In this document: piece by piece, positions 1 to 64,000 of the stretch | Layout: each line of letters begins with the position of its first letter | How positions within the stretch are numbered: the first letter of the stretch is position 1 | NCBI GenBank assembly: GCA_028279215.1 | Contig: JANQOF010000048.1 | Location: forward strand, 6,533 to 70,532 | DNA length: 64,000 nt | From: Pirellulales bacterium | GTDB taxonomy: Bacteria > Planctomycetota > Planctomycetia > Pirellulales > Lacipirellulaceae | Direction of reading: 5' to 3' | Program-made: the position numbers and the translations under genes | Notes under the pieces: model-generated | Databases searched by the model: none | Seen by the model: the letters and a program-made list of their open reading frames with translations, nothing else | What the model was told of the DNA's origin: nothing

Positions 1-670
1 ACGTCATTTCGGTATCGACGTAGACGTTGCCGCCCGTTTGATTGGCCAAAGCGGCAAGCAATTGAACGTCACGCTGTGGTCCAACGGCAAAGCTGTTGAC
101 CGAAATCTGATGGTCGCGAAGGTATTCAACCAACCGCTGGAAGGTGTCGCTCTCAAGCAGGTTAACGGGGCTCATGCCGTCGCCGATGTAGACTACCGTT
201 CGAGCGCGATCAGCAGCTCCGTCAAACAACTGGCTCGCGCTGCGAAGTGCCAACTCCATGTCGGTCGAACCGAGCGGCGGTTCGCGACGCACCGCGTCAA
301 CTGCGGCGGCGACGTCCGGCTGCGTGGGCTGGGCGAGCGACTCGTTTAGCGGCCGTGCCGCTAGATCCACGGCCACCACCTGAACGCGATCGGTGTCCTG
401 TAGCAAACCAAGGCAGGATTCTAGCGCGGCAATGGCCGTATCGCGGAACATTCCTGCTTGGCTTGCCGATGTGTCGAACAGCACCACCACGTCGCGCGGC
501 CCGGAAGAGCGATCGCCCGACGGCGGCATCGTGAGCGTGAAGTACGACTGACCATCTTCGGCTTTGTAAGTCTCAAGTCGCGCTTCATCGGCAACCGCCA
601 GTTGGCCCGCCATTGCGAGCGACGCACAGACAGCCATTAGCCAACAGCGTGAACTCATCGAGTTAATCAT
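1..670 (-). CDS. Secreted von Willebrand factor A (VWA) domain protein, partial (runs off the window edge)
   Basis: Not in the ORF track. Manual translation from ATG 670 gives MINSMSSRCWLMAVCASLAMAGQLAVA (signal peptide), then DVVVLFDTSASQ (MIDAS DxSxS), LGSTDMELAL, VVYIGDG and LAALANQTGG. No stop codon before base 1. Confidence 0.8.
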   Translation of the reverse strand, partial: MINSMSSRCWLMAVCASLAMAGQLAVADEARLETYKAEDGQSYFTLTMPPSGDRSSGPRDVVVLFDTSASQAGMFRDTAIAALESCLGLLQDTDRVQVVAVDLAARPLNESLAQPTQPDVAAAVDAVRREPPLGSTDMELALRSASQLFDGAADRARTVVYIGDGMSPVNLLESDTFQRLVEYLRDHQISVNSFAVGPQRDVQLLAALANQTGGNVYVDTEMT

Positions 671-1107
671 CGGGGGTACTCCGAGTAGGTACCAAACGCG
701 CGCTGGCGGCCGCCTGTTCCGCCTCCTCAAGCCGAGGAGTGAACGGCCGCGCAGATTGCCTAACTTATTGCGCCGGCGAGTCTTTGGACATGCCGATACG
801 CTCCAGTTTATTCGCACTCGCGACTGACTGCCACAAGTTTCGAGGCAAAATTGGTGCGAGTTGGTGACGATTTTGCCGATCGCAACGCGCTGCCGGCGTC
901 ACCTTGCCCCCGTTCCATCGCTGTGGCTATGCGTAATTATTGCCGGCAGATACTCGCGATGGCCATAGGCCTTGCGTCGTCGCCGTACGGCCGGTCCGCG
1001 CGAACCGGGCTGCCAATTCCGAACTCCTGTGACTAAACTGGCCGCAAGTCCTTAGTACTCCGTAGTTTAGCGTTCTGGTCATCATTCTCCCGGCTTGTCC
1101 TGGTTAC

Positions 1108-3036
1108 GTGTCGAATCTCGTGCTACTTGCCGCCATCAGTCCGCTTTCGATCGACGGCTGGATCGCTTTGATCGTCATCGGCCTAGTGTTTTTGGGCTTG
1201 GTGCTGCTCCGCAGCGTTCCCATCGAGTTGCTATTCCTTTCGGGTCTGGTCGCCGTCACCCTAACGGGAGTCATCACTCCCAAACAGGCGGTCGCGGGTT
1301 TCGCGAGTCCTGCGGTGCTGTTCATTGCGGCGCTGTTCGCTACCTCTGCGGGCTTACGTAGCACCGGCGCACTCGACTGGATTGGCACGCTGGTGCTCGG
1401 TTCGGCGCAAAGTGAGCGGTCGGCACTTGGGCGACTCGCCGCCACTGTGGTGCCGGTTTCGGCCTTCGTGCTCAACACGCCGCTGGTGGCCATGTTTATG
1501 CCTGTGGTGCTCGACTGGTGCCGGCAGCGGAACGTCTCACCGTCACGGATGCTGATGCCGCTAAGCTACATGACCATCGTGGGCGGCGTTTGCACGCTCA
1601 TTGGCACCAGTACAACGCTGGTGTGCAACGCGAAGCTGGCGCAGCTTCGCGACGAACAACTGGCGGGCGGTGTCGACGCGCCTACGGTCTCGGAACTGGG
1701 ATTTTTCGACATCACGGGCGTGGGCGTCCCCATTGCCATCGCGGGCGTGGTGTACTTGTTGACCGTCGCCCCACGATTGCTTCCCCGTCGTACTGAGATT
1801 ATTCAAGAACTTGGCGACCGGCGCCGCGAGTACCTGCTCGAGATGCTCGTACAGCCGGGCTGCCCGCTAATCGGCAGGACGGTGGAGCAGGCGGGGCTGC
1901 GGAATCTGCCTGGACTATTCCTGATCGAGATCAGTCGCAAAGACGAGATCATCACTCCGGTTACGCCGGCCGACGTCGTGCAGCAGGGTGACCGCATGGT
2001 GTTCACCGGCGTGGTCCAAACGATTGCCGACCTCGAGCGAATCCCGGGGTTGGTGCCTGCGGCCGACATGACCTACGAGTTTCGCCCTGCCCAGCGGACT
2101 CAACGCCGGCTCACCGAGGCGGTGCTGTCTCGCACATCGCCGCTCATCGGTCGAAACGTACGCGAGGCAAACTTCCGACAGCGATACAACGCGGCGATTG
2201 TCGCCGTGCATCGCAATGGCGAACGACTCACCAACAAAATTGGCAATATTCGCCTGGAGCCGGGCGACACTCTGCTGCTGCAAACGCACGCGGAATTCGT
2301 TGAAGCGTATCGAAATAGCCGCGATTTCTACCTGGTGAGCACCCTGGGCGAGACGAGTGCTCGCCGACACGACAGGGCGTTGGTCGCCGGCGGATTGTTT
2401 CTGCTGATGATCGTCTGGCTTACGGTGGCTGGCATCTTTGGCGGGTCCGACAACCTGGGCATGTTCGGCGCGCTGCTAGCCAACAAGCCACAGGCGATCA
2501 TCGCCTTCACGATTGCTGTGTTGATGATCGCCACGCGGTCGATGACCACCGAAGAAGCCCGTTCGGCCGTTGACTTACAAGTGATCATCACAATCGCCGC
2601 AGCCATCGGCCTGGGCCAAGCGCTGGAAACCAGCGGGCTAGCTGCCACTGTTGCCGGCGGCATCGTCTCGGGCACGGCCTCGCTGGGCATTCCGCCCAAC
2701 ATTCAGCCACTCATGCTACTAGGACTCGTCTATTTGGTAACGGCCTTGTTTACGGAGATGATCTCGAACGTGGCGGTCGCAGCCATGATGATCCCCATCG
2801 CGGTGGGCGTTGCGCTCGCCGGCCCCGGTGGCGGCTACGCTACTCGGCCCTTTGTGCTCGCGGTAGCGCTTGCTGCCTCACTCAGCTTCGCCACGCCGAT
2901 CGGCTACCAAACCAACTTGATGGTCATGGGCCCTGGCGGTTATCGCCCAGCCGACTACCTGCGCGTCGGATTGCCGCTCACATTCCTACTTGTCGTGCTG
3001 AGCGTGGTGCTGATTCCTATGGTCGCGCCGTTTTGA
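1108..3036 (+). CDS. SLC13/DASS-family anion permease with TrkA-C domains
   Basis: 642 aa with hydrophobic N- and C-terminal halves; motifs [32 protein letters not shown] and [20 protein letters not shown]; two central TrkA-C-like repeats. Confidence 0.9.
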
Positions 3037-3070
3037 GTCGATCCGACGAACTCGCTAGTTCCCTGAGCGT

Positions 3071-3148
3071 AGAGGGTGGCCGAAGACCGGGGGGCGACTG
3101 TCGACCTGACAGCCACCCCAACCCTCTCCCGCACAGGGGGCAAGGGGG
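3071..3148. repeat. Degenerate REP/BIME-like palindromic pair
   Basis: gagggtggccgaagaccgggggg and ccaccccaaccctctcccgcacagggggcaaggggg resemble the widespread GGGAGAGGG/CCCTCTCCC REP family. Confidence 0.4.
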
Positions 3149-3342
3149 CAGTGTTCGAACTTCCACTATCTAAACCACCGCCCCCCGCCTATTGGTAAGG
3201 CTTGCGGATTCTGAGGAAGGCGTAGGCTGCGTAAAGAATTCTCGCCATCGGACGACATGGCGGACGAATTAGCATGGTGGGTGGTCGCAAGGTTTGCTGG
3301 TGCGACGCACACGGATTACGTCCTCAACTGGGTTGACTCTCC

Positions 3343-4224
3343 ATGGATGGTTGTCGGCAGCAAATTCTGCTCCTACTATTCGCTACGGTCTCTTTGCTGA
3401 GCCATTCAGATTCGAGTGGTCAACTGTTCGAATTCTGCGACGATTTTACCAAGCCGTACTGTTGTCAACGGAATCCCTATGAGGAGCGGATCGAGACCGA
3501 TCGACACGACTTCACGCAGTCGGCGGTCACCGTCGGTACCGGCGTCGCGCAGCTTGAAGGTGGTTACACCTACTTCTACAAAGAGACAGCCGACGAACGC
3601 GAATCGGCGCACACCACGCCGGAAATGCTTCTCCGAATCGGTCTGAGCGAAGACATCGAGTTTCGGCTTCGCTGGAACTACGCCTGGGTATTTGTCGATG
3701 AAGAGAATGACCGCACTGGTGCGGAAGATCTCCGCTACGCACTGAAGTTGCAAATGACTCGTCAATGCCGGTGTGGATTGACGCCCACCAGCGCCTTGGA
3801 AGTGCGAGGTACAGCTCCAACCGGTGGCAAGGCATTCACTACCGAACAAGCCGAGTTCAGCCTCGATTATATTTATCAGTGGGACCTGGGCGACGGGGCA
3901 ACTGTTGCCGGATCGACAGGCTTTGGCACCAATGGCTTTGGCGACTTCGGCCTTGTACCGGACGAGCCGACCAACGAAAAGTTCAACTTTCTAACTCAAT
4001 CGGTGGTCGCTGGCGTCGAGCTATCCGAGGACAATACGATCTACTTCGAGTGGTTTACTATCCTCTCCGATGGGCTTGACGATGAGTTCGTCGTTTCGGT
4101 CTACAACATCGGAATCGACCACTACGTAACCGACAACTTCGTGGTCGACGTGCGAGCAGGTGTAGGCCTGTCTGCCGATTCCGACGACTTCTTCATCGGT
4201 ATCGGTGGTGGGTATCGGTTCTGA
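3343..4224 (+). CDS. Putative outer-membrane beta-barrel, 'transporter'/MetA-pathway phenol degradation-like family
   Basis: Signal-like N-terminus, [22 protein letters not shown] motif, alternating beta-strand pattern, C-terminal Phe (GGGYRF). Confidence 0.75.
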
Positions 4225-4299
4225 CCGGTGGGTCGAGATTCCAGTCGTCGCGACTTAGCGGGTCGCTTGGCGATGACGCATCGCGACTAGATTTCTGCT

Positions 4300-5691
4300 T
4301 AGTACTACAGTTGCGCTTCATGCTTTTTGGCTGATTTGATATGGTTTCTCCGTTCAGTTCCGGAGGACAAGGATGCTCGAATCAGCGTTTTTCATTCCGT
4401 TTGCAGAGTTGATGGATCGACTCGGTGATCACTTTTCTCACCGCGATCTGTTGCGTCAGGCGGGTTCGTATTTGGGCGGCCTGCTCTCGCAAGTCGATCG
4501 CAAGGACAGCTGAAAGATAGCGGAAATGACCGGTGAGGAAACCCCGCATGACTTTCAGCGTCTGCTTGGCCGTGCTCGCTGGGATGCCGAAGCGGTGCGC
4601 GATGATCTCCGTCAATATGTCGCTGAGCATTTGGGCGATCCCGACGGAGTACTGATTTATTGATGAAGCCGGTTTATTGAAAAAGGGAAGCAAGTCTGCT
4701 GGTGTCTCTCGTCAATACTCTGGCACAGCGGGGGTATCGAAAACCGCCAGATCGGAGGGTTCATCGCGTGTCGTAGCTAGCACGGCCACGCCCCGGTGGA
4801 CCGCGCACTTGACCTGACCAAGTGTTGGACCGAAGACGAAGGTCGCTCCAGAGAAGCAAGCATTCCCGAAGAGGTAGAGTTTGCCACGAAGCCAGCATTA
4901 GCGTGTCAGATGCTGCACCGCGCACTGGACTCCGATCTTCAGGCGAGTTGGGCGACCGCGGACGAAATCTACGGTCGCGACTCGCAATTTCGGAAACTCC
5001 TAGAAAAACAGGGAGTGGGCTATGTTTTCGCTGTGTCGTGCCATCAGCGATTGTTTCTCGATGGCCAGCACGGGCGCGTCGTCGATGAGCACGCCCCAAA
5101 CATTCCCAAACGGCAGTGGAAAAAAACTCAGTTGTGGCGCTGGCAGCAAAGGTCAGCGGTTCTATCAGTGGGTCTTTGTGTCTTTTCCCTTCCCGACAGA
5201 CGAAGGAGTGCATAAAGGGTTGCTAATGCAGCGTTCGCTGAAGAACCCCGACCAGCTCGCATACTACTTCACCCATGCTGCCACAGGAACGAACCTGAAG
5301 AAGCTGGTCGAAGTGGCTGGTTCTCGTTGGGCCATCGAAGAGTGTTTTGAGCAAGCCAAAGGCGAAACGGGGCTCGACGAGTACCGAGTGCGTAGCTGGA
5401 CCGGTTGGCATCGTCATATCACGTTGTCGATGTTCGCTCAGGCATTCTTGTCGGTCGTGCGCAACAACAGCAACTCGCGGGTGAAAAAAGAACGCTGGTG
5501 ACTTGCTGATTCCTTTGACTGTCCCTGAAGTACGTAGACTACTTGTTCATCTGGTACTCACACGGTCGAAACAGCGATCTCGAATCCTCGCCTGATCCAA
5601 TTGGCGCCGAGCCCACCAAGCGAATGCAAGAAAACACCACTACCAATCCCGTGGATACCCGCCCTGATAACGATGCGCAACTGTAGTACTA
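4300..5691 (+). mobile_element. IS701-family insertion sequence, about 1.39 kb, degenerate
   Basis: Perfect 17-bp inverted repeats tagtactacagttgcgc (4300-4316) and gcgcaactgtagtacta (5675-5691) enclose IS701-type transposase remnants. Confidence 0.85.
4373..5667 (+). pseudogene. IS701-family DDE transposase pseudogene
   Basis: GGAGGA RBS then ATG 4373. Fragments [70 protein letters not shown] and LIPLTVPEVRRLL. In-frame stops at 4511, 4778 and 5593; frameshifts near 4655, 4733, 5120 and 5485. Confidence 0.9.
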
Positions 5692-5981
5692 GTCGTTGCT
5701 GGCTACTGGACGCGGTCGTTCTTGGCAGCATTTTCGCCGACGACATCGTGCCGCTCTCGTTGGGGTGGCTCTCTCATCCCATTACTGGTGACAGTTCACC
5801 TTCGGGGTGATTCGCACCACAAACAATTGCTGCCAAACAGTTTACGACAAGCATCTGTCTCCGTCCTCCTCATCATGAGGACAGTCGATCCGATTCTGAA
5901 TCGAAGGCGGAGAAGTTTCTGAGCTGCACAAGTTGTTTCTAACACGAGGGTTAGGTCACCTATTTCCCCCCAAACGGGTCA

Positions 5982-5998
5982 TTGGCACACCGCTCGCT
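5982..5998 (+). promoter_or_regulatory. Candidate sigma54 (-24/-12) promoter
   Basis: TTGGCACACCGCTCGCT: GG at 5984-5985 and GC at 5996-5997 in canonical spacing, one mismatch to TTGCW. Confidence 0.4.
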
Positions 5999-6189
5999 TA
6001 AATGCAGCGCCGCGGGAGATGGCCGGCGTTGCGTCGATGGCAGCTTTCCGCAACAGCACAGTTGCAACTTGGCAGACCAATCGCCTTGCGATCGGAGTTG
6101 TCACGGGTGCAGCAGCAACTTGTATTGGGACGCCGCTCCGGCTTCGGGTGCGGTCAGGTTCTCCAGCTTTAGCGAATGGGAGCTCGGCA

Positions 6190-6366
6190 ATGAGTATTGA
6201 GCAAGTTTACGAAAGCGCTGAAACGAAGTACGGCAACGACAGCTTTCAACAGATTCGTAGCAACAGCCACAGTAAGCGTCGCGCACCACAAAGCCGCCGA
6301 CGTGGCAAGTCACCACAGTCGTTCAACGGCATGCATCGTCGTCGACGCAAGAAGGTGACTTGGTAA
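6190..6366 (+). CDS. Small Arg/Lys-rich hypothetical protein (58 aa) ending GMHRRRRKKVTW
   Basis: GGGAG RBS 7 nt before ATG 6190 (ORF track starts at 6019); shares a C-terminal motif with 7373..7570. Confidence 0.65.
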   Translation: MSIEQVYESAETKYGNDSFQQIRSNSHSKRRAPQSRRRGKSPQSFNGMHRRRRKKVTW

Positions 6367-6721
6367 CTGGTAGTGGCGTCCGTGGCTTGGCTCTCAGTGG
6401 CCCGATGGTTCCACGTCGTGTGAGATTGTTGCGCGATTAAAGGGTACCGACCGGCGAGTGATTATAGCGGAGTAGCCCAGTTGTGGTTGCTAGTAAAAAC
6501 GCACGCAAGATTGGATCCGCCATGAGAGCTGAACCCAGAGCGACGCAACGACTAGTCGCCGCATTGACGCGCGATGGTGCATGGATGGCTACACGATGGA
6601 ACAACCTATGAAGAGGCAACCACGCATGTCGTGGATTGACGCATCGTGCAACTCCGCTTGGAAGGATGTTGCAAGGTGATACGGCGACTTACGAAATAGA
6701 TCAAACCCCCAATCTTCAGCG

Positions 6722-7261
6722 ATGAACTCGATGGCATCAAGCTCTGCTCAACTAGCAGTAGCGGACGATAACAGCGCGGCAGTTGCAAGGGCCGGTCCGG
6801 CAATTGTGATGCGCTGCTTACTCGTATCAGTTGACCAGCGCAGTACGGAGTTGGTAGAGGCAACCGCGAGCAGCGAAGGATGGCTCGCGGAGAAGTGCCG
6901 CGCTGTCGATCAGGCGATGCGCTTGGCGTTTCGAAAGGAGTTCCACCTAGCGTTTGTGGACATTCAAAGCGTAGGTGGTGGCGAACAGCAAATGGAGTTC
7001 GAACAACTTGCGCACGACCTGGCGCACAACCATGTGCCGTTGCTGGTAATCAGTGGTAATCCAGACGATCCTTTGGCAGAAATTCATGCCCGACAGTTGG
7101 GCGTATGGCTTTACCTTCCAGGATTCGACGGGATGACGGAACTGGATGTCGTGTTTCGCGAAGCGCGAGCCGTTCACGAAAGACTGCGGGCGGATAGGCC
7201 CGCAGATAACAGGCAACTACTTGGAAGCATCGAGCAGTCTGCTTCATCCAGAACCAGATAG
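6722..7261 (+). CDS. Atypical CheY-like receiver domain protein
   Basis: Receiver-like pattern CLLVSVD..HLAFVDI..LLVISG..ARQLGVWLYLPG; the conserved Lys of the KP motif is absent. Start may be ATG 6809. Confidence 0.7.
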   Translation: MNSMASSSAQLAVADDNSAAVARAGPAIVMRCLLVSVDQRSTELVEATASSEGWLAEKCRAVDQAMRLAFRKEFHLAFVDIQSVGGGEQQMEFEQLAHDLAHNHVPLLVISGNPDDPLAEIHARQLGVWLYLPGFDGMTELDVVFREARAVHERLRADRPADNRQLLGSIEQSASSRTR

Positions 7262-7372
7262 CGCAGGCAGGGATGTCGTCGGTGTTTAGGAATTGGTTGA
7301 GACTTCAACCGCATACGAAGGCAGGTCGGCGTGCAAGATGCAACCGGCCGCCACAACACGAGGGGTGTTGTT

Positions 7373-7570
7373 GTGACTGACCGAAACCTACAGAGCGCGA
7401 TGGACGAATCGGAGCCTGAAACTCGTGATAGATCAGGTGCTTCGCCCACGCGCCAAAGAAACTCCAAGAAGAGGATTAGTCGCAATGCACGTAGCAATGC
7501 GAAACGAGGCAAACGCCGCAGCGCACCTGGTGGCATCCATCAGCGCCGGAATAAGCGATCGAGCTGGTAG
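7373..7570 (+). CDS. Small Arg/Lys-rich hypothetical protein (about 56-65 aa) ending GIHQRRNKRSSW
   Basis: GAGGGG RBS before GTG 7373 (alternative ATG 7400); C-terminal motif shared with 6190..6366; weak -24/-12-like site at 7327-7342. Confidence 0.6.
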   Translation: MTDRNLQSAMDESEPETRDRSGASPTRQRNSKKRISRNARSNAKRGKRRSAPGGIHQRRNKRSSW

Positions 7571-7685
7571 CTTTGGTCCAACCTAAATTGCGCGCACTGA
7601 ACAGTGGCAAGCACCTGCCGCTTGCCTGGAAGAAATGCGCATCGTTGCTCCATCATGTTTTTTTGTTTTCCAAGGGGATTTGAAA

Positions 7686-8450
7686 ATGGGACTCGCTTCA
7701 ATGAAGAACTGCACCTCTCTGGCGGTCGTCGCCTGTCTGGCATTTGCCACCGTAGCCGGTGCCGGAACTATTAACCTCAACATGGAAGGTCTGGATCTTA
7801 TGTACGATGGTCCGGCAAACGTCGTCCGCGACCTGAGTTCACTGGGGACTCCTGCTGGCGGGAATCTTGATCCAGATGAGTCCGATCGCCTTGATGCCGC
7901 CACGTTCACCTTCGACGATATGGTGGTCGAACAGTACACCGCGTCAGACATGATCTTCGCAGACATCTTGGTGGAGAATCTGCCTGGCATGATTACCGCA
8001 CCAGACATCAACAGCATTCCCGACCCCGGCCCAGTGACGTTCGTCCTTGGAGACAATCAGGGCGGCTTTGGATTCGACTGGTTCCACGTGGTCGATGGTT
8101 CGGTCGAAAGTTCGTTGGAACTTAACTTTGATCAAGTGGTCGTCACACTAATGGATACTGGTGCTGGCGATCCCATCATTACCATCAGTGCATCGACAAC
8201 GAACTGGACGTCGTTCAACTTGCCCGGCCTATTGGCATTTGATCCTGGGACCCTGCTGCGATTCTCGTACACCGCCCAAAATACCGCTGCGGCACCCAAT
8301 GACGCCGAAGCGTACGACGTCGTCTTCGGCATGAAGGGCGTTGCCACTATCTCTGGCGAAGGCACCAACATTCCGGAGCCGTCGGCCGCCTACCTGATGC
8401 TCCTCGGAATGGGAGCAGCGGTGGCGATCGCCAGATATCGCCTGGGCTAG
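7686..8450 (+). CDS. PEP-CTERM sorting domain protein
   Basis: Signal peptide MGLASMKNCTSLAVVACLAFATVAGA; C-terminal IPEPSAAYLMLLGMGAAVAIARYRLG. Confidence 0.85.
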   Translation: MGLASMKNCTSLAVVACLAFATVAGAGTINLNMEGLDLMYDGPANVVRDLSSLGTPAGGNLDPDESDRLDAATFTFDDMVVEQYTASDMIFADILVENLPGMITAPDINSIPDPGPVTFVLGDNQGGFGFDWFHVVDGSVESSLELNFDQVVVTLMDTGAGDPIITISASTTNWTSFNLPGLLAFDPGTLLRFSYTAQNTAAAPNDAEAYDVVFGMKGVATISGEGTNIPEPSAAYLMLLGMGAAVAIARYRLG

Positions 8451-8507
8451 CTACCGACACGAAACTGCCGGCAAGGTCCCGCCTTGCCAACCGTACAAGT
8501 TGCTGCG

Positions 8508-8544
8508 AACCGACCGAGGTGTCCCCTTCCTCGGTCGGTTTTTT
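8508..8544 (+). terminator. Intrinsic terminator
   Basis: 12-bp perfect stem aaccgaccgagg/cctcggtcggtt, 9-nt loop, followed by a T run, downstream of the PEP-CTERM gene. Confidence 0.8.
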
Positions 8545-8670
8545 GCTGCGCCGAGAGCGGTACTTGAGCCGTCTTGTGCCGTATTTTCGCCCTGCGGGAC
8601 ATGTGCTAAGCTACACGGCTTTCCGGCACGATTGGGCGCGGGGTGTGTCGTCTGTTCCACCGAGGTTCCT

Positions 8671-9753
8671 ATGTCTGAACATGAGCAAGCTAACGAAACG
8701 CCAAGCCCTGCGCAGCACGTTTCGTTGTCGCGCGTATTCAAGACGGTCGTTCCGATCGTCATCGTGTTGGTTGCCGGCGCCTGGGCGGCGCAGACGCATT
8801 GGCAAACTTCCGCGCAACGAGACCTCGAAGCGAGTCAACTTGGCCGACTCCTGGGGCGTGAAGGTGCAGAACCCGTGGTCTACATCGAGTTTGTTGACGG
8901 CGACGGCGACCTGCTCGCCGATGCACCGACAGACGACAAATGTGTAACTCCTGATAAAATCGTATTCTCGTATGTTGCCGAAGAAGACCCGGGAGACGTT
9001 GCTGCCACATGGCAGCCATGGCTCGATCAACTCGCCGAAGCGACTGGCTTGCCCACCGAATACGCACAGTTCACGAAAGTCGACGATCAACTCAAGGCCC
9101 TCGGAAACGGTGGACTTCATATCACAGCGGTTAATACGGGTGCCGTGCCTATGGCGGTGACCACGGCCGGGTTCATTCCGGTTTGCACCTTCGGCACCGA
9201 CGGCGATTTCGGCTACACGATGAACCTGATCGTCCCCGCCAAAGGTTCGGCCAAGGAGGTCACCGACTTGCGAGGCAAGAAGATCACCTTCGTTAGACCC
9301 AACTCTAACTCCGGATTCAAAGCGGCTCTTGTCTACTTGATGTCGGAGCACGACATGCTCCCTGAACGCGACTATCAGTACGGTTTCTCGATGGGACACG
9401 ACGCATCAATCCAAGAAGTGGCCAATGGCAAGACCGATGCAGCCCCTGTGGCCAGCGACCTGTTCGATCGCATGGCCGCTGCGGGCGAAGTGGACGACTC
9501 GTCCGTGCGGGTGATCTACAAGTCGGAGCGATTTCCTCCGGTAGCGCTGGGTTATGCATACAATCTGGCGCCAACACTGCGCGATGCGATTACCCAACAA
9601 CTCAGCGATTTTGATTGGGAGGGGACGCCGTTTGGCGATGCGTACGGTGCTTCGGGCGCTACGGGTTTTGTTCCGGTCAACTACAAGGACGACTGGGCCA
9701 ACATCCGTCGTATCGACGACACCATCGATCGTGCGCGCGAGTCACGGCAATAG
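8671..9753 (+). CDS. PhnD/PtxB-like phosphate/phosphite/phosphonate-binding protein
   Basis: Motifs DLRGKKITFVRPNSNSGF, GHDASIQEV, DAAPVASD and IYKSERFPP; N-terminal TM helix; start moved to ATG 8671. Confidence 0.85.
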   Translation: MSEHEQANETPSPAQHVSLSRVFKTVVPIVIVLVAGAWAAQTHWQTSAQRDLEASQLGRLLGREGAEPVVYIEFVDGDGDLLADAPTDDKCVTPDKIVFSYVAEEDPGDVAATWQPWLDQLAEATGLPTEYAQFTKVDDQLKALGNGGLHITAVNTGAVPMAVTTAGFIPVCTFGTDGDFGYTMNLIVPAKGSAKEVTDLRGKKITFVRPNSNSGFKAALVYLMSEHDMLPERDYQYGFSMGHDASIQEVANGKTDAAPVASDLFDRMAAAGEVDDSSVRVIYKSERFPPVALGYAYNLAPTLRDAITQQLSDFDWEGTPFGDAYGASGATGFVPVNYKDDWANIRRIDDTIDRARESRQ

Positions 9754-9762
9754 CAACCCTCG

Positions 9763-10578
9763 CTAGTTTCTAGCCGCAACAAGTCGTTGCCGCCGTGCTT
9801 CGTAAAACAGCACCGCCGCAGTCGCGGCCACGTTGAGGCTATCAGCCACGCCGGACATCGGTAACGTGACGCCAACCGATTCGCCGCCATGCCAGTCGTC
9901 GGGCAGGCCTTCTGCCTCGTTGCCCAGCACGATTGCGCCACCGACTGTGTAGTCGACGTTGTAGTAGGGCTGGCTCGCGTCGGGCCGCGCTGCCCATACC
10001 GCCAATTCTCGATCGTCAAGCCACTTGAATGTCGCGTCGGTCGTCGCCACGACGACGTTCGATTGAAACACGGCCGCAACGCTCGCGCGGACTGCATTCG
10101 GGTTAAAGAGATCGATCACCGGGTCGACCACCACTACCGCGTCGACGCCTGCTCCGTCGGCCGAACGCAACATGGCGCCCAGGTTCCCGGGCTTCTCAAT
10201 ACCCACTAGCACGGCCACCAGTGGGCTCTCTGGAAGGGCGAGGTCCGTCAGCCCGCGGCGTGGCGTGGCGAACACCGAAACCACCCCGTCCAAGCGGTCG
10301 CCGTAGGCGATTTTGTTGAACACTTCGTCCGAAACTTCAATGCACTCCGCGCCGGATGTGGCGAGCAACTCGACCACATCGCTTGCGTCCGCATGTCGAT
10401 ACAGCTCGCCACACCAATAGCACTCAATTGGATGCGCGCCAGCTTCCAACGCTCGACGGGATTCGCGCACCCCATACACGAGCGCTCGATCAAGTGCGTC
10501 GCGCTGCCCGCGGCTGCGAAGCGCGCAAACCGCCTTGACGCGTGGGTTTTGGCGACTGGTGATCACTGGGAAGGACAC
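9763..10578 (-). CDS. SpoU/TrmH-family RNA 2'-O-methyltransferase
   Basis: ITSRQNPRVK, EKPGNLGAMLRSADGAG, IVLGNEAEGL, LPMSGVADSLNVAATAA; AAGGAG RBS before GTG 10578. Confidence 0.92.
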   Translation of the reverse strand: MSFPVITSRQNPRVKAVCALRSRGQRDALDRALVYGVRESRRALEAGAHPIECYWCGELYRHADASDVVELLATSGAECIEVSDEVFNKIAYGDRLDGVVSVFATPRRGLTDLALPESPLVAVLVGIEKPGNLGAMLRSADGAGVDAVVVVDPVIDLFNPNAVRASVAAVFQSNVVVATTDATFKWLDDRELAVWAARPDASQPYYNVDYTVGGAIVLGNEAEGLPDDWHGGESVGVTLPMSGVADSLNVAATAAVLFYEARRQRLVAARN

Positions 10579-12374
10579 ACCGTCTCCTTGCTCCCGGAGG
10601 CTGCCCATTCGCGCGGCGGCGCCTCGTAGGTCACCTGCTCGCCAGTGCCGGGATGCTCGATACTAATCTTCCAGGAGTGTAAGCACATCGGTGGATCGTC
10701 GACATCAAGCGATTGCGACGCTCGGACAACTCTGTCGGGCTGATACGTTGGATCCCCCAACACCGGATGGCCCAACGACCATAGATGCAACCGAATCTGG
10801 TTGGTGCGGCCAGTAATTGGTGTCGCCAACAGAAGCGTCGTGCCGTCGGCGTGTCGCTCAACGACGCGAAACGCCGTGCGAGCGCTCACGCCGTTCTCGT
10901 CGAGCAACCGCGCGCCGGCGACGGAAGCGTCACGAGCAATCGACGCAGTGCATGTGAACTCGTCGTCAAGCGGATGGCCAACGATGCGTGCCATGTACTG
11001 CTTGGCGACATTTCCTGCCGAAAACTGCGATTGAAGGTGACGTGCCGAGCGTCTGCGGCGGGCAAACAGCGCCACGCCTGTCGTGTTCGCATCGAGACGG
11101 TGGGCGTGACGCAAGCGCTCAGGTGCATAGGCCGGAACAAGCAGCGCCGCGAGGGTGTTTTTGTTAAACCGGCCGCCTGGATGAATCGGCAGCGGGGCCG
11201 GCTTGTCGATGACGACGATGTCCCCGTCTTCATGCAGAATGCGAATATCAGCATTAACATTTGGCTCGACCATGCGGGGCGTCAGATGCTCGTACTTCTC
11301 GCCGGCAATCACACGGCGCCTCGCATCGACGGGCGCGCCGTCCATCAGAATTCTTCCTTCAATCAATCGAGCCTCCCATTGAGCACGATCGACCGATGGC
11401 ACGGCGGCAGTCAAGAAGTCAAGCATCTCGAACCCGTGCCACTCGCCCGCCACGTGCAACGGACGAGTGTTGTCGTACGGCTCACTACCAGGAAGCGGTC
11501 GGCTCGCTACTCGGATCGCTTCATGACGACCGGCAATGATTGCTCTTATGGCCTCGTCGGTGGTGCGATAACAGAAAGGGCATGACTCGCCTTTGACGTA
11601 ACGGTCCGACTGCTGGTCCTCGAGTGTAAGAATTGCCTGGCATGCGTAGCACTGGGCAGCGTCGGTTTCGCGGAGCGCCGTGTCGACAGCCACGCGCTGA
11701 TCAAACACAAAACAGTCGCCCTCGTAGTGCGCCTTGCCAACCTTCTCAAAATAGTTCAGTATTCCGCCGTCGAGTTGATACACATCTTCGAAGCCCAGCT
11801 TCTCCAGCATCGGGCCAGCCTTTTCGCAGCGAATGCCGCCGGTGCAAAACGTCACGACCGGTTGCTTGCGCACCTCGTCAGGCAGCGCCCTTGCAGCCTG
11901 GGGGAAATCGCGAAAGTGCCCGATGTCCAACCGCTCCGCGCCCTTGAAGGTTCCAAGCTTCACTTCGTAGTCGTTACGTGTGTCGAGCAATACGACTTGC
12001 TGCCCTGTATCAAGCCAAGACTTTAGTTCGATCGGCGAAACCCGTTTCGATGTGTACTTCGCGGGGGAAATGCCATCGACGCCAAACGCGATGATCTCCT
12101 TCTTCACCTTTACCAGCATCCGGCGGAAAGGTTGATGATCAGTCCAACTTTCTTTGGTGCTAAGCGGGCCGATCTCGGCGTCCGCCTGCAGGTGCGCCAC
12201 CAACGCGTCCACCGCCGTTCGATCGCCAGCGACAAACAAATTGATCCCCTCCTCGGCCAGCAATATCGTGCCGCGCAGCGCCAACTCTTGACACAGCCCG
12301 CGCAACTCGCTTCGGCGGTCGCCAAGGCGCGAAAGGGTGACGAATTTGTAGGCCGCAATGTTCAAAATCGACAT
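10563..12374 (-). CDS. trhO: Fusion of TrhO (rhodanese/UPF0176 tRNA U34 hydroxylase) and RluA/C/D-family pseudouridine synthase
   Basis: N-half: LRGTILLAEEGIN, DTRNDYE, FCTGGIRCEK, YQLDGGILNY, CFVFDQRV. C-half: S4-like segment, IDKPAPLPIHPGG, catalytic HRLD, PITGRTNQIRLHL, GHPVLGDPTY, CLHS. Confidence 0.88.
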   Translation of the reverse strand: MSILNIAAYKFVTLSRLGDRRSELRGLCQELALRGTILLAEEGINLFVAGDRTAVDALVAHLQADAEIGPLSTKESWTDHQPFRRMLVKVKKEIIAFGVDGISPAKYTSKRVSPIELKSWLDTGQQVVLLDTRNDYEVKLGTFKGAERLDIGHFRDFPQAARALPDEVRKQPVVTFCTGGIRCEKAGPMLEKLGFEDVYQLDGGILNYFEKVGKAHYEGDCFVFDQRVAVDTALRETDAAQCYACQAILTLEDQQSDRYVKGESCPFCYRTTDEAIRAIIAGRHEAIRVASRPLPGSEPYDNTRPLHVAGEWHGFEMLDFLTAAVPSVDRAQWEARLIEGRILMDGAPVDARRRVIAGEKYEHLTPRMVEPNVNADIRILHEDGDIVVIDKPAPLPIHPGGRFNKNTLAALLVPAYAPERLRHAHRLDANTTGVALFARRRRSARHLQSQFSAGNVAKQYMARIVGHPLDDEFTCTASIARDASVAGARLLDENGVSARTAFRVVERHADGTTLLLATPITGRTNQIRLHLWSLGHPVLGDPTYQPDRVVRASQSLDVDDPPMCLHSWKISIEHPGTGEQVTYEAPPREWAASGSKETVCPSQ

Positions 12375-12493
12375 AATGCAATTATGGTTCCGGCATGGCG
12401 GTTAGGGAATGGATGGCCGCTCAAAGGACTGCCGCTGCGTGGGCCGAGCGATTACAATGCGCTGGCCCTCACCTTCCTACGAGTTATCGCTAG

Positions 12494-13816
12494 ATGTCGC
12501 GCCGTACTCTCTTGCTTCTGTTGGCCACCACAGCGTTCTGCCTCTTGTGCTTCTACCGCGGCGAGAAAGATCCATTCGCTCGGTACGTGGTCGAGGGCTA
12601 CGAGAAGATCGATAGCATGGCGCTCGACGACGTGCCCGACCGCGAACTTTTCCAAGGAGCGATGAATGGAATGGTTGATGTGCTGAACAAACGAGGCGAC
12701 GCGCACTCGCAGTTCATTACCGCTAAACAGGCAAAGCTGTTCCAGGAAGAGATTGCCCAAGAGATTGCCGGCATCGGCGTCCGACTGCGGTTCGAAGGCA
12801 ATCCGCCCGTGCTTCAAGTTGCTGGCCCTCCACTGCCAGGTAAGCCCGCCGCCCGTGCCGGCATTCGCAATGGCGACCGCATCATGGCCATCGATGGCGT
12901 TTCGACCGAGGGAATGATTCCGACCGACTTTGCCGATGTACTCGATCGCATGCGCGGCAAGCCGAACGAACCTCTGCAGCTTACCGTGCTGCACGAAGAT
13001 GAAACCGAACCAGTCGTCATCGAGCTGATCCGCGAACGCCTCACCCTCGACTCGGTCCGCGGCGACCGACTGCTCGCCGATCAGTCGTGGCAATTCCGAC
13101 TCGAGCAAGATCCGCGCATCGCCATGGTTCGAGTCATCTCGTTCGGAGCCAAGAGCGTCGGCGAACTCGAACGGTTGTTGCCCAAGCTGCTGGCCGAGGG
13201 TGTCGAGGCGATCATCCTCGACTTGCGCAATAATCCTGGTGGTCCGCTCGACGCAGCCATCGAAACTTGTGAACTGTTCCTGCCGGCCGGAAAAGTGATT
13301 GTCGAGACACGCGGCCGTAATGGCCAAATTCGAAGCGTCGCCACGACGGGCAGCGATGGGCCGTACCTCGACTTGCCGCTGGTGGTGCTCGTCGACCGCG
13401 CTAGCGCCAGCGCAAGCGAAATTGTGGCCGCTTGCCTGCAGGATCACGACCGAGCGGTGGTGATTGGGGAGCGGTCGTTCGGCAAGGGCACTGTGCAAGA
13501 AGTGCTGCCTATGGAAGCTGGCGCCAGCTTGCTCAAACTCACCCGAGCCATCTACTGGCGCCCAAGCGGAAAGAACATTCATCGCTCGGGAACCGACCGG
13601 GCGGCCGCCATGGACGACCCCAACTGGGGCGTCGCGCCCGATGAGGTATTCAACGTCGAGCAAACCGAAACGCAGTACTTCGAGTTGGCCAAATCGCGGG
13701 CCGAACGCGACATCACGGTGTTCGACCCGGATGCTCCCGACGACAATCTGTTGGCTTACGACGACCCGGTGCTCGACCTGGCCGTCGCGACGCTCGAAGA
13801 ACAGCTCGATCAGTAA
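12494..13816 (+). CDS. S41 carboxyl-terminal processing protease with PDZ domain (CtpA-like)
   Basis: ILDLRNNPGG, SASASEIVAACLQDHDRAVVIGERSFGKG (Ser/Lys dyad); N-terminal signal/TM. Confidence 0.93.
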   Translation: MSRRTLLLLLATTAFCLLCFYRGEKDPFARYVVEGYEKIDSMALDDVPDRELFQGAMNGMVDVLNKRGDAHSQFITAKQAKLFQEEIAQEIAGIGVRLRFEGNPPVLQVAGPPLPGKPAARAGIRNGDRIMAIDGVSTEGMIPTDFADVLDRMRGKPNEPLQLTVLHEDETEPVVIELIRERLTLDSVRGDRLLADQSWQFRLEQDPRIAMVRVISFGAKSVGELERLLPKLLAEGVEAIILDLRNNPGGPLDAAIETCELFLPAGKVIVETRGRNGQIRSVATTGSDGPYLDLPLVVLVDRASASASEIVAACLQDHDRAVVIGERSFGKGTVQEVLPMEAGASLLKLTRAIYWRPSGKNIHRSGTDRAAAMDDPNWGVAPDEVFNVEQTETQYFELAKSRAERDITVFDPDAPDDNLLAYDDPVLDLAVATLEEQLDQ

Positions 13817-13990
13817 CCGTGCCCGCAAACTCGCCTCATCTTCGCTAGTCGCAATCGGGGTCAACACGTCGTTTGCAATGTTTGCAACCTGATTTGCCAC
13901 CGTTGCTATCGCCACGCTTCGTCAAAAAACGACCCCAAAACTTGTAAGTTTCGCGATCCTGTCGCAAACCGACCCACGTCGCCCGCCTGT

Positions 13991-14007
13991 TTGGCACACT
14001 ATCTGCA
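13991..14007 (+). promoter_or_regulatory. Candidate sigma54 (-24/-12) promoter
   Basis: TTGGCACACTATCTGCA: near-consensus TGGCAC-N5-YTGCA with canonical GG/GC spacing. Confidence 0.55.
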
Positions 14008-14263
14008 TAACCAAAAAACATCGTTGGCCACGTCACACGACAACGTTTGAGGGCACTCCTGTCGAGCGCATCGAGGCAGCCGCAACCTATCACGGGTTCA
14101 TCCTCACCGCCGACTCACGCCCCCTTTCGCAATTCGCGATGACCTGGCCGGTAAGCAGCTGCTCGCCGTGGACCGTTTAACTTCTCCCCGCAAAGTCCAC
14201 GCGGCACCGCCAACGGAACTTTTCAAGACGTCTAGTCCCACACCGAATGGAGGCACCCAACCT

Positions 14264-14554
14264 ATGAACACTCCTCGCAAAATCCGCACGGTTGTCGTCG
14301 AGGTTTCCACCAATAACGACTGGCTCGATCGCGGACGATCGCGCGTACGCTTCAAGCCAAGCGACCTAGTCCCGTGGTCCGATCCCTACATCGCGGGCCT
14401 GGTCCGCAAGCTGCAGGACGAGGTCCGAGAGTCGCAGTCACGTATTACGGCCGAAGCCGAATTGCCCTGGAACGAACCGTTCGAGTACGAACACGACCCA
14501 GGGGATGACAGCGGTTTCTCCATCGACACCGGCGCACTGTTGAAACGGAAATGA
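14264..14554 (+). CDS. Hypothetical protein (96 aa)
   Basis: GGAGG upstream of ATG 14264; protein-like composition (PWSDPYIAGLVRKLQDEVRE). Confidence 0.6.
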   Translation: MNTPRKIRTVVVEVSTNNDWLDRGRSRVRFKPSDLVPWSDPYIAGLVRKLQDEVRESQSRITAEAELPWNEPFEYEHDPGDDSGFSIDTGALLKRK

Positions 14555-14704
14555 CCCAAGTGACCCAACTCGCAATAAACGATTCGTTGGGTCAGTTCTT
14601 GCGTCGCCAGCGCAATTCGCAACGCAAGCCATGGTAGTCACTTACAGCGACACGTAACGCCGTAGGCCAATCTCAAATGCCCCAGCCTTGGGTCACTTGG
14701 GCCA
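14552..14704. repeat. About 150-bp inverted-repeat (REP/MITE-like) element
   Basis: tgacccaagtgacccaa (14552-14568) matches the reverse complement of ttgggtcacttgggcca (14688-14704) at 16/17; inner pair tgacccaac (14561-14569)/gttgggtca (14586-14594). Confidence 0.55.
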
Positions 14705-14877
14705 ATGCCAACTTGCCAACACGCGCCGCTTGCGTTGCAACACGCAGCATGACGTGCCGCTATTAGACCCCGCTGGGTGGCTCACTTTCAAGAAAAAAAC
14801 GGAGTACTGGGCGGACGATCCAGCAGTCCTGTGGGGCACAGCTTGTTCAAAGATGTATCGGGGTTAGAACAGCGCCC

Positions 14878-15957
14878 TCAGCCGCCGGCCGACTGATTCT
14901 CGCCGTCCTCCATCTCCAACATCGCCTTACCCATGGCGTCGCCGATGCGGCTGAACCAAATAGCGCTGCCTAGGTAGTGATACGGTCGGTCGCCACCCAC
15001 TTTCTGCCACTCCTCGAAACGCTCGCGCCACTCGGGGTACAGCGCTTCGGCAGCCTTATCCACCAGCTCGTCGGTGCGAATCGCACGGACGTTGCCCGCA
15101 AAGTCGGGAACCTCTTCCATCGATAGTTGCGCCTGCTGCACGGTGAGCATGGTGCCCTTCGCGGGCTGCGAGCCATTTTGCCCCATCACACCAATCACGA
15201 CCGGCAGGTTCGGTGCATCGAGGTCGTTGCGGATGTCGCGAATGAAGTACTCCATGTTACTCGCATACTCATCCTGCCCACCGTACTGGTCGTTCCAACC
15301 CTGAAACCACACAAAGCCCGTCATCACGGGCCGCTTGCCGGCCAGTTCGGGAAACAGCGTGTCCAGATTGTCGAGTGTCTCGCGTACTTCCGCCAACATG
15401 TTGCGATACGATGCGCCGTAGCCCAACTTAACGTCGTCGAGCGTCGGAAACGGATCGTTGCGGTTTCGCTTTTCGTTGTTATTGCGAGTCCCGTCAACGG
15501 CTCTCTTGTGCTCGTTCGCGAGATACTCGTCGCTTGGAAACTCTGCCGAGGGCGAACGGAAGTCTCTGACCAACGAGTGGCCGCCCCACGCCGTCTTGAT
15601 CAGCAGCACCGGTTCGTCGTAATGTTCCGCCAGCGTTGTTCCGAAGGCCAATTCGGCGCCGGTGCGGTCGCGAGAGCCGTAGCCAAGTGTCAACTTGCCG
15701 TGTCGACCAAGAAACTTGATGAACGCGTCGTCGCGCTCGATCCACTGACCATCCCTACGAAATCGGACGAAGAGTTCGCTCGTGCCGGGGTCCTTCGCTT
15801 GATGCTCGAACAGCGCGTTGGGCGCCTTGCCCTCCATGTTGGATTGGCCAGCGAGCACGAACACACGAACCACATCGTCAGCCGCCTGAGCGTTGGCAAC
15901 CAGCAAGCCGCCACTAAGTAAGGTAGCAAGAGCAAAACAGCGTATGTCGCAAGTCAT
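14878..15957 (-). CDS. Secreted SGNH-type sialate O-acetylesterase/carbohydrate esterase (SASA family)
   Basis: Signal peptide; VFVLAGQSNMEG, IKTAWGG, GFVWFQGWND, PYHY; GGAGGA RBS before ATG 15957. Confidence 0.85.
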   Translation of the reverse strand: MTCDIRCFALATLLSGGLLVANAQAADDVVRVFVLAGQSNMEGKAPNALFEHQAKDPGTSELFVRFRRDGQWIERDDAFIKFLGRHGKLTLGYGSRDRTGAELAFGTTLAEHYDEPVLLIKTAWGGHSLVRDFRSPSAEFPSDEYLANEHKRAVDGTRNNNEKRNRNDPFPTLDDVKLGYGASYRNMLAEVRETLDNLDTLFPELAGKRPVMTGFVWFQGWNDQYGGQDEYASNMEYFIRDIRNDLDAPNLPVVIGVMGQNGSQPAKGTMLTVQQAQLSMEEVPDFAGNVRAIRTDELVDKAAEALYPEWRERFEEWQKVGGDRPYHYLGSAIWFSRIGDAMGKAMLEMEDGENQSAGG

Positions 15958-16111
15958 TGGTAGATCCTCCGGCAAGAGCACAGAGAACGGGCGAGGCATC
16001 ATCGTACCAGATCGGTCGCGATGGATGTGGCCGACACGCACCGGAGAGCGCCATCAATTGAGTACAGTATCACCGGCGGCAACATCCCGGCCACCTTGAC
16101 CATTGGCCCCG

Positions 16112-16504
16112 CTAGCTCTTGGCCACAATTCGGCCGCGGCACGCCGCGGTACCGCAGCGGCAGGGGATGGCATGGTCTTCTGACCAGCCGTAATCTACGG
16201 TGAGTTCCTCATCGCGGGAGATTGTGCGCAAAGCATGCAGCCATACCTCAATCAAAGGGCCTTCGTATTCCCAGATAATCATCTCGGCGTTGGGTTCACA
16301 ACTGTGATTCAGGAATCTGAACGGCGCAGCAAGCTCCAAAGACGTTCCGTCCTGGAGGTCCAAACAGTAATCCGATCCGTATTCCGGGTCGTTGATGACC
16401 CGTCCCGAAACCCTGCCCACTTCCTGGCCTGGCAGGAACGTTTGACCAGCCATCACACCTCTGCCTGTACGTGACTGGCGCACCTCCACTTTGCTTGATG
16501 ACAT
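16112..16504 (-). CDS. SET-domain protein (lysine methyltransferase-like) with post-SET Cys cluster
   Basis: TGRGV, RFLNHSCEPN, EELTVDY, CRCGTAACRG. Confidence 0.9.
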   Translation of the reverse strand: MSSSKVEVRQSRTGRGVMAGQTFLPGQEVGRVSGRVINDPEYGSDYCLDLQDGTSLELAAPFRFLNHSCEPNAEMIIWEYEGPLIEVWLHALRTISRDEELTVDYGWSEDHAIPCRCGTAACRGRIVAKS

Positions 16505-16534
16505 TTACCACTCCGTTCTTCGAATTGCGCATCG

Positions 16535-17701
16535 TTACCGCCGCACTGGATCTTCCGGCGACTTCAGAAACGCCTCGGCGGTGGTGTTGCCGGTGTAGAT
16601 CGTCCAGATGCGCGACTCGCGGCGTAGTTGGGCGATGAACTTCTCGGTCTTCGCGCGGAAGTCGTCGTTCGACATTTTTTTTTCGATATCGTCCTGAACT
16701 TCGGCGAATGGAGTATGCCCCGCTTCCCGACGCTCGACCACACGGACGATATGGCAAGCCTTTTCGGTCTCGATAATGGGGCTCAGCGCACCCACGGGTA
16801 GCGAAAAGATCGCTTGGTCGAGCTCGCGGTCGCGCATCGCGCCTTGGGTGGTCCAGTCGTTCAGCCCACCGTCCTTGGCGTTGTACACTTCGGAGTACTT
16901 CTCGGCCACGTCGGTGAACAGCGGTTCGGTGCTTTCGGGCTTCTGTTGCGCGCGCTGGAGAACCAGATTGCCGGCCTCGGCGAGTTTCTTCATAGCACCC
17001 TGTTTGTTCGGATGGTTGGAAAACTCGACGGTGATTTCCTCCCATCGCGCTTGCGTTGGAAATGCGTAGTCTTCCAAGTGTTCCTGGTAGTACTCTGAAA
17101 GCTGCCCATACGTTGGTTTGTCGACGTTGATTTGTTCCTGGATCCAGGTCTGAGCGATCGCTTTCTCGACGTAGGCTTCCTTCCGGTCGGCCAGCGAGGT
17201 ACCAAACGCGATGAGCTTCTTCTCCAAATCCTGAACGTTGTCGACCTCAAACGCCTCGAGCAGCGTAGGCAGGCTGCCTGGAGCCTTGCCCGAGCTACCG
17301 CCATTGAAGAATGGCTGGTTGAGCTGCTGGCGAATCGCATTCATGTCGGCGCCACGGGCTTTGCGCTCAAAGTCGGCGTAAATCAGTTTCGTATCAACGT
17401 AACTCGAAAGCGCGCGGCGCACCAGCATTTCGCGCGTGGCGTCGAGTTGTTCCTGCGGGATCTGTGCCAACTGATCTGGGGGAACATTGCGCAGGTTGTT
17501 TTGCAGAATCAGATTCGCTTCCCACAAGATGTCGCTGGCCAGCACCACCTGGTTTTCGATGCGGGCGATCACCTGACAAGCTTCCAGCTTCTTCGGCCCT
17601 TCCGTCGGAGGCCCAACGGGCGGCGGGGCGAACTGAGCGCTGGCACCTGCCGTCAGCGAGAAAGTCAAAAATAGTAAGAGCGGTTTCGACACAAGAAGCA
17701 T
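16535..17701 (-). CDS. PpiC/SurA-type peptidyl-prolyl isomerase
   Basis: Signal peptide from ATG 17701; FTDVAEKYSE..AKDGG..W..G.M..ELDQAIFSLPVGALSPIIET..CHIVRV rotamase motif. Confidence 0.85.
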   Translation of the reverse strand: MLLVSKPLLLFLTFSLTAGASAQFAPPPVGPPTEGPKKLEACQVIARIENQVVLASDILWEANLILQNNLRNVPPDQLAQIPQEQLDATREMLVRRALSSYVDTKLIYADFERKARGADMNAIRQQLNQPFFNGGSSGKAPGSLPTLLEAFEVDNVQDLEKKLIAFGTSLADRKEAYVEKAIAQTWIQEQINVDKPTYGQLSEYYQEHLEDYAFPTQARWEEITVEFSNHPNKQGAMKKLAEAGNLVLQRAQQKPESTEPLFTDVAEKYSEVYNAKDGGLNDWTTQGAMRDRELDQAIFSLPVGALSPIIETEKACHIVRVVERREAGHTPFAEVQDDIEKKMSNDDFRAKTEKFIAQLRRESRIWTIYTGNTTAEAFLKSPEDPVRR

Positions 17702-17771
17702 ATCGGATGACGAGAGCCGGATAATGAGCCCAGCCGGGTTGGTGATTGCAGAAACGATGCGCGGCAGGAGT

Positions 17772-20700
17772 TTAGGCAGCTGCTGCGGCCGGCTGCAAGA
17801 GCGATTTGATCTCCGCAATCAGCGACTCAGGCGGCCCTTCGGGGTCGGATAGGAGGAAATAGGCGCTCTGGGCGTCGGCCACGCGCAGTTGCCGGCCCGC
17901 GCGTTCAACCAATCTTCGCAGCTTCGCACGGTTGCCGTACGCTAGCACCACGTAGCGGCCATCGCGATGCAGCGAGTGAATCCCCCAGGCGTGCGCCCAA
18001 ACCCGCAGACGCGCACGCTCGAGCAGTCCATTAACGAGCTTAGGTGTCGGACCGAAACGATCGCCTAACTCGGTGTGGAACTCTTCCAACTGTTCGGTCG
18101 TTGTGAGACGAGCAAGCCGGCGGTAGAGATCGATCTTGGTCCGCGCGTCGCCGACATAGTCAGGCGGCAGATACGCCGCGCCCGGCAGATCGATGTTGAC
18201 GTCGATCGACTCGGGCGGCGGCATGTTCTTGAATTGGCGCACCGCTTTCTCGAGCATCGCGCAGTACATCTCATAACCCACCGTGGCGATGTGGCCGCTC
18301 TGCTGCGTGCCGAGCAAGTTGCCGGCGCCACGAATCTCCAAATCGCGCATCGACAGCGCGAACCCGGCGCCCATCTGACTGAACTCCTCGATGGCTCGCA
18401 GTCGACGTGCGGCTTCGGGCGAAAGATGTCGGTTCTCGTCGATCAGCAAGTAGCAATACGCACGGTGTTTGTAACGACCGACACGCCCTCGCAGTTGGTG
18501 CAGATCGGCCAAACCGTAGCGATCGGCATCGTCGATGAACATCGTGTTGGCGTTTGGAATATCCAGCCCGCTCTCGATAATCGTGGTCGCCAGCAAGATG
18601 TCGTATTCGTGGGCCACAAACTTGAACATCACCTCCTCGAGTTGCCCCTCGGGCATCTGACCATGACCAACGCAAATGCGGGCCTCGGGAACGATCTCCG
18701 CCAAGCGGTCGGCAACGTTCTGGATGTCATGAACTCGGTTGTGTACGAAATAGGCCTGCCCGCCCCGGTTGAGTTCTCGCAATAGTGCGCTGCGGACCAG
18801 CTCGTCGTTGAACCGCGTCACCCGTGTCTCGACCGCCACGCGGTCGGCCGGCGGAGTCTCCAGATTCGAGATGGCCCGCACACCGAGAAGAGACAGATGC
18901 AACGTGCGCGGGATGGGCGTGGCCGTCATGGTCAGCACGTCGACGACGGTTCGCATCGCCTTGAGCCGCTCTTTGATGGCCACTCCGAATCGCTGTTCTT
19001 CGTCAATGATCAGCAAACCGAGGTTGGCGAACTCCACATCCGCCGACGCCAAGCGATGCGTGCCAATCAACACATCGACCTTGCCCTCTTTGGTCCGCTG
19101 CAGGATTTCATTCTGCTCCCTGGTGGTGCAGAACCGCGAAACGGCCGCGATCTCGTAGGGGAATTCCGACATCCGCTCAGAGAATGTGCGCCGGTGCTGC
19201 TCGGCCAACACCGTCGTTGGCACCAACACGGCCACTTGGTAGCCGGCATCGACTGCCTTGAACGCCGCGCGGATCGCCATCTCGGTTTTGCCGAATCCCA
19301 CGTCGCCGCACAACAGGCGATCCATTGGACGAGTTGCCTGCATGTCGGCCTTAATATCGGCAATCGCCGTCATCTGGTCGGCCGTTTCCTGATAGGGAAA
19401 TGCGTTGTCAAACTCGCGTTGCCAGGGCGTGTCGTCGGGAAAACGGATGCCCGGTCGGGCGTCGCGCTTGGCGGCCAGTTCGATCATCTCGGCCGCCAGG
19501 TCGTGGACCGCTTGCTCAGCGGCCCGCTTCTGACGCACCCATGCCTTGCCGCCAATTTTCGCGAGTGGCGGTCTGAGCTTCTTACCGCCCACATACTTTT
19601 GCACCAGCTCGATGCGAAAGCTTGGCACGTAAATCCGGGTGCCACCGTCGTACTCGATTTCGAGATGTTCCTCGGCCCTGCCCTCCTTGTCGAGCAGTTT
19701 CATGCCGCGATACCGGCCAATGCCGTGTGCGACATGCACCACCAAGTCGCCCTGTTTGAGTTCCAGGAAGCTATCGATCGCTCGACCTTGGTAGCTGCGA
19801 GACGAACGAGCAACCGATGCGTGGCGGTGAAACAGCTCGGCTGCCGACAGCAACACCACCGATCGCGGCACGATGCGAAACCCTTCATGCAGCCGGCCAA
19901 TCACGAACCGCAGCCGACCGCCCGAGAGCAATGGCGACTTGGCAAAAAGTTCCTGCAGCCGCTCGATCTCCGCGGCCGTTTCGCACACTAGCACCACGCG
20001 CTCGTTGCCCACGACCGATTCGAGTTCTTCACGCACCTTGTTCAAGTCGCCGCTGAACCGCTCGACCGACTCAAATCCCAAGTGACAGGTCGTTTCGTAC
20101 GAGCCCTCTGGCACGCCTGAGGCGGTCGCCGATGGAAACTTGTAGATCTCCGCCAGCGTGGTCTTGACGCTGTGCAGCCGATCGGGTGATTCCTGGCGCT
20201 CGTGGAAGTACCGCCCCTCTTCCTCCACGTCAGCCGGTTCGACCACCACAAACCAACTGCCTTCGGGAATGTGACTCGCCAGATGCGACCGCGGCGGCGA
20301 GGCCGGGTCGAGCAATGTGATACCAACATGCTCGCGGCCAGCCAAGCTCCGCTGCGTCGCCACGTCGAACTCGCGAATCGACTCGATCTCGTCGCCAAAC
20401 AGTTCGATCCGCACCGGCGCAAGCGCGTCGGGCGGAAACACGTCGATAATTCCGCCGCGCACCGCGAACTCGCCGGGCAACTCTACCGCCGACGTGCCAT
20501 GGCAGCCGCGCTGGGCCAGCCACTCGGTCAGTTCTTCCTGGTCGATGATCTCGCCAACCGCAAGCGTGCGTGTCGATTCGGCCAGCACTTCGCGAGTCGG
20601 CACCGGCTGCATGAGCGCCTGAATCGAAGTGACTACCAATCGCGCCTGGCCTGGATGACCCACGAGTTGCTTCACCACGCGGAGCCGCTCGCCTTCGATT

Positions 20701-21038
20701 TCGTCGACGACGACTTGACGGCTGGGCGTCACTTCCGACGGACGGAAACAGATGACCGGTGTAGTTGTGAACAGGGCGAGATCGTCGGCCAGCGAGTCGA
20801 TCATAGCTGGCCGCGGGAGAACGACTACGAGCGTCGCGGGACACCCATCGGCAAGCGCCGCGGCAGCGAGCGCGCAAGACGAACCCCAAACTCCGCCCAG
20901 CGTGCCGCTGTGGCCGGCAGCTAAACTGGCCTGCACGTCAGCGAAGCGGTCGAGTCGCTCAAGCTCGGCGGTCAACGAAATCAGCGAACCAACTTCGGCG
21001 CGCTGCTCGGTGACCACAGGGTTCTCGTCCATGGTCAT
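17772..21038 (-). CDS. mfd: Transcription-repair coupling factor Mfd
   Basis: UvrB-like N-terminus, CarD-like RID (VVHVAHGIGRY), CGDVGFGKTE, DEEQRFG, TATPIPRTL, QLRGRVGR, TRCF C-terminus. Confidence 0.97.
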   Translation of the reverse strand: MTMDENPVVTEQRAEVGSLISLTAELERLDRFADVQASLAAGHSGTLGGVWGSSCALAAAALADGCPATLVVVLPRPAMIDSLADDLALFTTTPVICFRPSEVTPSRQVVVDEIEGERLRVVKQLVGHPGQARLVVTSIQALMQPVPTREVLAESTRTLAVGEIIDQEELTEWLAQRGCHGTSAVELPGEFAVRGGIIDVFPPDALAPVRIELFGDEIESIREFDVATQRSLAGREHVGITLLDPASPPRSHLASHIPEGSWFVVVEPADVEEEGRYFHERQESPDRLHSVKTTLAEIYKFPSATASGVPEGSYETTCHLGFESVERFSGDLNKVREELESVVGNERVVLVCETAAEIERLQELFAKSPLLSGGRLRFVIGRLHEGFRIVPRSVVLLSAAELFHRHASVARSSRSYQGRAIDSFLELKQGDLVVHVAHGIGRYRGMKLLDKEGRAEEHLEIEYDGGTRIYVPSFRIELVQKYVGGKKLRPPLAKIGGKAWVRQKRAAEQAVHDLAAEMIELAAKRDARPGIRFPDDTPWQREFDNAFPYQETADQMTAIADIKADMQATRPMDRLLCGDVGFGKTEMAIRAAFKAVDAGYQVAVLVPTTVLAEQHRRTFSERMSEFPYEIAAVSRFCTTREQNEILQRTKEGKVDVLIGTHRLASADVEFANLGLLIIDEEQRFGVAIKERLKAMRTVVDVLTMTATPIPRTLHLSLLGVRAISNLETPPADRVAVETRVTRFNDELVRSALLRELNRGGQAYFVHNRVHDIQNVADRLAEIVPEARICVGHGQMPEGQLEEVMFKFVAHEYDILLATTIIESGLDIPNANTMFIDDADRYGLADLHQLRGRVGRYKHRAYCYLLIDENRHLSPEAARRLRAIEEFSQMGAGFALSMRDLEIRGAGNLLGTQQSGHIATVGYEMYCAMLEKAVRQFKNMPPPESIDVNIDLPGAAYLPPDYVGDARTKIDLYRRLARLTTTEQLEEFHTELGDRFGPTPKLVNGLLERARLRVWAHAWGIHSLHRDGRYVVLAYGNRAKLRRLVERAGRQLRVADAQSAYFLLSDPEGPPESLIAEIKSLLQPAAAAA

Positions 21039-21114
21039 CGGGTATTGTAGCGCCGGGGCCGAGAATCAGCCAGGGAAATGCGGTGTACGAAGCTACCGGT
21101 CGTCGTATCGCCGT

Positions 21115-21396
21115 TCAGGGTTCTTCGTCCGCGTCGAACAGAAATCGGTCGACGCAGGCCAAACCACCGAGCGCCAGCGCAAAACCGACCGCCGCGCCAG
21201 CGCTCTTGGCTGCGTCGCGAAGCAGGTAGTAGTCGACTTCGTCGGCTTGCAGTGTGCCGCAGAAGCGGACGAAATAGTAAATCGCAAACCCGGCAGACGC
21301 CCACGTGACGATTAGCGCCAGCCAGGCTGCGCACTCCACCGTTCGTTCGAAGAGCCAAGCCACGCGAACAGCCCTTGTACACTTGAGACTAGCCAT
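21115..21396 (-). CDS. Small two-TM hypothetical membrane protein
   Basis: 93-aa ORF with two hydrophobic helices; no recognisable family. Confidence 0.5.
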   Translation of the reverse strand: MASLKCTRAVRVAWLFERTVECAAWLALIVTWASAGFAIYYFVRFCGTLQADEVDYYLLRDAAKSAGAAVGFALALGGLACVDRFLFDADEEP

Positions 21397-21507
21397 ATCA
21401 CCATCGAGCGCGGTATCCGCGAGTATGGTACGCGTTTTTCGAGCGGCTGTAAATCGACGCGGTTACTCGATAGGCACGAACCAACTAGGTGTTAACGGTT
21501 TGTTGAG

Positions 21508-21730
21508 TCAGTTCCGCGGACCGTAGGGCGTAACCCTCGGAATCCAACACCGAATCTAACGGTAATACTCGTCGAAGCGAGCCCCAAACACATCGGTGAG
21601 ATGCGATTCCTCTATCCGCCGCCCAAAATAGTTGCTTCACAAACGGCACCATCCAGATCGCGATCCACCAGCCAAAGCCAGCGATTGCCTGGGCCGCGAG
21701 ATAGACAGAAATCTGTCCGGATGTCGGCAT
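21508..21730 (-). pseudogene. Internally deleted remnant of an isoprenylcysteine carboxyl methyltransferase (ICMT/PEMT)-like membrane protein
   Basis: N-terminal YLAAQAIAGFGWWIAIWMVPFVK joined in another frame to the C-terminal EESHLTDVFGARFDEYYR*IRCWIPRVTPY; stop at 21556-21558. Confidence 0.55.
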
Positions 21731-21804
21731 TACGCCAGCGTAGCAACAACTAAGAGTCTGTATTCGACTTCGTTTGTGTTGCAATCTGACTTGGGAGTCT
21801 TCAA

Positions 21805-22400
21805 ATGGTCGCAATTCGATACACAGGTGACGAGCGTTGGGAAAGGATCGAACGGGCTGTGGAGAAGGTTAAGGAACGTCTCCACCGCGTCGCAACGGCC
21901 CCTTGATGCCGCGAACGTTCCGTATGCGGTCGTCGGCGGCAAAGCGGTTCAAATTTGGGTCGCTCAGGTCGACGAATCGGCTGTGCGTAACACGCGCGAT
22001 GTAGACATCGTACTGAATCGCAACGACTTAGAACCGGCGAAGTCGGCGCTCGAGGCGGCAGGCTTCGTGTATCGGCACTTCGCAGACGTTACGATGTTCC
22101 TCGATGGCCCCGACGCCAAAGCCCGCGACGCGGTGCATGTAGTGTTCGCTGGTGAGAAGGTTCGCCCTGAGTATTCCTAGCCCGTGCCCAACATCGAAGA
22201 GTGCGAGCGGATCAAGAACGTTAGCACGCTAAGTGTCGAATCGCTCGTGCGGATGAAGCTCACAAGTTTTCGCGACAAGGACCGAATGCACCTCCGCGAT
22301 ATGCTCGACGTAGAACTCATCGACGATAGACTGGTTGCCACGGTTCTCGCCGGAGTTGCAAACTCGGCTGCAAGAGTTGATTGATGATCCGGATGGGTGA
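21805..22400 (+). pseudogene. Nucleotidyltransferase-fold protein pseudogene
   Basis: WERIERAVEKVKERL, frameshift near 21900, PYAVVGGKAV..RNTRDVDI, TAG at 22178, LVRMKLTSFRDKDRMHLRDM, frameshift near 22330, ELQTRLQELIDDPDG*. Confidence 0.75.
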
Positions 22401-22438
22401 GAACTCGCAAACATTCGACGTCAGCATGGTGCTGCAAA

Positions 22439-23281
22439 TCAGGTGAGAGAGTCCGGATTCTTGTGTGACTTCTTTGCGTCAGATGCAAGGCGACGTTCGA
22501 CTTTCTTTACGTCCTCTGCGGCGGGCAATGCTTCTGGACGAATGCCGCGCTGGAGTAGCGTATTTCGAACTGCCCGATTGTTGGTAACATGCTCAGCAGA
22601 AATTGATCGCTCTGATGTCATGCTCTCTTCACGGGCGTTGTGAATGGTGATCTCGGTGGCAAAATCCTTCGCTTTCAGGATGATCGTCGGAGCAAAGTCT
22701 GCCAGCGGCCTGTTAGCCGGCACCTTCCATTGCGCCTTCATAGATTGAGTTGACTTTCCGAACAGAGCGTGATCGCCTTTGCTTCTGATCAAACCAAAGT
22801 TCTGATTCCCGCCGGTCTGCTGATAGATTACCGACGAAAGTTCCTTCTCAGTCGATGTCAATTTATGTCTAGCGTCTATGCGTTCAGACTCGAGCAGTCT
22901 TTTCTCTATAAATTCAGCTTTTCTGGTCTGCAGGGCAAAATACGATTGGGCAAATGCAATTTCAGGCTTCTTGGGATCTCCATTCTGCGCGACAAGATAG
23001 CACGCATACCGCGTCAGCATGCAGTCGTCGATCTCGCGTTGACTCCCAGACCCAAGCTCCACCATTTTGGTAACGTCAACAAAATGGTCACTTATGCCAT
23101 GCCCTGAGACCTCGCACGCCGTCTTGGCTTTGCTCAAAACAGCTACAAAATTTCGCCATTCCATGTAGCCAAGGAGGTGCTGAAGATCTCGGGCGAGCCA
23201 AAATTCGACACCTGATTCGGTCTCTTGTGCGTGGGCCTCGAAATCATCCGTGAGCTGAAGCACTGTTTCATGCTTGATCAT
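22439..23281 (-). CDS. dinD: DNA damage-inducible protein D (Bro-N-like)
   Basis: EFWLARDLQHLLGY..WRNF, LTRYACYLVAQNGDPKKPEIAFAQSYFA, ADFAPTIILKAKDFATEIT. The alternative start 23347 has a strong RBS. Visibly more AT-rich than its neighbours. Confidence 0.88.
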   Translation of the reverse strand: MIKHETVLQLTDDFEAHAQETESGVEFWLARDLQHLLGYMEWRNFVAVLSKAKTACEVSGHGISDHFVDVTKMVELGSGSQREIDDCMLTRYACYLVAQNGDPKKPEIAFAQSYFALQTRKAEFIEKRLLESERIDARHKLTSTEKELSSVIYQQTGGNQNFGLIRSKGDHALFGKSTQSMKAQWKVPANRPLADFAPTIILKAKDFATEITIHNAREESMTSERSISAEHVTNNRAVRNTLLQRGIRPEALPAAEDVKKVERRLASDAKKSHKNPDSLT

Positions 23282-23368
23282 CAGACCGGTGCCTTGGGGG
23301 GTGAGCATGGGCTGCCAGCATATAGAGGCTAACAGAAATGTGTACATGCGTCAACCACCTCCAGCGAA

Positions 23369-25303
23369 CTAAATCACCCCTCGCGCCTCCAGCATCTCCA
23401 CGACCTTCGCCGCACACTCATCGAACGAGAGTTCGCTGGTCGGCAGCACCAAATCTGGCTTGGCTGGGACTTCGTACTCGCCGCTGGTTCCAGTGAAACC
23501 AGGCATTTCGCCGGCATCGGCTTTGGTGTAAACGCCCTGGTCGTCGTGTTCGCGGCACCATTCGACGGGCGCGGCGACGTGGGCTACTAGGAACCGCTCG
23601 CGGCCTACCACTTCCGCAGCTCTTTGCCGGACTTCTTCGTGCGGGGCGACGAACGCCGCGATCGTGATCAGCCCCGCGTTGTTGAGCGTCTTGGCTACCT
23701 CGGCGGCGCGGCGGACGTTTTCGCTACGGTCATCGGTCGAGAACCCTAAATCGCGCGACAACCCACGTCGCATGTTCTGCCCGTCGATCACGACAACCGC
23801 GCGCCCGCGATCGAACAGCATCCGCTCGATCGCGTTGGCGATGGGCGTTTTGCCGGCGGCAGGCATTCCCGTTAGCAGCACCGTGGCTGCCTTTTGGCCG
23901 TAACGGGCTTCGCGTTCCTCAGCCGTAACGGGACTGGTGCGGACTTCGAGCGACTCGCTCGCCTCGTCGTCCCAGTGATCCGACTGCTCGGCCGTCTTGC
24001 GGTCGAGAATCATCCCTGCGCCAACGGTGATGTTCGACACACGATCGATCAAAATGAACGCGCCGGTGCTGCGATTGTCGCGGTAGCCGTCGAACGACAG
24101 TGGCTGGTTCGCTTTGATCAGCACGCGCCCGATCTCGTTGAGGCCTAACGATGGCGTGGGCGTGCGGTGCAGTGTGTTGACGTCGATCCGATAGCGGAGC
24201 GTCGTGACCTTACACGATGCTAGTCGGGTGCAGTGCTTGATGATGTAGTCGCGACCCGGCAGCAGCGGCTCGTCCGCCATCCAAACCACCGTGGCGTCGA
24301 ATCGATCGGTGACTTGCGGCAGATTATCGGGCCGTACGATCGTGTCGCCACGGCTAATGTCGATCTCGTCTTCAGTGGTCAGCGTAATCGCCTGTGGAGC
24401 GAACGCTTCGTCGACATTGCCGTCAAACGTGACGATGCTCTTCACACGGCTTCGTGCTCGGGACGGCAACGACATCACCTCGTCGCCTTTCTTCACCACG
24501 CCCGAGGCAATCGTGCCGCAGAAGCCGCGAAAGTCGAGGTTAGGCCGATTGACGTACTGCACTGGAAATCGAAAGTCGATCAAATTTCGATCCGACGCAA
24601 TGTGCACGTTCTCCAGGTGGTGCATCAACGTCGAGCCTTCGTACCATGGCGTGTTTTCGCTGTGCTCGAGAAGGTTGTCGCCGTTGAGCGCGCTAATCGG
24701 CACAAAGTGCTGGTCTGGCATGTCGAGCCGCGTGGCGAAGTCGCGATACTCCTGAATGATCTCGTCGAATCTCTCTTCGGAGAAGTCAACCAGGTCCATC
24801 TTGTTCACCGCGACCAGCACGTGCTTAATGCCCAAGAGCGACACAATGAACGAGTGCCGCTTGGTCTGCTCCATCACCCCATGGTCGGGGCGTGCGTCGA
24901 TAAGAATGATCGCCAGATCGCAAGTCGACGCGCCGGTTGCCATGTTGCGCGTGTACTGCTCGTGGCCTGGACAGTCGGCAATGATGAATTTCCGCTTGGC
25001 CGTCGAGAAGTAACGGTAGGCGACGTCGATCGTAATACCCTGCTCCCGCTCTGCCTTGAGCCCGTCGGTCAGCAGCGCGGGGTCGAATCCGCCGCCGGTC
25101 GTCCCGAATTTTTTACTATCGACCTCGAGCGCCGCGAGCTGGTCCTCATAGACCATTTTCGAATCGAACAGCAGCCGGCCAATAAGCGTGCTCTTGCCAT
25201 CGTCGACGCTACCGCACGTAAGAAACCGCAGCAGCTCCTTATTCTCGTGCTGCTTGAGATAAGCGTCGATGTCGGTAGCAATTAGTTCGCTTTGATGACT
25301 CAT
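23369..25303 (-). CDS. cysNC: Sulfate adenylyltransferase subunit 1 fused to an APS kinase domain (CysN/CysC)
   Basis: [49 protein letters not shown]; C-terminal kinase-like domain [23 protein letters not shown]. Confidence 0.95.
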
Positions 25304-25309
25304 GGGAAG

Positions 25310-25419
25310 GACGGGATAACGGGATGATCAGGATCGACGGGATGATTTACTACATAGCTCTAGTACTTAAGAGAGTCGACAGATGATCCTGTTTATCCTG
25401 CCGATCCTGTCATCCTGTC
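25310..25419. repeat. 110-bp intercistronic inverted repeat built of 8-9 nt (GA)CRGGAT units
   Basis: Left arm gacgggat-aacgggat-gatcaggat-cgacgggat; right arm atcctgttt-atcctgccg-atcctgtc-atcctgtc, with mirrored 8/8/9/9 unit lengths. Confidence 0.75.
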
Positions 25420-25421
25420 GG

Positions 25422-26333
25422 TTAGTAATAGCCTTGCTTCTTCTTCTCCTCCATCGACGCCCCCGGGTCTTTGTCGATTGCTCGGCCTTCGCGTTCGCTA
25501 CGGGTCGCTAGCAGCATTTCTTGGATGATCTCTGGTAGGGTGCTTGCACGGCTTGGCGTGGCGCCGGTAAGTGGATAGCAGCCGAGCGTTCGGAAGCGGA
25601 CCCACATCGGCTTGGCGGTCTTGCGGAGTTCCTCGGGCATGCGATCGTCGTCGACGGCGATCAGGTTGCCATCGAACTCCACCACCTCGCGCTCCGCGGC
25701 ATAGTAGGCCGGCACGATCTGGATATCCTCCAGGTGGATGTACTGCCAAATGTCGAGCTCCGTCCAATTGCTCAACGGGAACGCTCGGATCTGCTCGCCT
25801 TTGTGCACCAATCCGTTGTACAAGTTCCACAGCTCGGGCCGCTGGTTTTTTGGGTCCCAGGCGTGTTCGGCGTTGCGGAACGAGTAGACACGTTCCTTCG
25901 CTCGACTTTTTTCCTCGTCGCGGCGTCCTCCTCCGAACGCTGCATCGAAGTCGTACTTGTCGAGCGCTTGTCGCAGCGCGCCGAGGTTCATCACCTCCGT
26001 GAATGCCTTGCTACCGATGACAAACGGGTTGAGCCCTTGCTTGAGTCCCTCTTCGTTGGAGTGCACCAGGCACTCCATGCCGAGTTCGCCGATGATGTAT
26101 CGGTCGCGGAACTCATACATCGCCCGGAAGTTCCAGGTCGTGTCGATCAGCAGCAGTGGGAAGGGCGGCTTGGCGGGATAGAACGCTTTGCGGGCCAAGT
26201 GCAGCATCACGCACGAATCCTTGCCCATGGAGAACAGCATCACCGGGTTGCGAAACTCGGAGACCACCTCACGAATGATGTGGATGCTCTCGGCTTCAAG
26301 CTGCTTGAGGTGCGTAAGGCTGTAGGAAGACAT
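25422..26333 (-). CDS. cysD: Sulfate adenylyltransferase subunit 2
   Basis: [67 protein letters not shown]. Confidence 0.96.
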
Positions 26334-26466
26334 CGAGTAAGCGAGCAAGGAGCGTGAACTAAGGAACCAGCTAGCCGGACCGGCCCAGGCTTAACGGGGG
26401 CTGCGGCTCAGGAAACCTAGATAATCCCACATCATCGGCGGAGCCGCGGGCGGCGTCCAGGGTGGG

Positions 26467-26832
26467 CTAGCCGGCTCTACGCAGGAAGAATACGCCTGTT
26501 GCTGCCATTACAGCCCCAGTGACCGAGAGTGCGGTGCCAGTGTGCCGCCGTAATCCCCGTGCCCGCTCAAGCTTTTGCTCCGCAAGTCCCAACCTTTCGA
26601 TTGCGGCGGCTAACTCGGTGTCGGCTTGTCCGTTGGGTTCAACCGGTTTGCTACGCGCCGCGTGAACACGATCGGTTGCATCAGTCCACTCCTGAGCATC
26701 TACCTCAGACCAATACACCTCGCTGGGCACCAGCATGCTCCAACTCAACCCCAGCCCCACGAGCACTACTCCGATCGCGGCCAACGTGTAACCCAATAGA
26801 CTTCGAGTTGGTTTCAGCGAGTCGTCGGACAT
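26467..26832 (-). CDS. Hypothetical two-TM membrane protein
   Basis: 121 aa; N- and C-terminal hydrophobic helices flanking a helical loop. Confidence 0.6.
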   Translation of the reverse strand: MSDDSLKPTRSLLGYTLAAIGVVLVGLGLSWSMLVPSEVYWSEVDAQEWTDATDRVHAARSKPVEPNGQADTELAAAIERLGLAEQKLERARGLRRHTGTALSVTGAVMAATGVFFLRRAG

Positions 26833-26886
26833 CGAGTGGCCGCAAATGCTGGCGAGTGGGAATGTTGCGATCCGCTTCCGACGATG

Positions 26887-27960
26887 CTATTCGTTCGGCA
26901 GAATCTGTCCGTCGTCAACGCCGATCATATACAACATTCGGAATTCATCAACGTCTTCAGAAAGGAACTCCACGTGCCCATCGACGAAGCCCGCAGTTAC
27001 ACCACCAACATGAAGACTCCGTGGCGCGGCCGAAACGTAACCGTATTCAAGTGGTCTCTGTGCCACGCAGGGCATGCGCTCGAGTTGTGCTGAAGCTTTG
27101 TCTTTGTTTGGGCAATCGTACAGCACATCGGGTAACGTTCCGTTAGGAACTTGTGTGAATCCAAGCGAGCGATCGTCGGGTGCGAAGCTCAAACTCGACC
27201 TCGGAACGTCTTCTTCCCTGTTCTGGCTGTAGTACTCGGGATGAAAATCCATTGAAAGCAGAGTTGCTCCAGACCAAGGCAACAACCATGCGCCGCGTTC
27301 ATCGTACTGTTCGTCGCGCGACCGCACTTCCGAGAGCATCAGCGTCAAGCTCGTGCCATCTAGCACGCGTCGAAGCGACATGCCGTACAACGCGATCGGT
27401 CCCGTATGGTGAAAGGAGTCGATATGGAACGGGCTGGAGTACGCCGCGTAACTGGCCTTTCCAATCAACGCTGGGCGAGTTCCGTAACCACGTGGAGTCG
27501 CATACAGCCGACCAGCGGTCTCGCTGCTAGGGCATAGGAGCGAGGGCGGCGGATCAGCAAGCACCGCGTCTGGTGCCTCGGTTAGGTGTTGGTTCGGATC
27601 GATCTGATCGTAGATGTTTTGCTGCTCCATGTGAGGTAGCACATCATAGACCCAGTTCTGTTGCGTACCGCTCCTCAAATCGACGCGCCAATCAGCGCTG
27701 TCCCAAAACACGGCTTCGCCCGGCGAGCCAAAGTGCCCAGCCGCGGGAAGCTCTCGCGTGACGGAAGCATAATTCTGAATCGCTAGCGCAAGCTGCTTTA
27801 CGTTGTTGAAGCACTGAATCCGCCGCGCCGCTTCGCGGGCTTGTTGCACTGCGGGTAACAGCAGCGACACCAAGACGCCGACAATCGCAATCACGACCAG
27901 CAGTTCCACGAGCGTGAAACCTTGCCGAGGGCTCGACTTGATCGACGGGCGCAAAATCAA
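26887..27960 (-). CDS. DUF1559 prepilin-type N-terminal cleavage/methylation protein with H-X9-DG C-terminus
   Basis: [43 protein letters not shown]; [11 protein letters not shown]; [16 protein letters not shown]. Start uncertain. Confidence 0.9.
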
Positions 27961-28149
27961 TGGGCGAAGATCAGTGTGATCAGCAGCGAGAGTCTGTTCC
28001 CAATACTCTAGAAGTCTTGCAGTATAACCGCAAAGTGCCGATGTGGCACGCAACTGCTTGTTTGTACGAATTGGCGACGAATTCGACCGCCGAAAACGGG
28101 ACAATCGGCTAAGTTTACGCTGCGGCGATCTGCATGACTGTAGGCTGGC

Positions 28150-30279
28150 CTACAGATTGCGTGGGATGAAGCCGAAGTCGAGTCCAAACACAAACAGCAT
28201 CAGACAGACGATGAACGCCAGCCCTGCCAGGTTCATTACGCCGGCGATGTTCTCGTTGGCTGGCCGGCCTTTGACTGCTTCGTAGGCCAAGAACACCATG
28301 TGCCCGCCGTCGAGTACGGGTATCGGCAAGAAATTAACCACCGCCAGGTTGGCACTGATGAGGGTGAGGAACAGCAGTAATCGACCGGGGCCCTCCATCG
28401 CGCCAAAATAGCTGGCCTTGGCGATCGTGATGGGGCCGCCAAGCGCAGTGGCGGGAATGTCGCCTTGCACCAGTCGGTTCAAGAAGCGGTAGACGCTCGT
28501 CAGCGCGTCTTTCGTCTCGCTCCAAGCCATGCTCGCTTGCTCGCCAAGAGTCGCACCGCTGCGGACTTCGAGAATTGGTGTCCACGCCAAACCACGTTCG
28601 GCGTTAAACGAATTGGCATCCTCAGCAATACCCACCTTCACCTTGACGGGGTCCTTCGCGCCGTCACGCTCAATCTCGAACTCCAGCTCACTGCCCGGCG
28701 GCACGTCTTGGATTGCGGCAAGCACGTGCGCCCAAGCTTGCTGGTCGTCGGAAACCTCGAGCGGTTCTTTCCACCCTTTGTACTCCTTGCTGTACTCCTC
28801 TGGCACAAGGAGCTTTGCGGAGGCAATCTTGTCGCCCGGCTTGAGTTTCGCTTTCTGGGCGGGGGAATCCGGCAACACACCCTCAACCTCGCGAAGCAGG
28901 TAGTAGGCGACGCCAAGCGCGGGCGCGGAAGCTGGACTCTTGGGGTTAAACGGCTTCTCTGCCCAGTCGACTTTCCTTAGCTGAACTGGCACGGTTTCGC
29001 TTGTGCCTTCCGAGTTCTCACGAACGATCTCCAATTCGACCGTTGCGCCATCCCGACCCATTTCAGACAACTTGTCACCGAGTGTGCGAGGGTCCCAACC
29101 AACAGCGCCATCCTCGAGCATGCCAATCGGCTTGCCATCGATGGCGACAATACGGTCCCCAACCTTGAGCCCAGCCTGTTCGGCCGGCGAACCTTCTTGA
29201 ATCGCGGTGATCGGGCCCATCGGCATCACCAAGCCAACATACTCGGCCGTGTTGGGTGCGATCTCGACTTTCACCAACTCGCCCTGGCTGGTTTCGCCCT
29301 TGGCATCGGTTCCCTCTTCGGCGGGCGCCGCAAGCGTTATCGACACGGGCTGGGATGCATTTTCGACAAGCACCGCTTGCGCTTCGCTGTACTTTGCGAC
29401 AGGCGTGCCGTTGATCGCTGTAACCGTACTTCCGCCGGGGATTTGATCTTCAACGGCCGCTGCGGGTGTAAACGCGCGTGCCGGCTCCTTCTTACGGAGT
29501 TTGAGCGAAAGGGGATTCGCCACACCAATTTGGGCAATCTTTCGCCGCTCACGCGAAGGCTGGATGGTGATGGTTTCGATGTCGCCAGTGCGGGCCTTCT
29601 TGATTTCGAACTCGACCGGATCGTCATTACCGGTGAGCGTGACCTCGTTGCGGAGTTGGTCGTACCAGGGATTCTTGATGTCGTCGATGCGGAGAATCGT
29701 GTCGTCGGCTTGCAGGCCGGCCACCCAGGCCGGCGCGCCGGGATCGGTACCGCTGACAATACACGGCATGCTCGGCACACCGATGCGAAACGCGACGAGC
29801 GCGAATACGAACGCGAAAATCACGTTCATCACCACGCCGGCGGAAATAATCAACATCCGTTGCCATACCGGCTTGGCGATGTAGCTACGGGCGTCCACCA
29901 CGTGCTTCTCGCCCTTGGGACCGATGATCTCTTTGGTGGCGACACCTTCCTCGCCCACGGAAGCTTCACTCTCGCGAATCTGCTCTTCGTTCATCCGCGG
30001 GTCGTCATTCTGCCCCAGCATGCGGACGTAGCCGCCAAGTGGCAGGATGCCGACGCCGTAGTAGGTTTCGCCAATTTGCCTGCCGATCTTATAGCCGCCG
30101 ATGTCGAAGCCGATCATGAATTTATCGCACTTCACGCCGCACGCCTTGGCCACCAGGAAATGGCCCAGTTCGTGAACGAAGATGATAAAGCCCAACCCAG
30201 CGGCAGCAGCCAGGATGGCCAGCGTGCCGACTCCGTAAGCGGCCCAATCGATTGATGCAACTACAGTGTTTAAGCACAT
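28150..30279 (-). CDS. rseP: RIP metalloprotease RseP (M50) with multiple PDZ domains
   Basis: FVHELGHF, GILPLGGYVRM, ISAGVVMN, NFLPIPVLDGGH; follows dxr. Confidence 0.93.
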   Translation of the reverse strand: MCLNTVVASIDWAAYGVGTLAILAAAAGLGFIIFVHELGHFLVAKACGVKCDKFMIGFDIGGYKIGRQIGETYYGVGILPLGGYVRMLGQNDDPRMNEEQIRESEASVGEEGVATKEIIGPKGEKHVVDARSYIAKPVWQRMLIISAGVVMNVIFAFVFALVAFRIGVPSMPCIVSGTDPGAPAWVAGLQADDTILRIDDIKNPWYDQLRNEVTLTGNDDPVEFEIKKARTGDIETITIQPSRERRKIAQIGVANPLSLKLRKKEPARAFTPAAAVEDQIPGGSTVTAINGTPVAKYSEAQAVLVENASQPVSITLAAPAEEGTDAKGETSQGELVKVEIAPNTAEYVGLVMPMGPITAIQEGSPAEQAGLKVGDRIVAIDGKPIGMLEDGAVGWDPRTLGDKLSEMGRDGATVELEIVRENSEGTSETVPVQLRKVDWAEKPFNPKSPASAPALGVAYYLLREVEGVLPDSPAQKAKLKPGDKIASAKLLVPEEYSKEYKGWKEPLEVSDDQQAWAHVLAAIQDVPPGSELEFEIERDGAKDPVKVKVGIAEDANSFNAERGLAWTPILEVRSGATLGEQASMAWSETKDALTSVYRFLNRLVQGDIPATALGGPITIAKASYFGAMEGPGRLLLFLTLISANLAVVNFLPIPVLDGGHMVFLAYEAVKGRPANENIAGVMNLAGLAFIVCLMLFVFGLDFGFIPRNL

Positions 30280-31451
30280 ACCCAATTCTCTACCTCTCGT
30301 CGGGCCCAACCATCGAGCTGGTGAAGCTCGTCGAGCGTCGGCGACGGACTAAAGTGATGCGACTCGAGCACGCTTGCGCAAGCCGGCACGATTTCGGTGA
30401 AATGCAATTCGCCTTCCAGGAACTGACCGACGGCCGCTTCGTTGGCCGCGTTGATTACGACTCCCGCCGAGCCACCTTCGCGAGCAGCGCGGAATCCCAA
30501 CTCAAGCGCCGGAAACCGTTCGAAGTCGGGTGGCTCGAACTCCAACGTCAGCCGCTCACTCCAATCGAGTGTCGGCGCGACGGCCGGTCGACGGTGTGGA
30601 TACTCCAGCGCGTACTGGATCGGCAACCTCATGTCGGGCGGACTGAGCTGCGCGATGACCGCCCCGTCCACATACTCCACCATCGAATGCACGATGGATT
30701 GCGGGTGAATCATTACCGCGATCCGCTCCGCGGGCAAGCCAAACAGCCATCGCGCTTCGACGATTTCCAGCGCCTTGTTCATCAGCGTTGCCGAATCGAC
30801 GGTGATCTTTGGACCCATATCCCAGGTAGGGTGAGCCAGCGCTTCGTCGACGGTCACCTGTCGCAGGGCGTCCATGTCCCATGTGCGAAAAGGACCGCCG
30901 CTGGCGGTTAGCACCAACCGCGCCACTTCGCAGAGATGGCCGCACTTGAGCGCCTGATAGATGGCGCTGTGCTCGCTGTCGACCGGCAACAGCGTGGCGC
31001 CCCGTTCGGTGGCTAGCTTGCCGACCAGCGCGCCGCCAATCACCAGGGTTTCCTTGTTGGCGAGGGCCACGGTCTTGCCGGCGTCGACCGCCGCCCACGT
31101 GCTGCGGAGGCCAGCGCTGCCGACAATGGCCGCGAGCACCGTATCGACATCCTCGTGCCCGGCGATTTCTTCGAGCGCTTCGGGGCCAGTAAGCAACTGG
31201 CAATCGCCGGGTAGGCGCCGCCAATTGAAGCGGTCGGCCGCTTGCTGGTCGGTGGCGATCACCCACTTCGGCTTGACGGCAATGGCACGCCGCAGCAGTT
31301 CGTCGAGCCGTCTGTGAGCCGAAAGGGCGATGGCCTTGAGCCGCCCTCTACTGGCCGCAATCACGTCCAATGCGCTCAACCCGACGCTGCCCGTTGCGCC
31401 TAGCACGGCGATACGCTTCGGACTCGAAGGATCTTCGCTGATTTGGCCCAT
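30270..31451 (-). CDS. dxr: 1-deoxy-D-xylulose 5-phosphate reductoisomerase
   Basis: LGATGSVG, LANKETLV, LLPVDSEHSAI, HPTWDMGPKITVDSATLMNKALE, NAANE. Confidence 0.97.
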   Translation of the reverse strand: MGQISEDPSSPKRIAVLGATGSVGLSALDVIAASRGRLKAIALSAHRRLDELLRRAIAVKPKWVIATDQQAADRFNWRRLPGDCQLLTGPEALEEIAGHEDVDTVLAAIVGSAGLRSTWAAVDAGKTVALANKETLVIGGALVGKLATERGATLLPVDSEHSAIYQALKCGHLCEVARLVLTASGGPFRTWDMDALRQVTVDEALAHPTWDMGPKITVDSATLMNKALEIVEARWLFGLPAERIAVMIHPQSIVHSMVEYVDGAVIAQLSPPDMRLPIQYALEYPHRRPAVAPTLDWSERLTLEFEPPDFERFPALELGFRAAREGGSAGVVINAANEAAVGQFLEGELHFTEIVPACASVLESHHFSPSPTLDELHQLDGWARREVENWVCA

Positions 31452-31468
31452 TGTTTTTCCAAAGCGGG

Positions 31469-31515
31469 CAACGGCTAAGCGGGTAGTCGTATGCCGACCT
31501 GCCGCTTAGCCGTTG
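31469..31515. repeat. REP-like hairpin upstream of dxr
   Basis: Perfect 14-bp stem caacggctaagcgg/ccgcttagccgttg. Confidence 0.55.
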
Positions 31516-31803
31516 TGGCGATTATGTGGATTGCATCGCTCGGGGCCGGTTAGCAAGCAGACACTGGCTATCCATCGCCCGATTTAGAGCCCTATTCAAT
31601 AGACGTTGGTACGATCGCAGGTCATTCTAGGAAGGGCAGCAATTGCGAGCAAGTTGGCCGTAAACCGCGCGTTGCGACTTGGGACCAATCTCCCTAGGAT
31701 GAACCGTTGGCACATTTTGTGCGTTAGCTAAGAGTAGCTTGCGTTCGGCCGCTGGGCGAGAATACCGTATTGGGCCGGCTTTTTCCGCAGTTTTGAGGAT
31801 CTG

Positions 31804-33906
31804 ATGGATAACAATTCACCACCTAACCCCAACACCGAGAAGAAGCCCAGCGCGCAAGGTGGCAATTTCATCTGGTACTTGCTGGCTCTCGGCGTCGCCC
31901 TGATGTTCGTGGTGGCCATGCTCACCAGCAGTTCGAACCTTGAGGTTAATTGGAGCGATCTCGAGCGGCTGATCGTCGCAATGAAGCCAGTCGACGACGA
32001 CAGCGAAGATACCGAACAGCATCGCGGTTGGATCACTGTCGAGAAGAAAGACAATGAGAAGACCGACACCTACAAGCTCTCCATGCTCCGCGACCTGGTG
32101 GTCGGCGACAAAATGGTCACCGGCAAGGTAACACGTGAACTGGTCAGTCGCGAGGGCAGTACCGGCAAACAAGTGGCGAAGCTCACACCGGAAGAAACCA
32201 AACCAGAAGAGATGAAGTTCACCACGTACCGCGTGGCCGACGATGGCCTGGTAGAGCTACTGCGTAAGAACAAGTTCGAAGACTGGCAAGCGAAACCGCC
32301 AGAGAACGCACTGTTCGGATACATTCCTTTCTTGCTGATCATGACGGTGTTCATCGCCCTGTTCATCTTCATGATCCGCCGGATGGGCGGCGCGGGTTCG
32401 CCGATGGCGTTCGGCAAGAGTCGCGGAAAGCTCTACGCCCAAGAAGACATCGACATCACCTTCGACGACGTCGCCGGCATCGAAGAAGCGGTGGAAGAAT
32501 TGCGAGAGGTGGTCGACTTCCTTAAGAATCCTGAGCGGTATCAACGCCTGGGCGGCCGAATCCCCAAGGGCGTTCTCCTGATTGGCCCGCCGGGCACAGG
32601 CAAGACGCTGCTGGGCAAGGCGGTCGCTGGCGAAGCGGGCGTGCCGTTCTTTAGCATTAGCGGATCGGACTTTGTGGAAATGTTCGTCGGCGTCGGTGCG
32701 GCTCGCGTTCGCGACATGTTTCAGCAAGCCGAACAACGCGCGCCGTGCATCATTTTCATCGACGAACTCGACGCACTGGGCAAGACACGCGGCAGTGGCA
32801 ACCTTGGCGGACACGACGAGCGCGAGCAAACGCTCAACGCGTTGTTGGTCGAAATGGACGGCTTTGGCACGAATAGCGGCGTGATTGTGATGGGCGCGAC
32901 CAATCGCCCAGAAACGCTCGACCCTGCCCTACTCCGCCCCGGCCGTTTCGATCGCCATGTGCTGGTTGATCGCCCCGACGTTTCGGGTCGCGAAGAGATC
33001 CTCGAAGTGCACTTACAAAAGATCAAAGTCGACGCTGATGTCGACGTTCAGGCGCTCGCTGGCATCACCAGTGGGTTTGTCGGCGCGGACCTGGCAAACA
33101 TGGTGAATGAAGCTGCTCTTTTGGCCGCCCGCAATGGCAAAGAGCTGGTAGGCATGGAGGAGTTCAACGAGGCGGTTGAACGAGTGAGCGTCGGCCTGGA
33201 AAAACGCAGCCGGATCATTCAAGAGGATGAAAAGCTCCGCCTGGCCTATCACGAAGCGGGCCACGCATTGGTAGCCTACTCGCTGCCCAACACCGATCCG
33301 GTGCATAAGGTCTCTATCATTCCCCGCGGCCTTGGCGCGCTGGGGTACATGATGCAGCGGCCCGAGAAAGACAAGTTCATGATGACGCGCGGCCAGTTGG
33401 AGAGCAAAATCCAAGTTTGCCTGGCTGGAACCATTGCCGAAGAAATTGTATTCGACGATGTCGGTAGCGGTGCGACCAGCGACCTCGAACGCTCTACCGA
33501 GATGGCACGCGCGATGGTAATGGATTACGGCATGAGCCGGCTAGGGCGGATCAAGTTTCGCGAGGGTGGCCGCGGCATGTTCTTGGCTGGCAGCGAAATG
33601 CCTGCCCCACGGTACTACAGCGAGCAAACCGCGCGTGAGATCGATCAAGAGGTCAAACGCATCACCGACGAGCAGTTGGATCGAACGCGTAGCATCCTCG
33701 AATCCCGCCGCTCGGCGCTCGACGCCATCGCCAACGCGCTGATCGATCGCGAAGTGATCGATGGCGAAGAATTGCGCGAAATCGTCGAGGAAGCAAATCC
33801 GAGTCCCCGTTTGGTGCCCGGCACCGACTCCGAGCGAAAGTCGCCGTCGCCACAAACCCCATCGATCAAACCGGCCGATGGTAGCGACACCGCCGAAGGT
33901 GGTTGA
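31804..33906 (+). CDS. ftsH: ATP-dependent zinc metalloprotease FtsH
   Basis: Two TM helices; [42 protein letters not shown]. Confidence 0.97.
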
Positions 33907-33924
33907 TTGGTAAACGGAATCCGC

Positions 33925-35610
33925 CTAAAGCTCGATCTTTCTAAATAGCGGAGCATGGCGGTAGTACACCTCCAGCGTGCAGGTGGCCATCACCGTCATG
34001 TATAGGCGGCCGCCCTGTCCGCCGTGCGGCGTATTGGGGTCCCAACTGCCGGCGGCGTGGCCGGTACGAACCTGCGTGGTCACCAGCGCGTCGGCCATCG
34101 CTTCGTTCCACTCGCGCCACTCGCGGCCACCCCAGTGGTGAAACAACTGAGTCGCGTAGTACCAATAGTAGATGTTCGGTTCGTGGATGTTCACCGGGTA
34201 TCGCCGCGCCAGCTCACGCACACCTCGCCGCAATCCGGGTTCGCTCTGCTTCCAACCAAGGTAGATGCGCGACAGCAGGCCCTCGGCAGTCATCGCAGGC
34301 GACGCCCGGTGGTCGGGCAGGTAGGCGTAGGTCGATCCGATTCGATCGGTTCGTACTTGATCGAGGAAGTCGTGTGCTCGCATCAATGCCGACGTTTCCA
34401 CCCGCAGCCCTGCGGCCCGCGCCGAATGAAGCGCCATGAGTTGCCAACCGGTGACGCTCAGATCTCCTCTATCGCCCGGCTGGTAACGCCATCCGCCGGC
34501 GTGGTGCTGGGCCGCAATCAAGAAGTTAACGGCCCTCTGCGCCGGATCGCGGAGCATTTCGTCGCCTGTCAGGGCATAAGCGTCGGCCAAAGCGATGGTC
34601 GCCAGCGCGTGCGCGTACATGCCGGCGTTTCGCGAGCTATCGGCCGCCAGGCTTCCGTTGCGGCGCTGCGCGGCGATTAGATACTGCAAGCCATGGCTCA
34701 CGCTGTTTCGGTACATTCCGGTGCGGTGGGTCTGGCCCGCACCGAGCATCGCCTGCAACACTAGTGCAGTCGCGCCCTCGTCGCTGCCCATGCTTCCTCG
34801 TCCTTGACAACGTCCGTCGCAGTCACCGGCGCGGTGAAATCGATCGAGTGACCAACTGCCGTCCGTGTGTTGATGCAGCGCCATCCACCGCAGCGCCCGG
34901 GCCACCGCGGCTTCGGTGAGGTTGGTGCCGCCTTCGGCTTCAAGCACCTGGCTGCGAATGCGCGGATCGCGTGCCGATAGCATACGGCGGTACCTATCGT
35001 CGGATTCCAGTGCGTCGGTCACTCGATCAAGTGGCGGCAGGTTGGGCGCGGCCGCTAGGTCTTCGATCGCCAATTGCTTGGCCCACTCTTCGGCTTCGAT
35101 TTCCTCCTGGCGCTGGGGCGAGTCGAGCGGCAACTCGAAGCCCACGGTCCGCAACCGATCGTCAACGAGTCCCCCTTCGCGTTCGTTCTTGTCAAACTCC
35201 ACCGACAGGTTGATGCTCGGGGTCTCGTCGGCCAGTTCACCCCATCCCAAAATGGCAAGCAGAATCAGCAACAACAGATGCGTGATTGTGCTCATTAGCA
35301 CCGAAAGCAGTTGGTGCAAACTTCGCCACATACGGCGCCTGCGCGACATGGCGATCGGCGGGGCGGTGATATCGATCCGCGGCGTATCGGTCACCTCCTG
35401 CGTGGAGGCTGGTCGTAGCGTCGCACGCTTCTTTCGCGGTGCGGGTTCAGCGATGGGCAAGAAGTCTAGCGCAATCGATGTGCCGCATCGCAGACAGTCT
35501 GCCGAACGCAACCACAGCCGAATCGACATCGGCATGCCACACGCCGGGCACGCACAGGCATCAACACCAGGGTCGAGCGTGGGAGTGGAAGAGTTGAGGA
35601 TCATAAGCAT
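33925..35610 (-). CDS. Membrane-anchored prenyltransferase/squalene-oxidase-repeat (alpha/alpha barrel) protein with N-terminal Cys4 ribbon
   Basis: CPACG..CLRCG, one TM helix, repeated QxxxGxW motifs (HQHTDGSW, AQHHAGGWRY, AAGSW), YYWYYATQ, LEVYYRH. Confidence 0.8.
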   Translation of the reverse strand: MLMILNSSTPTLDPGVDACACPACGMPMSIRLWLRSADCLRCGTSIALDFLPIAEPAPRKKRATLRPASTQEVTDTPRIDITAPPIAMSRRRRMWRSLHQLLSVLMSTITHLLLLILLAILGWGELADETPSINLSVEFDKNEREGGLVDDRLRTVGFELPLDSPQRQEEIEAEEWAKQLAIEDLAAAPNLPPLDRVTDALESDDRYRRMLSARDPRIRSQVLEAEGGTNLTEAAVARALRWMALHQHTDGSWSLDRFHRAGDCDGRCQGRGSMGSDEGATALVLQAMLGAGQTHRTGMYRNSVSHGLQYLIAAQRRNGSLAADSSRNAGMYAHALATIALADAYALTGDEMLRDPAQRAVNFLIAAQHHAGGWRYQPGDRGDLSVTGWQLMALHSARAAGLRVETSALMRAHDFLDQVRTDRIGSTYAYLPDHRASPAMTAEGLLSRIYLGWKQSEPGLRRGVRELARRYPVNIHEPNIYYWYYATQLFHHWGGREWREWNEAMADALVTTQVRTGHAAGSWDPNTPHGGQGGRLYMTVMATCTLEVYYRHAPLFRKIEL

Positions 35611-36324
35611 CGCCGAATGGTTGGCGAGAGTCTCCTATTGTATCCCGGCATGAATACGCATGGCGACATTGTGGCCGAGATCGATTACTACGTACGCTAG
35701 TCACCAAAGTGTTCGCTGCTGGCGGTGTAAGCTCTTCCACATGTGCGATAACAGCGGATAGTACGCCAATTCAGCCGTAAGGCAAACTGCCAACCGCCAC
35801 GCGGACCGCTGCCCGTGCTTATCTACCTTGCGGTGGCCAAAGCGGTCGAATAAGCTAGCGGTTGGGATGAAATGAGAGGAATGCGTTCCGTCACCGCCCA
35901 TTGAAGGGCGGAGGGGATGCCCACGCTATCGAGCACGCGCGCCGACGGTCTGACCGTGCAGATCATTGATGGGGACAAGGTCGACCTGCCCCGAGAGGTC
36001 GGCTCAGGCTAATGTAGGTGCGACGCGTCGACTACGACGCCATGCTTAAGACCGGGCCGACTTCCAGGAACGAAACCGCAGGCATGGTGGCGATTGCTCC
36101 GCGAGGTCTTGCGACGCGGCAATCGGCACCACCTCGCGGGCGCAGCCGATCTGAGGTCTTGGGCGGGCAGTTAACTCGCAGCCGCCAAGCCAAGCGTGAA
36201 CTATGCTGAATGAGGCGTGCAACACGCTATGCAAACAGCGTCCTAACCGCCTTAAGCAGCATTGTTCTCGCCCGCCTCGACAAGCATTGGCAACGCTTTA
36301 TTGCATCTCTAAGACGAGACCGCC

Positions 36325-37539
36325 ATGGAAATCAACAAAGAACAGATCGACCGCATCGTTACCGATGTTCTCAGCAAGATGAATCCGAACACGTGCGGCA
36401 CGGCGCCAAGCGACAGCGCCCCTCCCCCGAAGACAGCGCGGGCGGCAGTGCTCCAGTCGGCGCGTAAACTGGAAATCGTCGAGTTTCCGCTGCGCGACAT
36501 CGCGCGTGACGAGATCCTTGTGCGCGTCGAAGCGTGCGGCGTGTGCGGCACCGACATCCACTGCTACAAGTCGGACCCGTTCAACCTCGCGCCGCTCGTT
36601 CTCGGACACGAAGGCACCGGGGAAGTCATTGCTGTCGGGTCCGACGTCAGGATCGACAGCGTCGGCAAACCGATCCGCGTGGGCGACAAGGTGGTGACAA
36701 GCATATTGGATGCGACCGAAGCCTGCATGATCGCGAAGTACAACCCGCTGAAGGCGAACCTCTGCGACGACCTCAGCGTGTACGGACTACTGCGCGATGA
36801 GCCGGACAACCACTTCAATGGGTACTTTGGCGAGTACCTGATTATCCGTGGCGGGTCGTCCGTGTTTGTTGTGAACGACATGAGCGTCGACCTGCGGTGC
36901 CTGATCGAGCCGGCCGCGGTGGTGTGCCACGCTTTGGAACGCGCCAAAAATTGTGGCTCGGCGCTCAACTTCCGCACGCGCGTCGTCGTGCAGGGTTGTG
37001 GACCGATCGGGCTGTTGATGATCGCCGTGCTACGCACCTACGGCGTGAACAACATCATCGCGATCGACGGCGACCACAGCCGGCTAGCGATGGCCCAGAC
37101 GCTCGGCGCCGACCACCTAATCAACTACAAGGACTACGCCGGGGTCGACGACATGGCCGCCAAAGTCGAGTCGCTAACCAAGGGCCTCGGCGCGCACTTC
37201 GGCTTCCAGGTGACCGGCGTTCCGCTCGCGTTCGCCAACCTGTTCAAGTGCATCCGCCGCGGTGGCGGCATCTGTGAGGTCGGACACTTTGTCGATGGCG
37301 GCGAGTGCGCTATCAACCCTCACCACGATATCTGCCGCAAGGAGATTACGCTGATCGGGAGTTGGGTCTACAACAGCGTCGAGTACCCCAACGCGTACCA
37401 CTTCCTGCAACGCGCCGAACGAATCGGGCTGCCGATTACCTCACTCATTACGCACAAGTTTCCACTCGATCAAATCGAGCAGGCGTTCGAAGTGAACCTG
37501 CGACAAGAAGGGGTCAAAGTTGTGGTGGAAACACGGTGA
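36325..37539 (+). CDS. Zinc-dependent (MDR) alcohol dehydrogenase with N-terminal encapsulation-peptide-like helix
   Basis: CGVCGTD, LGHEGTG, IEPAAV, VQGCGPIG; N-terminal MEINKEQIDRIVTDVLSKM plus a Pro/Ser linker. Confidence 0.88.
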   Translation: MEINKEQIDRIVTDVLSKMNPNTCGTAPSDSAPPPKTARAAVLQSARKLEIVEFPLRDIARDEILVRVEACGVCGTDIHCYKSDPFNLAPLVLGHEGTGEVIAVGSDVRIDSVGKPIRVGDKVVTSILDATEACMIAKYNPLKANLCDDLSVYGLLRDEPDNHFNGYFGEYLIIRGGSSVFVVNDMSVDLRCLIEPAAVVCHALERAKNCGSALNFRTRVVVQGCGPIGLLMIAVLRTYGVNNIIAIDGDHSRLAMAQTLGADHLINYKDYAGVDDMAAKVESLTKGLGAHFGFQVTGVPLAFANLFKCIRRGGGICEVGHFVDGGECAINPHHDICRKEITLIGSWVYNSVEYPNAYHFLQRAERIGLPITSLITHKFPLDQIEQAFEVNLRQEGVKVVVETR

Positions 37540-37716
37540 ACGCGATGCTTCTTGAAACGGCCAACGCTGGTCTGCTTGGAGTGCGAGTTGATCTCAGATC
37601 CAACAAGTGCCCGAAAACGCACTCGGGTCGACAGCCGCTCCGCACGTTGTGATTAGCCCCTCAAACGGCTAAAATACGGGCTTCGAAACTCTCCTTTCCT
37701 CCAAGGATGATCCACC

Positions 37717-40413
37717 GTGGCGGACGACCCAAACGTACCGAACGAGCCCGAGGAAAATGCTGGCGAAAGCCAGAGCCCTGAAGAGGCAGCGATTGCTGCT
37801 CGGTTGATCGATCTGCCTATTGAGGACGAGCTAAAGGACAGCTATCTGACGTATGCGATGAGCGTGATCGTCAGTCGCGCGCTACCCGACGTGCGCGACG
37901 GGCTGAAGCCCTCGCAGCGGCGGATTTTGGTCGCCATGAACGACCTGAATCTCGGCCCCGGCGCTGCCCGCGTGAAGTGCGCCAAGATCTCTGGCGATAC
38001 CAGCGGCAACTACCATCCGCACGGCGAAAGCGTCATCTATCCCACGCTAGTCCGCATGGCCCAAGAATGGAACATGCGGAACGTACTGATCGACAAGCAG
38101 GGCAACTTCGGCAGCGTTGCAGGCCTGCCTCCAGCGGCCATGCGATACACTGAGGCTCGGCTGTCGCCCGTAGCGTCAATGATGCTCGAGGACCTGAAGC
38201 TAGATACGGTCGACTTCGTCCCGACGTACGACGAACGGCACACCGAACCGGTCGTACTGCCTAGCAAGTTCCCGAACCTGTTGGTCAACGGCTCGGGTGG
38301 CATCGCCGTAGGCATGGCCACCAGCATTCCGCCACACAATTTGAAGGAGGTATGTTCCGGTGTAATTGCGCTAATTGACGACCCAGAGATTTCGATCGGC
38401 GGATTGATGGAGCACATCACTGGGCCCGACTTCCCAACCGGTGGCATCATCTGCGGCAAGAGTGGCATTCTCAAAGGTTACCAGACCGGTCGCAGCACCG
38501 TGGTGGTCCGGTCGCGGACGAGCATCGACGAGGCCGGCAAGAAAGCGCGGATTGTCGTGCACGACATCCCCTACCAGCAAACACGCGACGCGATGGTCAA
38601 GAAGATCGCGACGCTCGCCAGCGACGGCAAAGTGCCCGGCATAAGCGACGTCCGCGACGAGAGTGACTTGAAAGAACCGGTGCGGATCGTCATCGAACTC
38701 AAGCGCGACGGCGACCCCGACGTCGTACTCAACCAGCTCTACAAGTACTCGCCGCTGCAAGACACGTTCAGCGTAATCTTCCTCGCGCTGGTCGACGGCA
38801 AGCCACGAGTGCTGAACCTCAAGGAGATGCTGCAGGAGTTCGTTCGTCACCGCGTGACGGTGATCCGCCGGCGGACACAGTTCCTGCTCGCCCGGGCACG
38901 GCGCCGCAAGCACACGGTGCAGGGCCTGTTACTCGCGCATGCGAACATCGACGAAGTGATCCGCGTGATTCGGGCTTCGAAGACGCAGCCCGAGGCGAAA
39001 CGAGCCTTGATGAAGATCAAAACGCCAGGCGCGCTGCTAAAGCGGGCGCTGGGCGACGAGGGGTTTGCCCAATTCCAGGACGAGCGTGGTGTGGCTGAGG
39101 AATACTCGCTAACGCCGGTGCAGGCCGATGCCATCTTGAAGATGACGCTCGGCCAGCTGGTAAACCTTGAGCAAGAGAAGCTTGCCGACGAGCATGCCCA
39201 ACTGCTGAAGCAGATCGCTGAGTACGTGTCGATCCTCGCCGACGAAGCCCGTATCTACGCGATGATCCGCGACGACATGGAAGAGTTAATGAACTCGCGC
39301 CATGCCGACGTCCGGCGTACCGAAGTCTCCGACGAGGAGATTGGCGAAGTGAACATGGAAGACCTCATCGAAGAAGAAACGATGGTGGTTTCCATTTCGC
39401 ACAACGGTTACATCAAGCGAACGCCGGCCAGCACCTATCGCGCCCAGCGACGCGGCGGCAAAGGGATCAAAGGAGCGACCGTCGACGACGACGACCCCGT
39501 CGAACATCTGTTTGTCACCAGCACGCACGACTATTTGCTGTTCTTCACCAACCACGGCAAAGTCTACTGGCAGAAGGTTTACAACCTGCCGGCATTGTCG
39601 CGCGAAAGCAAGGGACGCGCGGTCGTGAATCTGCTCAACCTGGCCGAAGGTGAAAAGATTGCTGATTGCCGGGCAATCCGCGACTTCGGCCTGCCCGACC
39701 ACTACTTGATGATGGCCACGCGCCAAGGCCTGGTGAAAAAGACCGAACTGAAGGCCTACAGCCGACCCATGAAGACCGGCATCATCGCCATCAAATTGAA
39801 AGATGGTGACGAGCTGGTCGACGTGGTGGTCACCAAGCCCGGCGACGAAATCTTGCTCGCCACCGCCTCTGGTATGGCCATCCGCTTCAGCGAGGCCGAC
39901 GCTCGCCCAATGGGCCGCAATACATCGGGCGTTAAAGGAATCAACCTGATAAAGGGCGATTCACTAGCCGGCATGGTCGTCGCCGACCCAGAGGCCACGC
40001 TGCTAACCGCCACCGAACACGGATTTGGCAAACGGACGCCATTCGGGCCTAATTCTTCCGGTGATTCCCCGCCCACAGACGGGGAAGGGGCCAACGACGC
40101 TGAAGACGAAGCCTCCAGCAGCTTTAAGTACCGGACGCAAAATCGAGGCGGCAAGGGGCTCCGCGACATCAAGACGACCGAGCGAAACGGCCCCGTCATC
40201 GGCATCACGCGTGTGACCGACGAAGACGAACTGTTGATGATGACTGCCCGCGGAAAGATTCAACGGATCAAGGCCAGCGACATCGGCACCATCGGCCGCA
40301 ACACGCAGGGGGTGAATATCATGACCCTCGGCGACGACGACACGCTTACCGCCATCGTCCGCGTACCGGCCGAGGAACGGGATGACGAAGCCGGCGCGGA
40401 AGCGGAAGTGTGA
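37717..40413 (+). CDS. gyrA: DNA gyrase subunit A
   Basis: [28 protein letters not shown], GyrA box QRRGGKG, beta-pinwheel repeats. Confidence 0.97.
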
Positions 40414-40419
40414 ATCGAT

Positions 40420-41319
40420 CTACATCGCGCATACCTCGACGTGCTGTTTCGCATAGTCCTTCAACACTTCGACAAACTTCTGCAACAATTTGCTGTGGTA
40501 GCGGTAGGGGTTGGTCATGTAGGCGATTCGGCGGCGGGGCGCTTCGCCCGCGAGTGAACGATAAACTCGTTTCGGATGGCGATCGGTGCGGCGGGTCATT
40601 TCGGGAATGAGCGACACGCCATGGCCAAGCGCCACCAGCTCAAGCACCGTCGCCAGTTGGTGCGTCTCGCTGGTGGCGACCGGTTGAATTCGCTTTCGCT
40701 CGCAAAAACTCTGCACTTCGCTGCTCAGGCAATGCGCTTCGCTCAACAGCACAAACGCATACTTCTCGACATCGCGGGCTCGGATGCGCTCGACCTCCAC
40801 CAGCGGATGATCCGACGGCATCACCAACATCAGTTCCTCGGTAAACAGAGGTTGTATGTCCAGGTACTTCGCTTCGGCCGGCTGCGCGAGCAACGCCAGG
40901 TCGATTTCGCCGGCGTGGGCCCGCTTAATGCACTCGGCGGTGACGCACTCGTGCACTTCGATATGTGCTTGCGGAAATCGCTCGGTTGCCAACTTCAGGG
41001 CGCCCGGCAAGAAGTAGGGAGCGATTGTCGGAATAGCCGCGATATGGAGCGTGCCGGTCTGGCCGTCGTCAGCAATCTCGGCCTTCGTATCGTCGATGAG
41101 CGTAACAATCTGCCCTGCCCGTTCCAGCAGCAACTCGCCGGCATCGGTCAACTTCAATCGCCTGCCACCACGCTCGAAAACGGGCTGCCCAAGTTCCTCT
41201 TCGAGTTTGGCAATCGACCGGCTTAGCGCCGGCTGGCTGACAAGCAGTTCACGGGCGGCCGCGGAGAAGCTCCCACACTCTGCAATTCGCCTGAAGTATT
41301 GGAGTTGCAAGACTTCCAT
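40420..41319 (-). CDS. LysR-family regulator, OxyR-like
   Basis: HTH SFSAAAREL.VSQPALSRSIAKLEEELG; IPTIAPYFLP; HCLSSEVQSFC with two Cys nine residues apart. Confidence 0.85.
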   Translation of the reverse strand: MEVLQLQYFRRIAECGSFSAAARELLVSQPALSRSIAKLEEELGQPVFERGGRRLKLTDAGELLLERAGQIVTLIDDTKAEIADDGQTGTLHIAAIPTIAPYFLPGALKLATERFPQAHIEVHECVTAECIKRAHAGEIDLALLAQPAEAKYLDIQPLFTEELMLVMPSDHPLVEVERIRARDVEKYAFVLLSEAHCLSSEVQSFCERKRIQPVATSETHQLATVLELVALGHGVSLIPEMTRRTDRHPKRVYRSLAGEAPRRRIAYMTNPYRYHSKLLQKFVEVLKDYAKQHVEVCAM

Positions 41320-41511
41320 CGATGCCCGAAACCCAACTGCAGTTTGACCAGAACCCTGAAGTACACATCTGAAACGGACCCATACAATTCTAGCATCGAG
41401 TAGGAGAGGGAGGTACAAAGTAGCTCACCTCGCGGACGCTCATCGTGGGCAGATCGCTGGACCGCCTAGTGCAGGTGAGTCAATTGCGCCCTGCTTCATT
41501 GGTTTGGCAGG

Positions 41512-42474
41512 CTAGCAGCACCGTGATCGAACGATACACCGAGTGCCGGACCGGCTTTTCACTCCAGCCGCCAGCAACACGGCGCCGACAACTATTGCCC
41601 ATGCGGACGGCTCGGGCGTTGATAGCAACTCAATGGATGCTGCCGCACCACCGAATGTTAGCACGCCACTGGGTTCTCCGAAGTTGAATAGTACCGTATT
41701 GAAGTCGTCTAGGTCGACTAATTCATCGCCGTCGAAGTTTCCACGTTCCCAGTTGCGGCTTTCGCCAAAATTGAATAGGACTTGGCCAAAGTCGTCCAGG
41801 CTGACAGAGCCTACCAGATCGGCATCACCAGGGGTGGCGGTGTAGATAGCCGACCCTGCCACGCCTATCTGGTCCTTAAACGAACCAGTTTGGGCAACCG
41901 CGCCATGCGTGGTGCCAGGAGAGCCGCCGGCGTCGTAGGCACCACGCCAAGTAATCGTTACCGTGTTGGTTACGCCGGGCACGGCGAGACTCAGCGGGGC
42001 TGTTTCAATTGTCAATGCCTCGAAGGAGTTCGACACGTCGACCAAGCTGTCACTTGCGAAATAGGCGCTCTCTAACGAAGCGAACACGTTGCTAGGGTCA
42101 CTGCCTATCTGCACACCAACGATATCTCCTAACGAATCAGGGGTCTCGTTACCGAAGAACGACTGACCAGGTATTTCGGTGCCGAAGTTCGCAGCGTTCT
42201 TGTTCGCCACAACGGCTGGGTTGCCGCCGCCTAAATCGAAGCCAATGTCGATGGCGGTCGTGGCCCCACGGACACCTGCGTTCTCGCCCGAATCGGGCGT
42301 GTCAAATCGCGACTCGTCGGGATCGACGCTAATGGTCCACACCAGACCATTGTTGGTGAGCGTAGGACTCCTGCCACCACCTACCAAGTCAACGGTGAGC
42401 GTCGGCTGGGCGGTCACGGCGGTCGCTAACACTATGCACAGCCCGGCAGTATAGGTGATGTTCGCCCAAGACAT
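41512..42474 (-). CDS. PEP-CTERM protein with a dockerin-like Ca-binding repeat pair (paralog A)
   Basis: Signal peptide; GDADLVGSVSLDDF..GNFDGDELVDLDDF; C-terminal TPEPSAWAIVVGAVLLAAGVKSR. Confidence 0.82.
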   Translation of the reverse strand: MSWANITYTAGLCIVLATAVTAQPTLTVDLVGGGRSPTLTNNGLVWTISVDPDESRFDTPDSGENAGVRGATTAIDIGFDLGGGNPAVVANKNAANFGTEIPGQSFFGNETPDSLGDIVGVQIGSDPSNVFASLESAYFASDSLVDVSNSFEALTIETAPLSLAVPGVTNTVTITWRGAYDAGGSPGTTHGAVAQTGSFKDQIGVAGSAIYTATPGDADLVGSVSLDDFGQVLFNFGESRNWERGNFDGDELVDLDDFNTVLFNFGEPSGVLTFGGAAASIELLSTPEPSAWAIVVGAVLLAAGVKSRSGTRCIVRSRCC

Positions 42475-42535
42475 GTGCTCTCTCCTGAGTACCGTCGGAA
42501 CACAGCAACGCGAGTATAACCTGCGCAGGTTGCAG

Positions 42536-42558
42536 AAAGGTGCCTGGTAGGCACCTTT
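42536..42558 (-). terminator. Hairpin between the tandem PEP-CTERM paralogs (terminator-like)
   Basis: aaaggtgcct/aggcaccttt 10-bp stem just after the 42562 stop; an adjacent perfect palindrome aacctgcgcaggtt lies at 42518-42531. Confidence 0.45.
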
Positions 42559-42561
42559 GCA

Positions 42562-43713
42562 TTATATACCCGCACCCCGTCGCCAATGCTCACGACGACG
42601 CGTTGCTAGCGCCATCGCAACCGAGGCACCGACACCGAGAATCCAAGTCGCTGGCTCGGGAATCAGAGTCTTAAGACCAACAACAGCGACAGTGGCGCCA
42701 AAATTGGCTTTCCAGATGGCAAAATCGCCTGCATCAACGGTTCCGCTGGCATCGCCGCCGCCTTGCAAGAAATCCTCGACTCCCCCAAGGAAATCTCTCC
42801 AGATCGAAACATCAGCCAAACCAACCAGCCCGTCCCCATTGAAGTCGCCCTCAAGCCCTGGCGCAACAATCCCCACCGTGAACGCTGGGCCCGCTGCGGC
42901 ACCCCCGAACGTCAGCACTCCACTTGGCTCCAAGAAGTTGAACAACACGGAATTCAAATCATCGAGGTCTGTGGTTGCATTCCCGTCGAAGTTACCTTCT
43001 TCCCACGAGGTTCCACTGAGAAAGTTGAACAGCACCGTATTGAGATCGTCGAGATCTACGCCACCGGTAAGGTCAGCATCGCCCGGAGTTGCCGTGTAGG
43101 TAGCTGATCCAGCAACGCCGATTTGGTCGTCGAACGATCCTCCTTGGGCAAGTGCGCCGTGAGTCGAACCTGGAAGTCCATTCGCGTCGTAGGCACCGCC
43201 CCATGTGATACTCACAGTGTTTGTAACGCCTGGAATACTCAGACTTAATGGTGCAGTTTGAATCGTCAGTGCTTCGAACACGCCGGACCCACCGTCGGTA
43301 AAGTAAACACTTCCAAGTGACGCAAAAACATTGGACGGATCGTCTCCAATCTGCACGCCAATGAAAGCGCCCTCGCCGTCCGGAGTTTCATCACCGAATG
43401 TCGACAAGCCCGGTAGGTTGGTATCGAAGTTCGACGAGTTCCTGCTGGCTGCGACGGCAAGGTTGCCACCGCTCAAGTCGAATCCAATATCCAATGCCGT
43501 TGACGCTCCATTGACTCCAGCATTGTCGCCCGAATCTGGGGTGTCGAACAAAGCTTCATCCGGATCGACACCGATCGTCCAAACCAGTCCGCCGTCGACA
43601 AGCACCGGAGCGCCACCGCCTACCAGATCCACCGTAAGTGCCGGTTGCGCCGTAGCTGAGTATGCTAACAGCACGAACAAGATAGCGCTGCAACCAAATC
43701 TGACGCTGCACAT
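42562..43713 (-). CDS. PEP-CTERM protein with two dockerin-like repeat pairs (paralog B)
   Basis: Signal peptide from ATG 43713; GDADLTGGVDLDDL..GNFDGNATTDLDDL and GDFNGDGLVGLADV..GDASGTVDAGDFAIWKANFG; IPEPATW..RRR. Confidence 0.85.
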   Translation of the reverse strand: MCSVRFGCSAILFVLLAYSATAQPALTVDLVGGGAPVLVDGGLVWTIGVDPDEALFDTPDSGDNAGVNGASTALDIGFDLSGGNLAVAASRNSSNFDTNLPGLSTFGDETPDGEGAFIGVQIGDDPSNVFASLGSVYFTDGGSGVFEALTIQTAPLSLSIPGVTNTVSITWGGAYDANGLPGSTHGALAQGGSFDDQIGVAGSATYTATPGDADLTGGVDLDDLNTVLFNFLSGTSWEEGNFDGNATTDLDDLNSVLFNFLEPSGVLTFGGAAAGPAFTVGIVAPGLEGDFNGDGLVGLADVSIWRDFLGGVEDFLQGGGDASGTVDAGDFAIWKANFGATVAVVGLKTLIPEPATWILGVGASVAMALATRRREHWRRGAGI

Positions 43714-44064
43714 GCGAAATCTCCATTCTGGACAAAGTGTTGAGACGAACGCTAACCAGATAGCTTTGAACACAGCCCGACATCACGCCGATGGGGACTT
43801 GAGACCAACCAGCCGGCGAAGTTCTTGTGCGCTGGTAGTTTCCACATAATACCCCCATTCCCTTGTGGCATCAGAGAGATATGCCTGCCAACCCGCGTAG
43901 CAACCTAATTGAAACCGCCCCATTGTTGCGACATTTTCGCGCCGATCCCGGTGCCTGTCAAGCTTGCAATCACCTGAATAAGATTGCCGTCTTCGTGCGT
44001 CGGTGTGGTGCATTCACGTTAGCACCAATTCTCGTACGGCATGTCTATCGTGCGAAAACCACGC

Positions 44065-44616
44065 TTAACTGCTGCTAGGCCAAAGCCACGCGAACAGACC
44101 AGCGGTAATGAGCGCGTAAACCACGCCGTCGAGCACTTCCATCGCGTAGAATTTGCGGAACCAAAACACGCCAGGAAACGGGCCGGCGGCGTGGCAAAGC
44201 AGGCCGGCCATAAGCACCAGACGGAACACGTCCAGGCGATTGGCCCCCGGTTCGAAAGCAATCGACGCCAGGTAGCCGATTGCGAAGGCTGCGACCATAA
44301 AGAACGCAAGGGTCAGGCTGATCGCCTTCCCCATGTTGGGCGGGCTAGACCACAGGATCAGCATTCCCCGGCACCGAGTCTTCATCTTCTCCTGAAACTC
44401 AGGCGTCGACATTTCCTTATGGTCGTCGCTATAGGGAAACAGATACTGATTGGCCGCCACTTGCTTCTCGTCGAGCAAGTCGAGCAGGTCGTCCTCCGCC
44501 GGCAGCTTATTCCATTCCGGCTTGTGGTGCGGCAGAAACATCCAGGCAACGATGCTGGCAATGTGTGTTGCAAGGCCAGCCAATAAGATTGGCAACCAGA
44601 GATCTAAGATGGACAT
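44065..44616 (-). CDS. Conserved-looking hypothetical multi-TM membrane protein
   Basis: LWLPILLAG..HIASIVAWMFLPHHKPEW..LPAED; about four TM helices; start ATG 44616. Confidence 0.75.
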   Translation of the reverse strand: MSILDLWLPILLAGLATHIASIVAWMFLPHHKPEWNKLPAEDDLLDLLDEKQVAANQYLFPYSDDHKEMSTPEFQEKMKTRCRGMLILWSSPPNMGKAISLTLAFFMVAAFAIGYLASIAFEPGANRLDVFRLVLMAGLLCHAAGPFPGVFWFRKFYAMEVLDGVVYALITAGLFAWLWPSSS

Positions 44617-44845
44617 TGCGTGGGTCTCCACGAGAGAAAAGAAATGCAGGCACGCACGTGGACTCACAGTGTAACCGACCAGCCATCATGAACGCCAGCT
44701 AACATTGCTGACCCGTGTACACCGATCTTGAGTCCACGCGCGAAATCAACCGAGAGATGAGTCCGACTGTTGATCGTTGGGGCAGAATGTCCTACAACGC
44801 ACTTTCGCGCGGCAGGCTCTCTTTTCTCTAGGTCGGACTCGATCG

Positions 44846-45712
44846 ATGAACGAAAACAAGAATCTCCCCCACCCTTCCGATGCGTTGCATGCCTGGGAAG
44901 AATTCATCGAAGAACACGTATACGCTGATCCAGACTCGAACGCAAAGCAGAACTATCGCAACTACAATAATCCGGCCCGCGAAACCGTGCGCGAGTTCTA
45001 CCGGCAGAATCATCTTTACCAAACCTACGAATTCGTCGACCAGAAGCGTGATCAGTTCCTCGGGCTGTCGCGGGCCAAAATGACGCCTTTTGCAGCGTTG
45101 GACTATCTCAACACTCTGGTTGACGACTCGGATCCCGATACCGAGCTTGACCAATTGCAGCACTTGCTGCAGACCGCCGAAGCCATTCGCGCCGATGGTC
45201 GTGAACGTTGGTTCGTTTTGGCTGGGCTGATGCACGACTTGGGCAAGGTGTTGTGCTTGTATGGCGAGCCACAATGGGCGGTGGTCGGCGATACCTTTCC
45301 GGTCGGATGCAAGTTCAGTGACCGGATTGTTTACTCCGAGTTCTTCGAATCGAATCCTGATTCGGACGATCCTCGATACAACACCCAAGATGGTGTTTAC
45401 GCATCAAACTGTGGACTACGCAACGTTCGCATGTCGTGGGGCCACGACGAGTACATCTATTACGTACTGCGCGACTATTTGCCCGAACCAGCGCAATACA
45501 TGCTTCGCTACCACTCGTTCTACGCTTGGCATCGAGAAAGCCAGTACGATTGGCTGTGCGACGACCACGATCGCGAGATGCTCCGCTGGGTACAGGAGTT
45601 CAATCAGTACGATCTCTATAGCAAGTGTCCCACACCACCCAACTGGCAGGCGCTTCGGCCGTATTACACGAATTTGATCGAAGAGTTCCTACCGAGTGAA
45701 CTTGCTTTCTAG
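44846..45712 (+). CDS. miox: Myo-inositol oxygenase (MIOX, HD-type di-iron)
   Basis: QNYRNY, FYRQNHLYQT, HLLQTAEAIR, LMHDLGKVL, QWAVVGDTFPVGC, SWGHDEY, RYHSFY, DLYSK. Confidence 0.92.
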   Translation: MNENKNLPHPSDALHAWEEFIEEHVYADPDSNAKQNYRNYNNPARETVREFYRQNHLYQTYEFVDQKRDQFLGLSRAKMTPFAALDYLNTLVDDSDPDTELDQLQHLLQTAEAIRADGRERWFVLAGLMHDLGKVLCLYGEPQWAVVGDTFPVGCKFSDRIVYSEFFESNPDSDDPRYNTQDGVYASNCGLRNVRMSWGHDEYIYYVLRDYLPEPAQYMLRYHSFYAWHRESQYDWLCDDHDREMLRWVQEFNQYDLYSKCPTPPNWQALRPYYTNLIEEFLPSELAF

Positions 45713-45742
45713 TATCGCCAGGGCTTCGGCGGAGAATGCAGG

Positions 45743-47359
45743 ATGGTTTCACTGCTATCGTTCCTGGCCTACACGGCGCTCGTTGCTGTCGTCGCCTGGA
45801 TGCTCACGAAGCGCGAGACGCTCTCGACTTCGGAAGGCTATTTTCTTGCTGGCCGCAGTTTGAATGGTTGGGTGATCGCCGGGTCGCTGATACTAACGAA
45901 CCTGTCGTCGGAACACTTGATCGGCCTGAATGCCGACGCCTACACGCATACGATTGCCGTGATGGCCTGGGAAACCACTTCGGCGCTGGCCATGGTGCTA
46001 ATGGCGCTTTATTTCTTGCCACGCTATTTGCGCCGCGGGCTCACTACCATTCCCGAGTTTCTTGAACAGCGGTACGACGCCGATACGCGGCTGTTGGCCT
46101 CCTTGCTGTTTCTGCTGTCGTATTCGTTTGCCATCCTGCCGATTGTGCTCGTGTTTGGGGCAACCGGCCTGGAGAGCATTTTTGACGTCTCAGAGACGTG
46201 GAACGTTGATCGCGATGCCGCTCGATGGATGTTGGTATGGGGGGTGGGCACCTTGGGAGCTCTTTACGCCATTTTGGGCGGCCTTCGGGCGGTCGCCATC
46301 TCCGATACGGTCAACGGCGTCGGTTTCTTGATGATTGGTCTGCTCGTACCGGTGCTGGCCTTGCGACTTATTGGCGATGGCAATGTGTGGCAAGGATTGG
46401 TCACGGTCTATGAGGCGAACCCTGAGAAGTTCGACATCACGGGCGACGAGCCGAAGTCGTTTCTGCCGATGAGCGTCTTGTTCACGGGATTGATCATCAA
46501 CCAGGTCTTTTTCTGGTGCACCAATCAATCGATCGCGCAGCGTGCGCTAGCGGCTCGCAGCCTGGCTGAGGGCCAGAAGGGTGTGTTGATCGCTGCGATG
46601 TTCAAGCTGCTTGGCCCGTTGGTGATTGTGCTGCCTGGGGTGCTTGCTTTTCATTTGTTCTACAGCGAGTTGGGCGACGATGGCGCCATGTTGGCCTATC
46701 CGCGACTGGCAGAACTCGTGCTGCCGCCGGTGTTGACAGGCTTTTTCGCTGCCGTGGTCGTGGGGGCCATTCTGAGCACTTTTAACAGCGTGCTGAACAG
46801 TTCGGCAACGCTATTTAGCCAGGGGATCTGTCGTCGTCTGCGACCGAAAGCAACCGACCGGCAATTAGTCCGCGCCGGCCGCGTGTGCAGTGTGCTTCTG
46901 GCGGTCGCTGCGATGACCGCGGCTCCCATGATCGACACCGAGGGCAGCCTGTACGAGCTGTTGCAGCGCATCAATGCTACGTTCTTCGGCCCAATGTTGG
47001 CCGTGATTCTACTCGGCATGCTGACTCGTTGGGCGACACCGCTGAGCGCCAAAGTGGTGCTGATTGGTGGCCCGATCGCCTACTACGCATCGGTCTTAGG
47101 TTGGGGCGAACGAGTGCAAGAATTCTTGACAAGCGCATTAGGAGCGTCCGAAGACATCCATTTTCTTCACATCCTGGGCGCTGTGTTCGTTTTGTCGGTT
47201 TTCGCCATGCGGCTCATCAGCGCCCTCGCGCCGAGGAACTACATCGAGCAACTGCCAGAAGAGCAATTCGTCGACATGACGCCCTGGCGGTGGGCGGTAC
47301 CAGCAAGCGTGGCGGTTTCGGCAGTGACGATCGGTTGCTATTTGTTGCTTGCCAGGTGA
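45743..47359 (+). CDS. Solute:sodium symporter (SSS) family transporter
   Basis: EGYFLAGRSL, TNLSSEHLIG, YAILGGLRAV..SD, FWCTNQSIAQRALAA, STFNSVLNSSATLF. Confidence 0.92.
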   Translation: MVSLLSFLAYTALVAVVAWMLTKRETLSTSEGYFLAGRSLNGWVIAGSLILTNLSSEHLIGLNADAYTHTIAVMAWETTSALAMVLMALYFLPRYLRRGLTTIPEFLEQRYDADTRLLASLLFLLSYSFAILPIVLVFGATGLESIFDVSETWNVDRDAARWMLVWGVGTLGALYAILGGLRAVAISDTVNGVGFLMIGLLVPVLALRLIGDGNVWQGLVTVYEANPEKFDITGDEPKSFLPMSVLFTGLIINQVFFWCTNQSIAQRALAARSLAEGQKGVLIAAMFKLLGPLVIVLPGVLAFHLFYSELGDDGAMLAYPRLAELVLPPVLTGFFAAVVVGAILSTFNSVLNSSATLFSQGICRRLRPKATDRQLVRAGRVCSVLLAVAAMTAAPMIDTEGSLYELLQRINATFFGPMLAVILLGMLTRWATPLSAKVVLIGGPIAYYASVLGWGERVQEFLTSALGASEDIHFLHILGAVFVLSVFAMRLISALAPRNYIEQLPEEQFVDMTPWRWAVPASVAVSAVTIGCYLLLAR

Positions 47360-47570
47360 ACCTGCCGAATGGCGTCGTCGCGGAATCGGCCCAATTTGCC
47401 AATGCCTCTTCGAAAAGTGAATGGACCTAAATCACGAGCATGGCCCCCTAGTTGAGGCAACCGGCCGTGCCAAATGCCAGCTTGTAATGGCATTCAAATC
47501 ATTGCTTTTCGCGCGGGCCCTGGCCAGACTAGCGGGAGCCTCGTGTATCCAACCGTGAAGAAAGAACACT

Positions 47571-48608
47571 ATGCAACGTTCGACGATCGTCTATTGCGGA
47601 TTAGCAATTGCTTTGCTCTCCACCGGGATCATTGCCGATTCGAAGGCCGACCAACCCAAATGGGTGCTGGCAATTCATGGCGGAGCTGGCTTTATTCCAG
47701 AGAACGTTGCCGACGAACAGCGGCAAGCGTATGAGGATGGCATCCGAAAATCCATGGAGACCGGAGTACGATTGCTCGAAGACGGGCGTCCGGCGATCGA
47801 TGTGGTGGTGGAGGTCGTCGCGATTCTTGAAGACAACCCGATTTTCAATGCCGGGAAGGGAGCTGTTTTCACTGCCGCGGGCGGCCACGAACTGGATGCC
47901 AGTTTGATGGAGGGCCATACGCTACAAACCGGTGCTGTGGCCGGCGTGACGCGGATAAAGAACCCAATCCGTGCCGCGCGTGCGGTGATGGATCACACGC
48001 GTCACGTGCTGCTCACCGCCGATGGGGCCGACCATTTTGCCCTCTCATCAGGCTGTGAACAGGTTCCACAAAGCTACTTCTACACGAGCGACCTATTCGA
48101 CGAACTGAACGCGATCCTCAAGGAGCGCGGGCAACCCGTACTCACGGAGCCGGCCTACGGGCTGCCTGTCGAAGCGAAAGCAGCAATCGGCGGACGAAAG
48201 CCGGGCAATACTGTTGGCTGCGTGGTGCTGGACGAGCAGGGTCACCTCGCTGCCGGGACGAGCACCGGCGGGCTGACCGCCAAGATGGCCGGCCGCGTGG
48301 GCGATACGCCGATAGTTGGCGCTGGAACGTACGCCGATTCGGTCTGCGCGGTGAGCGGCACGGGCGTTGGCGAACAGTACATCCGATACACAATCGCCCG
48401 AAAAGTGGCTTGGCTGGTCGAATCGGGGCAATCGGTCGAGAAGGCCGCCGCTCACTGCCTAAACGATCTACTGAATCCGAACGAAGGTGGCATCATCGCC
48501 GTAACCGCAAACGGCGACGTGACCACGCAGTGGAATACGACATCCATGCCTAGAGCGATTGCCGATTCTAGCGGCCGGCGTGAGGTTGCGATCTGGGGCC
48601 GTGAGTAG
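47571..48608 (+). CDS. iaaA: Isoaspartyl peptidase/L-asparaginase (Ntn hydrolase) with signal peptide
   Basis: LAIHGGAG, FNAGKGAV, ELDASLM, N/TVGCVVLD..LAAGTSTGG, GRVGDTP, SGTGVGE. Confidence 0.9.
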   Translation: MQRSTIVYCGLAIALLSTGIIADSKADQPKWVLAIHGGAGFIPENVADEQRQAYEDGIRKSMETGVRLLEDGRPAIDVVVEVVAILEDNPIFNAGKGAVFTAAGGHELDASLMEGHTLQTGAVAGVTRIKNPIRAARAVMDHTRHVLLTADGADHFALSSGCEQVPQSYFYTSDLFDELNAILKERGQPVLTEPAYGLPVEAKAAIGGRKPGNTVGCVVLDEQGHLAAGTSTGGLTAKMAGRVGDTPIVGAGTYADSVCAVSGTGVGEQYIRYTIARKVAWLVESGQSVEKAAAHCLNDLLNPNEGGIIAVTANGDVTTQWNTTSMPRAIADSSGRREVAIWGRE

Positions 48609-48663
48609 CTAGCTGCTCAACTCACTCGGCGCGAAGCAAGACATCGAAAACTGCCCTTGCCAT

Positions 48664-48681
48664 TTACTACACTTGTAGTAA
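48664..48681. promoter_or_regulatory. BlaI/MecI/CopY-type operator
   Basis: TTACTACA-CT-TGTAGTAA, a perfect 8-2-8 palindrome with TACA-NN-TGTA core, just downstream of a TTGCCA -35-like hexamer (48657-48662). Confidence 0.85.
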
Positions 48682-48717
48682 CACTCCGCGTAGCCACCTT
48701 CCATGGAGGACCACGCG

Positions 48718-49131
48718 ATGGCAAAACGGCAAGCGAAAGTTCCCCGGTTGCCGGAAGGGGAAATCGAGATTTTGGAAATGCTCTGGCGCGAATCGGCCGT
48801 CACGATTCAGCAAGCACAGACCGCGTTGGGCCAGCCGATTGGCTACACCACGGTGCAAACGCGGCTCAATCGGTTGGTCGAAAAGGGCCTTGTCACCCGC
48901 TCCAAGACGCGGCCGGCTCAATACTCGGCGAACGTAACGCCCGAGGAAATCCGCGAGCGCGACTTGGAAACGCTCGTCGAGCGGGTAAGCAGTGGTCGAG
49001 TGGTGCCGTTGGTGGCGCACTTGGTAAATCGCCGCGATATCTCCGCTGACGAAATCGCCGAGCTGAAGCAGTTGATCGAAGAGGCGGAGCAACGCGCGAG
49101 CGCGTCGAAGCGGAAGGGAGACCAGCAATGA
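48718..49131 (+). CDS. BlaI/MecI/CopY-family repressor
   Basis: LPEGEIEILEMLW, YTTVQTRLNRLVEKGLV, ISADEIAELKQLI; GGAGGA RBS before ATG 48718; ATGA overlap with the next gene. Confidence 0.93.
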   Translation: MAKRQAKVPRLPEGEIEILEMLWRESAVTIQQAQTALGQPIGYTTVQTRLNRLVEKGLVTRSKTRPAQYSANVTPEEIRERDLETLVERVSSGRVVPLVAHLVNRRDISADEIAELKQLIEEAEQRASASKRKGDQQ

Positions 49132-51503
49132 ACGAATGGCTGGAGGTAATCGCGGCCGGCGTCATTCGCACTACCGTCGTGACCAGCGCGGCGGCCCTGC
49201 TGGCGTCGGCGTTGCTCGCACTGTTGCGGGTGCGAAGCGCGGGAACGCATCGACTAGTTTGGCTACTGGTGATCGCTCAGGGCTGGCTATTGGTGCCCTA
49301 TACGTTTTCGATCGAAGTTGCGGACCAACCCAAACCGCGCGCGGCGCAGCCGGCGGCGGAAGCGACCGCGCCGACACCGCTCGTCGCGACCGAATTCGAC
49401 GTGCGTCAGTTTCCACCCAAAGCCGCTACGGCTTGGATTCGGCCAGCCCATGCAGCGCTCCTGTTGTGGTTCGTGGGCATCGTTACGTTGCTAGTGTTGG
49501 CCGCTCGGCGATACGCAACCATTGCCCGCGCAGGTCCACTCGGCCAACCGGTCGACAAGCCTGAATGGGCGGACGAGTGGGCTAGGGTGCGGGCAGACAC
49601 TTCCGTCCGCGGCCCGGTCGAGCTGCGCATCTCGGAGCACTTGGGGCCGCTTGTCTGCTGGGTGCCAAGGGTATTCTTGATCCTGGTGCCACGAACGCTG
49701 TGGGAGCGGCTGCCGAGCGGCGATCGCCTGGCAATCCTTCGCCACGAGCTAGCGCACTGCGAGCGGGGCGACCTTTGGAAAAACTTGGCCGTGTGGCTGC
49801 TAGCGCTGCCGCAATGGTTCAATCCGCTCGCGTGGCTGGCGGTACGGCGATTCGAGGAAGCTGGCGAGTGGGCCTGCGACGAGCAAGTCGCCCGTCAACA
49901 GAATGAGCAGGCAACAGACTATGCCGCAACGCTTGTACGGGTGGTCGACTTCGCCGCCGAGGTTCCATGTGGAGCACTCGGCGTCACGGGAGGCCAACTA
50001 TCGAGGCGAGTGAAACGTTTAATTCATTTACCAAACAAGGAGGTTCGGGAAATGCGAGGTTTGATTTTGCCAGTGTTGTTGGTAGCGATTGGGTTGTTCC
50101 AAGCCGTACGTATCGAGCGTTTGGCGGCCGATGAACCGACCGCCAAACCGACAGTTCAGCCCACGGCGACCGAAAGACCGGTCCCACCCAAGAGCAAGTG
50201 GGCCTCTCACATGCCACCGTACGTTATCGAGCCGCCAGACATCTTGCTGATCGATGTGAAGAAGGTGGTTCCCAAGCCTCCGCACAAGGTCGAGGCCTTC
50301 GATGGACTGTTGATCCGCGCAAAGGGAGTGGACGACGAGGTTGCCCCGATCGCGGACGCCTATTTCGTCCAGCCCGAGGGGCAAGTCGATCTGGGCCCGA
50401 GCTATGGCACCGTCAAGGTCGTTGGCCTCACGATCGCTGAAGCGAAAAAGGCGATCGCCAAGCAACTGGCAAAAGACTACCCCGAGGCGGACGTTTCCGT
50501 TTCGCTCGCCGTGGCCGCAGGCACACAGCAGATTGTGGGCGAACATTTGGTCGGCCCCGATGGCCGCGTGAATTTGGGCTCCTACGGCTCGGTGTACCTC
50601 ACGGACATGACGATCGAGGAGGCCAAGAAGCAGCTTGAGGACCACCTTTCGGAGTTCCTAGTCGAGCCCGAGGTGACCATCGACATCTTTGCTTACAACA
50701 GCAAGAAGTACTACATCATCACCAAAGGCGCGGGCTTCGGCGACAACATTGTTACCGCGCCGATTACCGGCAATGAAACGGTATTGGACGCCATTGCCCA
50801 GATTGGGGGACTTGGCACAAATCGTGCCGCGAAGATCTGGGTATCTCGCCCAGCGCCGAATGGTGTTGGTACCGAACAGGTACTCCCAGTGAACTATGAC
50901 GAACTAGTTGGTGGAGCCGACACCTCCACCAACCACCAACTTTGGCCGGGTGATCGGCTGTTTATTGAGATAGCACAGAAAAAGAATGCCGCGCCCGTTG
51001 CTAGCGTGCATGCGACGATCCGCCTAGCCCGCGATCCAGAAATGAACCTGCGAAACGTCAACGGCCTACAAAGCGGAACCGCAACGATCGGCGACTCCCA
51101 CGTGCTGCTCGGGTTGCTCCGCGTGCTGGAGAACAACCAATTGGCGAAGGTGGTGGCCGCGCCGACCGTCACGGCCGAACAAGGTCAGCGAATGTCGATC
51201 TCGTCGTGCGCTGATGACTGGACCGCACCCGCACGGGATGGTGAGAAAAGTGCCGAGTCCGCGGAAGTCGGCGCGCGGCAGTCAGAGCGGCAATTGCACA
51301 TTGGTCTCACTTACGGAGAGGTGTCCGTTCAATCGGAATTTGCGATTGAAGTGATGGTCGACTCCGGCGGGTACCAACGACAGCAGCGATTCGCGACGGA
51401 GTTCGCCTTGCACGAGGGGCAATCGTGCCTGATTCGCGTGCCAGACGAGCTAACCGACCAAGACGCGCCCGATCTGTACGTGATGGTGACCCGGGAGCGG
51501 TAA
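49128..51503 (+). CDS. M56 (BlaR1-like) peptidase fused to a Wza-like polysaccharide export/SLBB module and a secretin-like tail
   Basis: TM helices, LRHELAH, WFNPLAW, EWACD; aa ~362-614 PPYVIEPPDIL..VGPDGRVNLGSYG..YNSKKYYI..GNETVLDAI..PGDRLFI; C-terminal LRVLENNQLAKVVAAPTVTAEQGQ. Confidence 0.85.
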   Translation: MNEWLEVIAAGVIRTTVVTSAAALLASALLALLRVRSAGTHRLVWLLVIAQGWLLVPYTFSIEVADQPKPRAAQPAAEATAPTPLVATEFDVRQFPPKAATAWIRPAHAALLLWFVGIVTLLVLAARRYATIARAGPLGQPVDKPEWADEWARVRADTSVRGPVELRISEHLGPLVCWVPRVFLILVPRTLWERLPSGDRLAILRHELAHCERGDLWKNLAVWLLALPQWFNPLAWLAVRRFEEAGEWACDEQVARQQNEQATDYAATLVRVVDFAAEVPCGALGVTGGQLSRRVKRLIHLPNKEVREMRGLILPVLLVAIGLFQAVRIERLAADEPTAKPTVQPTATERPVPPKSKWASHMPPYVIEPPDILLIDVKKVVPKPPHKVEAFDGLLIRAKGVDDEVAPIADAYFVQPEGQVDLGPSYGTVKVVGLTIAEAKKAIAKQLAKDYPEADVSVSLAVAAGTQQIVGEHLVGPDGRVNLGSYGSVYLTDMTIEEAKKQLEDHLSEFLVEPEVTIDIFAYNSKKYYIITKGAGFGDNIVTAPITGNETVLDAIAQIGGLGTNRAAKIWVSRPAPNGVGTEQVLPVNYDELVGGADTSTNHQLWPGDRLFIEIAQKKNAAPVASVHATIRLARDPEMNLRNVNGLQSGTATIGDSHVLLGLLRVLENNQLAKVVAAPTVTAEQGQRMSISSCADDWTAPARDGEKSAESAEVGARQSERQLHIGLTYGEVSVQSEFAIEVMVDSGGYQRQQRFATEFALHEGQSCLIRVPDELTDQDAPDLYVMVTRER

Positions 51504-51540
51504 AACCAACCTGGCAAGCTTTGCCGGCTATTCTGTCGAA

Positions 51541-51567
51541 GCGGGCCGAGGGCGATGCTCGGCCCGC
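51541..51567 (+). terminator. GC-rich hairpin after the M56 gene (no clear U tract)
   Basis: gcgggccgag/ctcggcccgc 10-bp stem, 7-nt loop. Confidence 0.4.
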
Positions 51568-51587
51568 TCGAATTCTCCACCCCATGG

Positions 51588-51616
51588 TTGACGGTTTTCG
51601 CCCAGGGCATTACATT
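51588..51616 (+). promoter_or_regulatory. Sigma70-like promoter of the S10 operon
   Basis: TTGACG, 17-nt spacer, TACATT, about 115 nt upstream of rpsJ. Confidence 0.7.
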
Positions 51617-51731
51617 CACCGATTCCCCCTGAGTTTGAGGGGAACGCTGTAGTTGTTTGAAATCTGGGCAATTGTCCCGGCCAGACGCCTCTCGCAGGTT
51701 GTCTGGCGGGTGGAGTTTGGGAGCGACCTAC

Positions 51732-52055
51732 GTGGCTGCATCGCAGGAAATCATCCGCATTCGAATGGAGGCGTACGATCACTCGGTGCTCGACCAGAGC
51801 GCCGCGGAAATCGTGGATACCGCCAAGCGGACCAACTCCGTTGTTCATGGGCCAATTCCCCTGCCGACGCGGATCGAGCGGTACACCGTGCTGCGTGGTC
51901 CCCATGTCGACAAGAAATCGCGACAGCAGTTCGAAATCCGCACTCACAAGCGGCTAATCGATATCGTCCAAGCCACGGCCAAGACCATCGAAGCGCTCAA
52001 CAAGCTGAGCCTTCCGGCCGGCGTGGACATCAAGATCAAGGCGACTAGTGGATAA
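51732..52055 (+). CDS. rpsJ: 30S ribosomal protein S10
   Basis: [35 protein letters not shown]; GTG start. Confidence 0.97.
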
Positions 52056-52224
52056 ACGTTTGGTTTAGTCGAGTTTTAAGAAGCATGGTCGGAAGTTGAG
52101 TCGGGTAAGCCGGGGACTGCCCAGCTAATCGTGAGTTTCGGCAGTTCGCGTGTCTCCCAGCTCGCAAGACGCACATGACCCTATAAGGCGCTTGGCCGCG
52201 TAACAAACGCCCAAGCGAAACGAG

Positions 52225-52926
52225 ATGTCAGCCCCTACACCCGCTGTGGGCATCCTTGGTCGTAAGATCGGGATGACGCAGGTTTATGACGAATCTGGCA
52301 AGGTGGTGCCAGTAACCGTAGTCGAGGCCGGGCCCTGCGATGTGTTGCAGGTACGCACTGCCGACAACGACGGGTACGAAGCTGTGCAGATCGGGTATCT
52401 CGATAAGCCCCGCCGGCTCGCAAGCCGGAGTGAGCGAGGTCATGTAGCGAAACTCGACAGCAAACGATCCAAAGCCCGTGCCGCAGCGGGCGTCGAGCCC
52501 GCCGCCAAGGCTGGCTGCGAACCCAAGCGATTCATCCGCGAAATCCGCGGCACCGCAGGCGATCTTGCCCCCGGCTCGCAAGTCACGGTCGAAGCATTTG
52601 CCGATGTCAAAGCGGTCGACATCGTGGCCACCAGCAAGGGCCGCGGTTTCTCGGGGGCCATGAAGCGGCACAATTTCGCCGGGCAGCGTGCGACTCACGG
52701 TGTGAAGAAGTGTCACCGTCACCTCGGCGGCACCGGTTGTAGCGCCTACCCCAGCCGCCTATTCAAGGGGGTCCGCATGCCAGGTCAGTACGGGAACGCC
52801 CGCACGACCGTCCGCAACCAGAAGATTGTGCGAGTGGATGCCGAGAATAACCTGCTTCTGGTGTGCGGCGGCATTCCCGGCCCCAACGGCGGATTCGTGG
52901 TTGTTAAGCAAACCAACAAAGTGTAG
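52225..52926 (+). CDS. rplC: 50S ribosomal protein L3
   Basis: GILGRKIGMTQ, DGYEAVQIG, SKGRGFSG.MKRHNF. Confidence 0.97.
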   Translation: MSAPTPAVGILGRKIGMTQVYDESGKVVPVTVVEAGPCDVLQVRTADNDGYEAVQIGYLDKPRRLASRSERGHVAKLDSKRSKARAAAGVEPAAKAGCEPKRFIREIRGTAGDLAPGSQVTVEAFADVKAVDIVATSKGRGFSGAMKRHNFAGQRATHGVKKCHRHLGGTGCSAYPSRLFKGVRMPGQYGNARTTVRNQKIVRVDAENNLLLVCGGIPGPNGGFVVVKQTNKV

Positions 52927-52930
52927 TGGA

Positions 52931-52979
52931 GAGGTCGGGGGTCAGAGGCCAAAACGGCTGACGGCCAACGCCGAGAGCG
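52931..52979. repeat. Hybrid heptamer-unit element at the rplC-rplD junction
   Basis: gaggtcg-ggggtca-gaggcca followed by gctgacggcc..gccgagagc. Confidence 0.45.
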
Positions 52980-53642
52980 ATGCCCAAACTTACGATTCAC
53001 GATCGCAAAGGACAGAAGGTCGGCACTTACAATGTCGAGGCGAGCGACTTTGCGCCTGAAATCAATAAGCAGTTGCTGCACGACGCGGTGGTGATGTACC
53101 AGGCCAATCGCCGTCAGGGCAGCCACAAGACGAAAACCCGCGGCGAAGTGAAAGCTTCGACCAAGAAGCTGTATCGCCAAAAGGGCACGGGCAACGCGCG
53201 TGCCGGGCATCGTCGCAGTGGCGTGCGTCGAGGTGGCGGGCACATTTTTGCCCTGCGTCCCCGCGACTACTCGTACTCGATGCCCCGCAAAGCGTTGCAG
53301 CTAGCCACGCGGATGGCGATTGCCTCGAAGGTGGAAGACAACGAATTGGTCGTAATCGACGAACTTGCGTTCGAATCGCCGAAGACACGCGACATGGTGT
53401 CGATTATCAAACACCTCGACATCGAGGGCGATTCGCTGTTGGTGGCCACTAAAGAATACGACGTCAACGTCTATAAGAGTGGTCGCAACATCGACCGAGT
53501 TTCGGTGTCGCCTGCTGCGGAGCTTAATGCACTCAATGTGCTGTCGGCCCGCCGGTTGCTGGTCACGAAAGCAGCGCTCGACGTGCTGCGTGAGAAGGCC
53601 GCGGCCAACGGGGCCGCGAAGGCCAGCGAAACAGCAGAATAA
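52980..53642 (+). CDS. rplD: 50S ribosomal protein L4
   Basis: RQGSHKTKTRGEV, RQKGTGNARAG, RGGGHIF. Confidence 0.97.
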   Translation: MPKLTIHDRKGQKVGTYNVEASDFAPEINKQLLHDAVVMYQANRRQGSHKTKTRGEVKASTKKLYRQKGTGNARAGHRRSGVRRGGGHIFALRPRDYSYSMPRKALQLATRMAIASKVEDNELVVIDELAFESPKTRDMVSIIKHLDIEGDSLLVATKEYDVNVYKSGRNIDRVSVSPAAELNALNVLSARRLLVTKAALDVLREKAAANGAAKASETAE

Positions 53643-53672
53643 CGGGTTGGCAGAAGAATAAGGTCGTCAGTC

Positions 53673-53987
53673 ATGCCTCGCCATATTCCACAAAAAACAA
53701 CGCTCGAACTCGAACCGCACCAGATCCTCCTGAGGCCTCTGGTAACCGAGAAAGGCATGCGCCAAGCGAACGAGCACAACGCTTACGCCTTCGAAATCAA
53801 CAAGCTGGCCAACAAGTCCGACGTCCGTCGGGCGGTCGAGCAGTTGTTTGACGTGAAGGTCGAGAAAGTGCACATCCAAAACCGCAAGGGAAAGCCCCGC
53901 CGCACCCGGCAGCACTTCGGCTTCACTAGCGATTGGAAGAAAGCCATCGTCACACTGAATAAAGAACACACCATCGAATTCTTCTAG
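53673..53987 (+). CDS. rplW: 50S ribosomal protein L23
   Basis: [36 protein letters not shown]. Confidence 0.96.
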
Positions 53988-54013
53988 CAGTAAGGATTCA
54001 GGACCCCTCGATT

Positions 54014-54877
54014 ATGGGCATCCGAAAATACAAGCCGATTACGCCTGGCCGCCGCGGCGCGACGGTTAGCGACTTCAAGGACCTGACGCCTGGCGCCAAG
54101 CCCGAGAAGAGTTTGTTGCGCGCGATCACCAAGACCGGCGGCCGCAATAACCAAGGCGTCACCACCGCGCGATTCCGTGGCGGCGGCCACAAGCGGCGTT
54201 ATCGATTGATTGACTTCCGCCGCAACAAAGACGGCGTGCCGGCCAAGGTCGATTCGATTCAGTACGACCCCAACCGATCGGCCCGCATCGCCCTGCTGCA
54301 TTACGCCGACGGCGAGAAGCGATATATCATCGCCCCCGCCGGCTTAGTGGCTGGCGATCAGGTGATGAGCGGCGCCGAGTGCGAACCCAAGGTTGGCAAC
54401 TGCCTGCCGCTATCGAAGATTCCACTGGGCACCGTAGTGCACAACATCGAACTCCGGGCTGGTCGCGGCGGCGTGTTGTGCCGCAGTGCAGGCACCAGCG
54501 CCACGTTGATGGCACGCGAGGCCGACTGGGCCCAGATATCGCTCCCAAGCGGCGAAATCCGGCGTATTCCGTCGGCCTGCCGAGCAACTATCGGATCGAC
54601 CAGTAACGGCGACCACAGCGCGATTGTGCTGGGCAAGGCGGGCCGCAAGCGTTGGCTTGGGCGTCGCCCGCACGTCCGCGGTACCGCGATGAACCCAATC
54701 GACCACCCGCACGGTGGTGGCGAAGGTCGCACCAAGGGCGGCCGACATCCCGTGAGCCCCACCGGCAAGAGTGCCAAGGGCGGGATGACACGCCAGCGCC
54801 GCAAACCATCCAACGCCGCCATCGTCCGCCGCCGCAAGAGCAAGCGATATGGTGTGCAGAAGTTAGTTAAAAAGTAA
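54014..54877 (+). CDS. rplB: 50S ribosomal protein L2
   Basis: [40 protein letters not shown]. Confidence 0.98.
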
Positions 54878-54881
54878 CAGC

Positions 54882-54959
54882 AGCGATTGGCCAGCAGCTA
54901 TCAGCTATCAGCTGTTGGCCAAGAAGAAGCAAACAGCCGAAAGCTGATAGCCGAGAGCC
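54882..54959. repeat. Heptamer-unit inverted repeat (rplB-rpsS)
   Basis: agcgatt-ggccagc-agctatc-agctatc-agctgtt ... aacagcc-gaaagct-gatagcc-gagagcc. Confidence 0.8.
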
Positions 54960-54965
54960 AAACAA

Positions 54966-55235
54966 ATGTCCCGTTCACTCAAAAAAGGCCCTTACGTCGA
55001 TCCAAAGCTGTACGGCAAAGTCGACAAGCTGAACGACTCGGGCCGCAAAGAACCGATCACCACCTGGGCGCGGGCCTGCACGATCATCCCTGAGTTTGTC
55101 GGCCACACGTTTATGGTTCACAACGGCAAGATGCACATGAAAGTGTTCGTGACCGAAGACATGGTCGGCCACAAGCTGGGCGAGTTCGCCCCCACCCGAA
55201 ACTTCCGAGGGCACAGCGGCAAGGGCAAGAAGTAG
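54966..55235 (+). CDS. rpsS: 30S ribosomal protein S19
   Basis: [29 protein letters not shown]. Confidence 0.97.
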
Positions 55236-55239
55236 AAAG

Positions 55240-55310
55240 GGCTGTCAGCTATCGGCTATTGGTTATCCGCCAAGTACATGCCGACGGCCAGCAGCCAACA
55301 GCCGAGAGCT
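55240..55310. repeat. Heptamer-unit inverted repeat (rpsS-rplV)
   Basis: ggctgtc-agctatc-ggctatt-ggttatc ... gacggcc-agcagcc-aacagcc-gagagct. Confidence 0.8.
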
Positions 55311-55316
55311 TCGAAC

Positions 55317-55643
55317 ATGGCATACAAAGCAGTACACAAACACGCTCGCATCAGCGCCACGAAAGTGCGGCCGCTGGCGAATTTGATTCGTGGCCAAGAG
55401 GTCGACGAGGCGCTGGCGATTCTCAAGTATCAGCCCCATCGTGGCGCACGGATGCTTGAAAAGGTGCTCAAGAGTGCTCGCAGCAACGCCGAAGACCGCG
55501 GCGCCCCCAACTTGGGCGGCCTACGGGTCGTCGAAGCACGAGTCGATGGCGGCCCCATGTTCAAACGCCTGCGCCCCCGCGCCCGAGGCATGGCCCATGT
55601 CATCAAGAAGCGATTTAGTCACATCATCGTGTCCGTTGAATAG
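55317..55643 (+). CDS. rplV: 50S ribosomal protein L22
   Basis: ARISATKVR..ANLIRG, VDGGPMFKRLRPRARG; start ATG 55317. Confidence 0.96.
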   Translation: MAYKAVHKHARISATKVRPLANLIRGQEVDEALAILKYQPHRGARMLEKVLKSARSNAEDRGAPNLGGLRVVEARVDGGPMFKRLRPRARGMAHVIKKRFSHIIVSVE

Positions 55644-55692
55644 AGGTTGCCGCCAGGCTTCCTGACCCCTGAACCCTGACCCCACATTCACC

Positions 55693-56388
55693 ATGGGCCA
55701 AAAAGTCAATCCAATTGGTTTCCGCACCGGCATCATGCTCGATTGGAAGAGCCGCTGGTACGCGTCGAAGAAAGACTTCGCGGAACTGTTGTTGGAAGAC
55801 AAGAAGATTCGCGACTATGTCACCAAGAAGTACAAGTTTGCCGGTATTCCCAAGGTGGAAATCGAGCGGACCCGCGACGAGGTGAAAGTGGTGCTGCATG
55901 CGGCACGGCCGGGCGTGATCATCGGTCGTAAGGGCCAGCAGGTCGAGCAGCTGCAAGACGAGTTGCAGAACTTGATCGGACGACGGATCAACATCAAGAT
56001 CGAAGAAATCAATCGCCCTGAGTTGCAGGCGCACCTAGTGGCCGAAGACATCGCCGAGCAATTGGCCAAGCGGGCCAGTTTCCGCCGCACCATGAAGCGG
56101 GCGATGGAGCAAACCATGGAAGCGGGTGCCAAAGGCATCAAGATTGAACTGGCAGGACGATTGGGCGGTGCCGAAATGGCCCGTCGCGAAAAGCAGATTT
56201 CCGGATCGATTCCGCTGAGCACGCTCCGCGCGAACATCGATTACGGTTTTGTGGAGGCTAAGACCGCCCAAGGGCATATTGGCGTCCAAGTTTGGATTAA
56301 CCAAGGCATGTTTGAGGACGACACCGATGGCGCTGATGCCCAAGAGGGTCAAACATCGAAAAAGCCAAAGAGGTCGTATAAAAGGTAA
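55693..56388 (+). CDS. rpsC: 30S ribosomal protein S3
   Basis: [45 protein letters not shown]. Confidence 0.97.
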
Positions 56389-56740
56389 CGCGACCCGCGG
56401 GAATACCGTGGTGTTTGGCGACTTTGGCCTACAGGCAATCGAAGGTGGCTGGGTTAGCGCGGCTACGATCGAAGCCGGTCGTATCGCCGCCCAACAGTAC
56501 ATCCGTGGTGAAGGTCGGCTTTACATCCGTGTCTTCCCACACAAGTCGATTACATCGATCCCGCTCGAAACTCGGATGGGTAAGGGTAAAGGCGAGCCAG
56601 ACTATTGGGCCGCCACCGTAAAGCCCGGCACCGTGCTGTACGAGGTAAGCGGGGTCAGCGAGCAACAAGCAAAACTCACCTTCGCCCGCTTGGCCCACAA
56701 AATGCCAGTCCGCGTGCGAATGATTAAACGACAAGCTTAA
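56327..56740 (+). CDS. rplP: 50S ribosomal protein L16
   Basis: [18 protein letters not shown]; GAGGA RBS lies inside rpsC, so the genes overlap by up to 62 nt. Confidence 0.96.
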
Positions 56741-56743
56741 GAA

Positions 56744-56822
56744 GGCATTCGGCTGTCAGCGATCAGCTGTCGGCAAAAATGCTTGGTGAAACGACAGCAG
56801 ATATAGCTAAGAGCCGATAGCC
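56744..56822. repeat. Heptamer-unit inverted repeat (rplP-rpmC)
   Basis: ggcattc-ggctgtc-agcgatc-agctgtc ... tatagct-aagagcc-gatagcc, abutting the rpmC ATG. Confidence 0.8.
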
Positions 56823-57050
56823 ATGACCGACGCCAAAGAATTGCGTGAGATGAGCGACGAGCAGTTGGCTCTGACGCTCAAGGACGCGGCCGAGCATTTA
56901 TTCCGGCTTCGAATCCAGTCGCAAACCGAGCGGCTCGACGCGCCGACTGAATTGCGAGTGAATCGCCGGCTCATTGCCCGCGTGAAGACGATCCAAACCG
57001 AACGAGCGATTGCAAAAGCCCAAGAGGAAGCACCCGCCGAGAAGAAGTAA
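56823..57050 (+). CDS. rpmC: 50S ribosomal protein L29
   Basis: AKELREMS..EHLFRLRIQ..RRLIARVKT. Confidence 0.93.
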   Translation: MTDAKELREMSDEQLALTLKDAAEHLFRLRIQSQTERLDAPTELRVNRRLIARVKTIQTERAIAKAQEEAPAEKK

Positions 57051-57116
57051 ACTCCAGCCGCTGTCGACGCTTCGGTTTCCTGCCCTCCTGAATCCTGACC
57101 CCCGATCCCTTTTTCA

Positions 57117-57425
57117 ATGCCCAAAAAACAAGTCATCGGTGTTGTGACCAGCGACCGCATGAACAAGTCGCGCCGCGTGGAAGTATCGCGGATGGAGCGA
57201 CACCCGAAGTACGGCAAGTACATCAAGCGTCGCACGGTGTGCCATGTGCACGACGAAAACAACGAGTCGGGCATGGGTGATACCGTGGAGATCATCGAGT
57301 GCCCGCCAAAGTCAAAGACCAAGCGGTGGGACTTGGTGCGAGTGGTGGCCAAGAGCCAAGAGGTCGACCTGGCGGCACTACGAGCGGCTCAGAAGGCCGA
57401 ACACGAAGCGGAAGCAAACAACTGA
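57117..57425 (+). CDS. rpsQ: 30S ribosomal protein S17
   Basis: [34 protein letters not shown]. Confidence 0.96.
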
Positions 57426-57480
57426 GCGATTTCGTCGGCCCGATGCGACCGTGTGGCGGATTATGTAGAGCGAGTTGATC

Positions 57481-57849
57481 ATGATTCAGATGCAAACCAA
57501 GCTAAACGTGGCCGACAACACCGGTGCCAAGGAAGTCATGTGCATCAAGGTGCTGGGTGGTAGCCGCCGCCGCTTTGCGGGCCTGGGCGACATCATTGTC
57601 TGCAGCGTTAAGAGCGTAATCCCTGGCAGCGACGTCAAGAAAAAGTCGGTCGTGCGAGCGGTGATCGTGCGAGTCAAATCGCCTACTCGCCGCCCCGATG
57701 GCAGCTACGTTCGGTTCGACTCCAACGCGGTGGTTCTGGTTGATAAGGACGGGAACCCCCGCGGCACACGTATTTTCGGTGCCGTCGCCCGCGAATTGCG
57801 CGACCGCCGATTTATGAGAATTGTAAGCCTCGCCAACGAGGTGGTTTAG
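57481..57849 (+). CDS. rplN: 50S ribosomal protein L14
   Basis: [37 protein letters not shown]. Confidence 0.97.
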
Positions 57850-57854
57850 AGAAA

Positions 57855-57928
57855 TGGTGAGTGCTGGATGGCGATTGGCAGGTGAGCCGGTCGCCGTGCG
57901 GCCGATAGCCACCGGCCATTAGCCACGA
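57855..57928. repeat. Heptamer-unit inverted repeat, TGGC/GCCA variant (rplN-rplX)
   Basis: tggtgag-tgctgga-tggcgat-tggcagg ... gccgata-gccaccg-gccatta-gccacga. Confidence 0.6.
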
Positions 57929-57935
57929 CAAACCC

Positions 57936-58286
57936 ATGTTGATTAAAGAAGGTGACAGCGTCGTCGTAGTTGCTGGTAATGACCGCAGCGACGAGGTGCG
58001 CTCCGTGGTTCAGGTCGACCGCGCCAAAGGCAAGGTGCTGGTCGAGGGCGTGAACCTGGTGTGGAAACACGTTCGCCGCAGCCAGAAGTACCCGCAAGGC
58101 GGCCGTTTGAGCAAAGAGATGCCTGTGGATATCTCCAACCTCAAATACTACTGCACGAGTTGTTCTTCTGGCGTCCGGTTGGGCGTGCGTTACCTCGACG
58201 ACGGCAGCAAGGAACGTTATTGCAAGAAATGTGGCTCGAGCGCCGGCAAGATCGCTCCGGCCAAGGCCGCCTACGCGAATAAATAA
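57936..58286 (+). CDS. rplX: 50S ribosomal protein L24
   Basis: IKEGDSVVVVAG, VLVEGVN, KEMPVDISN. Confidence 0.95.
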   Translation: MLIKEGDSVVVVAGNDRSDEVRSVVQVDRAKGKVLVEGVNLVWKHVRRSQKYPQGGRLSKEMPVDISNLKYYCTSCSSGVRLGVRYLDDGSKERYCKKCGSSAGKIAPAKAAYANK

Positions 58287-58334
58287 CCAAGACAAACGCA
58301 AAACGCCGGGAGCTGACGTACCCGGACCACGATC

Positions 58335-58907
58335 ATGGCCACAGCAACTGCACCGCGACTTGCGGAAACCTACCAAAAGGAAATCCGGCCGGCGCTCGCC
58401 GAGAGCCTCGACCGCAAGAATCCGCATGCTCTGCCGAAGATCGAGAAGATCGTGGTGAGCATGGGTGTGGGTAGCGCAATTAGCGACAAGAAAAATTTGG
58501 AAGACGCCCTCAGCGCGCTGACGGAAATTACTGGCCAAAAGCCAATGGTTTGCAAGGCTCGCAAGAGCGTGGCGAACTTCAAATTGCGGCAAGGGAATCC
58601 GATCGGCGCGAAGGTCACGCTTCGTGGTGCTCGGATGTACGAGTTCCTCGACCGCTTGATTTCGCTCGTGTTGCCTCGGGTCCGCGACTTCCGCGGCTTG
58701 AGCGACAAAGCGTTTGACGGGAATGGCAACTACAGCCTCGGGCTCAGCGAAATCCTCGTGTTCCCCGAGCTCAACCCCGACAAATACACCCGCTCGCAGG
58801 GTATGAACATCGCGATTTGTTTTTCGGGCCACTCCGACGACGATTCGCGCGAATTGCTCAAGGCGTTTGGATTCCCGTTCAAACGCCCCGACGACGAAGA
58901 AGGCTGA
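58335..58907 (+). CDS. rplE: 50S ribosomal protein L5
   Basis: PKIEKIVVSMGVG, ITGQKP, GAKVTLRG, LPRVRDFRG. Confidence 0.97.
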   Translation: MATATAPRLAETYQKEIRPALAESLDRKNPHALPKIEKIVVSMGVGSAISDKKNLEDALSALTEITGQKPMVCKARKSVANFKLRQGNPIGAKVTLRGARMYEFLDRLISLVLPRVRDFRGLSDKAFDGNGNYSLGLSEILVFPELNPDKYTRSQGMNIAICFSGHSDDDSRELLKAFGFPFKRPDDEEG

Positions 58908-58923
58908 TAACAGATACCTTTTC

Positions 58924-58994
58924 AACGCCCAGCCGAAGGTGCCGGCTGACGCGAAAGCAAGAACGAGCTGAGCCGGCGCCTTCGGCTTGGCGTT
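58924..58994. repeat. REP-like long hairpin (rplE-rpsN)
   Basis: aacgcccagccgaaggtgccggct matches the reverse complement of agccggcgccttcggcttggcgtt at 22/24. Confidence 0.75.
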
Positions 58995-59010
58995 AAACGA
59001 TGTGGTCCCC

Positions 59011-59196
59011 GTGGCAAGTAAATCAAAAATCGCCAAAGCCAACCGCGAGCCGAAGTTCAGCACGCGACGCGAGAACCGCTGCCAAATCTGCGGTCGCCCT
59101 CGTGCTGTGTATCGCAAGTTTGGGATTTGCCGGATCTGCTTCCGGAACCTAGCCGACAAAGGCCAGATTCCCGGCGTCCGCAAATCAAGTTGGTAA
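59011..59196 (+). CDS. rpsN: 30S ribosomal protein S14, zinc-binding (type Z)
   Basis: [35 protein letters not shown]; GTG start at 59011. Confidence 0.96.
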
Positions 59197-59199
59197 TTT

Positions 59200-59275
59200 G
59201 GCTCTCGGCTGTCGGCTAATGGCCGTCAGCCCGAGAAGAGTATTGCTGATAGCTGACAGCCGATTGCTGAAAGCC
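59200..59275. repeat. Heptamer-unit inverted repeat (rpsN-rpsH)
   Basis: ggctctc-ggctgtc-ggctaat-ggccgtc ... gatagct-gacagcc-gattgct-gaaagcc. Confidence 0.8.
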
Positions 59276-59300
59276 ATTACACCCAGGAGTTTCTGGCGCG

Positions 59301-59702
59301 ATGATGACCGACCCGATCGCCGACATGCTCACTCGCATTCGCAATGCCGTTCGCATTGAACGGCCGACGGTGACGCTACCGGTGTCGAAAGTGAAACGCG
59401 GTTTGGCCGAAGTGTTGAAGCGCGAAGGTTACATTTGGGACTGGCACGAGGAAGAGACCGAGGGCCTGCCTCAAAAGCAACTGCACATCGACTTGAAGTA
59501 CGGGCCCAACGGTGAACGGGTGATCCGCCACATCAAGCGGATTAGTAAGCCTGGTTGCCGAGTATACGCCCGAGCAACAACGCTTAAGCCAGTACTCAAC
59601 GGATTGGGCATCTCGGTAATCAGCACCAGCCGAGGCGTGATCAGCGACCGCGAAGCCCGTCAGCGAAAGCTGGGCGGCGAAGTATTGTGTGAGCTTTGGT
59701 AA
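59301..59702 (+). CDS. rpsH: 30S ribosomal protein S8
   Basis: MTDPIADMLTRIRNA, ISKPGCRVY, GISVISTSRGV. Confidence 0.97.
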   Translation: MMTDPIADMLTRIRNAVRIERPTVTLPVSKVKRGLAEVLKREGYIWDWHEEETEGLPQKQLHIDLKYGPNGERVIRHIKRISKPGCRVYARATTLKPVLNGLGISVISTSRGVISDREARQRKLGGEVLCELW

Positions 59703-59706
59703 GAGT

Positions 59707-59762
59707 GGCTATTGGCCTTCGGCTCTTAGCTGGCGGCCAGAGAATGCAGATAGCTGAGAGCA
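59707..59762. repeat. Heptamer-unit inverted repeat (rpsH-rplF)
   Basis: ggctatt-ggccttc-ggctctt-agctggc ... gatagct-gagagca. Confidence 0.7.
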
Positions 59763-59769
59763 AGTAACA

Positions 59770-60312
59770 ATGTCCCGAATTGGCAAGAAACCGGTCGAAA
59801 TTCCCAGCGGCGCAAAGGTCGACATTTCCGGTCGCACCATCACCGTCGAAGGGAAGCTTGGCAAGCTCACGTACGAGCATCGACCCGAGATCAAGGTCGA
59901 GTTGGACGAAGACGGCAAGAACGTCGTTTGCTCGCGTGAAACCGACGTGCGCGAAGTTCGGGCCTATCACGGACTGACGCGGTCGCTGATCGCCAACATG
60001 CTTCAGGGCGTCACCAACGGTTACGAAAAGCGGCTCGAGATTCAGGGTGTTGGTTACCTAGGCGCGATATCGGGCGACACGCTTCAGCTACGCGTAGGTT
60101 TCGCCAATGAAGTGCACAAGAAGATTCCCAAGGGGCTCGACGTCACTTGCCCCGACCAAACCCATATCGTGGTTAAAGGTTGCGACAAGCAGCAGGTTGG
60201 CCAGTTTGCCGCCGAAGTACGTGCTGTCCGCAAACCAGAGCCGTATAAAGGCAAAGGCATCCGCTACGAAGGCGAACAAGTCCGCCGCAAGGCAGGTAAG
60301 ACGGGTGCTTAG
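59770..60312 (+). CDS. rplF: 50S ribosomal protein L6
   Basis: MSRIGKKPV, HGLTRSLIANM, RKPEPYKGKGIRY. Confidence 0.97.
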   Translation: MSRIGKKPVEIPSGAKVDISGRTITVEGKLGKLTYEHRPEIKVELDEDGKNVVCSRETDVREVRAYHGLTRSLIANMLQGVTNGYEKRLEIQGVGYLGAISGDTLQLRVGFANEVHKKIPKGLDVTCPDQTHIVVKGCDKQQVGQFAAEVRAVRKPEPYKGKGIRYEGEQVRRKAGKTGA

Positions 60313-60380
60313 TGCATGTAATGGTTAGAAGTTCGTGACTGACTCACAACTTACGACTAACAAGTAGCGATTGTCGAATC

Positions 60381-60749
60381 ATGGAACATAGTAAAGCCAT
60401 TTTTAAGCAGCGGAATCGTCGGCGGTTTCGTGTCCGCAAGCGAATTAAGGGCACGGCCGATCGCCCGCGATTGAGCGTCACGCGAAGCCATAAGCACATG
60501 TCGGCTCAGCTGATCGACGACATCGCCGGTAAGACGCTCGTCAGTGCGTCGACCCAAGACAAAGAGCTTTCGGGCTCAGTGAAGTATGGCGGCAACGTCG
60601 ATGCTGCCGCAGCCGTTGGCAAGGCGATCGCTGATCGGGCCAAAGCGGCTGGCATCGAGCTGGCTTGCTTCGATCGCGGATCGTACAAGTACCATGGGCG
60701 CGTGGCGGCGTTGGCCGACGCGGCCCGCGAAGGTGGATTACAGTTTTAG
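60381..60749 (+). CDS. rplR: 50S ribosomal protein L18
   Basis: [30 protein letters not shown]. Confidence 0.97.
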
Positions 60750-60829
60750 ACCAATCGCAGTTTTAGACCAAACAATGTGAGCCGCAGGCGTTAGCCTCGG
60801 ATTGAACTAACCCGCAAGGGCAACGAAGC

Positions 60830-61330
60830 GTGGCAAAGCAACAAGCACAAGAAGAACGCCAACGCGGCGAACTCAACGAACACGTGGTGAAGATCAAGCG
60901 TTGTGCCGCCGTGGTAAAAGGTGGCCGGCGGTTCAGCTTCGCCGCGATGGTGGTTGTGGGCGATGGCAACGGCAAGGTGGGCTGGGGCTACGGCAAGGCC
61001 AATGAAGTGCCGCCGAGCGTCGAGAAGGCTCGCAAAGAGGGAATGCGCAACATGACAGTCATTCCCATGGACGAGGCGACTATCCCGCATCAGGTGATCG
61101 GCGAGTTTGGCGCGGCCCGCGTGGTGTTGGTGCCTGCTTCGCCTGGTACTGGTGTGATCGCCGGTGCGGCCGTTCGGGCGGTGTGCGAAGCTGCCGGCAT
61201 TCACGACATCCTCACCAAGAGCTTCGGTTCGAACAATCCGGTGTCGCTCGTCAAAGCGACCATTGAAGGACTCAAACAACTGCGTCCACGCATGGAAGTC
61301 GAGCGGCTTCGAGGAGTGACCCTGACATGA
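60830..61330 (+). CDS. rpsE: 30S ribosomal protein S5
   Basis: [37 protein letters not shown]. Confidence 0.97.
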
Positions 61331-61818
61331 TTCTCGACGACATTCATCGCGGCATTCATAAGGGCCGCAAACGCAAACGTTTGGGTCGCGGCCCGGGTTC
61401 CGGCCACGGCAAGACGTCCGGTCGTGGTCACAAGGGCCAAGGTTCGCGCGCCGGCAGCTCGCGGAAGCCAACCTTCCAAGGTGGCGCCATGCCGCTTGTA
61501 CGGCGTGTCCCCAAGCGAGGTTTCAATAACCGTTGGGCCTTGAAAGTGATGGTGGTGAACGTCGGTGAGATCGAAAAAGCTTTCGAAGCGGGCGACGAAG
61601 TCACCCTCGAAGCGATGGCCGCCAAAAATCTTGCCAAAGGTCGCTACGACGTACTCAAGGTGCTCGGCGACGGCGAACTGACCAAAAAGGTCAAGATCAG
61701 CGCTCACCGGTTTAGCAAGAGTGCCCTCGAGAAGATCGAGAAGGCCGGTGCCGAAGCAATTACGCTGCCCGGTAAGACTCCAGTGGCCCAGCGAGCGAGT
61801 GCGACCAAGAACAAGTGA
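61327..61818 (+). CDS. rplO: 50S ribosomal protein L15
   Basis: [44 protein letters not shown]. Confidence 0.97.
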
Positions 61819-61995
61819 ACCAATAATCGGCGAGCCGGATCCGTTAGCGCCGCAAGCGTGCCCCGCATGGCACCAGACGCGCCGACTCTTCCGGCTCACG
61901 CCGTTTTAGCTGGTCTTGCGGTTCGGTGTGTATTCTCCGATAGTTAAGGTTTCTCCAATCCACCCGCGGCACCACCGGACAACCGAGTTCCTGCC

Positions 61996-63345
61996 ATGTG
62001 GAAAAAGCTTCGCACAATTTGGTCCATTCCCGAGCTGCGGCGGAAGATCCTGTTCACCATCGGGATGCTCGCAGTTTACCGTTTGGGCTTTCAGATCCGG
62101 CTGCCATTCATTGATCCAGACAAACTGGCCTCTGTGGGTGGCTCCGATGGCACGCTCGGGCAGTTGCTGGCAACGGTATCCACGTTCTCTGGCGCGGGGC
62201 TCGACCAAATCACCATCTTTGGCTTGGGCATCATGCCCTACATTTCGGCGTCGATCATCTTCCAACTGCTCGGTAGCGTGATTCCCTCACTCGAGCGGTT
62301 GCAGAAGGAGGGCGAAACCGGGCGCAAGAAGATCAACGAGTACACACGCTACGCCACGGTCGGCCTTTGCCTGTTTCAAAGTTGGTTCTTCCTTACTTCG
62401 TTCGTCGAAGGTCGCGACTACATTTACGACCAATTCCTAGTCGACGGACACCTGCCGATGAGTTGGCGAATCGTGGCCGTGATGACCATGACCGCTGGCA
62501 CCGTGTTCTTGATGTGGATTGGCGAACAGATCGATGAGTACGGCATTGGCAACGGCATCAGCTTGATCATCATGGCCGGCATCCTGGCCAGCATGCCGGG
62601 TGCTGGCTGGAACCTGTTGCAGCAATTCAAACCCGAGTTGGGCGCCACCAACGGCATTGGCCCCGAAAAGCTGTTGCTGCTGGCTGCGATGTTTGTCGCA
62701 GTGGTTGTGGGCGTGGTGTTCATCACCTTGGGCCAACGTCGCATCCCTATGCAAAGCGCGAAGCACATTCGGGGCCGCCGCGCGATGGGTGGTCAGAAGT
62801 CGTACCTGCCGCTCAAAGTCAATCAAGCGGGTGTGATGCCAATTATCTTCGCGTCGAGCCTGCTGATTTTCCCGATGATCATCTTGCAGCAAATTGGCTC
62901 ACTGCTGACAAGCGACGGCTGGCTCAAGAGTGCGGTGACCTGGTGCAGCGAAGCGCTGCAGCACGATACCTTCACGTACAATGTCAGCTACTTGGTGTTG
63001 ATTTACTTCTTCTGCTTCTTCTGGACAGCCATTACGTTCAATCCCAAGGACATGGCCGATAACCTGAAAAACTTTGGGTCGTTTATCCCCGGCTATCGCC
63101 CGGGCAAGCGAACCGCAGACTACCTTGAAAAGGTCATGGTACGCATCACCTATGTTGGTGCAGGGTTCCTGGCCGTGATTGCCATTATTCCCACCATCAT
63201 TTCAGCCGCGCTGAATGTCGATTACACGATCGCCATGTTCTATGGTGGCACGAGCCTGCTGATTGCCGTGAGTGTGGGTTTCGATCTGGTGCAGAAGATC
63301 GATAGCCATTTGGTGATGCGGAATTACAAGGGATTGCTCGAGTAA
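61996..63345 (+). CDS. secY: Preprotein translocase subunit SecY
   Basis: IFGLGIMPYISASIIFQLL, GIGNGISLII, PLKVNQAGVMPIIFASS, FIPGYRPGKRT, GGTSLLI.V.V. Confidence 0.98.
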   Translation: MWKKLRTIWSIPELRRKILFTIGMLAVYRLGFQIRLPFIDPDKLASVGGSDGTLGQLLATVSTFSGAGLDQITIFGLGIMPYISASIIFQLLGSVIPSLERLQKEGETGRKKINEYTRYATVGLCLFQSWFFLTSFVEGRDYIYDQFLVDGHLPMSWRIVAVMTMTAGTVFLMWIGEQIDEYGIGNGISLIIMAGILASMPGAGWNLLQQFKPELGATNGIGPEKLLLLAAMFVAVVVGVVFITLGQRRIPMQSAKHIRGRRAMGGQKSYLPLKVNQAGVMPIIFASSLLIFPMIILQQIGSLLTSDGWLKSAVTWCSEALQHDTFTYNVSYLVLIYFFCFFWTAITFNPKDMADNLKNFGSFIPGYRPGKRTADYLEKVMVRITYVGAGFLAVIAIIPTIISAALNVDYTIAMFYGGTSLLIAVSVGFDLVQKIDSHLVMRNYKGLLE

Positions 63346-63426
63346 CTGCTGTTGAGATTCAACGAGCCGGTGCAGTTGGCTTGGCGGGCCGTCGCACTTC
63401 GACTACCGACGCGGGGCAAACCAACA

Positions 63427-63984
63427 ATGCGGCTTGTGTTCCTCGGACCACCCGGCGCTGGCAAAGGCACTCAGTCGGTGCGCCTTGCAGAGCAATTCGG
63501 CCTGGCTCACCTGTCGACCGGCGAGATGCTTCGCGCTTCGCGCTCCCACCGCACTGAGCTAGGCCTGCTTGTGGCCGACTATCTCGACAATGGCCAACTC
63601 GTGCCCGACCAGGAGGTACTCGACATCGTGGCCAAGCGGCTCGACGACGACGATTGCCAGCCGGGCGTTATTTTCGATGGGTTTCCCCGCACGTTGGCTC
63701 AGGCCGAGGCCCTCGATCGTTTGCTGGCGCAACGTCACACGCCACTCGACTTGGTGGTGGAACTTCTGATCGACCAGGGTGAACTGCTCAAGCGGCTGAT
63801 GAAACGGGGCCGCGGCGACGATAATATGGCAACTATCCAGCAACGGTTGCAAAGTTACGAAAACCAGACCGCTCCGTTGGTAAGATACTACTCGGAACGC
63901 AAAATGTTGCGTTCCATCGACGCATCTGGTACCACGGACGAGGTGTTCCAGTCACTATCCACGGCACTCGAAGCTTTGGAGTAA
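63427..63984 (+). CDS. adk: Adenylate kinase, short-LID type
   Basis: LGPPGAGKGTQ, HLSTGEMLR, GQLVPD, DGFPRT, RGRGDD; start ATG 63427. Confidence 0.95.
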   Translation: MRLVFLGPPGAGKGTQSVRLAEQFGLAHLSTGEMLRASRSHRTELGLLVADYLDNGQLVPDQEVLDIVAKRLDDDDCQPGVIFDGFPRTLAQAEALDRLLAQRHTPLDLVVELLIDQGELLKRLMKRGRGDDNMATIQQRLQSYENQTAPLVRYYSERKMLRSIDASGTTDEVFQSLSTALEALE

Positions 63985-64000
63985 TTTGCGTTGCCCCATT

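Follow-up and report, generated by a model that had tools for sequence, protein, structure and literature searches.

Introduction

Bifunctional RNA-modifying enzymes are exemplified by MnmC and RlmKL. Of the RluA-family pseudouridine synthases, it is the rRNA enzymes RluD and RluC, the latter making pseudouridine 2504, that typically bear S4-type domains; RluA itself is devoid of one. Hydroxylated pyrimidines arise by more than one type of enzyme: RlhA, a U32-peptidase-family relative of TrhP, makes ho5C2501. In the case of TrhO, residues of the rhodanese active-site loop were mutated in the E. coli protein, and this loop is held responsible for ho5U34 formation (PMC6599085). The same work describes TrhO-TrmR fusions in Phytophthora and Phaeodactylum (PMC6599085).

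Here we analyse a gene from a Pirellulales bacterium, lying in a stretch of 64,000 nucleotides that we call the window, which joins a TrhO module to an RluA-type pseudouridine synthase. The two parent families are familiar; their fusion, conserved in Planctomycetes and Verrucomicrobia, is unstudied. Our literature search returned no paper describing a TrhO–pseudouridine synthase fusion, and public databases label it only as 'sulfurtransferase', 'tRNA uridine(34) hydroxylase' or 'RluA family pseudouridine synthase'.

Results

A TrhO module and a pseudouridine synthase in one polypeptide

According to the ORF listing, the reading frame of the fusion gene is unbroken in the window. It is laid out as follows:

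10563..12374, minus strand: fusion gene, a single 603-aa ORF with TrhO module, linker, S4-fold segment and RluA-family pseudouridine synthase
12093..12362, minus strand: UPF0176_N domain (acylphosphatase-like), aa 5-94 (PF17773, 89.6 bits)
11751..12035, minus strand: rhodanese domain, aa 114-208 (PF00581)
11820-11849, minus strand: TrhO active-site loop FCTGGIRCEK, aa 176-185, within the rhodanese domain
11565..11723, minus strand: partial Rhodanese_C (partial match to PF12368, aa 218-247) and Cys4 zinc ribbon
11571-11651, minus strand: Cys4 cysteines C242, C245, C265 and C268 (CxxC..CxxC)
11475..11561, minus strand: linker helix, aa 272-290 (from the AF2 model), and PLPGSxPY motif, aa 293-300
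11250..11444, minus strand: S4-fold segment, aa 311-375, by alignment to the S4 region of RluD
10605..11249, minus strand: RluA-family catalytic domain, aa 376-590 (PF00849, PseudoU_synth_2, aa 385-531, 90.9 bits)
11091-11102, minus strand: HRLD, aa 425-428, with predicted catalytic Asp428
12375..12493, no strand: intergenic region separating the fusion gene from a divergent S41 peptidase gene, presumed operon promoter from ORF layout and Pfam

A preliminary description of the locus had read it as one 603-aa ORF joining TrhO to an RluA-type synthase. ORF, Pfam and NCBIfam analyses bear this out, and HRLD, which it had placed at about 11091-11102, lies exactly there. The AF2 model of the 603-aa protein has a mean pLDDT of 87.6; its pTM is only 0.60, and the model does not fix where the two active sites lie relative to each other.

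The fusion protein passes the NCBIfam TrhO equivalog NF001133 (245.7 bits against a cut-off of 170) as well as PRK05320 (340.9 against 331), and presents the TrhO domain order of UPF0176_N, rhodanese and Cys-rich C-terminal part. Its CTGGIRC loop (C177-C183) is identical to C200-C206 of E. coli TrhO. Across the 120 homologues at 52-70% identity from which conservation was calculated, residues C177, T178, G179, G180, R182 and C183 and the four cysteines C242, C245, C265 and C268 are invariant (120/120), the UPF0176_N domain showing a mean pairwise identity of 58%. A Foldseek search matched the TrhO half to the folds of 4f67 and 9j5o, the latter being B. subtilis TrhO with tRNA-Ala. In its own genome, the fusion is the sole TrhO.

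The C-terminal module exceeds the cut-off of TIGR00005 (rluA_subfam; 199.2 bits against 192.7, aa 311-586). Residues H425, R426, L427, D428, Y460, R523 and R528 are strictly conserved in 120/120 homologues, and the mean identity of the catalytic domain (57%) is on par with that of UPF0176_N. The family motif GRTNQIR, equivalent to GRSHQLR of E. coli RluA, is present too. The best structural match of this domain is the complex of RluA with an anticodon-stem-loop RNA, 2i82 (TM 0.83-0.85, 33% identity). Equivalog thresholds of individual synthases are not reached: the module scores 99.7 against 286 for RluA, 101 against 378 for RluC, 91.8 against 351 for RluD and 63.8 against 328 for TruC.

The segment preceding the catalytic domain had been called S4-like, a label that is supported at the level of fold only. 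From residue ~311 onward the protein aligns to TIGR00005 and to RluD; AF2 places helices at 317-324 and 330-338, followed by strands, and the Foldseek match to full-length RluD (2ist) spans 307 columns. However, Pfam, searched with the S4-like and linker segments, gave no S4 match at E<=10. The S4-fold segment is also the least conserved part of the protein (37% mean identity over the 120 homologues). In the PLPGSxPY motif, P295 and G296 are invariant, and conservation reaches 90% or more at P293, L294, S297, P299 and Y300. Free-standing and split versions of the pseudouridine module start at the linker helix and this motif.

One origin of the fusion and one-sided loss

The spread of the fusion, which the preliminary description had proposed to survey, extends to more than 120 full-length homologues at 52-70% identity in Planctomycetota and Verrucomicrobiota, and the same fused architecture is found on complete multi-Mb chromosomes from many genera. 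A cultured relative, Aeoliella mucimassa, is among the carriers of the fusion. The fusion could in principle be an assembly artefact or a decaying pseudogene, and rare relatives would agree with that: at locus L112 the fusion is split into two ORFs, and at L089 its frame contains one in-frame stop. Against this stand the complete chromosomes, the uninterrupted frame in the window and the invariance of all catalytic residues of both modules in 120/120 homologues, and we give the artefact or pseudogene a negligible probability. The two outcomes named beforehand as fatal to the fusion were relatives with two ORFs around an artefactual junction, and an inactive domain; the former has a counterpart only in these rare derived cases, and the invariant residues argue against the latter. 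L089 was dropped as a split locus, its fusion frame being interrupted by a single in-frame stop.

Phyletic sampling covered 41, 301 and 251 genomes (about 590). In these, the pseudouridine module is always fused to TrhO, with the single exception of an overlapping gene next to it; therefore the pseudouridine half tracks TrhO, while TrhO does not track the pseudouridine half. In a tree of TrhO modules, all 20 fusions fall into one clade (SH-aLRT 96). Within this clade sit 11 TrhO-only forms; a contig end may have cut one of these short. In another genome of the genus, exactly the pseudouridine module is missing from the fusion locus, a clean deletion. As far as sequences tell, the pattern fits a fusion that arose once and has since lost its pseudouridine half repeatedly. 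Fusion-less genomes were not found to have an additional S4-bearing RluA paralogue.

One variant, P0161, has lost the rhodanese domain and kept UPF0176_N together with the pseudouridine module, which suggests that UPF0176_N may serve the synthase. Another homologue, P0179, has a match to the DALR anticodon-binding domain. We dropped it as support for an anticodon substrate because its N-terminal piece resembles the extreme C-terminus of arginyl-tRNA synthetase and it lies on a 6-kb contig; P0179 probably represents a remnant or chimera.

The overlapping SpoU gene

The stop of the fusion gene overlaps the start of a second gene:

9763..10578, minus strand: SpoU/TrmH-family 2'-O-methyltransferase gene with L30e-like (MRM3-like) substrate-binding domain; probable start GTG 10578, alternative ATG 10608
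10563..10578, minus strand: overlap of fusion stop and SpoU start, 16 nt, in a two-gene operon

The product matches PF00588 (106.4 bits), PF22435 (41.7 bits) and PF08032 (30.5 bits). The overlap measures 46, 16 or 4 nt with ATG 10608, GTG 10578 or GTG 10566 as the start, respectively; the 16 nt given initially are supported by the ATG start of a same-genus orthologue, which aligns with GTG 10578.

From this overlap, the preliminary description had drawn a possible unit of three activities that would modify the anticodon loop in a single pass. The fusion/SpoU junction is indeed tight in 7/7 genomes of the genus. However, adjacency is limited to the window's genus: elsewhere the two genes lie on other contigs or hundreds of kb apart, and SpoU was not found in the flanks of 12 distant fusion loci. 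SpoU has a single-copy orthologue in 40/41 related genomes, whether TrhO is present or absent (~20 without TrhO). Its scores are far below the equivalog cut-offs of TrmL (33.9 against 190.6), TrmJ/YjtD (31.7 against 167.15) and TrmH (65.4 against 227), and its nearest solved structures (160-193 bits) are of the RrmA type: 9h1k, annotated '23S rRNA methyltransferase', 4x3l and 1ipa, RrmA. A functional linkage of SpoU to the fusion is not supported by synteny and co-occurrence, and with the RrmA-type likeness added, we find the three-activity unit barely credible. SpoU is thus a housekeeping methyltransferase in its own right, with 23S rRNA as its probable substrate, and its predicted co-transcription with the fusion is limited to this genus.

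Candidate tRNAs and the xo5U pathway

The expected substrates of the TrhO module would be the UNN tRNAs of NYN family boxes (Ala-UGC, Thr-UGU, Pro-UGG, Leu-UAG, Val-UAC and Ser-UGA). Inspecting the anticodon loops of the genome, we found that the only uridines common to the candidates are U33 (5/5) and U32 (4/5), tRNA-Ala-UGC having U32 and tRNA-Val-UAC having C32. U32 occurs in 24/46 tRNAs of the genome, so position 32 is not singled out. In addition, the candidate loops misfit the RluA consensus pseudouridine-U-x-x-A-A-A.

CmoB (TIGR00452) was over its cut-off in 0/41 relatives, the best Methyltransf_3 match in the fusion's own genome, sought as a TrmR-like methyltransferase, has only 22.8 bits, and U32 peptidases (the TrhP family) were not found in its genus. 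By these three profile searches, the usual xo5U pathway is incomplete in the fusion's genome, with CmoB and a TrmR-like enzyme, which would follow TrhO in the pathway, and the parallel hydroxylase TrhP missing. Across the 41 relatives, none of the CmoB, Methyltransf_3 and U32 peptidase profiles tracks TrhO or the fusion; of the 10 genomes with strong Methyltransf_3 matches, 5 have TrhO, where chance alone would give 4.6.

Discussion

From the observed architecture and the intact active sites of both halves, we infer two activities, and we rate at somewhat better than even the chance that the fusion is a bifunctional RNA-modifying enzyme acting on tRNA, forming ho5U34 and a pseudouridine at a second uridine. 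The N-terminal TrhO module would hydroxylate wobble U34 to ho5U in an O2-dependent manner, and the C-terminal module, made of the S4-fold segment and the RluA-type domain with Asp428, would turn another uridine into pseudouridine. Since C5 of the base takes part in both reactions, a single uridine cannot undergo the two. The second target that we favour, probably U32, would lie in the same anticodon loop, with the TrhO half providing tRNA recognition. Of the anticodon-loop unit suggested at the outset, a tRNA loop shared by the two fused modules is still the best reading, and SpoU as a member is given up.

In favour of this bifunctional tRNA enzyme we count the family thresholds passed by both modules, the invariant catalytic residues, the fold matches to 2i82 and 9j5o, the single clade of fusions, and the conservation and asymmetric gain and loss of the halves, the pseudouridine module being the one that is lost. 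On the other side we count an S4 segment typical of RluC and RluD, the misfit to the loop consensus and C32 in tRNA-Val-UAC, together with the incomplete xo5U pathway, the AF2 pTM of 0.60 and a synthase module that approaches no equivalog threshold.

It might be that the two halves have different substrates, with TrhO acting on tRNA U34, the S4-bearing module being an RluC/RluD-like 23S rRNA synthase, and the fusion serving for co-expression only. Alignment of the S4-fold segment to full-length RluD, the about equal scores of the RluC (101 bits) and RluA (99.7 bits) models and the rRNA-type SpoU methyltransferase as operon partner in the genus all point that way. Yet independent substrates are hard to reconcile with a module that rarely occurs except joined to TrhO or next to it, and that disappears where TrhO persists. 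In one variant the TrhO N-domain is kept along with the synthase, the catalytic domain is structurally nearest to RluA, the tRNA-32 enzyme, and conservation is lowest in the S4-fold segment, which has no Pfam S4 match; we consider such a division of substrates unlikely.

Another thought is that the pseudouridine module is mainly a non-catalytic tRNA-binding or chaperone platform boosting TrhO, its isomerisation being dispensable. The nested TrhO-only forms imply that TrhO can work without the synthase half, and the S4 segment, with its weak conservation, might serve as a general tether for RNA. The seven invariant residues that include Asp428 point to kept catalysis instead, and the free-standing and rhodanese-less versions retain an intact synthase, which makes this idea improbable to us. 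Finally, the whole fusion may have been retargeted to the peptidyl-transferase centre of 23S rRNA, where the TrhO-like half would form an O2-dependent 5-hydroxypyrimidine, as an aerobic counterpart of RlhA, and the S4-bearing half the neighbouring RluC-type pseudouridine 2504. The genus without a U32-peptidase gene, the lack of CmoB and TrmR for ho5U34 and the rRNA-type 2'-O-methyltransferase in the operon fit this joint reading, to which we assign a very low probability.

That the two modules are fused, and that loss strikes only one of them, naturally hints at a functional coupling between ho5U34 formation and a specific pseudouridine. With such coupling, a tRNA 'modification circuit' would be hard-wired in a single polypeptide, and if the pseudouridine lies in tRNA, the RluA family would gain a new specificity class. 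The fusion also offers a tractable system for asking how the cofactor-less TrhO rhodanese recognises and hydroxylates U34, and what becomes of ho5U34 in bacteria without CmoAB, TrmR and TrhP.

Comparison with known systems

The N-terminal 270-290 residues of the fusion are alike in domain order to TrhO (YceA, UPF0176), the O2-dependent hydroxylase of tRNA U34 known from E. coli, B. subtilis and P. aeruginosa (PMC6599085, PMC12288880). The fusion and E. coli TrhO are 30% identical, the CTGGIRCEKA loop is the same, and a comparable Cys cluster is found in the E. coli and Pseudomonas proteins. Unlike these proteins, the TrhO module is covalently bound to a pseudouridine synthase and belongs to a PRK05320-type branch, whose sister group consists of free-standing proteobacterial proteins. 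Its setting differs as well, in a genome without CmoB, TrmR and TrhP.

With RluA (tRNA pseudouridine-32 / 23S pseudouridine-746 synthase, 2i82), the fusion shares the catalytic fold, HRLD with its catalytic Asp, and GRTNQIR. Unlike RluA, it adds an N-terminal S4-fold segment and the PLPGSxPY linker, scores far under the RluA equivalog cut-off, and has expected substrates that misfit the RluA loop consensus. At the level of fold, the order of S4-fold segment and catalytic domain is common to the fusion, RluD and RluC, with TIGR00005 above its cut-off; the fusion departs from these two in equivalog scores far under cut-off and in having no Pfam S4 match, and a separate RluD-like gene is present beside it in its own genome. 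The downstream gene resembles RrmA-type SpoU enzymes (1ipa, 4x3l, 9h1k) in its L30e-like domain followed by a SPOUT domain, and is unlike RlmB, scoring 86.7 against an equivalog cut-off of 160.15.

A parallel in architecture is offered by the TrhO-TrmR fusions, in which TrhO is likewise joined to a second RNA-modifying enzyme. By analogy, the fusion described here may be taken as a 'Rosetta-stone' hint of a substrate common to both modules. In TrhO-TrmR, however, the partner acts on the same nucleotide, at the next step of the pathway, whereas in the TrhO–pseudouridine synthase fusion action on the same uridine is impossible.

Architecture of the fusion

The preliminary description had reported one open reading frame holding two full modules, TrhO and an RluA-family pseudouridine synthase. 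This frame, its Pfam domains and the SpoU-family gene that it overlaps are listed below.

Features of the fusion locus
10563-12374, - strand: fusion ORF, 603 codons, no interruption (ORF listing)
aa 5-94 of the fusion: UPF0176_N (Pfam)
aa 114-208 of the fusion: Rhodanese (Pfam)
aa 218-247 of the fusion: Rhodanese_C, first half only (Pfam)
aa 385-531 of the fusion: PseudoU_synth_2 (Pfam)
end at 9763, - strand: SpoU-family ORF, same strand as the fusion and downstream (ORF listing)

The motifs already noted were all recovered: FCTGGIRCEK at residues 176-185, the CxxC..CxxC pair as ribbon cysteines C242, C245, C265 and C268, and HRLD at residues 425-428 (11091-11102). Three NCBIfam cut-offs are exceeded: the protein scores 245.7 for TrhO (cut-off 170), 340.9 for PRK05320, a branch of the TrhO family (cut-off 331), and 199.2 over residues 311-586 for TIGR00005, the RluA subfamily model (cut-off 192.7). 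The S4-like segment stands at the level of fold and RluD alignment, but not as a Pfam domain: no Pfam S4 match appears in the fusion even at E ≤ 10, while the segment aligns by sequence to the S4 region of RluD and, in the AF2 model (mean pLDDT 87.6, pTM 0.60), forms two helices followed by strands. Foldseek aligned 307 columns of the fusion to full-length RluD.

Conservation

Full-length homologues number more than 120 in a search of 5.8 billion proteins; they measure about 600 amino acids, show 52-70% identity and all have the identical set of three Pfam domains. They belong to Planctomycetota (Aeoliella, Posidoniimonas, Rosistilla, Stratiformator, Calycomorphotria) and Verrucomicrobiota (Prosthecobacter, Roseimicrobium and others); several sit on multi-megabase chromosomes. 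The TrhO loop residues C177, T178, G179, G180, R182 and C183, the four ribbon cysteines and the synthase residues H425, R426, L427, D428, Y460, R523 and R528 are invariant in 120/120 homologues. Mean pairwise identity is highest in the Rhodanese domain (70%), followed by the zinc ribbon region (62%), UPF0176_N (58%), the pseudouridine catalytic domain (57%), the linker (46%) and the S4-fold segment (37%). An assembly artefact or a pseudogene is therefore excluded by the intact homologues, their chromosomal setting, the invariant catalytic residues and the module identities: judged by this conservation, the fusion is genuine and maintained by selection.

Distribution and history

We sampled species genomes evenly in both phyla. 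Among 301 Planctomycetota, 11 carry the fusion, all in the class of the window, and 7 a TrhO-type gene alone; the corresponding counts among 251 Verrucomicrobiota are 7 and about 22. The 41 closest genomes comprise 14 with the fusion, 5 with TrhO alone and a remainder with neither. In a maximum-likelihood tree of the TrhO module, all 20 sampled fusions form one clade (SH-aLRT 96), within which 11 TrhO-only sequences are nested (one of them, locus L018, may be truncated where its contig stops); its sister group consists of free-standing proteobacterial proteins. Well-supported branches require at least three changes of state, and the data fit a single fusion event, after which the synthase half was lost repeatedly.

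The clearest example comes from a genome of the same genus (G005), whose TrhO ORF ends directly behind the zinc ribbon and overlaps the beginning of the SpoU orthologue there. At this locus (L092, G005:C70, 1032-2845; genome of 2.8 Mb), the pseudouridine module of roughly 330 codons is cleanly gone and the TrhO stop overlaps the SpoU ATG. Conversely, no synthase module was found away from TrhO in about 590 sampled genomes; scoring was confined to the best candidates of each genome, and rare exceptions are possible. The sole separate copy there, in the verrucomicrobial locus L112 (G590:C108, 372-2283), adjoins the TrhO ORF with a 17-nt overlap; its ORFs of 298 and 343 aa have additional residues at the junction, and the split seems to be genuine. 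Two full-length fusions labelled Pseudomonadota, L013 ('Rhizobiales bacterium TNE-4') and L008 (a 'Gammaproteobacteria bacterium' MAG), are nested among verrucomicrobial sequences in the TrhO tree, a placement that points to mislabelled taxonomy, wrong binning or horizontal transfer.

Rare exceptions turn up in metagenomes. One locus, L087, encodes a free-standing synthase module, and one protein, P0161, keeps UPF0176_N and the synthase while lacking the rhodanese domain and ribbon. In the latter type (L090/L091, 5001-6368; also P0186, P0204 and P0240), proteins of 440-455 aa join a divergent UPF0176_N straight to the pseudouridine module; the contig of one of them is up to 306 kb long. All free-standing and split synthase modules start with the linker helix and the PLPGSxPY motif; the free-standing Pseudomonas TrhO has a similar terminal helix. 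Locus L089 (GCA_015655545.1, 4173-5993) was rejected as a split: it is a fusion frame annotated as two genes because of a single in-frame stop, just ahead of the first zinc-ribbon cysteine, which either faulty sequencing or a recent nonsense mutation could explain. P0179 (426 aa, 6-kb contig) has the pseudouridine module behind HEAT-like repeats and an arginyl-tRNA synthetase-like extreme C-terminus (DALR match), and is probably a remnant or chimera.

The SpoU gene

The 16-nt overlap with the SpoU gene holds if the latter starts at GTG 10578, a codon that lies opposite the G005 orthologue's ATG in the alignment. Its product combines an L30e-like substrate-binding domain with a SPOUT domain (Pfam). 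The nearest solved relatives are 9h1k, a '23S rRNA methyltransferase', and the Thermus RrmA-type 4x3l and 1ipa; the protein falls below every NCBIfam cut-off for TrmL, TrmJ, TrmH and RlmB.

SpoU had been proposed as the third member of an anticodon-loop modification unit. Its distribution speaks against this: a single orthologue is present in 40 of the 41 related genomes, TrhO-less ones among them, and it adjoins the fusion solely in the seven genomes of the window's genus, lying elsewhere on other contigs or far off. At 12 distant fusion loci, no SpoU gene lies within about 6 kb. By this comparison, the overlap is local operon packing and no conserved functional unit.

At lower window coordinates, a 271-aa ORF at 7635-8450 (+) carries a PEP-CTERM-like sorting signal at its end (IPEPSAAYLMLLGMGAAVAIARYRLG). 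The next ORF, 8500-9753 (+), encodes an ABC substrate-binding protein of phosphonate type; it and the SpoU gene are convergent, their stop codons only 9 bp apart. Elsewhere in the genome, a SpoU_methylase domain (C10:68490-68909, 110 bits) is part of a 1069-aa open frame, unusually long for a SPOUT methyltransferase.

Proposed activities and targets

The N-terminal module shares 30% identity with E. coli TrhO and an identical CTGGIRCEKA loop. Mutants in loop residues were made for the E. coli enzyme, and that study attributed ho5U34 formation to the rhodanese active-site loop (PMC6599085). A Pseudomonas homologue from the fusion's TrhO branch shares 34% identity with E. coli TrhO; this is consistent with the genetically validated P. 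aeruginosa TrhO (PMC12288880), which may be the same protein. From loop identity, mutational evidence and the Pseudomonas homologue, we infer that the module would form O2-dependent ho5U34 on UNN tRNAs of NYN family boxes.

Hydroxylation at C5 and pseudouridine isomerisation, which moves the glycosidic bond to C5, are mutually exclusive on one base; the synthase must therefore act on another uridine. We propose that it would isomerise a second uridine on the same tRNA. This is favoured because RluA with a bound anticodon stem-loop is the nearest structural match to the catalytic domain (TM 0.85), because synthase distribution depends on TrhO and not the reverse, because the rhodanese-less variant retains UPF0176_N, and because fusion-less genomes show no compensating paralogue. 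The fusion is the sole TrhO of its 4.56-Mb genome, which holds four further PF00849 genes (one RluD-like with S4, two short RluA-family, one RluB-like). No extra S4-bearing RluA paralogue was found in related genomes without the fusion, from which its pseudouridine would therefore be absent.

The only anticodon-loop uridines common to the candidate substrates are U33 (5/5) and U32 (4/5, Val-UAC having C32), which makes U32 the best guess. The evidence for it is weak because 24 of the genome's 46 tRNAs have U32 and the candidate loops do not fit the RluA consensus. Altogether, the fusion is very probably a two-activity protein, and we lean slightly towards a tRNA target for the synthase half; U32 in particular is a tentative and rather doubtful choice.

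CmoB scored above threshold in none of the 41 relatives, and the window's genome has no convincing TrmR-like methyltransferase (top score 22.8 bits). No U32 peptidase was found in the genus, hence no TrhP or RlhA. Here, ho5U34 is either the end product or elaborated by another enzyme. A tandem double Peptidase_U32 frame of about 830-960 aa, absent from this genus, occurs in 17 of the 41 relatives (genomes G007, G011, G015, G016, G020 and others).

Comparison with known systems

TrhO and RluA-family pseudouridine synthases are both textbook enzyme families. No mention of their fusion was found in the literature searched, and its homologues bear generic database names. The only TrhO fusions found in the searchable literature are those with TrmR (PMC6599085). 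The fusion described here, conserved and uncharacterised, is very probably an RNA modifier with two functions. New are the rejection of the SpoU link, the missing downstream enzymes of the ho5U34 pathway, the finding that the synthase half depends on TrhO but TrhO not on it, and an apparent history of single origin and repeated loss, including a clean synthase deletion at this very locus in a genome of the same genus.

What the first reader, a model, noticed from the sequence alone, without database searches (positions are those of the whole stretch)
36325..37539. Orphan alcohol dehydrogenase carrying a bacterial-microcompartment encapsulation-peptide-like helix
Seen: residues 1-19 (MEINKEQIDRIVTDVLSKM) form an amphipathic helix with an I..IV..VL pattern, joined by a Pro/Ser linker (NPNTCGTAPSDSAPPP) to an MDR dehydrogenase lacking the full structural 4-Cys site. 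No shell genes are in the window. Established: such helices target enzymes to BMC lumens, and planctomycetes use PVM microcompartments for fucose/rhamnose catabolism. From memory, unverified: the sequence resembles the Zn-ADH of Firmicute fucose/rhamnose BMC loci, and PVM core loci lack an ADH. Inference: a satellite, possibly horizontally acquired enzyme that adds an aldehyde-to-alcohol NAD+-recycling branch to the planctomycete microcompartment.
Basis: partly seen in the sequence, partly recalled or inferred. Interest (0 to 1): 0.75.

Follow-up and report, generated by a model that had tools for sequence, protein, structure and literature searches.

The report
Microcompartment-targeted alcohol dehydrogenase, horizontally acquired
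This gene encodes a zinc alcohol dehydrogenase with a short N-terminal "address tag" that most likely sends it into the cell's fucose/rhamnose-degrading protein organelle; the tagged enzyme family is already known from gut Clostridia, but here it is a stray gene this planctomycete lineage picked up from other bacteria and inserted next to gyrA.

Summary
Window 36325-37539(+) encodes a 404-aa Zn-dependent MDR dehydrogenase with an N-terminal helix (residues 5-18), a disordered Pro/Ser linker and a degenerate structural-zinc lobe.

The genome carries one canonical PVM microcompartment locus on another contig.

Evidence that the helix is an encapsulation peptide:
- It is conserved in 111 of 119 homologs, while the linker is hypervariable.
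- It is the best real protein terminus in the genome when scored with the published GRM5 Zn-ADH EP profile.
- Orthologs are the last gene of PVM operons in 7 of 35 loci.
- All 35 ortholog-bearing genomes have shell genes.
- An untagged sister subfamily occurs only in shell-less genomes (0 of 30, against 4 of 4 for tagged copies).

The gene is absent from all 40 nearest relatives. In three congeners the same site, between a conserved gene and gyrA, is empty, so this is a roughly 2-kb horizontal insertion. Its closest relatives are Pirellulaceae copies nested among Verrucomicrobiota.

Its closest relatives outside its own clade include GRM5/PVM-like BMC-locus ADHs (about 50% identity, same architecture).

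The likely role, L-lactaldehyde reduction with NAD+ recycling in the lumen, is inferred and was not tested.

Verdict: a new member of a known kind, of moderate interest.

The parts
36325..37539 (+). Gene for a 404-aa Zn-dependent MDR alcohol dehydrogenase with an N-terminal encapsulation peptide (P0001)
   Evidence: ORF and translation; Pfam ADH_N, ADH_zinc_N and Glu_dehyd_C; orthologs at 61-82% identity only in Planctomycetota and Verrucomicrobiota
36337..36378 (+). Encapsulation-peptide helix, residues 5-18 (KEQIDRIVTDVLSK; hydrophobic face I8, I11, V12, V15, L16, plus M19)
   Evidence: AF2 helix at 5-18; motif kept in 111 of 119 homologs; 13.6 bits with the published GRM5 Zn-ADH EP profile, the best real protein terminus in the genome; a profile of other organisms' ADH helices picks the PVM PTAC and PvmL N-termini as 2nd and 4th hits genome-wide
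36382..36432 (+). Poorly conserved Pro/Ser/Ala linker, residues 20-36
   Evidence: Hypervariable in sequence and length among homologs; pLDDT below 50 at residues 20-28; not aligned to any solved MDR structure
36433..37536 (+). Catalytic MDR domain, residues 37-404: catalytic Zn ligands C71/H95/E96/E195, GCGPIG 224-229, D248 (NAD-type), degenerate structural-Zn lobe (only C134 and C147)
35596..37631 (.). Lineage-specific inserted segment of about 2.0 kb: the ADH plus 714 bp of upstream DNA. It replaces about 300 bp in congener L060 (more in L062 and L064)
   Evidence: Homology to three same-genus genomes ends at about 35583-35595 and resumes at about 37632-37639; in those genomes unk561 and gyrA are adjacent with gaps of 361, 489 and 1150 bp
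33925..35610 (-). Left flank: conserved 561-aa protein with weak prenyltransferase/squalene-cyclase-like repeats, native to the genus
   Evidence: 68-80% identical and syntenic in congeners; Pfam
37717..40413 (+). Right flank: gyrA, native to the genus. This shows the contig is not a binning artefact
   Evidence: 86-91% identical to six same-genus genomes

Best explanation
The gene encodes an NAD(H)-dependent, zinc-containing medium-chain alcohol dehydrogenase whose first ~19 residues form an encapsulation peptide. That peptide recruits the enzyme into the lumen of the genome's PVM-type bacterial microcompartment, which is encoded about 8 kb long on another contig.

Inside the compartment the class II aldolase releases L-lactaldehyde from fuculose-/rhamnulose-1-phosphate. 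The acylating aldehyde dehydrogenase oxidises part of it to lactyl-CoA and makes NADH. This ADH most likely reduces another part to 1,2-propanediol and so regenerates NAD+ inside the shell. It is the same job proposed for its ~50%-identical, equally tagged homolog in GRM5 microcompartments.

The gene is not part of this lineage's inherited PVM locus. It is an accessory cargo module that moves between Verrucomicrobiota and Planctomycetota. Here it was inserted as a ~2-kb segment between a conserved gene and gyrA.

Shown: the architecture, family relationships, association with BMC loci and shell genes, and the insertion. Inferred: physical encapsulation, the substrate, and the direction of the reaction.
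For: Architecture: helix 5-18, disordered linker, then the MDR fold.

EP signature: the helix is conserved in 111 of 119 homologs while the linker is hypervariable.

Published profile: log-odds from Sutter 2021's EP HMM 'HMM00107alcdh_1_grm5.GRM5' give 13.6 bits, rank 3 of 4.83 million genome positions and the best real terminus.

Cross-match: a profile of other organisms' ADH helices ranks the PVM PTAC N-terminal EP 2nd and the PvmL N-terminus 4th among 41,240 ORFs. 12 of 120 family members score at least 10 bits with a PTAC-EP profile, always at the N-terminus.

Locus association: in 7 of 35 ortholog loci the ADH is the last, co-directional gene of a complete PVM operon, in both phyla. L-rhamnose isomerase is immediately upstream in two further loci, L041 and L014.

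Phyletic pattern: 35 of 35 ortholog-bearing genomes have BMC-H. In 201 Verrucomicrobiota, tagged copies are 4 of 4 BMC-P-positive and the untagged 50-55% sister is 0 of 30 (Fisher p = 2e-5). In 5 of 6 sister genes an in-frame stop lies 5-9 codons before the domain.

Homology: a GRM5/PVM-like BMC-locus ADH is 51% identical with the same architecture.

Cofactor and catalysis: catalytic Zn ligands and the NAD-type Asp248 are invariant.

Literature: PvmO was assigned the recycling role only because it was the sole candidate in the locus (PMC4207490). Here PvmO has no terminal extension.

HGT: absent from 40 of 40 relatives, 29 of which have shell genes; empty site in three congeners; nested in a 99/96-supported, otherwise verrucomicrobial group.
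Against: The reciprocal test fails for this particular copy: a profile of PVM PTAC EPs does not report the window's ADH at all.

The helix's hydrophobic moment is unexceptional.

The tag evolved with other hosts' shells, and its fit to this Aeoliella-like shell is untested.

The enzyme is dispensable for PVM function in general. It is absent from all 107 other BMC-positive genomes in the Planctomycetota sample and from 37 of 41 BMC-positive Verrucomicrobiota.

The substrate is unassigned: all NCBIfam equivalogs fall far below cut-off, and the nearest structures are threonine, sorbitol and butanediol dehydrogenases, which act on secondary alcohols.

No motif shared with the PVM promoter regions was found, and no sigma-70-like promoter upstream of the ADH.
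Confidence: 0.72

Rival explanations
1. The enzyme is targeted to the microcompartment but does a different job from NAD+ recycling by lactaldehyde reduction. For example, it could oxidise 1,2-propanediol to lactaldehyde, acting as a second aldehyde-generating entry enzyme. Or it could act on another small carbonyl or polyol such as glycolaldehyde, hydroxyacetone or methylglyoxal-derived species.
For: The nearest characterised MDRs act on secondary alcohols and polyols. No equivalog model reaches its cut-off. PvmO co-occurs with the ADH in the same operons, so the two are not simple alternatives. Most PVM organelles work without this ADH.
Against: An NAD+-consuming entry enzyme would worsen the lumen's cofactor balance. 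The 50%-identical GRM5 homolog sits in a pathway where lactaldehyde-to-propanediol reduction is the proposed step (PMC4207490). Rhamnose isomerase, rhamnulokinase-type FGGY kinase and aldolase are the recurrent neighbours.
Confidence: 0.17
2. This is a cytosolic polyol/threonine-type dehydrogenase, annotated in databases as L-iditol 2-dehydrogenase. Its N-terminal helix serves oligomerisation or regulation and has nothing to do with the microcompartment.
For: In this genome the gene lies in a housekeeping neighbourhood (FtsH, gyrA). The helix's amphipathicity is not exceptional. The PTAC-EP profile does not hit this copy.
Against: The helix tracks shell genes perfectly (4 of 4 against 0 of 30; 35 of 35). 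Orthologs sit inside PVM operons. The helix matches a published BMC EP profile better than any other real protein terminus in the genome. The homologous GRM5/PVM-like ADH carries the same tag.
Confidence: 0.05
3. The gene is a recently acquired passenger that is silent or mismatched in this host: it is not expressed with the PVM operon, or its tag does not bind the resident shell. It would then have no role in the organelle here even though it has one in other hosts.
For: It was inserted away from the DeoR-controlled operon, with 714 bp of foreign upstream DNA. No shared promoter motif was found and no recognisable sigma-70 promoter. It is absent from all congeners.
Against: The ORF is intact and every family-invariant residue is retained. 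DNA identity to all other copies is only 70-77% and composition matches the host (GC 0.606 against 0.585). That implies long residence under purifying selection rather than a fresh, decaying insert.
Confidence: 0.06

Closest known systems
EP-tagged Zn-dependent (PF00107/PF08240) alcohol dehydrogenase of GRM5 and GRM5-like fucose/rhamnose microcompartments (Axen 2014, PMC4207490; EP HMMs 'HMM00107alcdh_1_grm5.GRM5' and '.GRM5like' in Sutter 2021, PMC8217296, Suppl. Data 5)
   Same: Full-length homology (P0242 at 51%, others at 46-50%). Identical architecture of N-terminal helix, Ala/Pro/Ser linker and MDR core. The same helix pattern I-x-x-I-V-x-x-V-L-x-x-M. A structural-Zn lobe that has lost cysteines. 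Association with a class II aldolase BMC. The two fall in one 100/100-supported superclade.
   Different: It is a separate clade (99/98) restricted to Planctomycetota and Verrucomicrobiota. It is associated with the aerobic PVM organelle, which has no glycyl-radical diol dehydratase, so any propanediol made is an end product and not an intermediate. Here the gene is unlinked from any shell gene. Its EP score with the GRM5 profile is much lower (13.6 bits against 37-42).
PvmO, the lactate/malate-dehydrogenase-family protein of the PVM locus, predicted to be the PVM 'AlcDH' (Erbilgin 2014 as cited in PMC4207490)
   Same: Both are candidates for NADH-dependent recycling in the same organelle. Both are encoded at the 3' end of PVM operons, with the ADH immediately after PvmO in L018 and L028.
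   Different: The fold is unrelated (Ldh_1_N/C against MDR). In this genome PvmO has no terminal extension (310 aa, Pfam domains covering 1-308), whereas the ADH has a canonical tag. PvmO is found in the model cluster and in the loci examined here, while the ADH is sporadic.
PduQ / EutG, the iron-containing (PF00465) alcohol dehydrogenases of PDU and EUT microcompartments
   Same: The proposed role is the same: internal NAD+ regeneration by reducing the pathway aldehyde to its alcohol.
   Different: They belong to a different enzyme superfamily. No obvious EP was found on them, and piggy-backing on the aldehyde dehydrogenase has been proposed instead (PMC4594438).
TM0436 Zn-ADH of Thermotoga maritima (PDB 1VJ0) and the threonine/sorbitol/butanediol dehydrogenase branch of the MDR superfamily
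   Same: Closest solved fold (TM-score 0.81-0.90, E = 1e-34), with the same catalytic Zn ligand set.
   Different: These have no N-terminal extension, 1VJ0 has an intact four-Cys structural zinc site, they are not BMC-associated, and identity is only 22-28% in the structural alignments.

Membership tests
Medium-chain (Zn) dehydrogenase/reductase superfamily | GroES-like ADH_N domain plus Rossmann-type ADH_zinc_N domain | tested here: met
   PF08240 at 59.1 bits (cut-off 23.5) and PF00107 at 86.5 bits (cut-off 31.8); fold match to 1VJ0, TM-score 0.81-0.90
Medium-chain (Zn) dehydrogenase/reductase superfamily | Catalytic zinc ligands (Cys, His-Glu, Glu) and GxGxxG with an acidic residue for NAD(H) | tested here: met
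   C71, H95, E96, E195, G224-G229 and D248 are present and invariant across 56 family members. Their assignment as ligands rests on established MDR knowledge, not on a structure of this protein
Medium-chain (Zn) dehydrogenase/reductase superfamily | Structural zinc site of four cysteines (present in many but not all MDRs) | tested here: not met
   Only C134 and C147 remain of the C-x2-C-x2-C-x7-C seen in 1VJ0 and in the untagged sister P0248; this lobe has low pLDDT. The site is not obligatory for membership, since mammalian sorbitol dehydrogenase also lacks it
BMC encapsulation peptide (Kinney 2012 / Aussignargues 2015 definition) | [quoted passage not shown] | tested here: met
   AF2 helix at 5-18 and linker at 20-36 with low confidence; helix conserved and linker hypervariable
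BMC encapsulation peptide (Kinney 2012 / Aussignargues 2015 definition) | Amphipathicity of the helix | tested here: inconclusive
   Hydrophobic positions show the i, i+3, i+4, i+7, i+8 pattern, but the hydrophobic moment of 0.52 is only the 85th percentile of native N-termini
BMC encapsulation peptide (Kinney 2012 / Aussignargues 2015 definition) | Extension present on BMC-associated homologs and absent from non-BMC homologs | tested here: met
   Tagged copies 4 of 4 BMC-P-positive against 0 of 30 for the untagged sister; an in-frame stop precludes a tag in 5 of 6 sister genes; 35 of 35 ortholog-bearing genomes have BMC-H
BMC encapsulation peptide (Kinney 2012 / Aussignargues 2015 definition) | Match to a published EP profile | tested here: met
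   13.6 bits with positions 5-16 of Sutter 2021's GRM5 Zn-ADH EP HMM; the best real protein terminus among 4.83 million positions. This was an ungapped log-odds scan of the match emissions, not a full HMMER run
BMC encapsulation peptide (Kinney 2012 / Aussignargues 2015 definition) | Peptide is sufficient or necessary for targeting to shells | not testable with these tools
   Needs reporter fusion, co-purification or microscopy
GRM5-type EP-tagged Zn-ADH | Full-length homology with the tagged Zn-ADH encoded in aldolase/DUF336/BMC-H loci | tested here: met
   P0242 at 51% identity over residues 4-401; its context is Aldolase_II - HbpS-like - ADH - BMC-H - BMC-H; common superclade at 100/100
GRM5-type EP-tagged Zn-ADH | Encoded in a locus with a glycyl-radical diol dehydratase (this defines GRM5) | tested here: not met
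   This genome's only BMC locus is the PVM type (DeoR, PTAC, 2 BMC-H, AckA, 3 BMC-P, AldDH, PvmL, aldolase, PvmO), and no glycyl-radical enzyme lies in it. The window's protein belongs to a distinct PVC clade. It is therefore a homolog, not a GRM5 member
PVM microcompartment gene set (pvmABDEGHIJKLMNO) | Gene encoded within the PVM locus | tested here: not met
   Here the gene is on contig C49 next to gyrA, while the locus is on C55. The published cluster ends at pvmO (PMC11958385). Orthologs are in-locus in 7 of 35 cases
PVM microcompartment gene set (pvmABDEGHIJKLMNO) | Co-occurrence with PVM shell genes in the same genome | tested here: met
   Own genome; 35 of 35 ortholog genomes

The most novel reading that the evidence does not exclude
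In those PVM organelles that carry it, this tagged Zn-ADH, and not the untagged Ldh/Mdh-like PvmO, is the luminal NAD+ recycler. That would make the organelle a lactaldehyde dismutase yielding lactate and 1,2-propanediol, and would free PvmO for a cytosolic role.

The module is also a self-contained, mobile 'plug-in' cargo. Because its address tag is recognised across PVM shells, and perhaps GRM5 shells, a single gene transferred between phyla and landing anywhere in the chromosome can rewire a resident organelle. Within one planctomycete family (Lacipirellulaceae) it appears as two different clades: in-locus in L028 and next to gyrA here.
Probability: 0.4. Interest if true: 0.6.

Novelty: new member of a known kind. 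Interest (0 to 1): 0.45.

Why it matters
[quoted passage not shown] A 2015 survey found no obvious encapsulation peptide on BMC alcohol dehydrogenases (PMC4594438).

This gene shows that some Planctomycetota and Verrucomicrobiota equip the PVM organelle with a properly tagged Zn-ADH homologous to the GRM5 enzyme. It is sometimes the last operon gene and sometimes an unlinked satellite.

Three practical consequences follow:
1. Locus-based BMC catalogues miss such cargo.
2. Pairs of closely related organisms with and without the ADH (for example this genome against Aeoliella mucimassa-like congeners) are a natural experiment on what a reductive branch does for fucose/rhamnose and fucoidan degradation, and on whether 1,2-propanediol is released.
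3. A tag that apparently works after transfer between phyla is useful for engineering cargo loading.

The enzyme family and its tag are already catalogued for GRM5, so this extends known biology and does not overturn it.

Tried and rejected
1. Reverse profile test. An HMM of 116 PVM PTAC N-terminal EPs from other organisms recovers this genome's PTAC (18.2 bits) but does not report the window's ADH. It hits only about 10-16% of ADH family members at 8-10 bits or more. The ADH-PTAC similarity is therefore one-directional for this copy, and I do not count it as reciprocal evidence.

2. Hydrophobic moment as a stand-alone statistic: not significant.

3. Co-regulation. A search for k-mers shared between the ADH's 714-bp upstream region and the PVM, DeoR and FGGY promoter regions gave only one 10-mer, which is uninformative. 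The sigma-70 scan found no + strand site upstream of the ADH.

4. Donor tracing by DNA. Similarity to all 34 other copies is confined to the ORF at 70-77%, so no donor and no transferred flank could be identified. GC and GC3 are not anomalous.

5. Substrate from the context of the untagged sister subfamily. The contexts are mixed: one locus has RhaA, glycerate kinase, GH4 and AraC, and the others are housekeeping. This is only a weak hint.

6. Recurrent neighbours of satellite copies are sulfatases (8 loci) and hom/thrC (subdivision 3). Sulfatases are so abundant in these phyla that this is not evidence.

7. The first tree used outgroups at 30% identity or less and could not be rooted. It was replaced by trees with the 52% sister and the GRM5 clade. 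Even so, the order of the three clades, and hence whether the tag has one or two origins, is unresolved (82/76).

8. Erbilgin 2014 (PMC3993161) is not held, so statements about it come from papers that cite it.

10. A possible PvmL-like domain at the N-terminus of Opitutales aldolases: BLASTP E = 0.1, not supported.
Full report
**1. The observation**

Window 36325-37539(+) is an intact 404-aa ORF. It starts at the first possible ATG, because an in-frame stop lies four codons upstream.

Pfam finds the two MDR alcohol-dehydrogenase domains from residue 61 onward. No NCBIfam equivalog comes near its cut-off: the best is 148 bits against a cut-off of 328. All solved relatives align only from about residue 38.

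An AlphaFold2 model built on 56 homologs (mean pLDDT 83.5) shows a separate helix at 5-18, a low-confidence linker, and the MDR fold from residue 37. Its nearest folds are TM0436 (1VJ0) and threonine, sorbitol and butanediol dehydrogenases.

The catalytic ligands C71, H95, E96 and E195 and the NAD-type D248 are invariant in the family. The structural-zinc lobe keeps two of four cysteines. The window holds no shell genes.

**2. The organelle**

The genome (4.56 Mb, 83 contigs) has one BMC locus, on contig C55 at roughly 85.1-93.2 kb. Its gene order is:

DeoR - PTAC - BMC-H - BMC-H - acetate kinase - BMC-P - aldehyde dehydrogenase - BMC-P - 95-aa protein - BMC-P - class II aldolase - Ldh/Mdh-like

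An FGGY kinase and L-rhamnose isomerase lie alongside. This matches the published pvmABDEGHIJKLMNO cluster, which ends at pvmO (PMC11958385; PMC8217296 supplement).

The locus enzymes carry the expected tags:

| Protein | Position | Peptide |
|---|---|---|
| PTAC | N-terminus | TDIERIVREIVQRQF |
| AldDH | N-terminus | LRSVIAQVLAEV |
| PvmL-position protein | N-terminus | EQLEWIVSEVVRRL |
| Aldolase | C-terminus | EAIVQQITSRVLEAL |

PvmO has no extension.

**3. Is the ADH helix an encapsulation peptide?**

*Conservation pattern.* Of 119 homologs at 69-82% identity, all from Planctomycetota or Verrucomicrobiota where named, 111 keep [ED][QD]I-x-RIV-x-[ED]V[ILVM]. The linker that follows varies freely in sequence and length.

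*Published profile.* Sutter 2021's Supplementary Data 5 contains EP HMMs for the Zn-ADH of GRM5 (197 sequences) and GRM5-like loci. A log-odds matrix built from its match states 5-16 scores IDRIVTDVLSKM at 13.6 bits. That is rank 3 of 4.83 million positions in the genome's six-frame ORFs. Rank 1 is internal to a thioredoxin-like protein, and rank 2 is an off-frame, Arg/Cys-rich pseudo-ORF.

*Cross-match within the genome.* An HMM built from other organisms' ADH helices finds this ADH first (17.3 bits), the PVM PTAC N-terminus second (12.1 bits) and the PvmL-position N-terminus fourth (9.2 bits) among 41,240 ORFs.

*Caveats.* The converse PTAC-derived profile does not report this ADH, and hits only 12 of 120 family members at 10 bits or more. 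Amphipathicity alone is unremarkable.

**4. Association with the organelle**

Thirty-five orthologous loci (61-82% identity) were recovered from named genomes. In seven the ADH is the last, co-directional gene of a complete PVM operon, immediately after the aldolase and the Ldh/Mdh-like gene. Those seven are Puniceicoccaceae (two), Coraliomargarita, Pelagicoccus, Oceanipulchritudo, an Opitutales MAG, and a Lacipirellulaceae MAG. In two further loci, L041 and L014, L-rhamnose isomerase lies immediately upstream of the ADH.

All 35 genomes have BMC-H genes.

In an even sample of 201 Verrucomicrobiota there are two classes:

| ADH class | Genomes | BMC-P-positive |
|---|---|---|
| Tagged (67-74% identity, aligned from residue 1-3) | 4 | 4 |
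| Untagged sister (50-55% identity, aligned from about residue 35) | 30 | 0 |
| Whole sample | 201 | 41 |

Fisher's exact test gives p = 2e-5. In five of six sister genes an in-frame stop lies 5-9 codons before the domain, so a tag cannot exist there. These counts are not phylogenetically corrected.

**5. Relationship to known BMC ADHs**

Earlier notes from this scan claimed that GRM5/PVM-like loci encode a tagged ~404-aa Zn-ADH, so I tested that claim. An exhaustive search of 1.84 billion cluster representatives returns P0242: 406 aa, 51% identical over residues 4-401, beginning MNNSDIEAIVKQVIAGM followed by an Ala/Pro/Ser linker. It also returns several similar proteins at 46-50%.

P0242 is encoded between class II aldolase, a DUF336/HbpS-like gene and two BMC-H genes. 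Its contig is from a metagenome and its phylum was not determined.

On a catalytic-domain tree, three groups form one superclade (100/100): the PVC tagged clade (99/98), the GRM5-type tagged clade (100/100) and the untagged sister (82/94). Their branching order is unresolved (82/76). The shared helix pattern I-x-x-I-V-x-x-V-L-x-x-M suggests a common origin of the tag, but that is an inference.

The stored part of the published EP-HMM set has no PVM entry for this ADH; its only PVM entry there is for PvmL. The catalogue's PVM text does not mention a Zn-ADH.

**6. Origin of this copy**

The PTAC's closest named relative is Aeoliella mucimassa, and its contig length equals that of congener G341. 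The genome is therefore an Aeoliella-like member of the Lacipirellulaceae.

- None of 40 nearest relatives has an ortholog: six are same-genus, and 29 of the 40 have shell genes. Their best hits are paralogs at 37% identity or less, without the tag.
- None of 300 other sampled Planctomycetota has it, although 106 of them have BMC-H.
- The neighbouring GyrA is 86-91% identical to congeners, so the contig is native.
- In three congeners the 561-aa gene and gyrA are adjacent, with gaps of 361, 489 and 1150 bp. In the window, homology breaks at about 35595 and resumes at about 37632, enclosing the ADH and 714 bp upstream.
- Composition is host-like, and DNA identity to other copies is 70-77% within the ORF only. 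The transfer is therefore not recent, and the donor has not been sampled.
- Phylogenetically the copy groups with Pirellulaceae (Rubripirellula, Rhodopirellula, Novipirellula, Aporhodopirellula; 96-98% support). That group is nested in an otherwise verrucomicrobial group (97/96 and 99/96). It is separate from the in-locus copy of the Lacipirellulaceae MAG L028, whose PVM proteins are the closest to this genome's (BMC-H 94%, AldDH 88%).
- Planctomycetota appear in three places on the tree, which implies repeated transfer.

**7. Mechanism**

*Shown:* a tagged, catalytically intact, NAD-type MDR dehydrogenase whose family is bound to aldolase-type microcompartments.

*Inferred:* the tag recruits it into the PVM lumen. 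There it reduces L-lactaldehyde, released by the aldolase, to 1,2-propanediol. This regenerates NAD+ for the acylating aldehyde dehydrogenase, as proposed for the GRM5 homolog (PMC4207490) and, for a different enzyme family, shown for PduQ (cited in PMC4594438).

Most PVM genomes lack this enzyme, so it is an accessory branch and not a core part. The untagged PvmO may do something else, but that was not tested.

**8. Verdict**

This is a new member of a known kind. The tagged BMC Zn-ADH is already catalogued for GRM5; here it occurs in a PVM host as a horizontally inserted, unlinked cargo gene. Interest is moderate.

Noticed in passing
G000 contig C55, about 80.7-93.2 kb (locus L006 9172-17129, minus strand): A complete PVM locus whose gene order equals pvmA,B,D,E,G,H,J,K,L,M,N,O. 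An FGGY (rhamnulokinase-type) kinase is convergent at its 3' end, and L-rhamnose isomerase lies at C55:80732-81976.
   Followed up: yes
L006 11333-11620 (-), the 95-aa protein at the PvmL position: It has an EP-like N-terminus (EQLEWIVSEVVRRL) and no Pfam hit at E <= 0.001. Sutter 2021 files PvmL under PF02441 'Flavoprotein' HMMs and publishes a PVM EP HMM for it. The 95-aa size and lack of a Pfam hit suggest a scaffold-like remnant rather than an enzyme.
   Followed up: partly
L006 10141-11274 (-), class II aldolase: The longest ORF (377 aa, GTG start) overlaps the upstream BMC-P gene. The Pfam domain starts at residue 101, and the L028 ortholog is 286 aa. The true start is probably the MMNVHR methionine, which would give about 285 aa. 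The C-terminal tag (EAIVQQITSRVLEAL) is preceded by a Pro/Ala/Ser linker.
   Followed up: partly
Verrucomicrobiota genomes G381-G562 (e.g. L066-L071): An untagged sister subfamily of the ADH (50-55% identity, about 370 aa, intact four-Cys structural zinc site) occurs in 30 of 201 sampled Verrucomicrobiota. All 30 lack BMC-P genes. One copy lies near rhaA, glycerate kinase, a GH4 glycosidase and an AraC regulator.
   Followed up: partly
L013, L018, L019 (Opitutales PVM loci), e.g. L018 8865-9860: The Ldh/Mdh-family gene between the aldolase and the ADH in these Opitutales loci (331 aa) did not match the planctomycete PvmO by tblastn at 1e-8, and it clusters separately. 'PvmO' may therefore be two non-orthologous recruitments of the same fold.
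   Followed up: no
G000 contig C73 4229-4453 (+): A small ORF (66 aa from its first Met) ends in DIQRIVDEALKEED. It is the third-best genome-wide hit to the ADH-helix profile (9.3 bits). No BMC genes are nearby, so this is probably chance.
   Followed up: partly
window 41512-42474 (-) and 42562-43773 (-): Two adjacent paralogous secreted-looking proteins share long near-identical stretches (QPxLTVDLVGGG..., FNFGE..., dockerin-like DGD repeats) and a C-terminal PEP-type hydrophobic anchor. Not analysed with tools.
   Followed up: no
window 44777-45712 (+) and 45743-47359 (+): By eye these are an HD-domain protein resembling myo-inositol oxygenase followed by a sodium:solute symporter, possibly a small inositol- or sugar-acid-related unit. 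Not checked with tools.
   Followed up: no
Representative proteins P0257 (381 aa, 35%) and P0301 (383 aa, 28%): These are more distant MDR relatives that also start with EP-like helices (CDEIVKQVVSEI; LDEIIKEVIADT). They have altered catalytic motifs: GKEGTG or GTDGTG instead of GHEGTG, and no CGxCGxD. They may be catalytically dead, tagged ADH-like scaffold proteins. Their context was not examined.
   Followed up: no

Follow-up and report, generated by a model that had tools for sequence, protein, structure and literature searches.

Results

The stretch of DNA analysed here (the window, 64,000 nucleotides of contig JANQOF010000048.1 from a Pirellulales bacterium) carries a conserved variant of the BlaI/BlaR1 switch, in which a sensor derived from a polysaccharide exporter takes the place of the antibiotic-binding head and which, judged from sequence, seemingly controls only itself. 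One-step proteolytic signalling has its textbook example in BlaI/BlaR1, and to our knowledge almost nothing is known about the targets of M56 protease sensing outside beta-lactams. The variant is composed of a BlaI repressor gene and a gene for a 791-aa protein that joins an M56 protease, an OPX (Wza-like) periplasmic module and a secretin-like tail. We found no description of this architecture in the literature searched, nor had the first-pass annotation of this DNA known of one.

Operon organization

The repressor belongs to the BlaI/MecI/CopY winged-helix family and is encoded on the forward strand at 48718..49131 (137 aa; 142 aa if the start is at 48703). We favour the start at 48718 because a Shine-Dalgarno-like GGAGGA, read from the sequence, lies at 48705..48710 (+), 7 nt ahead of this ATG. 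The protein matched PF03965 (Penicillinase_R) in Pfam with 92 bits and an E value of 3e-26 (cut-off 22.6), and also matched the CopY/TcrY and BlaI models of NCBIfam at scores under the cut-offs of those models. The fusion gene follows at 49128..51503 (+), its ATG overlapping the BlaI stop codon by 4 bp (ATGA), and the reading frames indicate that the repressor and protease genes are translationally coupled. In all seven complete related loci, the gene immediately ahead of the fusion encodes a BlaI homologue.

Downstream of the fusion stop codon, a terminator-like hairpin with a T-poor tail begins after 8 nt (51511..51527, +; weak), and a second hairpin (51544-51567) precedes an S10-operon promoter-like site (51588-51616). 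Both hairpins are only suggestive, because terminator-like sites were no commoner than in shuffled sequences. Proximity to the S10 operon was also seen in Aeoliella straminimaris, the sole related locus showing it, where it is interrupted. Comparison of the related loci revealed neither conserved neighbours nor a divergent target gene beside the BlaI-fusion pair.

The candidate operator

Ahead of the repressor gene we read a -35-like hexamer, TTGCCA, at 48657..48662 (+), which probably belongs to the operon promoter. A consensus scan called no full sigma-70 promoter at the operon. In orthologous loci the palindrome is preceded on its 5' side by the same element, in the form CTTGC(C/G)A. The palindrome itself, TTACTACA-CT-TGTAGTAA (48664..48681, strandless), overlaps the promoter, has arms that are 100% complementary and encloses a TACAnnTGTA core. 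It is a putative BlaI operator of the TACA/TGTA type at the repressor's own promoter. Its sequence occurs as a single copy in the 4.56-Mb genome, against 0.005 copies expected. Searches of the genome for exact copies, for copies with up to 3 mismatches and for a degenerate consensus revealed no second operator: three sites with 3 mismatches were found, all intragenic, and the one further match to the degenerate consensus (C14:200816) is intragenic as well. Scanning of the genome's EPS locus also revealed no copy, and the other BlaI paralogues of the source genome have different palindromes.

In orthologous operons the pattern TTAC[GT]AC-N4-GT[CA]GTAA is located at the equivalent position. Of the 11 fusion-bearing genomes, 8 contain this pattern just once, ahead of the operon in every case. 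As the palindrome is the sole copy here and in seven relatives' genomes, the only output that can be detected is the operon; the search reaches near-perfect palindromes in an assembly that is 95% complete, and weaker sites and non-BlaI substrates of the protease lie outside its reach. The first-pass annotation had proposed that the system relays envelope status to transcription; as far as other genes are concerned, this is not supported by the operator search, which showed a single copy at the operon's own promoter in these eight genomes and none in the EPS locus.

The M56 protease half

The N-terminal part of the fusion protein (49128..50132, +; aa 1-335) is predicted to comprise four TM helices and, between the third and the fourth of them, a gluzincin (M56) domain on the cytoplasmic side. 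It matched Peptidase_M56 (PF05569) of Pfam over aa 12-296 with 101 bits (cut-off 31). The TM helices were placed at aa 2-33, 38-53, 101-134 and 304-326 in an AlphaFold2 model of the whole protein (mean pLDDT 86.5), and at 7-37, 43-63, 104-134 and 306-331 by hydropathy. In the predicted topology, TM3 and TM4 flank the protease, and the sensor lies past TM4. The motif that binds zinc and carries out catalysis, HELAH (H206, E207, H210), is encoded at 49743..49757 (+; aa 206-210), and an EWACD motif occupies aa 247-251.

The M56 half aligned to the S. aureus BlaR1 structures 8exs and 8exp, and Foldseek matched it to BlaR1 8exr (E 4e-4, TM-score 0.57 on the target, rmsd 3.6). Residues H206, E207, H210, D215, E247, D251 and R294 align with H201, E202, H205, D210, E242, D246 and R294 of BlaR1 (8exs), whose roles have been reported (PMC9834060). 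The catalytic residues were kept in 69 of the 69 M56-bearing family members. All of them are present in the window's protein, and its gluzincin active site is intact.

No penicillin-binding (transpeptidase or class D beta-lactamase-like) sensor domain was matched in the fusion protein by Pfam or NCBIfam, and the NCBIfam model blaR1_generic, which has a cut-off of 400 bits, scored 60. On these grounds the protein is a BlaR1-like M56 protein and not a BlaR1 equivalog. The BlaR1-BlaI and MecR1-MecI systems of S. aureus and Bacillus licheniformis (MEROPS M56; PDB 8EXP-8EXT) share with it a repressor gene adjoining a four-TM gluzincin, the HEXXH and EXXXD motifs with a conserved Asp and Arg, a sensor past TM4 on the outer face, and a self-regulating operon with a palindromic TACA/TGTA-type operator (putative here) over the promoter. 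Unlike them, the fusion carries an OPX module and a secretin-like domain instead of a penicillin-binding, class D beta-lactamase-like sensor, its genes are ordered blaI then blaR with an ATGA overlap, and neither a divergent resistance gene nor a second operator was found. Atypical BlaIR pairs without a beta-lactam sensor have been described in M. tuberculosis (Rv1845c/Rv1846c), M. abscessus and P. aeruginosa (PvmSR) (bioRxiv 10.64898/2026.08.03.742534). These are also M56/BlaI pairs that do not sense beta-lactams, but they lack an ectodomain, whereas the fusion has a 450-aa ectodomain of identifiable origin.

The linker and the OPX module

TM4 is followed by a Pro/Thr-rich periplasmic linker, RLAADEPTAKPTVQPTATERPVPPKSKW (50133..50201, +; aa 336-358), which was predicted to be disordered, with an AlphaFold2 pLDDT below 50 for aa 337-358. 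The OPX module (50202..50978, +; aa 359-617) contains a pair of Poly_export repeats together with a single beta-grasp domain, putatively of the SLBB type. Two stretches from aa 362 matched Poly_export (PF02563) of Pfam with 73 bits (cut-off 28), and the SLBB match was weak (E 0.06, under the cut-off). The NCBIfam polysaccharide-export models PRK15078 and pepcterm_export covered aa 466-616. Foldseek returned the Wza structures 7xff, 2j58 and 9r60 and the Class-3 OPX structure 9n9a with E values of about 1e-8, and the alignment to domains D1-D3 of Wza extended over about 250 columns.

The module shares its periplasmic Poly_export repeats, and putatively its SLBB-type domain, with Wza-type OPX proteins such as E. 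coli Wza (2J58) and the Class-3 WzaB of M. xanthus (9N9A), the OPX classes having been defined previously (PMC9603273). Unlike these proteins, the fusion has no Wza_C helix or GfcC domain, lies outside an EPS locus, and is held by the M56 TM domain, with no lipobox or Sec signal peptide ahead of the OPX module but TM4 and the Pro/Thr-rich linker in their place. The free OPX paralogue of the same genome has a lipobox-like LCTSGC.

The secretin-like tail

The C-terminal part (50991..51500, +; aa 622-791) is a shortened secretin-homology beta domain with the motif LRVLENN at aa 664-670. Pfam returned no match for the tail, whether within the 791-aa protein or searched alone. In an AlphaFold2 model, the tail reached a pLDDT of 87.5 and a pTM of 0.83, and the pIV secretin 7ofh was the sole Foldseek match with a probability above 0.9 (E 2e-3); in the Foldseek search with the whole protein, the pIV secretin was found at E 0.02. 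A profile of 25 family tails matched PilQ (E 0.003), pIV (0.01), GspD and RcpA among PDB sequences, with E values from 0.003 to 0.8. Individually, 7 of the 25 relatives matched PF00263 (best E 4e-5), and the family member P0058 scored 81 bits for this model. The tail HMM also matched the source genome's genuine secretin (E 2e-5). Direct pairwise comparison of the tail with the bona fide secretin domain of P0058 detected no similarity, and the relationship is visible only by profiles and fold. These results support, at a remote level, that the tail is homologous to secretin domains.

The tail profile aligned to the core of the secretin domain of PilQ (6VE2), pIV (7OFH), GspD (5WQ7) and RcpA (8ODN), and the alignment takes in the L(R)VLEKN..L...P motif and the terminal YL.VTP strand. 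Unlike secretins, the tail has only about 150-170 aa, matches profile positions of about 45-131, and lacks the N0-N3 and S domains as well as a full double-barrel secretin domain; any pore formation is putative. The first-pass annotation had read the locus as a BlaI repressor with an intact M56 protease, an ectodomain that is not a penicillin-binding domain, a Wza-like module without a lipobox, and a secretin-like tail, and the profile and structure searches bear out each of these assignments, the last at the remote level just given.

Relationship of the sensor to the resident exporter

The M56-OPX-secretin-like design was found in at least 80 distinct relatives from many independent assemblies, complete chromosomes among them. 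The fusion is patchily distributed, being present in about 11 of 61 genomes of the family, so that EPS export in itself does not depend on it. Cultured carriers of the pair include Aeoliella mucimassa, Aeoliella sp. SH292, Lacipirellula limnantheis I41 and Posidoniimonas corsicana. The closest paralogue of the sensor is the source genome's lipoprotein OPX (C38:38952-40298; E 8e-120), and the OPX module is identical to it at 70% of amino acids and 69% of nucleotides. This free OPX gene adjoins genes for an exosortase and a Wzc-type tyrosine autokinase, the latter encoded at C38:42188-44602. Among 72 free-OPX loci, exosortase and Wzc-type synteny was seen in 42 and 37, respectively, compared with none of 8 fusion loci, and no PCP/Wzc or polymer-synthesis neighbours of the fusion were found in the window or in the 8 fusion loci. 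Pfam detected no Wza_C helix in the free OPX, and its C-terminal 45 aa are swapped for the secretin-like domain in the fusion.

In a tree of the M56 domains, 75 of the 80 fusions fell into one clade (SH-aLRT 99). The tree of the OPX modules of the same proteins required at least four changes, and their monophyly, and with it one common origin of the module, was rejected (lnL difference 180, AU p 3.4e-7). An artefact of long-branch attraction would pull the modules together and not split them. The OPX module of the group containing the window's protein is sister to the Aeoliella-type free OPX proteins, including the source genome's own (support 100/99). Each group adjoins the free OPX of its own lineage, so that the resident exporter has given rise to the module anew on at least four occasions.

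A recent gene conversion between the module and the free OPX was rejected, as the two genes are only 69% identical in nucleotides and have no patches of high identity; only 46% of the residues that are identical between them share the same codon. The module replacements are old, and instead of matching under selection they could reflect gene conversion among paralogues that was neutral. The sensor modules evolve several-fold faster than the free OPX genes, which is compatible both with relaxed constraint and with adaptive tracking. Of the EPS-sensing proposal in the first-pass annotation, the tie to EPS export gains from the closest paralogue being the OPX of an exosortase/Wzc locus and from the repeated re-derivation, and a relay to other genes is not supported. 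The EPS-sensing reading is plausible and partly supported.

Discussion

We lean slightly towards a self-contained, autoregulated proteolytic switch of the BlaI/BlaR1 type, whose ectodomain engages the resident EPS export machinery. BlaI dimers on the palindrome would repress blaI-blaR. The ectodomain would engage the export machinery, and the OPX ring or the inner-membrane Wzc-like co-polymerase are the likely partners, because such interfaces would force the sensor to match the local OPX. Altered engagement would be relayed via TM4 to the cytoplasmic active site, as for ligand binding in BlaR1; BlaI would then be cleaved and the operon derepressed. As no other operator is detectable, induction would yield mainly more fusion protein and repressor, so the ectodomain is probably both sensor and effector. 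Secretins form rings of roughly 12 to 15 subunits. BlaR1 is a dimer (PMC9834060) and Wza is an octamer (PMC9601211), and these differing stoichiometries make a simple co-assembly model uncertain.

Less probably, the ectodomain may be a mimic or spare subunit of the resident OPX translocon, kept matched to it. It would then act as a contact-based gauge of the assembly or occupancy of the EPS machine, or of something that targets it, with the dosage of the mimic as the sole response.

It is also conceivable, although unlikely, that the OPX-like beta-grasp domains bind periplasmic polysaccharide, either the cell's own EPS at stalled export or imported glycans, and that occupancy activates the protease. 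In Wza, the path of the polymer is lined by Poly_export and SLBB-type domains (PMC9603273), of which the module has the former and putatively the latter, and a sensor that follows the local OPX lineage would be expected here too if both accept the same lineage-specific polymer. However, a sugar-binding site is not readable from the sequence, comparison of the fusion loci revealed no EPS or CAZyme genes conserved beside the pair, and an output apparently limited to the operon would be odd for a nutrient or stalled-export response.

With a single operator, the operon's own, in each of eight genomes, induction would mostly yield fusion protein, which also suits a different role for the fusion: it might be mainly an effector, the BlaI/M56 part only setting its dosage, and form an OPX/secretin-like ring, tethered to the inner membrane, with a role as auxiliary conduit, envelope tether or OPX mimic. 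A decoy of this kind might, for instance, titrate an agent that binds or attacks the exporter. The tails of some relatives are other outer-membrane modules of ring or pore type (full Secretin, FlgH L-ring, POTRA), the sensor stays similar to the resident OPX as a mimic would require, and an analogy is offered by BlaR1, whose sensor has a penicillin-binding fold. Oligomerization and outer-membrane insertion are putative only, however, the shortened secretin part may not form a pore, and no attacking agent is known; we consider this role quite improbable.

The first-pass annotation had named a misassembled junction or a recent, non-conserved fusion as grounds for setting the idea aside; such an artefact, or an inactive remnant, is hardly credible, because the fusion is old and its architecture is shared by at least 80 distinct proteins, encoded in many independent assemblies and also in complete chromosomes, and the open frames, conserved catalytic residues, confident models and unbroken G+C content across the junction point the same way.

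The switch that we favour, with an ectodomain engaging the resident export machinery, offers a concrete and testable idea of its signal, because the sensor originates from the cell's own polysaccharide exporter and evolution ties the two together. An unusual logic is suggested by the finding of a single operator: what senses the signal is also what the switch produces. Planctomycetes hold many M56 pairs with other envelope-machinery modules, so that one solved case could explain a large family of envelope-surveillance switches. If the mimic reading is true and its pattern extends to M56 relatives with Skp, FlgH, POTRA or secretin modules, it would define a general planctomycetal class of 'machinery-copy' sensors of envelope assembly.

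Domain architecture of the BlaI/M56 pair

The operon is composed of a BlaI-like repressor ORF (48703..49131, +) and an ORF of 791 aa (49128..51503, +) that overlap by ATGA, as described in the first-pass annotation, which started the repressor at an alternative ATG (48718) preceded by GGAGGA (48705-48710). Pfam searches showed that the former matches Penicillinase_R (92 bits), and the latter Peptidase_M56 at aa 12-296 (101 bits) and Poly_export in two stretches starting at aa 362 (73 bits); NCBIfam polysaccharide-export models match aa 466-616. The proposed M56 protease and polysaccharide-export module are thus both found, but of the proposed Poly_export/SLBB repeats, SLBB gave only a weak match. 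The NCBIfam BlaR1 equivalog model scored 60 bits against a cut-off of 400; lacking the penicillin-binding sensor that defines BlaR1, the fusion is no equivalog of it. The G+C content is even on both sides of the M56/OPX junction. A 153-aa ORF antisense to the BlaI gene (48667-49128, -) is most likely spurious, owing to high G+C content.

An AlphaFold2 model of the 791-aa protein, built from a 78-sequence alignment (mean pLDDT 86.5), contains four long helices (2-33, 38-53, 101-134, and 304-326); residues 337-358 form a disordered linker rich in Pro/Thr, followed by a beta-rich middle region and then a tail that is likewise beta-rich and confidently modelled. Foldseek searches of the PDB ranked Wza/OPX structures first (7xff, 2j58, 9r60, and Class-3 WzaB 9n9a; E about 1e-8), S. 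aureus BlaR1 second (8exr; TM-score 0.57 on target), and pIV secretin third. H206, E207, H210, D215, E247, D251, and R294 align to residues defined as catalytic or structural in BlaR1 by cryo-EM (PMC9834060), and all seven are kept in 69 of 69 M56-bearing relatives, so the protease is most likely active.

The secretin-like tail noticed at first was supported by profile, HMM, and fold, although not by direct comparison: alone (aa 622-791), it had no Pfam match, and no pairwise similarity to the secretin domain of one relative. Modelled alone, it gave a confident fold (pLDDT 87.5), whose sole Foldseek match with probability above 0.9 was pIV. A 25-member tail profile matched PilQ, pIV, GspD, and RcpA in the PDB, 7 of the 25 members individually match PF00263, and the tail HMM matched a genuine secretin of the same genome (E 2e-5). 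On this indirect but consistent evidence, we read the tail as a probable shortened, divergent secretin-homology domain. The C-terminal position is occupied in some relatives by full Secretin (P0058, P0134, P0136), FlgH (L-ring; P0053, P0056, P0133), or POTRA (P0028), so that tails of the M56-OPX family are varying outer-membrane ring or pore modules. The genome also encodes two free "mini-secretins" on other contigs (C74:86994-87698, +, 234 aa; C13:89528-90481, -, 317 aa), which are small and secreted, align to the Secretin model over its first ~100 positions only, adjoin no M56 gene, and are not matched by the tail HMM.

Conservation of the fusion

PF05569 and PF02563 occur together in dozens of the proteins recovered by a full-length search; these come from Aeoliella, Posidoniimonas, Lacipirellula, and numerous Pirellulales MAGs. 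Eight fusion loci were recovered from GTDB species genomes, and in all seven complete ones BlaI lies directly upstream; no other neighbour is conserved at these loci. A misassembly or recent accident, one of the doubts raised with the first proposal, is excluded in practice by this conservation of architecture across genomes. Of 61 genomes sampled from the family, 59 carry the free OPX, making it nearly universal, whereas about 11 carry the fusion, including all five of the genus to which the window belongs. Of the two Poly_export repeats, the first is missing in many members (P0010, P0014, P0047, P0057, P0059, and others), so the module length is variable. Relative P0090 (654 aa), annotated with PF03965 (BlaI) and PF05569 (M56), is either a true repressor–protease fusion or a merged gene call.

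When only the M56 part was searched, almost all matches down to E about 1e-50 were OPX fusions, and those beyond bear other sensors (Skp/OmpH, HEAT, WD40, LRR, TonB_C); the OmpH/Skp chaperone domain is found in the nearest OPX-less proteins (P0137, P0149, P0165). These domains suggest a wider set of M56 sensors made from envelope-machinery parts.

A single putative operator at the operon's own promoter

A perfect palindrome, TTACTACA-CT-TGTAGTAA, lies at 48664-48681 between TTGCCA and the start codon as a putative operator. It occurs once in the genome (0.005 expected); sites with three mismatches and one looser consensus match are intragenic, and the EPS locus contains none. In orthologous operons this position is taken by TTAC[GT]AC-N4-GT[CA]GTAA, preceded by CTTGC(C/G)A. 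When 11 genomes bearing the fusion were searched for the 18-nt degenerate pattern, eight matched, with exactly one site each, always just upstream of the fusion operon. This single site points to the two-gene operon itself as the detectable transcriptional output; the relay to other genes proposed at first found no second operator in the genome or EPS locus. Terminator-like hairpins lie between the fusion stop codon and the S10 operon. Just before rpsJ, the start of the S10 ribosomal operon is marked by a hairpin of high G+C content (GGGCCGAG...CTCGGCCC) and a promoter-like TTGACG-17-TACATT (51544-51616); this operon takes up the remainder of the window.

M56 and Poly_export genes number five each in this genome. 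Three of the four M56 genes outside the window (C7:24107-34470, C15:20863-25454, C27:103388-105420, and C71:47937-49652) adjoin a BlaI gene, each with its own distinct promoter palindrome, different from that of the fusion operon. The C7 gene encodes a giant protein, about 3,300 aa long.

The sensor and the resident exporter

The closest paralogue of the sensor by far is a lipoprotein-type OPX on contig C38 (C38:38952-40298; E 8e-120; 70% identity in protein, 69% in DNA), adjoining an exosortase and a Wzc-type co-polymerase/tyrosine autokinase. Across 72 free-OPX loci in other genomes, these neighbours recur at 42 and 37, respectively; no fusion locus has them. The similarity stops exactly after the last beta-grasp domain, where the free OPX continues with a 45-aa tail and the fusion with the secretin-like domain. 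A Pro-rich secreted protein of 276 aa (C38:38049-38879, -), without a Pfam match, is encoded immediately downstream of the free OPX; present at 15 of the 72 loci, it could be an exporter partner.

In the M56 tree, 75 of 80 fusions form one clade (SH-aLRT 99); the other five are interspersed with M56 proteins that bear different sensors, and seem to be independent fusions. In the OPX-module tree, fusions are dispersed among free OPX clades, with at least five forced changes in a careful tree, which rejected a single fusion clade. Long-branch attraction is ruled out as the cause: sensor modules evolve several-fold faster than free OPX genes by branch length, and the artefact would gather such branches, not disperse them. 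A repeat tree with main-clade fusions only still required four changes, and monophyly was rejected (lnL difference 180, AU p 3.4e-7). Aeoliella-type free OPX, with that of the query's own genome among them, form the sister of the query's group (100/99); a second group lies within the free OPX of Lacipirellula, and a third has a further free OPX clade as its sister. These groups agree with those of the M56 tree, and the secretin-like tail is common to different groups. The simplest reading is a single old M56-OPX-secretin fusion in which the resident OPX gene has written over the middle module on at least four occasions. Such replacements would be old, since no high-identity DNA patches join the sensor module and the C38 free OPX.

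Proposed function

We found no paper in which Wza or polysaccharide export is connected to BlaR1 or M56, and a large OPX survey mentions no peptidase or secretin fusions (PMC9603273). The architecture, for which the first-pass annotation knew of no description, is already in sequence databases under generic names. Atypical BlaIR pairs described so far have no sensor (bioRxiv 10.64898/2026.08.03.742534), whereas this pair has an OPX-derived ectodomain.

We propose, by analogy, that the pair works like BlaI/BlaR1, with a different sensor in place of the penicillin-binding one. By its phylogeny, the ectodomain appears to be derived from the resident OPX and to have stayed tied to it, which supports the suggested link to EPS export; the lack of a second operator argues against the broad relay to other genes. 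The favoured signal would be a contact made either with the polymer or with the export machinery, through the OPX ring or the Wzc-like partner. The lack of a second operator also suggests that the fusion protein may double as the effector, serving as a tether, a mimic, or an auxiliary subunit, and would adjust its own dosage.

Follow-up and report, generated by a model that had tools for sequence, protein, structure and literature searches.

The intercistronic spacers of the S10-spc ribosomal protein operon presented here contain hairpins built from inverted arrays of heptanucleotide words, and these hairpins are probably ORF-less members of a family of heptamer-armed, IVS-like palindromic insertion cassettes. 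The arms of such a cassette would be inverted arrays of a 7-nt word, with the G-rich arm on the 5′ side and the C-rich arm on the 3′ side, and the full cassette would enclose a PF05635 gene, which codes for a 23S-rRNA-IVS protein (an Avd-like four-helix bundle). The sites of the GCT-word subfamily are five S10-spc stop/start junctions, the spacer between tRNA-Gly and tRNA-Thr, and, in RNase P RNA, the tip of helix P12. Elements would survive where the transcript tolerates an extra compact stem, much as IVSs do at the helix tips of 23S rRNA.

Heptamer hairpins in the operon spacers

Arrays were searched for with the pattern (GCTNTCR)n / (YGANAGC)n, and the limits of the five main arrays were taken from a position-weight scan. 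Since single three-unit arrays are at background level, only arrays that are paired or have at least four units were counted. The window (the whole 64-kb stretch of DNA analysed) holds five left arrays, five right ones and no others; all 10 are paired, in five S10-spc spacers, where three to five GCTNTCR units are followed by a loop of 5–28 nt and by three to four YGANAGC units. These include all five elements that the first-pass annotation had singled out as clearest. A genome-wide scan with the same pattern gave six left-right pairs within 60 nt, five of these closely paired GCT hairpins being in the operon, as against none in each of four null genomes (the reversed genome and three second-order Markov genomes). 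Period-7 arrays are ~7–20 times commoner in the genome than arrays of periods 4, 5, 8, 10, 11 and 13.

The operon features described below are all on the + strand, and fold z-scores are relative to dinucleotide shuffles. The rplB-rpsS hairpin (54883–54958) has five GCTNTCR-type units, a loop of 13 nt and four YGANAGC units; it terminates in GATAGCCGAGAGCC, with the rpsS ATG 7 nt downstream, and folds at −35.8 kcal/mol (z = −6.2). The rpsS-rplV hairpin (55241–55309; 4 + 4 units, loop 13 nt) has a z-score of −2.6, and the rplP-rpmC hairpin (56745–56821; 4 + 3 units, loop 28 nt), which leaves 1 nt free ahead of the rpmC ATG, one of −5.1. The rpsN-rpsH hairpin (59201–59274; 4 + 4 units, loop 18 nt) folds at −43.3 kcal/mol (z = −3.9) and is separated from the rpsH ATG by 26 nt more, AGGAG among them. 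The rpsH-rplF hairpin (59708–59761; 4 + 3 units, loop 5 nt) is the weakest of the five (z = −2.0). The main arrays start 4–5 nt past the stop codon; they end 7, 7, 1, 26 and 8 nt ahead of the start codon, so that the range of 0–7 nt given previously fails at rpsN-rpsH.

Other spacers carry variant or partial elements. The rplN-rplX spacer contains a hairpin of a different word (GGCGATT / GCCATTA, GCCGATA type; 57863–57927; −38.8 kcal/mol, z = −3.3). At rplC-rplD (52931–52979), where a GAGGTCA unit had been described, a decayed GAGGTCR array with the right end GCCGAGAGC is found, and the fold of the array alone is not significant (z = −1.6); clear (GAGGTCR)3–4 arrays are present in the relatives G004, G006 and G002, the last with a full hairpin. 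The CTGACCC half-arrays reported at rplV-rpsC and rpmC-rpsQ are confirmed as one-armed, non-folding arrays. The former (55661–55683; 3.3 copies of CCTGACC by Tandem Repeats Finder) lies immediately upstream of the rpsC start, and its word is the one flanking the PF05635 gene on contig C65. The latter, a degenerate CCTGANC array that precedes the start of rpsQ (57080–57112), has 15 of 21 period-7 matches in its best 28-nt window and a z-score of +0.7. Among the variants proposed earlier, rplN-rplX is a real hairpin, and rplF-rplR (60324–60361) is a weak inverted repeat (z = −0.7) in which the array scan found no GCT-type units, and is a doubtful member.

Copies outside the operon and states of the junctions

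GCT hairpins are not specific to ribosomal protein operons. In this genome one forms an extension of helix P12 in RNase P RNA (Rfam, 285 bits), another fills the tRNA-Gly/tRNA-Thr spacer, and arms of this type flank one PF05635 gene (the C81 copy). The 16-mer GATAGCCGAGAGCCAA is confined, genome-wide, to P12 and the rplB-rpsS element. Heptamer hairpins extend P12 in 15 of 39 related genomes; in the congeners G003 and G006, P12 is short. The terminal GAGAGC seen by the first-pass annotation at the position of a Shine-Dalgarno (SD) site is real, but as it also ends the RNase P RNA and tRNA-spacer copies, it is an element end and not specifically an SD.

Junctions were compared in 40 related genomes, including 20 family-level relatives; the genus comprises seven genomes. 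The elements share their architecture, and the three occupancy states that had been envisaged earlier are found at the same junctions of relatives: empty (2–25 nt), hairpin (60–150 nt) and hairpin with PF05635 (one genome). G027 and G032 have an empty rplP-rpmC junction (3 and 8 nt), and in G001 the junction is reduced to a right-arm remnant (23 nt); in the order-level relative G033 its spacer is 517 nt long and contains a PF05635 ORF between GAATGAC arms, which supports the earlier idea of an empty cassette. In G020 and G008 the rpsS-rplV spacer measures 5–8 nt; most other genomes have heptamer arms there and a length of 80–146 nt. Of the 20 family-level relatives, 14 carry heptamer arrays at rpsH-rplF, and rplN-rplX has 2–3 nt in four family members and a 1-nt overlap in most order-level genomes. 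In two of the 20 family-level relatives the ATGA overlap of rpsE-rplO is split by heptamer inserts of 107 and 126 nt. Within the genus the rplB-rpsS spacer has 81–90 nt in all seven genomes, with period-7 arrays in six and a degenerate form in G006. Most operon elements of the genus are orthologous and old and so give no sign of recent mobility; the elements persist vertically over long times, decaying to single arms or being lost.

Across 72 hairpins in 21 genomes the stem starts a median of 3 nt after the stop codon (61 of 72 within 0–5 nt), compared with a median of 8 nt in non-heptamer spacers. This closeness would suit purpose-built intercistronic RNA devices, that is, coupling or RNase III sites setting ribosomal-protein stoichiometry, with any likeness to the PF05635 arms secondary. 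The same may be said of the concentration of paired GCT hairpins in the operon, of its weak or absent SD sites, of the right arm adjoining the start codon, which is the best-conserved part among congeners, and of the long rplB-rpsS, rpsS-rplV, rpsN-rpsH and rpsH-rplF spacers in all seven genus genomes, with period-7 arrays clear in most. Such devices are nevertheless an unlikely explanation. The same junctions are hairpin-free in other family members, at 2–25 nt; the same element class lies in RNase P P12, where even a 16-mer is shared, and in the tRNA spacer, neither of them a place of translation; and the pairing of the arms is imperfect. The sense strand folds no better than the antisense and is not enriched in G-U pairs, so there is no sign that the elements act at the RNA level in the mRNA. 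The proximity to the stop codon follows from short ancestral spacers: the empty junctions of relatives are only 2–25 nt long, and whatever inserts there without damage to either gene or to the start region is bound to lie next to the stop, with no targeting needed. The proposal that the elements target stop-codon-proximal sites is unsupported as stated, and the same elements occur in P12 and the tRNA spacer, where no stop exists.

Word dialects and PF05635 cassettes

Unlinked loci of one genome use its own word ‘dialect’ (permutation p < 5e-6), and the PF05635 cassette shares this dialect with the unlinked copies, genome by genome. P12 and the operon spacers have the same-genome dialect in common (14 genomes, p < 5e-6), as do the PF05635 flanks and the operon spacers (9 genomes, p = 0.003–0.008). 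In this genome each of the six PF05635 genes is enclosed by heptamer arrays in inverted orientation and has its own word, in agreement with the earlier suggestion of a non-autonomous element of the four-helix-bundle (23S-IVS-like) family. The C81 copy has arms of the GCT word (GCTGTGG/GCTATAG), the left beginning 2 nt past the stop of the upstream gene; at most 5 nt separate the end of the right arm from the following ATG. Where G012, G020 and G021 have PF05635 cassettes at an orthologous locus, the dialect differs from genome to genome; that of G012 and that of G021 match the dispersed hairpins of the same genome, and G020 lacks operon and P12 hairpins for comparison. The PF05635 tree tracks the word class, an agreement that largely reflects the joint inheritance of whole cassettes where loci are orthologous.

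The presence of PF05635 and of heptamer operon spacers is correlated (Spearman 0.41, p = 0.009, not corrected for phylogeny). Seven genomes are without PF05635: five of these (G025, G027, G028, G032 and G037; 97–99% complete) have no heptamer operon spacers, and the other two have one (G013) and three (G017, 66% complete). Against the cassette link, G020, G023 and G038 have 5–7 PF05635 genes and no heptamer operon spacers, and GCT hairpins persist in G001 and G003 (assemblies of two contigs and one contig), which lack a PF05635 gene of the GCT clade. It also speaks against an insertion cassette that this genome contains no pairs of copies near-identical over their full length. No target-site duplication, transposase or other mobilising enzyme was found for the heptamer elements, and no reverse transcriptase was found in this genome.

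The units are degenerate, their copy number differs between orthologous sites, and the arrays at rplV-rpsC and rpmC-rpsQ are one-armed, as might be expected of independent heptanucleotide microsatellites formed in place by local 7-mer slippage, with no element identity and no relation to PF05635; the over-representation of bacterial heptamer repeats and its explanation by polymerase slippage are discussed in PMC4692102. This origin is quite improbable and already disfavoured, since slippage does not yield complementary inverted arms with a fixed polarity, the G-rich arm being first in 51 hairpins versus 1. It also leaves unexplained the best fit of a left arm to its own right arm (−35.0 kcal/mol, versus −26.4 with the right arms of other copies), the 16-mer common to unlinked loci, the genome-specific dialect of P12, operon spacers and PF05635 flanks, and the operon junction at which arms enclose a PF05635 ORF. 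That the elements, as GC-rich intergenic hairpins, are transcription signals (intrinsic terminators, attenuators or internal operon promoters) is scarcely credible, as a T-run follows the stems in 0 cases, terminator-like sites number 16 versus 14.2 ± 4.1 in shuffles, of these just one weak + strand site (55240–55257) lies inside an element, in a single arm, and none corresponds to a full stem, and promoter-like sites number 1 versus 2.9 in shuffles. An Rfam search at E ≤ 1 returned only a chance miRNA match.

Relation to known elements

REP/BIME elements, associated with RAYT transposases, are short palindromes of species-specific sequence dispersed in operon intergenic regions, and their ‘master’ gene is flanked by inverted repeat copies. 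The heptamer elements are likewise dispersed intergenic palindromes, specific in sequence to the species and with a gene between inverted copies; unlike REP/BIME, the flanked gene codes for a four-helix-bundle protein without a known nuclease fold, the arms are tandem arrays rather than a single palindrome, and the four Y1-transposase genes of the genome have no heptamer flanks.

The 23S rRNA IVS of Coxiella, Leptospira and Salmonella, with or without an S23p/PF05635 ORF, is held to be selfish or neutral (Warrier et al. 2016, PMC4990558). It resembles the heptamer elements as an extra stem-loop with terminal inverted repeats at a site tolerant of helix extension, with ORF+ and ORF− forms, the same Pfam family and a sporadic distribution among relatives. 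The heptamer elements differ in their locations (mRNA stop/start junctions, RNase P P12 and a tRNA spacer, as opposed to 23S rRNA), and their arms consist of tandem 7-nt arrays, a feature absent from the searchable IVS literature. This assembly contains no 23S gene, and no heptamer IVS was found in the 23S of six relatives.

The GGGAATC repeats of Xanthomonas and the GGGGA(C/T)T repeats of Nostoc are paired, convergent heptameric repeats, interpreted as G-quadruplex-forming simple repeats, with no link to PF05635, stable RNAs or empty and filled sites reported (Rehm et al. 2015, PMC4692102). They too have period 7, are mostly intergenic, often form two convergent arrays capable of a stem-loop, and lie between genes of the same orientation, nearest to where the upstream ORF ends, a position kept in related species; in contrast, the GCT word is incapable of forming G-quadruplexes. 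The TAACTGA intergenic heptamer direct repeats of Beggiatoaceae, cyanobacteria and Bacteroidetes, for which a translational role has been proposed (MacGregor 2015, PMC4679880), are similar in being directly 5′ of starts, often without an SD, and sometimes overlapping the upstream stop. They differ in being direct repeats with almost no inverted partners and in using one word across phyla, whereas many words are found here, each with its own partner gene. The RNase P RNA of Thermodesulfatator indicus has a P12 expansion segment that is excised in vivo by post-transcriptional cutting, leaving a fragmented yet active RNA (PMC9945441). It is, like the P12 copies described here, an extra P12-tip stem that relatives lack, but it is described as containing an A/U-rich part.

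A cassette of the proposed family would be co-transcribed with its host RNA and would form an imperfect stem of about 20–30 predicted pairs. In stable RNAs it may be carried as a helix extension or excised by RNase III. In the operon it would be tolerated because the stem restores the closeness of the stop codon to the start that follows. A ribosome that terminates 0–5 nt from the base of the stem would open it and expose the C/A-rich 3′ arm as the leader of the next cistron, so that translational coupling would survive. The public literature treats paired heptamer repeats and IVSs separately, and a link between them is absent from it. One element family would join several unexplained bacterial repeats and insertions, in the form of operon, tRNA and RNase P hairpins.

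Heptamer hairpins in the ribosomal-protein operon

The S10-spc ribosomal-protein operon lies on the plus strand at 51732-63345 of the window, running from rpsJ to rplO and secY, and its gene limits were confirmed by translation. The host draft genome (G000; relatives also carry G numbers, and contigs C numbers) comprises 4.56 Mb at 58% G+C, and the window corresponds to C49:6533-70532 in it. The closest named relative of its L2 protein is that of a Botrimarina MAG (87% identity), followed by those of other Pirellulales planctomycetes. The first-pass annotation had described inverted arrays of degenerate heptamers in five spacers of the operon, rplB-rpsS, rpsS-rplV, rplP-rpmC, rpsN-rpsH and rpsH-rplF. 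Since exact tandem heptamers are scarce across the genome, a degenerate scan was needed, requiring at least three in-phase units of GCTNTCR (left arm) or YGANAGC (right arm). In the 64-kb window the scan returns five left and five right arrays, all inside the five named spacers, with 3-5 units per arm and 5-28 nt between the left and the right array of each. Genome-wide, 31 left and 28 right arrays are found and null genomes give like counts; lone weak arrays therefore carry no meaning, and single 3-unit matches, being at background level, were excluded from the element counts. Left-right pairs no more than 60 nt apart occur six times in the real genome, five of them being the operon spacers, and not once in the reversed genome or in any of three second-order Markov genomes. 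The described arrays are thus borne out, and as pairs they exceed the genome-wide null.

The five spacers fold with z scores, relative to dinucleotide shuffles, of -6.2, -2.6, -5.1, -3.9 and -2.0 in operon order, and the rplN-rplX spacer, which is built from a different word, scores -3.3. A period of seven is characteristic of the genome as a whole: at one threshold there are 72 period-7 arrays compared with 3-11 for periods 4, 5, 8, 10, 11 and 13, and at a laxer threshold 167 compared with 20-35. Among the variants proposed for other junctions, period 7 is genuine in the CTGACCC runs upstream of rpsC and rpsQ, but each has a single arm and does not fold; the rplF-rplR repeat is doubtful.

Three further spacers of the operon carry features of other kinds. 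The rplE-rpsN spacer (58908-59011) holds a near-perfect and very stable non-heptamer hairpin (-52.8 kcal/mol), a different kind of intercistronic stem. The rpsJ-rplC spacer (52056-52224), which measures 105-311 nt in the family and is not heptamer-built, has a family-wide conserved core, ATG.CGGAAG...GGGTAAGCC...GTGTCTCCC, present also in the loci fetched from relatives (L001-L020); it has no Rfam match at E <= 1 and could represent a ribosomal-protein leader, as yet undescribed, in the S10-L3 interval. In the rplO-secY spacer (61819-61995) the motif GGTCTTGCAGTTAGTYGTTTATTCRYCGATAGTTA, upstream of secY, is kept among genomes of the genus.

All spacers were measured in the operons of 39 relatives, of which 6 belong to the same genus, a further 17 to the same family and 16 to the same order. 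One and the same junction can range from an overlap or 2-25 nt up to 60-150 nt with heptamer arms. The rplN-rplX spacer has 86 nt here but 2-3 nt in four members of the family; at rpsS-rplV most genomes have 80-146 nt and two have 5-8 nt; and rpsE and rplO, whose ATGA overlap is otherwise universal, are separated in two genomes by heptamer-bearing inserts of 107 and 126 nt. The most complete series is found at rplP-rpmC, where the empty, hairpin-only and gene-bearing states that such a comparison was meant to reveal all occur: G027 (3 nt) and G032 (8 nt) are empty; the window has an 82-nt hairpin; and in G033 a 517-nt spacer contains an ORF matching PF05635 (9.5e-12), the four-helix-bundle protein of 23S rRNA intervening sequences (IVSs), flanked by arms of (GAATGAC)n and (GTCATTC)n. 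The element has decayed at the same junction in G001, where all that remains is 23 nt of the right arm. Within the genus the elements are mostly orthologous and kept, and are therefore old residents rather than recent arrivals.

PF05635 cassettes and copies in stable RNAs

The period-7 arrays of the genome fall into about ten word classes, among them CCCTGAC, GGGGAAA, AATCATC, GGTGTTA, GCCACTG and GCTATCR. On contig C81 a GCT-class pair 420 nt apart, with arms of GCTGTGG and GCTATAG, surrounds a 119-aa ORF that belongs to PF05635 (Pfam, 7.6e-37). The genome has six PF05635 genes, each between inverted heptamer arrays of its own word, and at five of them the next gene's ATG follows the end of the right arm by 0-5 nt. 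An association of heptamer arrays with IVS-like four-helix-bundle genes, which the first-pass annotation had mentioned, is therefore correct for this genome, and most of 55 further PF05635 loci fetched from 14 relatives are arranged likewise. The suggestion that the operon hairpins are empty cassettes gains support from these ORF-bearing relatives and from the three states at one site. The hairpins have the paired inverted arrays of an ORF-less cassette, an ORF-bearing relative of the same word in the same genome, and the three site states; the signs of movement are indirect, namely a 16-mer shared between two copies and the concordance of dialects described below. Across genomes, PF05635 copy number correlates with the number of heptamer spacers (rho 0.41, p = 0.009, phylogeny ignored), a relation that vanishes within the family. 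The GCT hairpins are kept in G001 and G003, which have no GCT-clade PF05635 gene, and in three genomes the operon lacks heptamer spacers despite the presence of 5-7 PF05635 genes.

Two other occurrences of GCT-type heptamers lie outside the window. A GCT-class hairpin at C54:9790-9871 separates an LSNGEK-type motif from an hhhhDE motif in a long open frame whose N-terminus is that of a P-loop NTPase (GPSGSGKT). The frame is open throughout and gives only weak AAA/ABC matches in Pfam, and the hairpin resembles an in-frame insertion within a coding gene. A repeat of about 300 nt, in four copies (C5:12700-13050, C5:71700-72060, C14:57840-58200 and, on the minus strand, C10:15850-16210), has the layout GTTTTTCCTTGAAACTAGGCCACG ... 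TTCGCTGCGCGG followed by GCT-type heptamers ... GGGGCAAAAC; with its one-armed GCT array it is an unrelated dispersed family.

Hairpins without a gene are also found among stable RNAs. At locus L022 (G000:C41:71800-74400) the order is tRNA-Tyr, tRNA-Gly, a GCT hairpin, tRNA-Thr, tuf, a GCCACTG-word hairpin in the tuf/tRNA-Trp gap (C41:73738-73808) and tRNA-Trp, so that one tRNA-tuf transcription unit contains two hairpins of different words. The class-A RNase P RNA (C14:156005-156459, minus strand; Rfam, 285 bits) has an unaligned 43-nt insert at the tip of helix P12, a GCT hairpin within the stretch GGGGCUGUCGGUCGUCGGCUGAAGAAAAUGGAUAGCCGAGAGCCAACAGUCC. Only this P12 and the rplB-rpsS element contain the 16-mer GATAGCCGAGAGCCAA, which has exactly two occurrences genome-wide. 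Of the 39 relatives with an RNase P RNA match, 21 have a P12 segment of 40-60 nt, the congeners G003 and G006 among them; the segment is lengthened by heptamer hairpins in 15 and without period-7 arms in three (G018, G019 and G022). The P12 word is of the GCT class in G000, G001, G002, G004, G005, G007, G008, G010, G014 and G021, and is TTAGGNN in G024, GGGGCTA in G012, GCTAGAN in G015 and GTGAGTG in G031. In G015 (C6:102461-103311) the RNase P RNA gene with the GCTAGAN-extended P12 is followed, 58 nt further on, by the start of a PF05635 gene. There is precedent for the processing of such a segment, the P12 expansion of Thermodesulfatator indicus RNase P RNA being excised in vivo (PMC9945441).

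Identity as 23S rRNA IVSs proper was rejected: such IVSs occupy the tips of 23S helices 9, 25 and 45, and the sites of the elements are mRNA spacers, a tRNA spacer and P12 of RNase P RNA, not 23S rRNA. This assembly has no 23S gene, and the 23S genes of six relatives contain no heptamer IVS. The 23S gene of G021 (locus L059, G021:C19:139500-143400) has a 702-nt insertion at GGGTAAG^TTCCGACC without heptamer arms, in a classic group-I-intron site region, and an extra 32-nt hairpin near position 270, also without heptamer arms. IVSs of 23S rRNA, with or without an S23p/PF05635 ORF, are excised by RNase III and are viewed as selfish or neutral (PMC4990558). Judged from their sequences and sites, the elements described here appear to work like IVSs yet are not 23S IVSs.

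Position, polarity and alternative readings

In 72 heptamer hairpins from 21 genomes the stem begins a median of 3 nt after the stop codon (0-5 nt in 61 of the 72) and ends a median of 9.5 nt before the start codon; the corresponding distances in long non-heptamer spacers are 8 nt and 16 nt. In some relatives the first heptamer unit itself supplies the stop codon (TAGCNNT arrays). The stop-codon proximity reported by the first-pass annotation is thus real and general, and the targeting proposed along with it is not needed. Unoccupied junctions are so short that an insertion sparing both reading frames and the last few nucleotides before the start must abut the stop; we do not think, on the sequence data, that proximity shows targeting. 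A ribosome at the stop codon would cover the first turn of the stem, and the stem would draw the stop and the next start to within about a dozen nucleotides. Autoregulation of ribosomal-protein operons depends on translational coupling, and since the stem would keep the stop near the next start, coupling could survive the insertion.

A selected RNA device would be a different explanation for stable stems at these positions. In the clearest 48 hairpins the predicted folding energy is -37.0 kcal/mol for the sense and -37.6 kcal/mol for the antisense strand, and the sense strand shows no excess of G-U pairs; the sequence therefore carries no sign of selection on mRNA structure. The terminal GAGAGC, previously noted as standing where a Shine-Dalgarno sequence would be, was rejected in general as a Shine-Dalgarno site. 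The end ...GCCGAGAGCC is common to the RNase P RNA and tRNA-spacer copies, and since the same unit closes those copies it is the terminus of the element. The corresponding 9-mer is by itself uninformative, being too frequent in coding DNA.

No near-identical full-length copies and no plausible enzyme for mobilisation were found in the genome, and there is no target-site duplication at rpsE-rplO or P12. REP/RAYT-like mobilisation was rejected because the Y1 (IS200/IS605-like) transposase genes lack heptamer flanks, none of the four PF01797 matches having period-7 arrays within 900 nt. An origin of the arrays by reverse transcription, by analogy with Avd and diversity-generating retroelements, was rejected because the genome has no reverse transcriptase (RVT_1) gene. 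Intrinsic terminators were dismissed, the stems being followed by no T-run and the terminator scan being at the level of shuffles; a promoter reading was likewise rejected, and a covariance search with Rfam 15 matched no family, its sole match being a chance miRNA (E = 0.35; 24.8 bits against a gathering score of 63).

Polarity, arm pairing and the dialects described below speak for a relation among the copies. In 51 hairpins the G-rich arm comes first (5') and the C-rich arm last (3'), as against one hairpin with the opposite order; since a palindrome is identical on both strands, polarity belongs to the element itself and does not reflect the way it is oriented. Left arms pair with their own right arms at -35.0 kcal/mol, with other arms of the same genome at -30.9 and with arms of other genomes at -26.1.

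Genome-specific dialects and the relation of cassettes to hairpins

Each genome uses its own variant of the word, or dialect, at loci that are not linked: GCTAAC in G021, GGCTGTCGGCTATC in G007, GCTGAGAGC/GCTCTCA in G005 and TTAGGNN in G024. In 14 genomes the 8-10-mers of the P12 inserts are shared more with the operon spacers of the same genome than with those of others, and the observed value was reached in none of 200,000 permutations. The flanks of PF05635 genes likewise share the operon dialect of their own genome (9 genomes, p = 0.003-0.008).

Clades of PF05635 track word class in a maximum-likelihood tree, with 10 changes compared with 19.3 after shuffling, and none of 200 shuffles as low. 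Comparison of flanks places GCT-clade cassettes at orthologous loci, one shared by G000, G002, G004, G006 and G010 and another by G012, G020 and G021, and the association of tree and word is therefore mostly co-inheritance; as proof of protein-word specificity it was discounted. The second of these loci is informative in another way. Its cassette, orthologous in three genera, has three different arm dialects, and in G012 and G021 the dialect is that of the genome's own dispersed hairpins; G020 has no operon heptamer spacers and a short P12, leaving nothing with which to compare. This pattern, as read from these sequences, points to an exchange linking the cassette to the ORF-less copies, which could proceed by re-seeding, by gene conversion or through a shared binding partner.

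A more far-reaching proposal, which we consider rather unlikely though worth stating, is that PF05635 proteins and heptamer hairpins form one self-propagating system with lineage-specific word recognition, the cassette serving as master copy. Each PF05635 lineage would recognise its own 7-nt word, and the resident cassette would continually re-seed or homogenise the hairpins without ORFs in strongly transcribed RNAs, which here are the mRNAs of ribosomal proteins, tRNA precursors and RNase P RNA and, in other phyla, 23S rRNA. This proposal is favoured by the drift of the orthologous cassette arms to three dialects across three genera, by the match between cassette and dispersed hairpins in G012 and G021, and by the G-arm-first polarity (51 to 1).

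The paired heptameric repeats of Xanthomonas share with the present elements a convergent, period-7, intergenic arrangement near the end of the upstream ORF, and have been interpreted as G-quadruplex repeats (PMC4692102); TAACTGA direct repeats precede start codons (PMC4679880). Published accounts treat these systems, the 23S IVSs and the excised P12 expansion separately; literature searches returned no paper tying heptamer arrays to PF05635, and none that reports hairpins of this kind from ribosomal-protein operons, from tRNA spacers and from RNase P RNA. The window adds one word class spread over four kinds of site in a single genome and three junction states within one order, together with the P12 series, the genome-specific dialects and the fixed polarity.

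One hairpin design thus appears in four settings: with a gene, and without one in the spacers of ribosomal-protein genes, in those of tRNAs and inside RNase P RNA. If the self-propagating proposal is true, 23S IVSs, P12 expansions, and cyanobacterial STRR-type and Xanthomonas-type repeats would be one class with a protein partner. The locus and its relatives bring three decades-old puzzles (intergenic heptanucleotide repeats, the PF05635 family and the sporadic expansion segments of stable RNAs) into one frame. For annotation, the long spacers of planctomycete ribosomal-protein operons and the long P12 helices are read as insertions, not conserved regulatory leaders.
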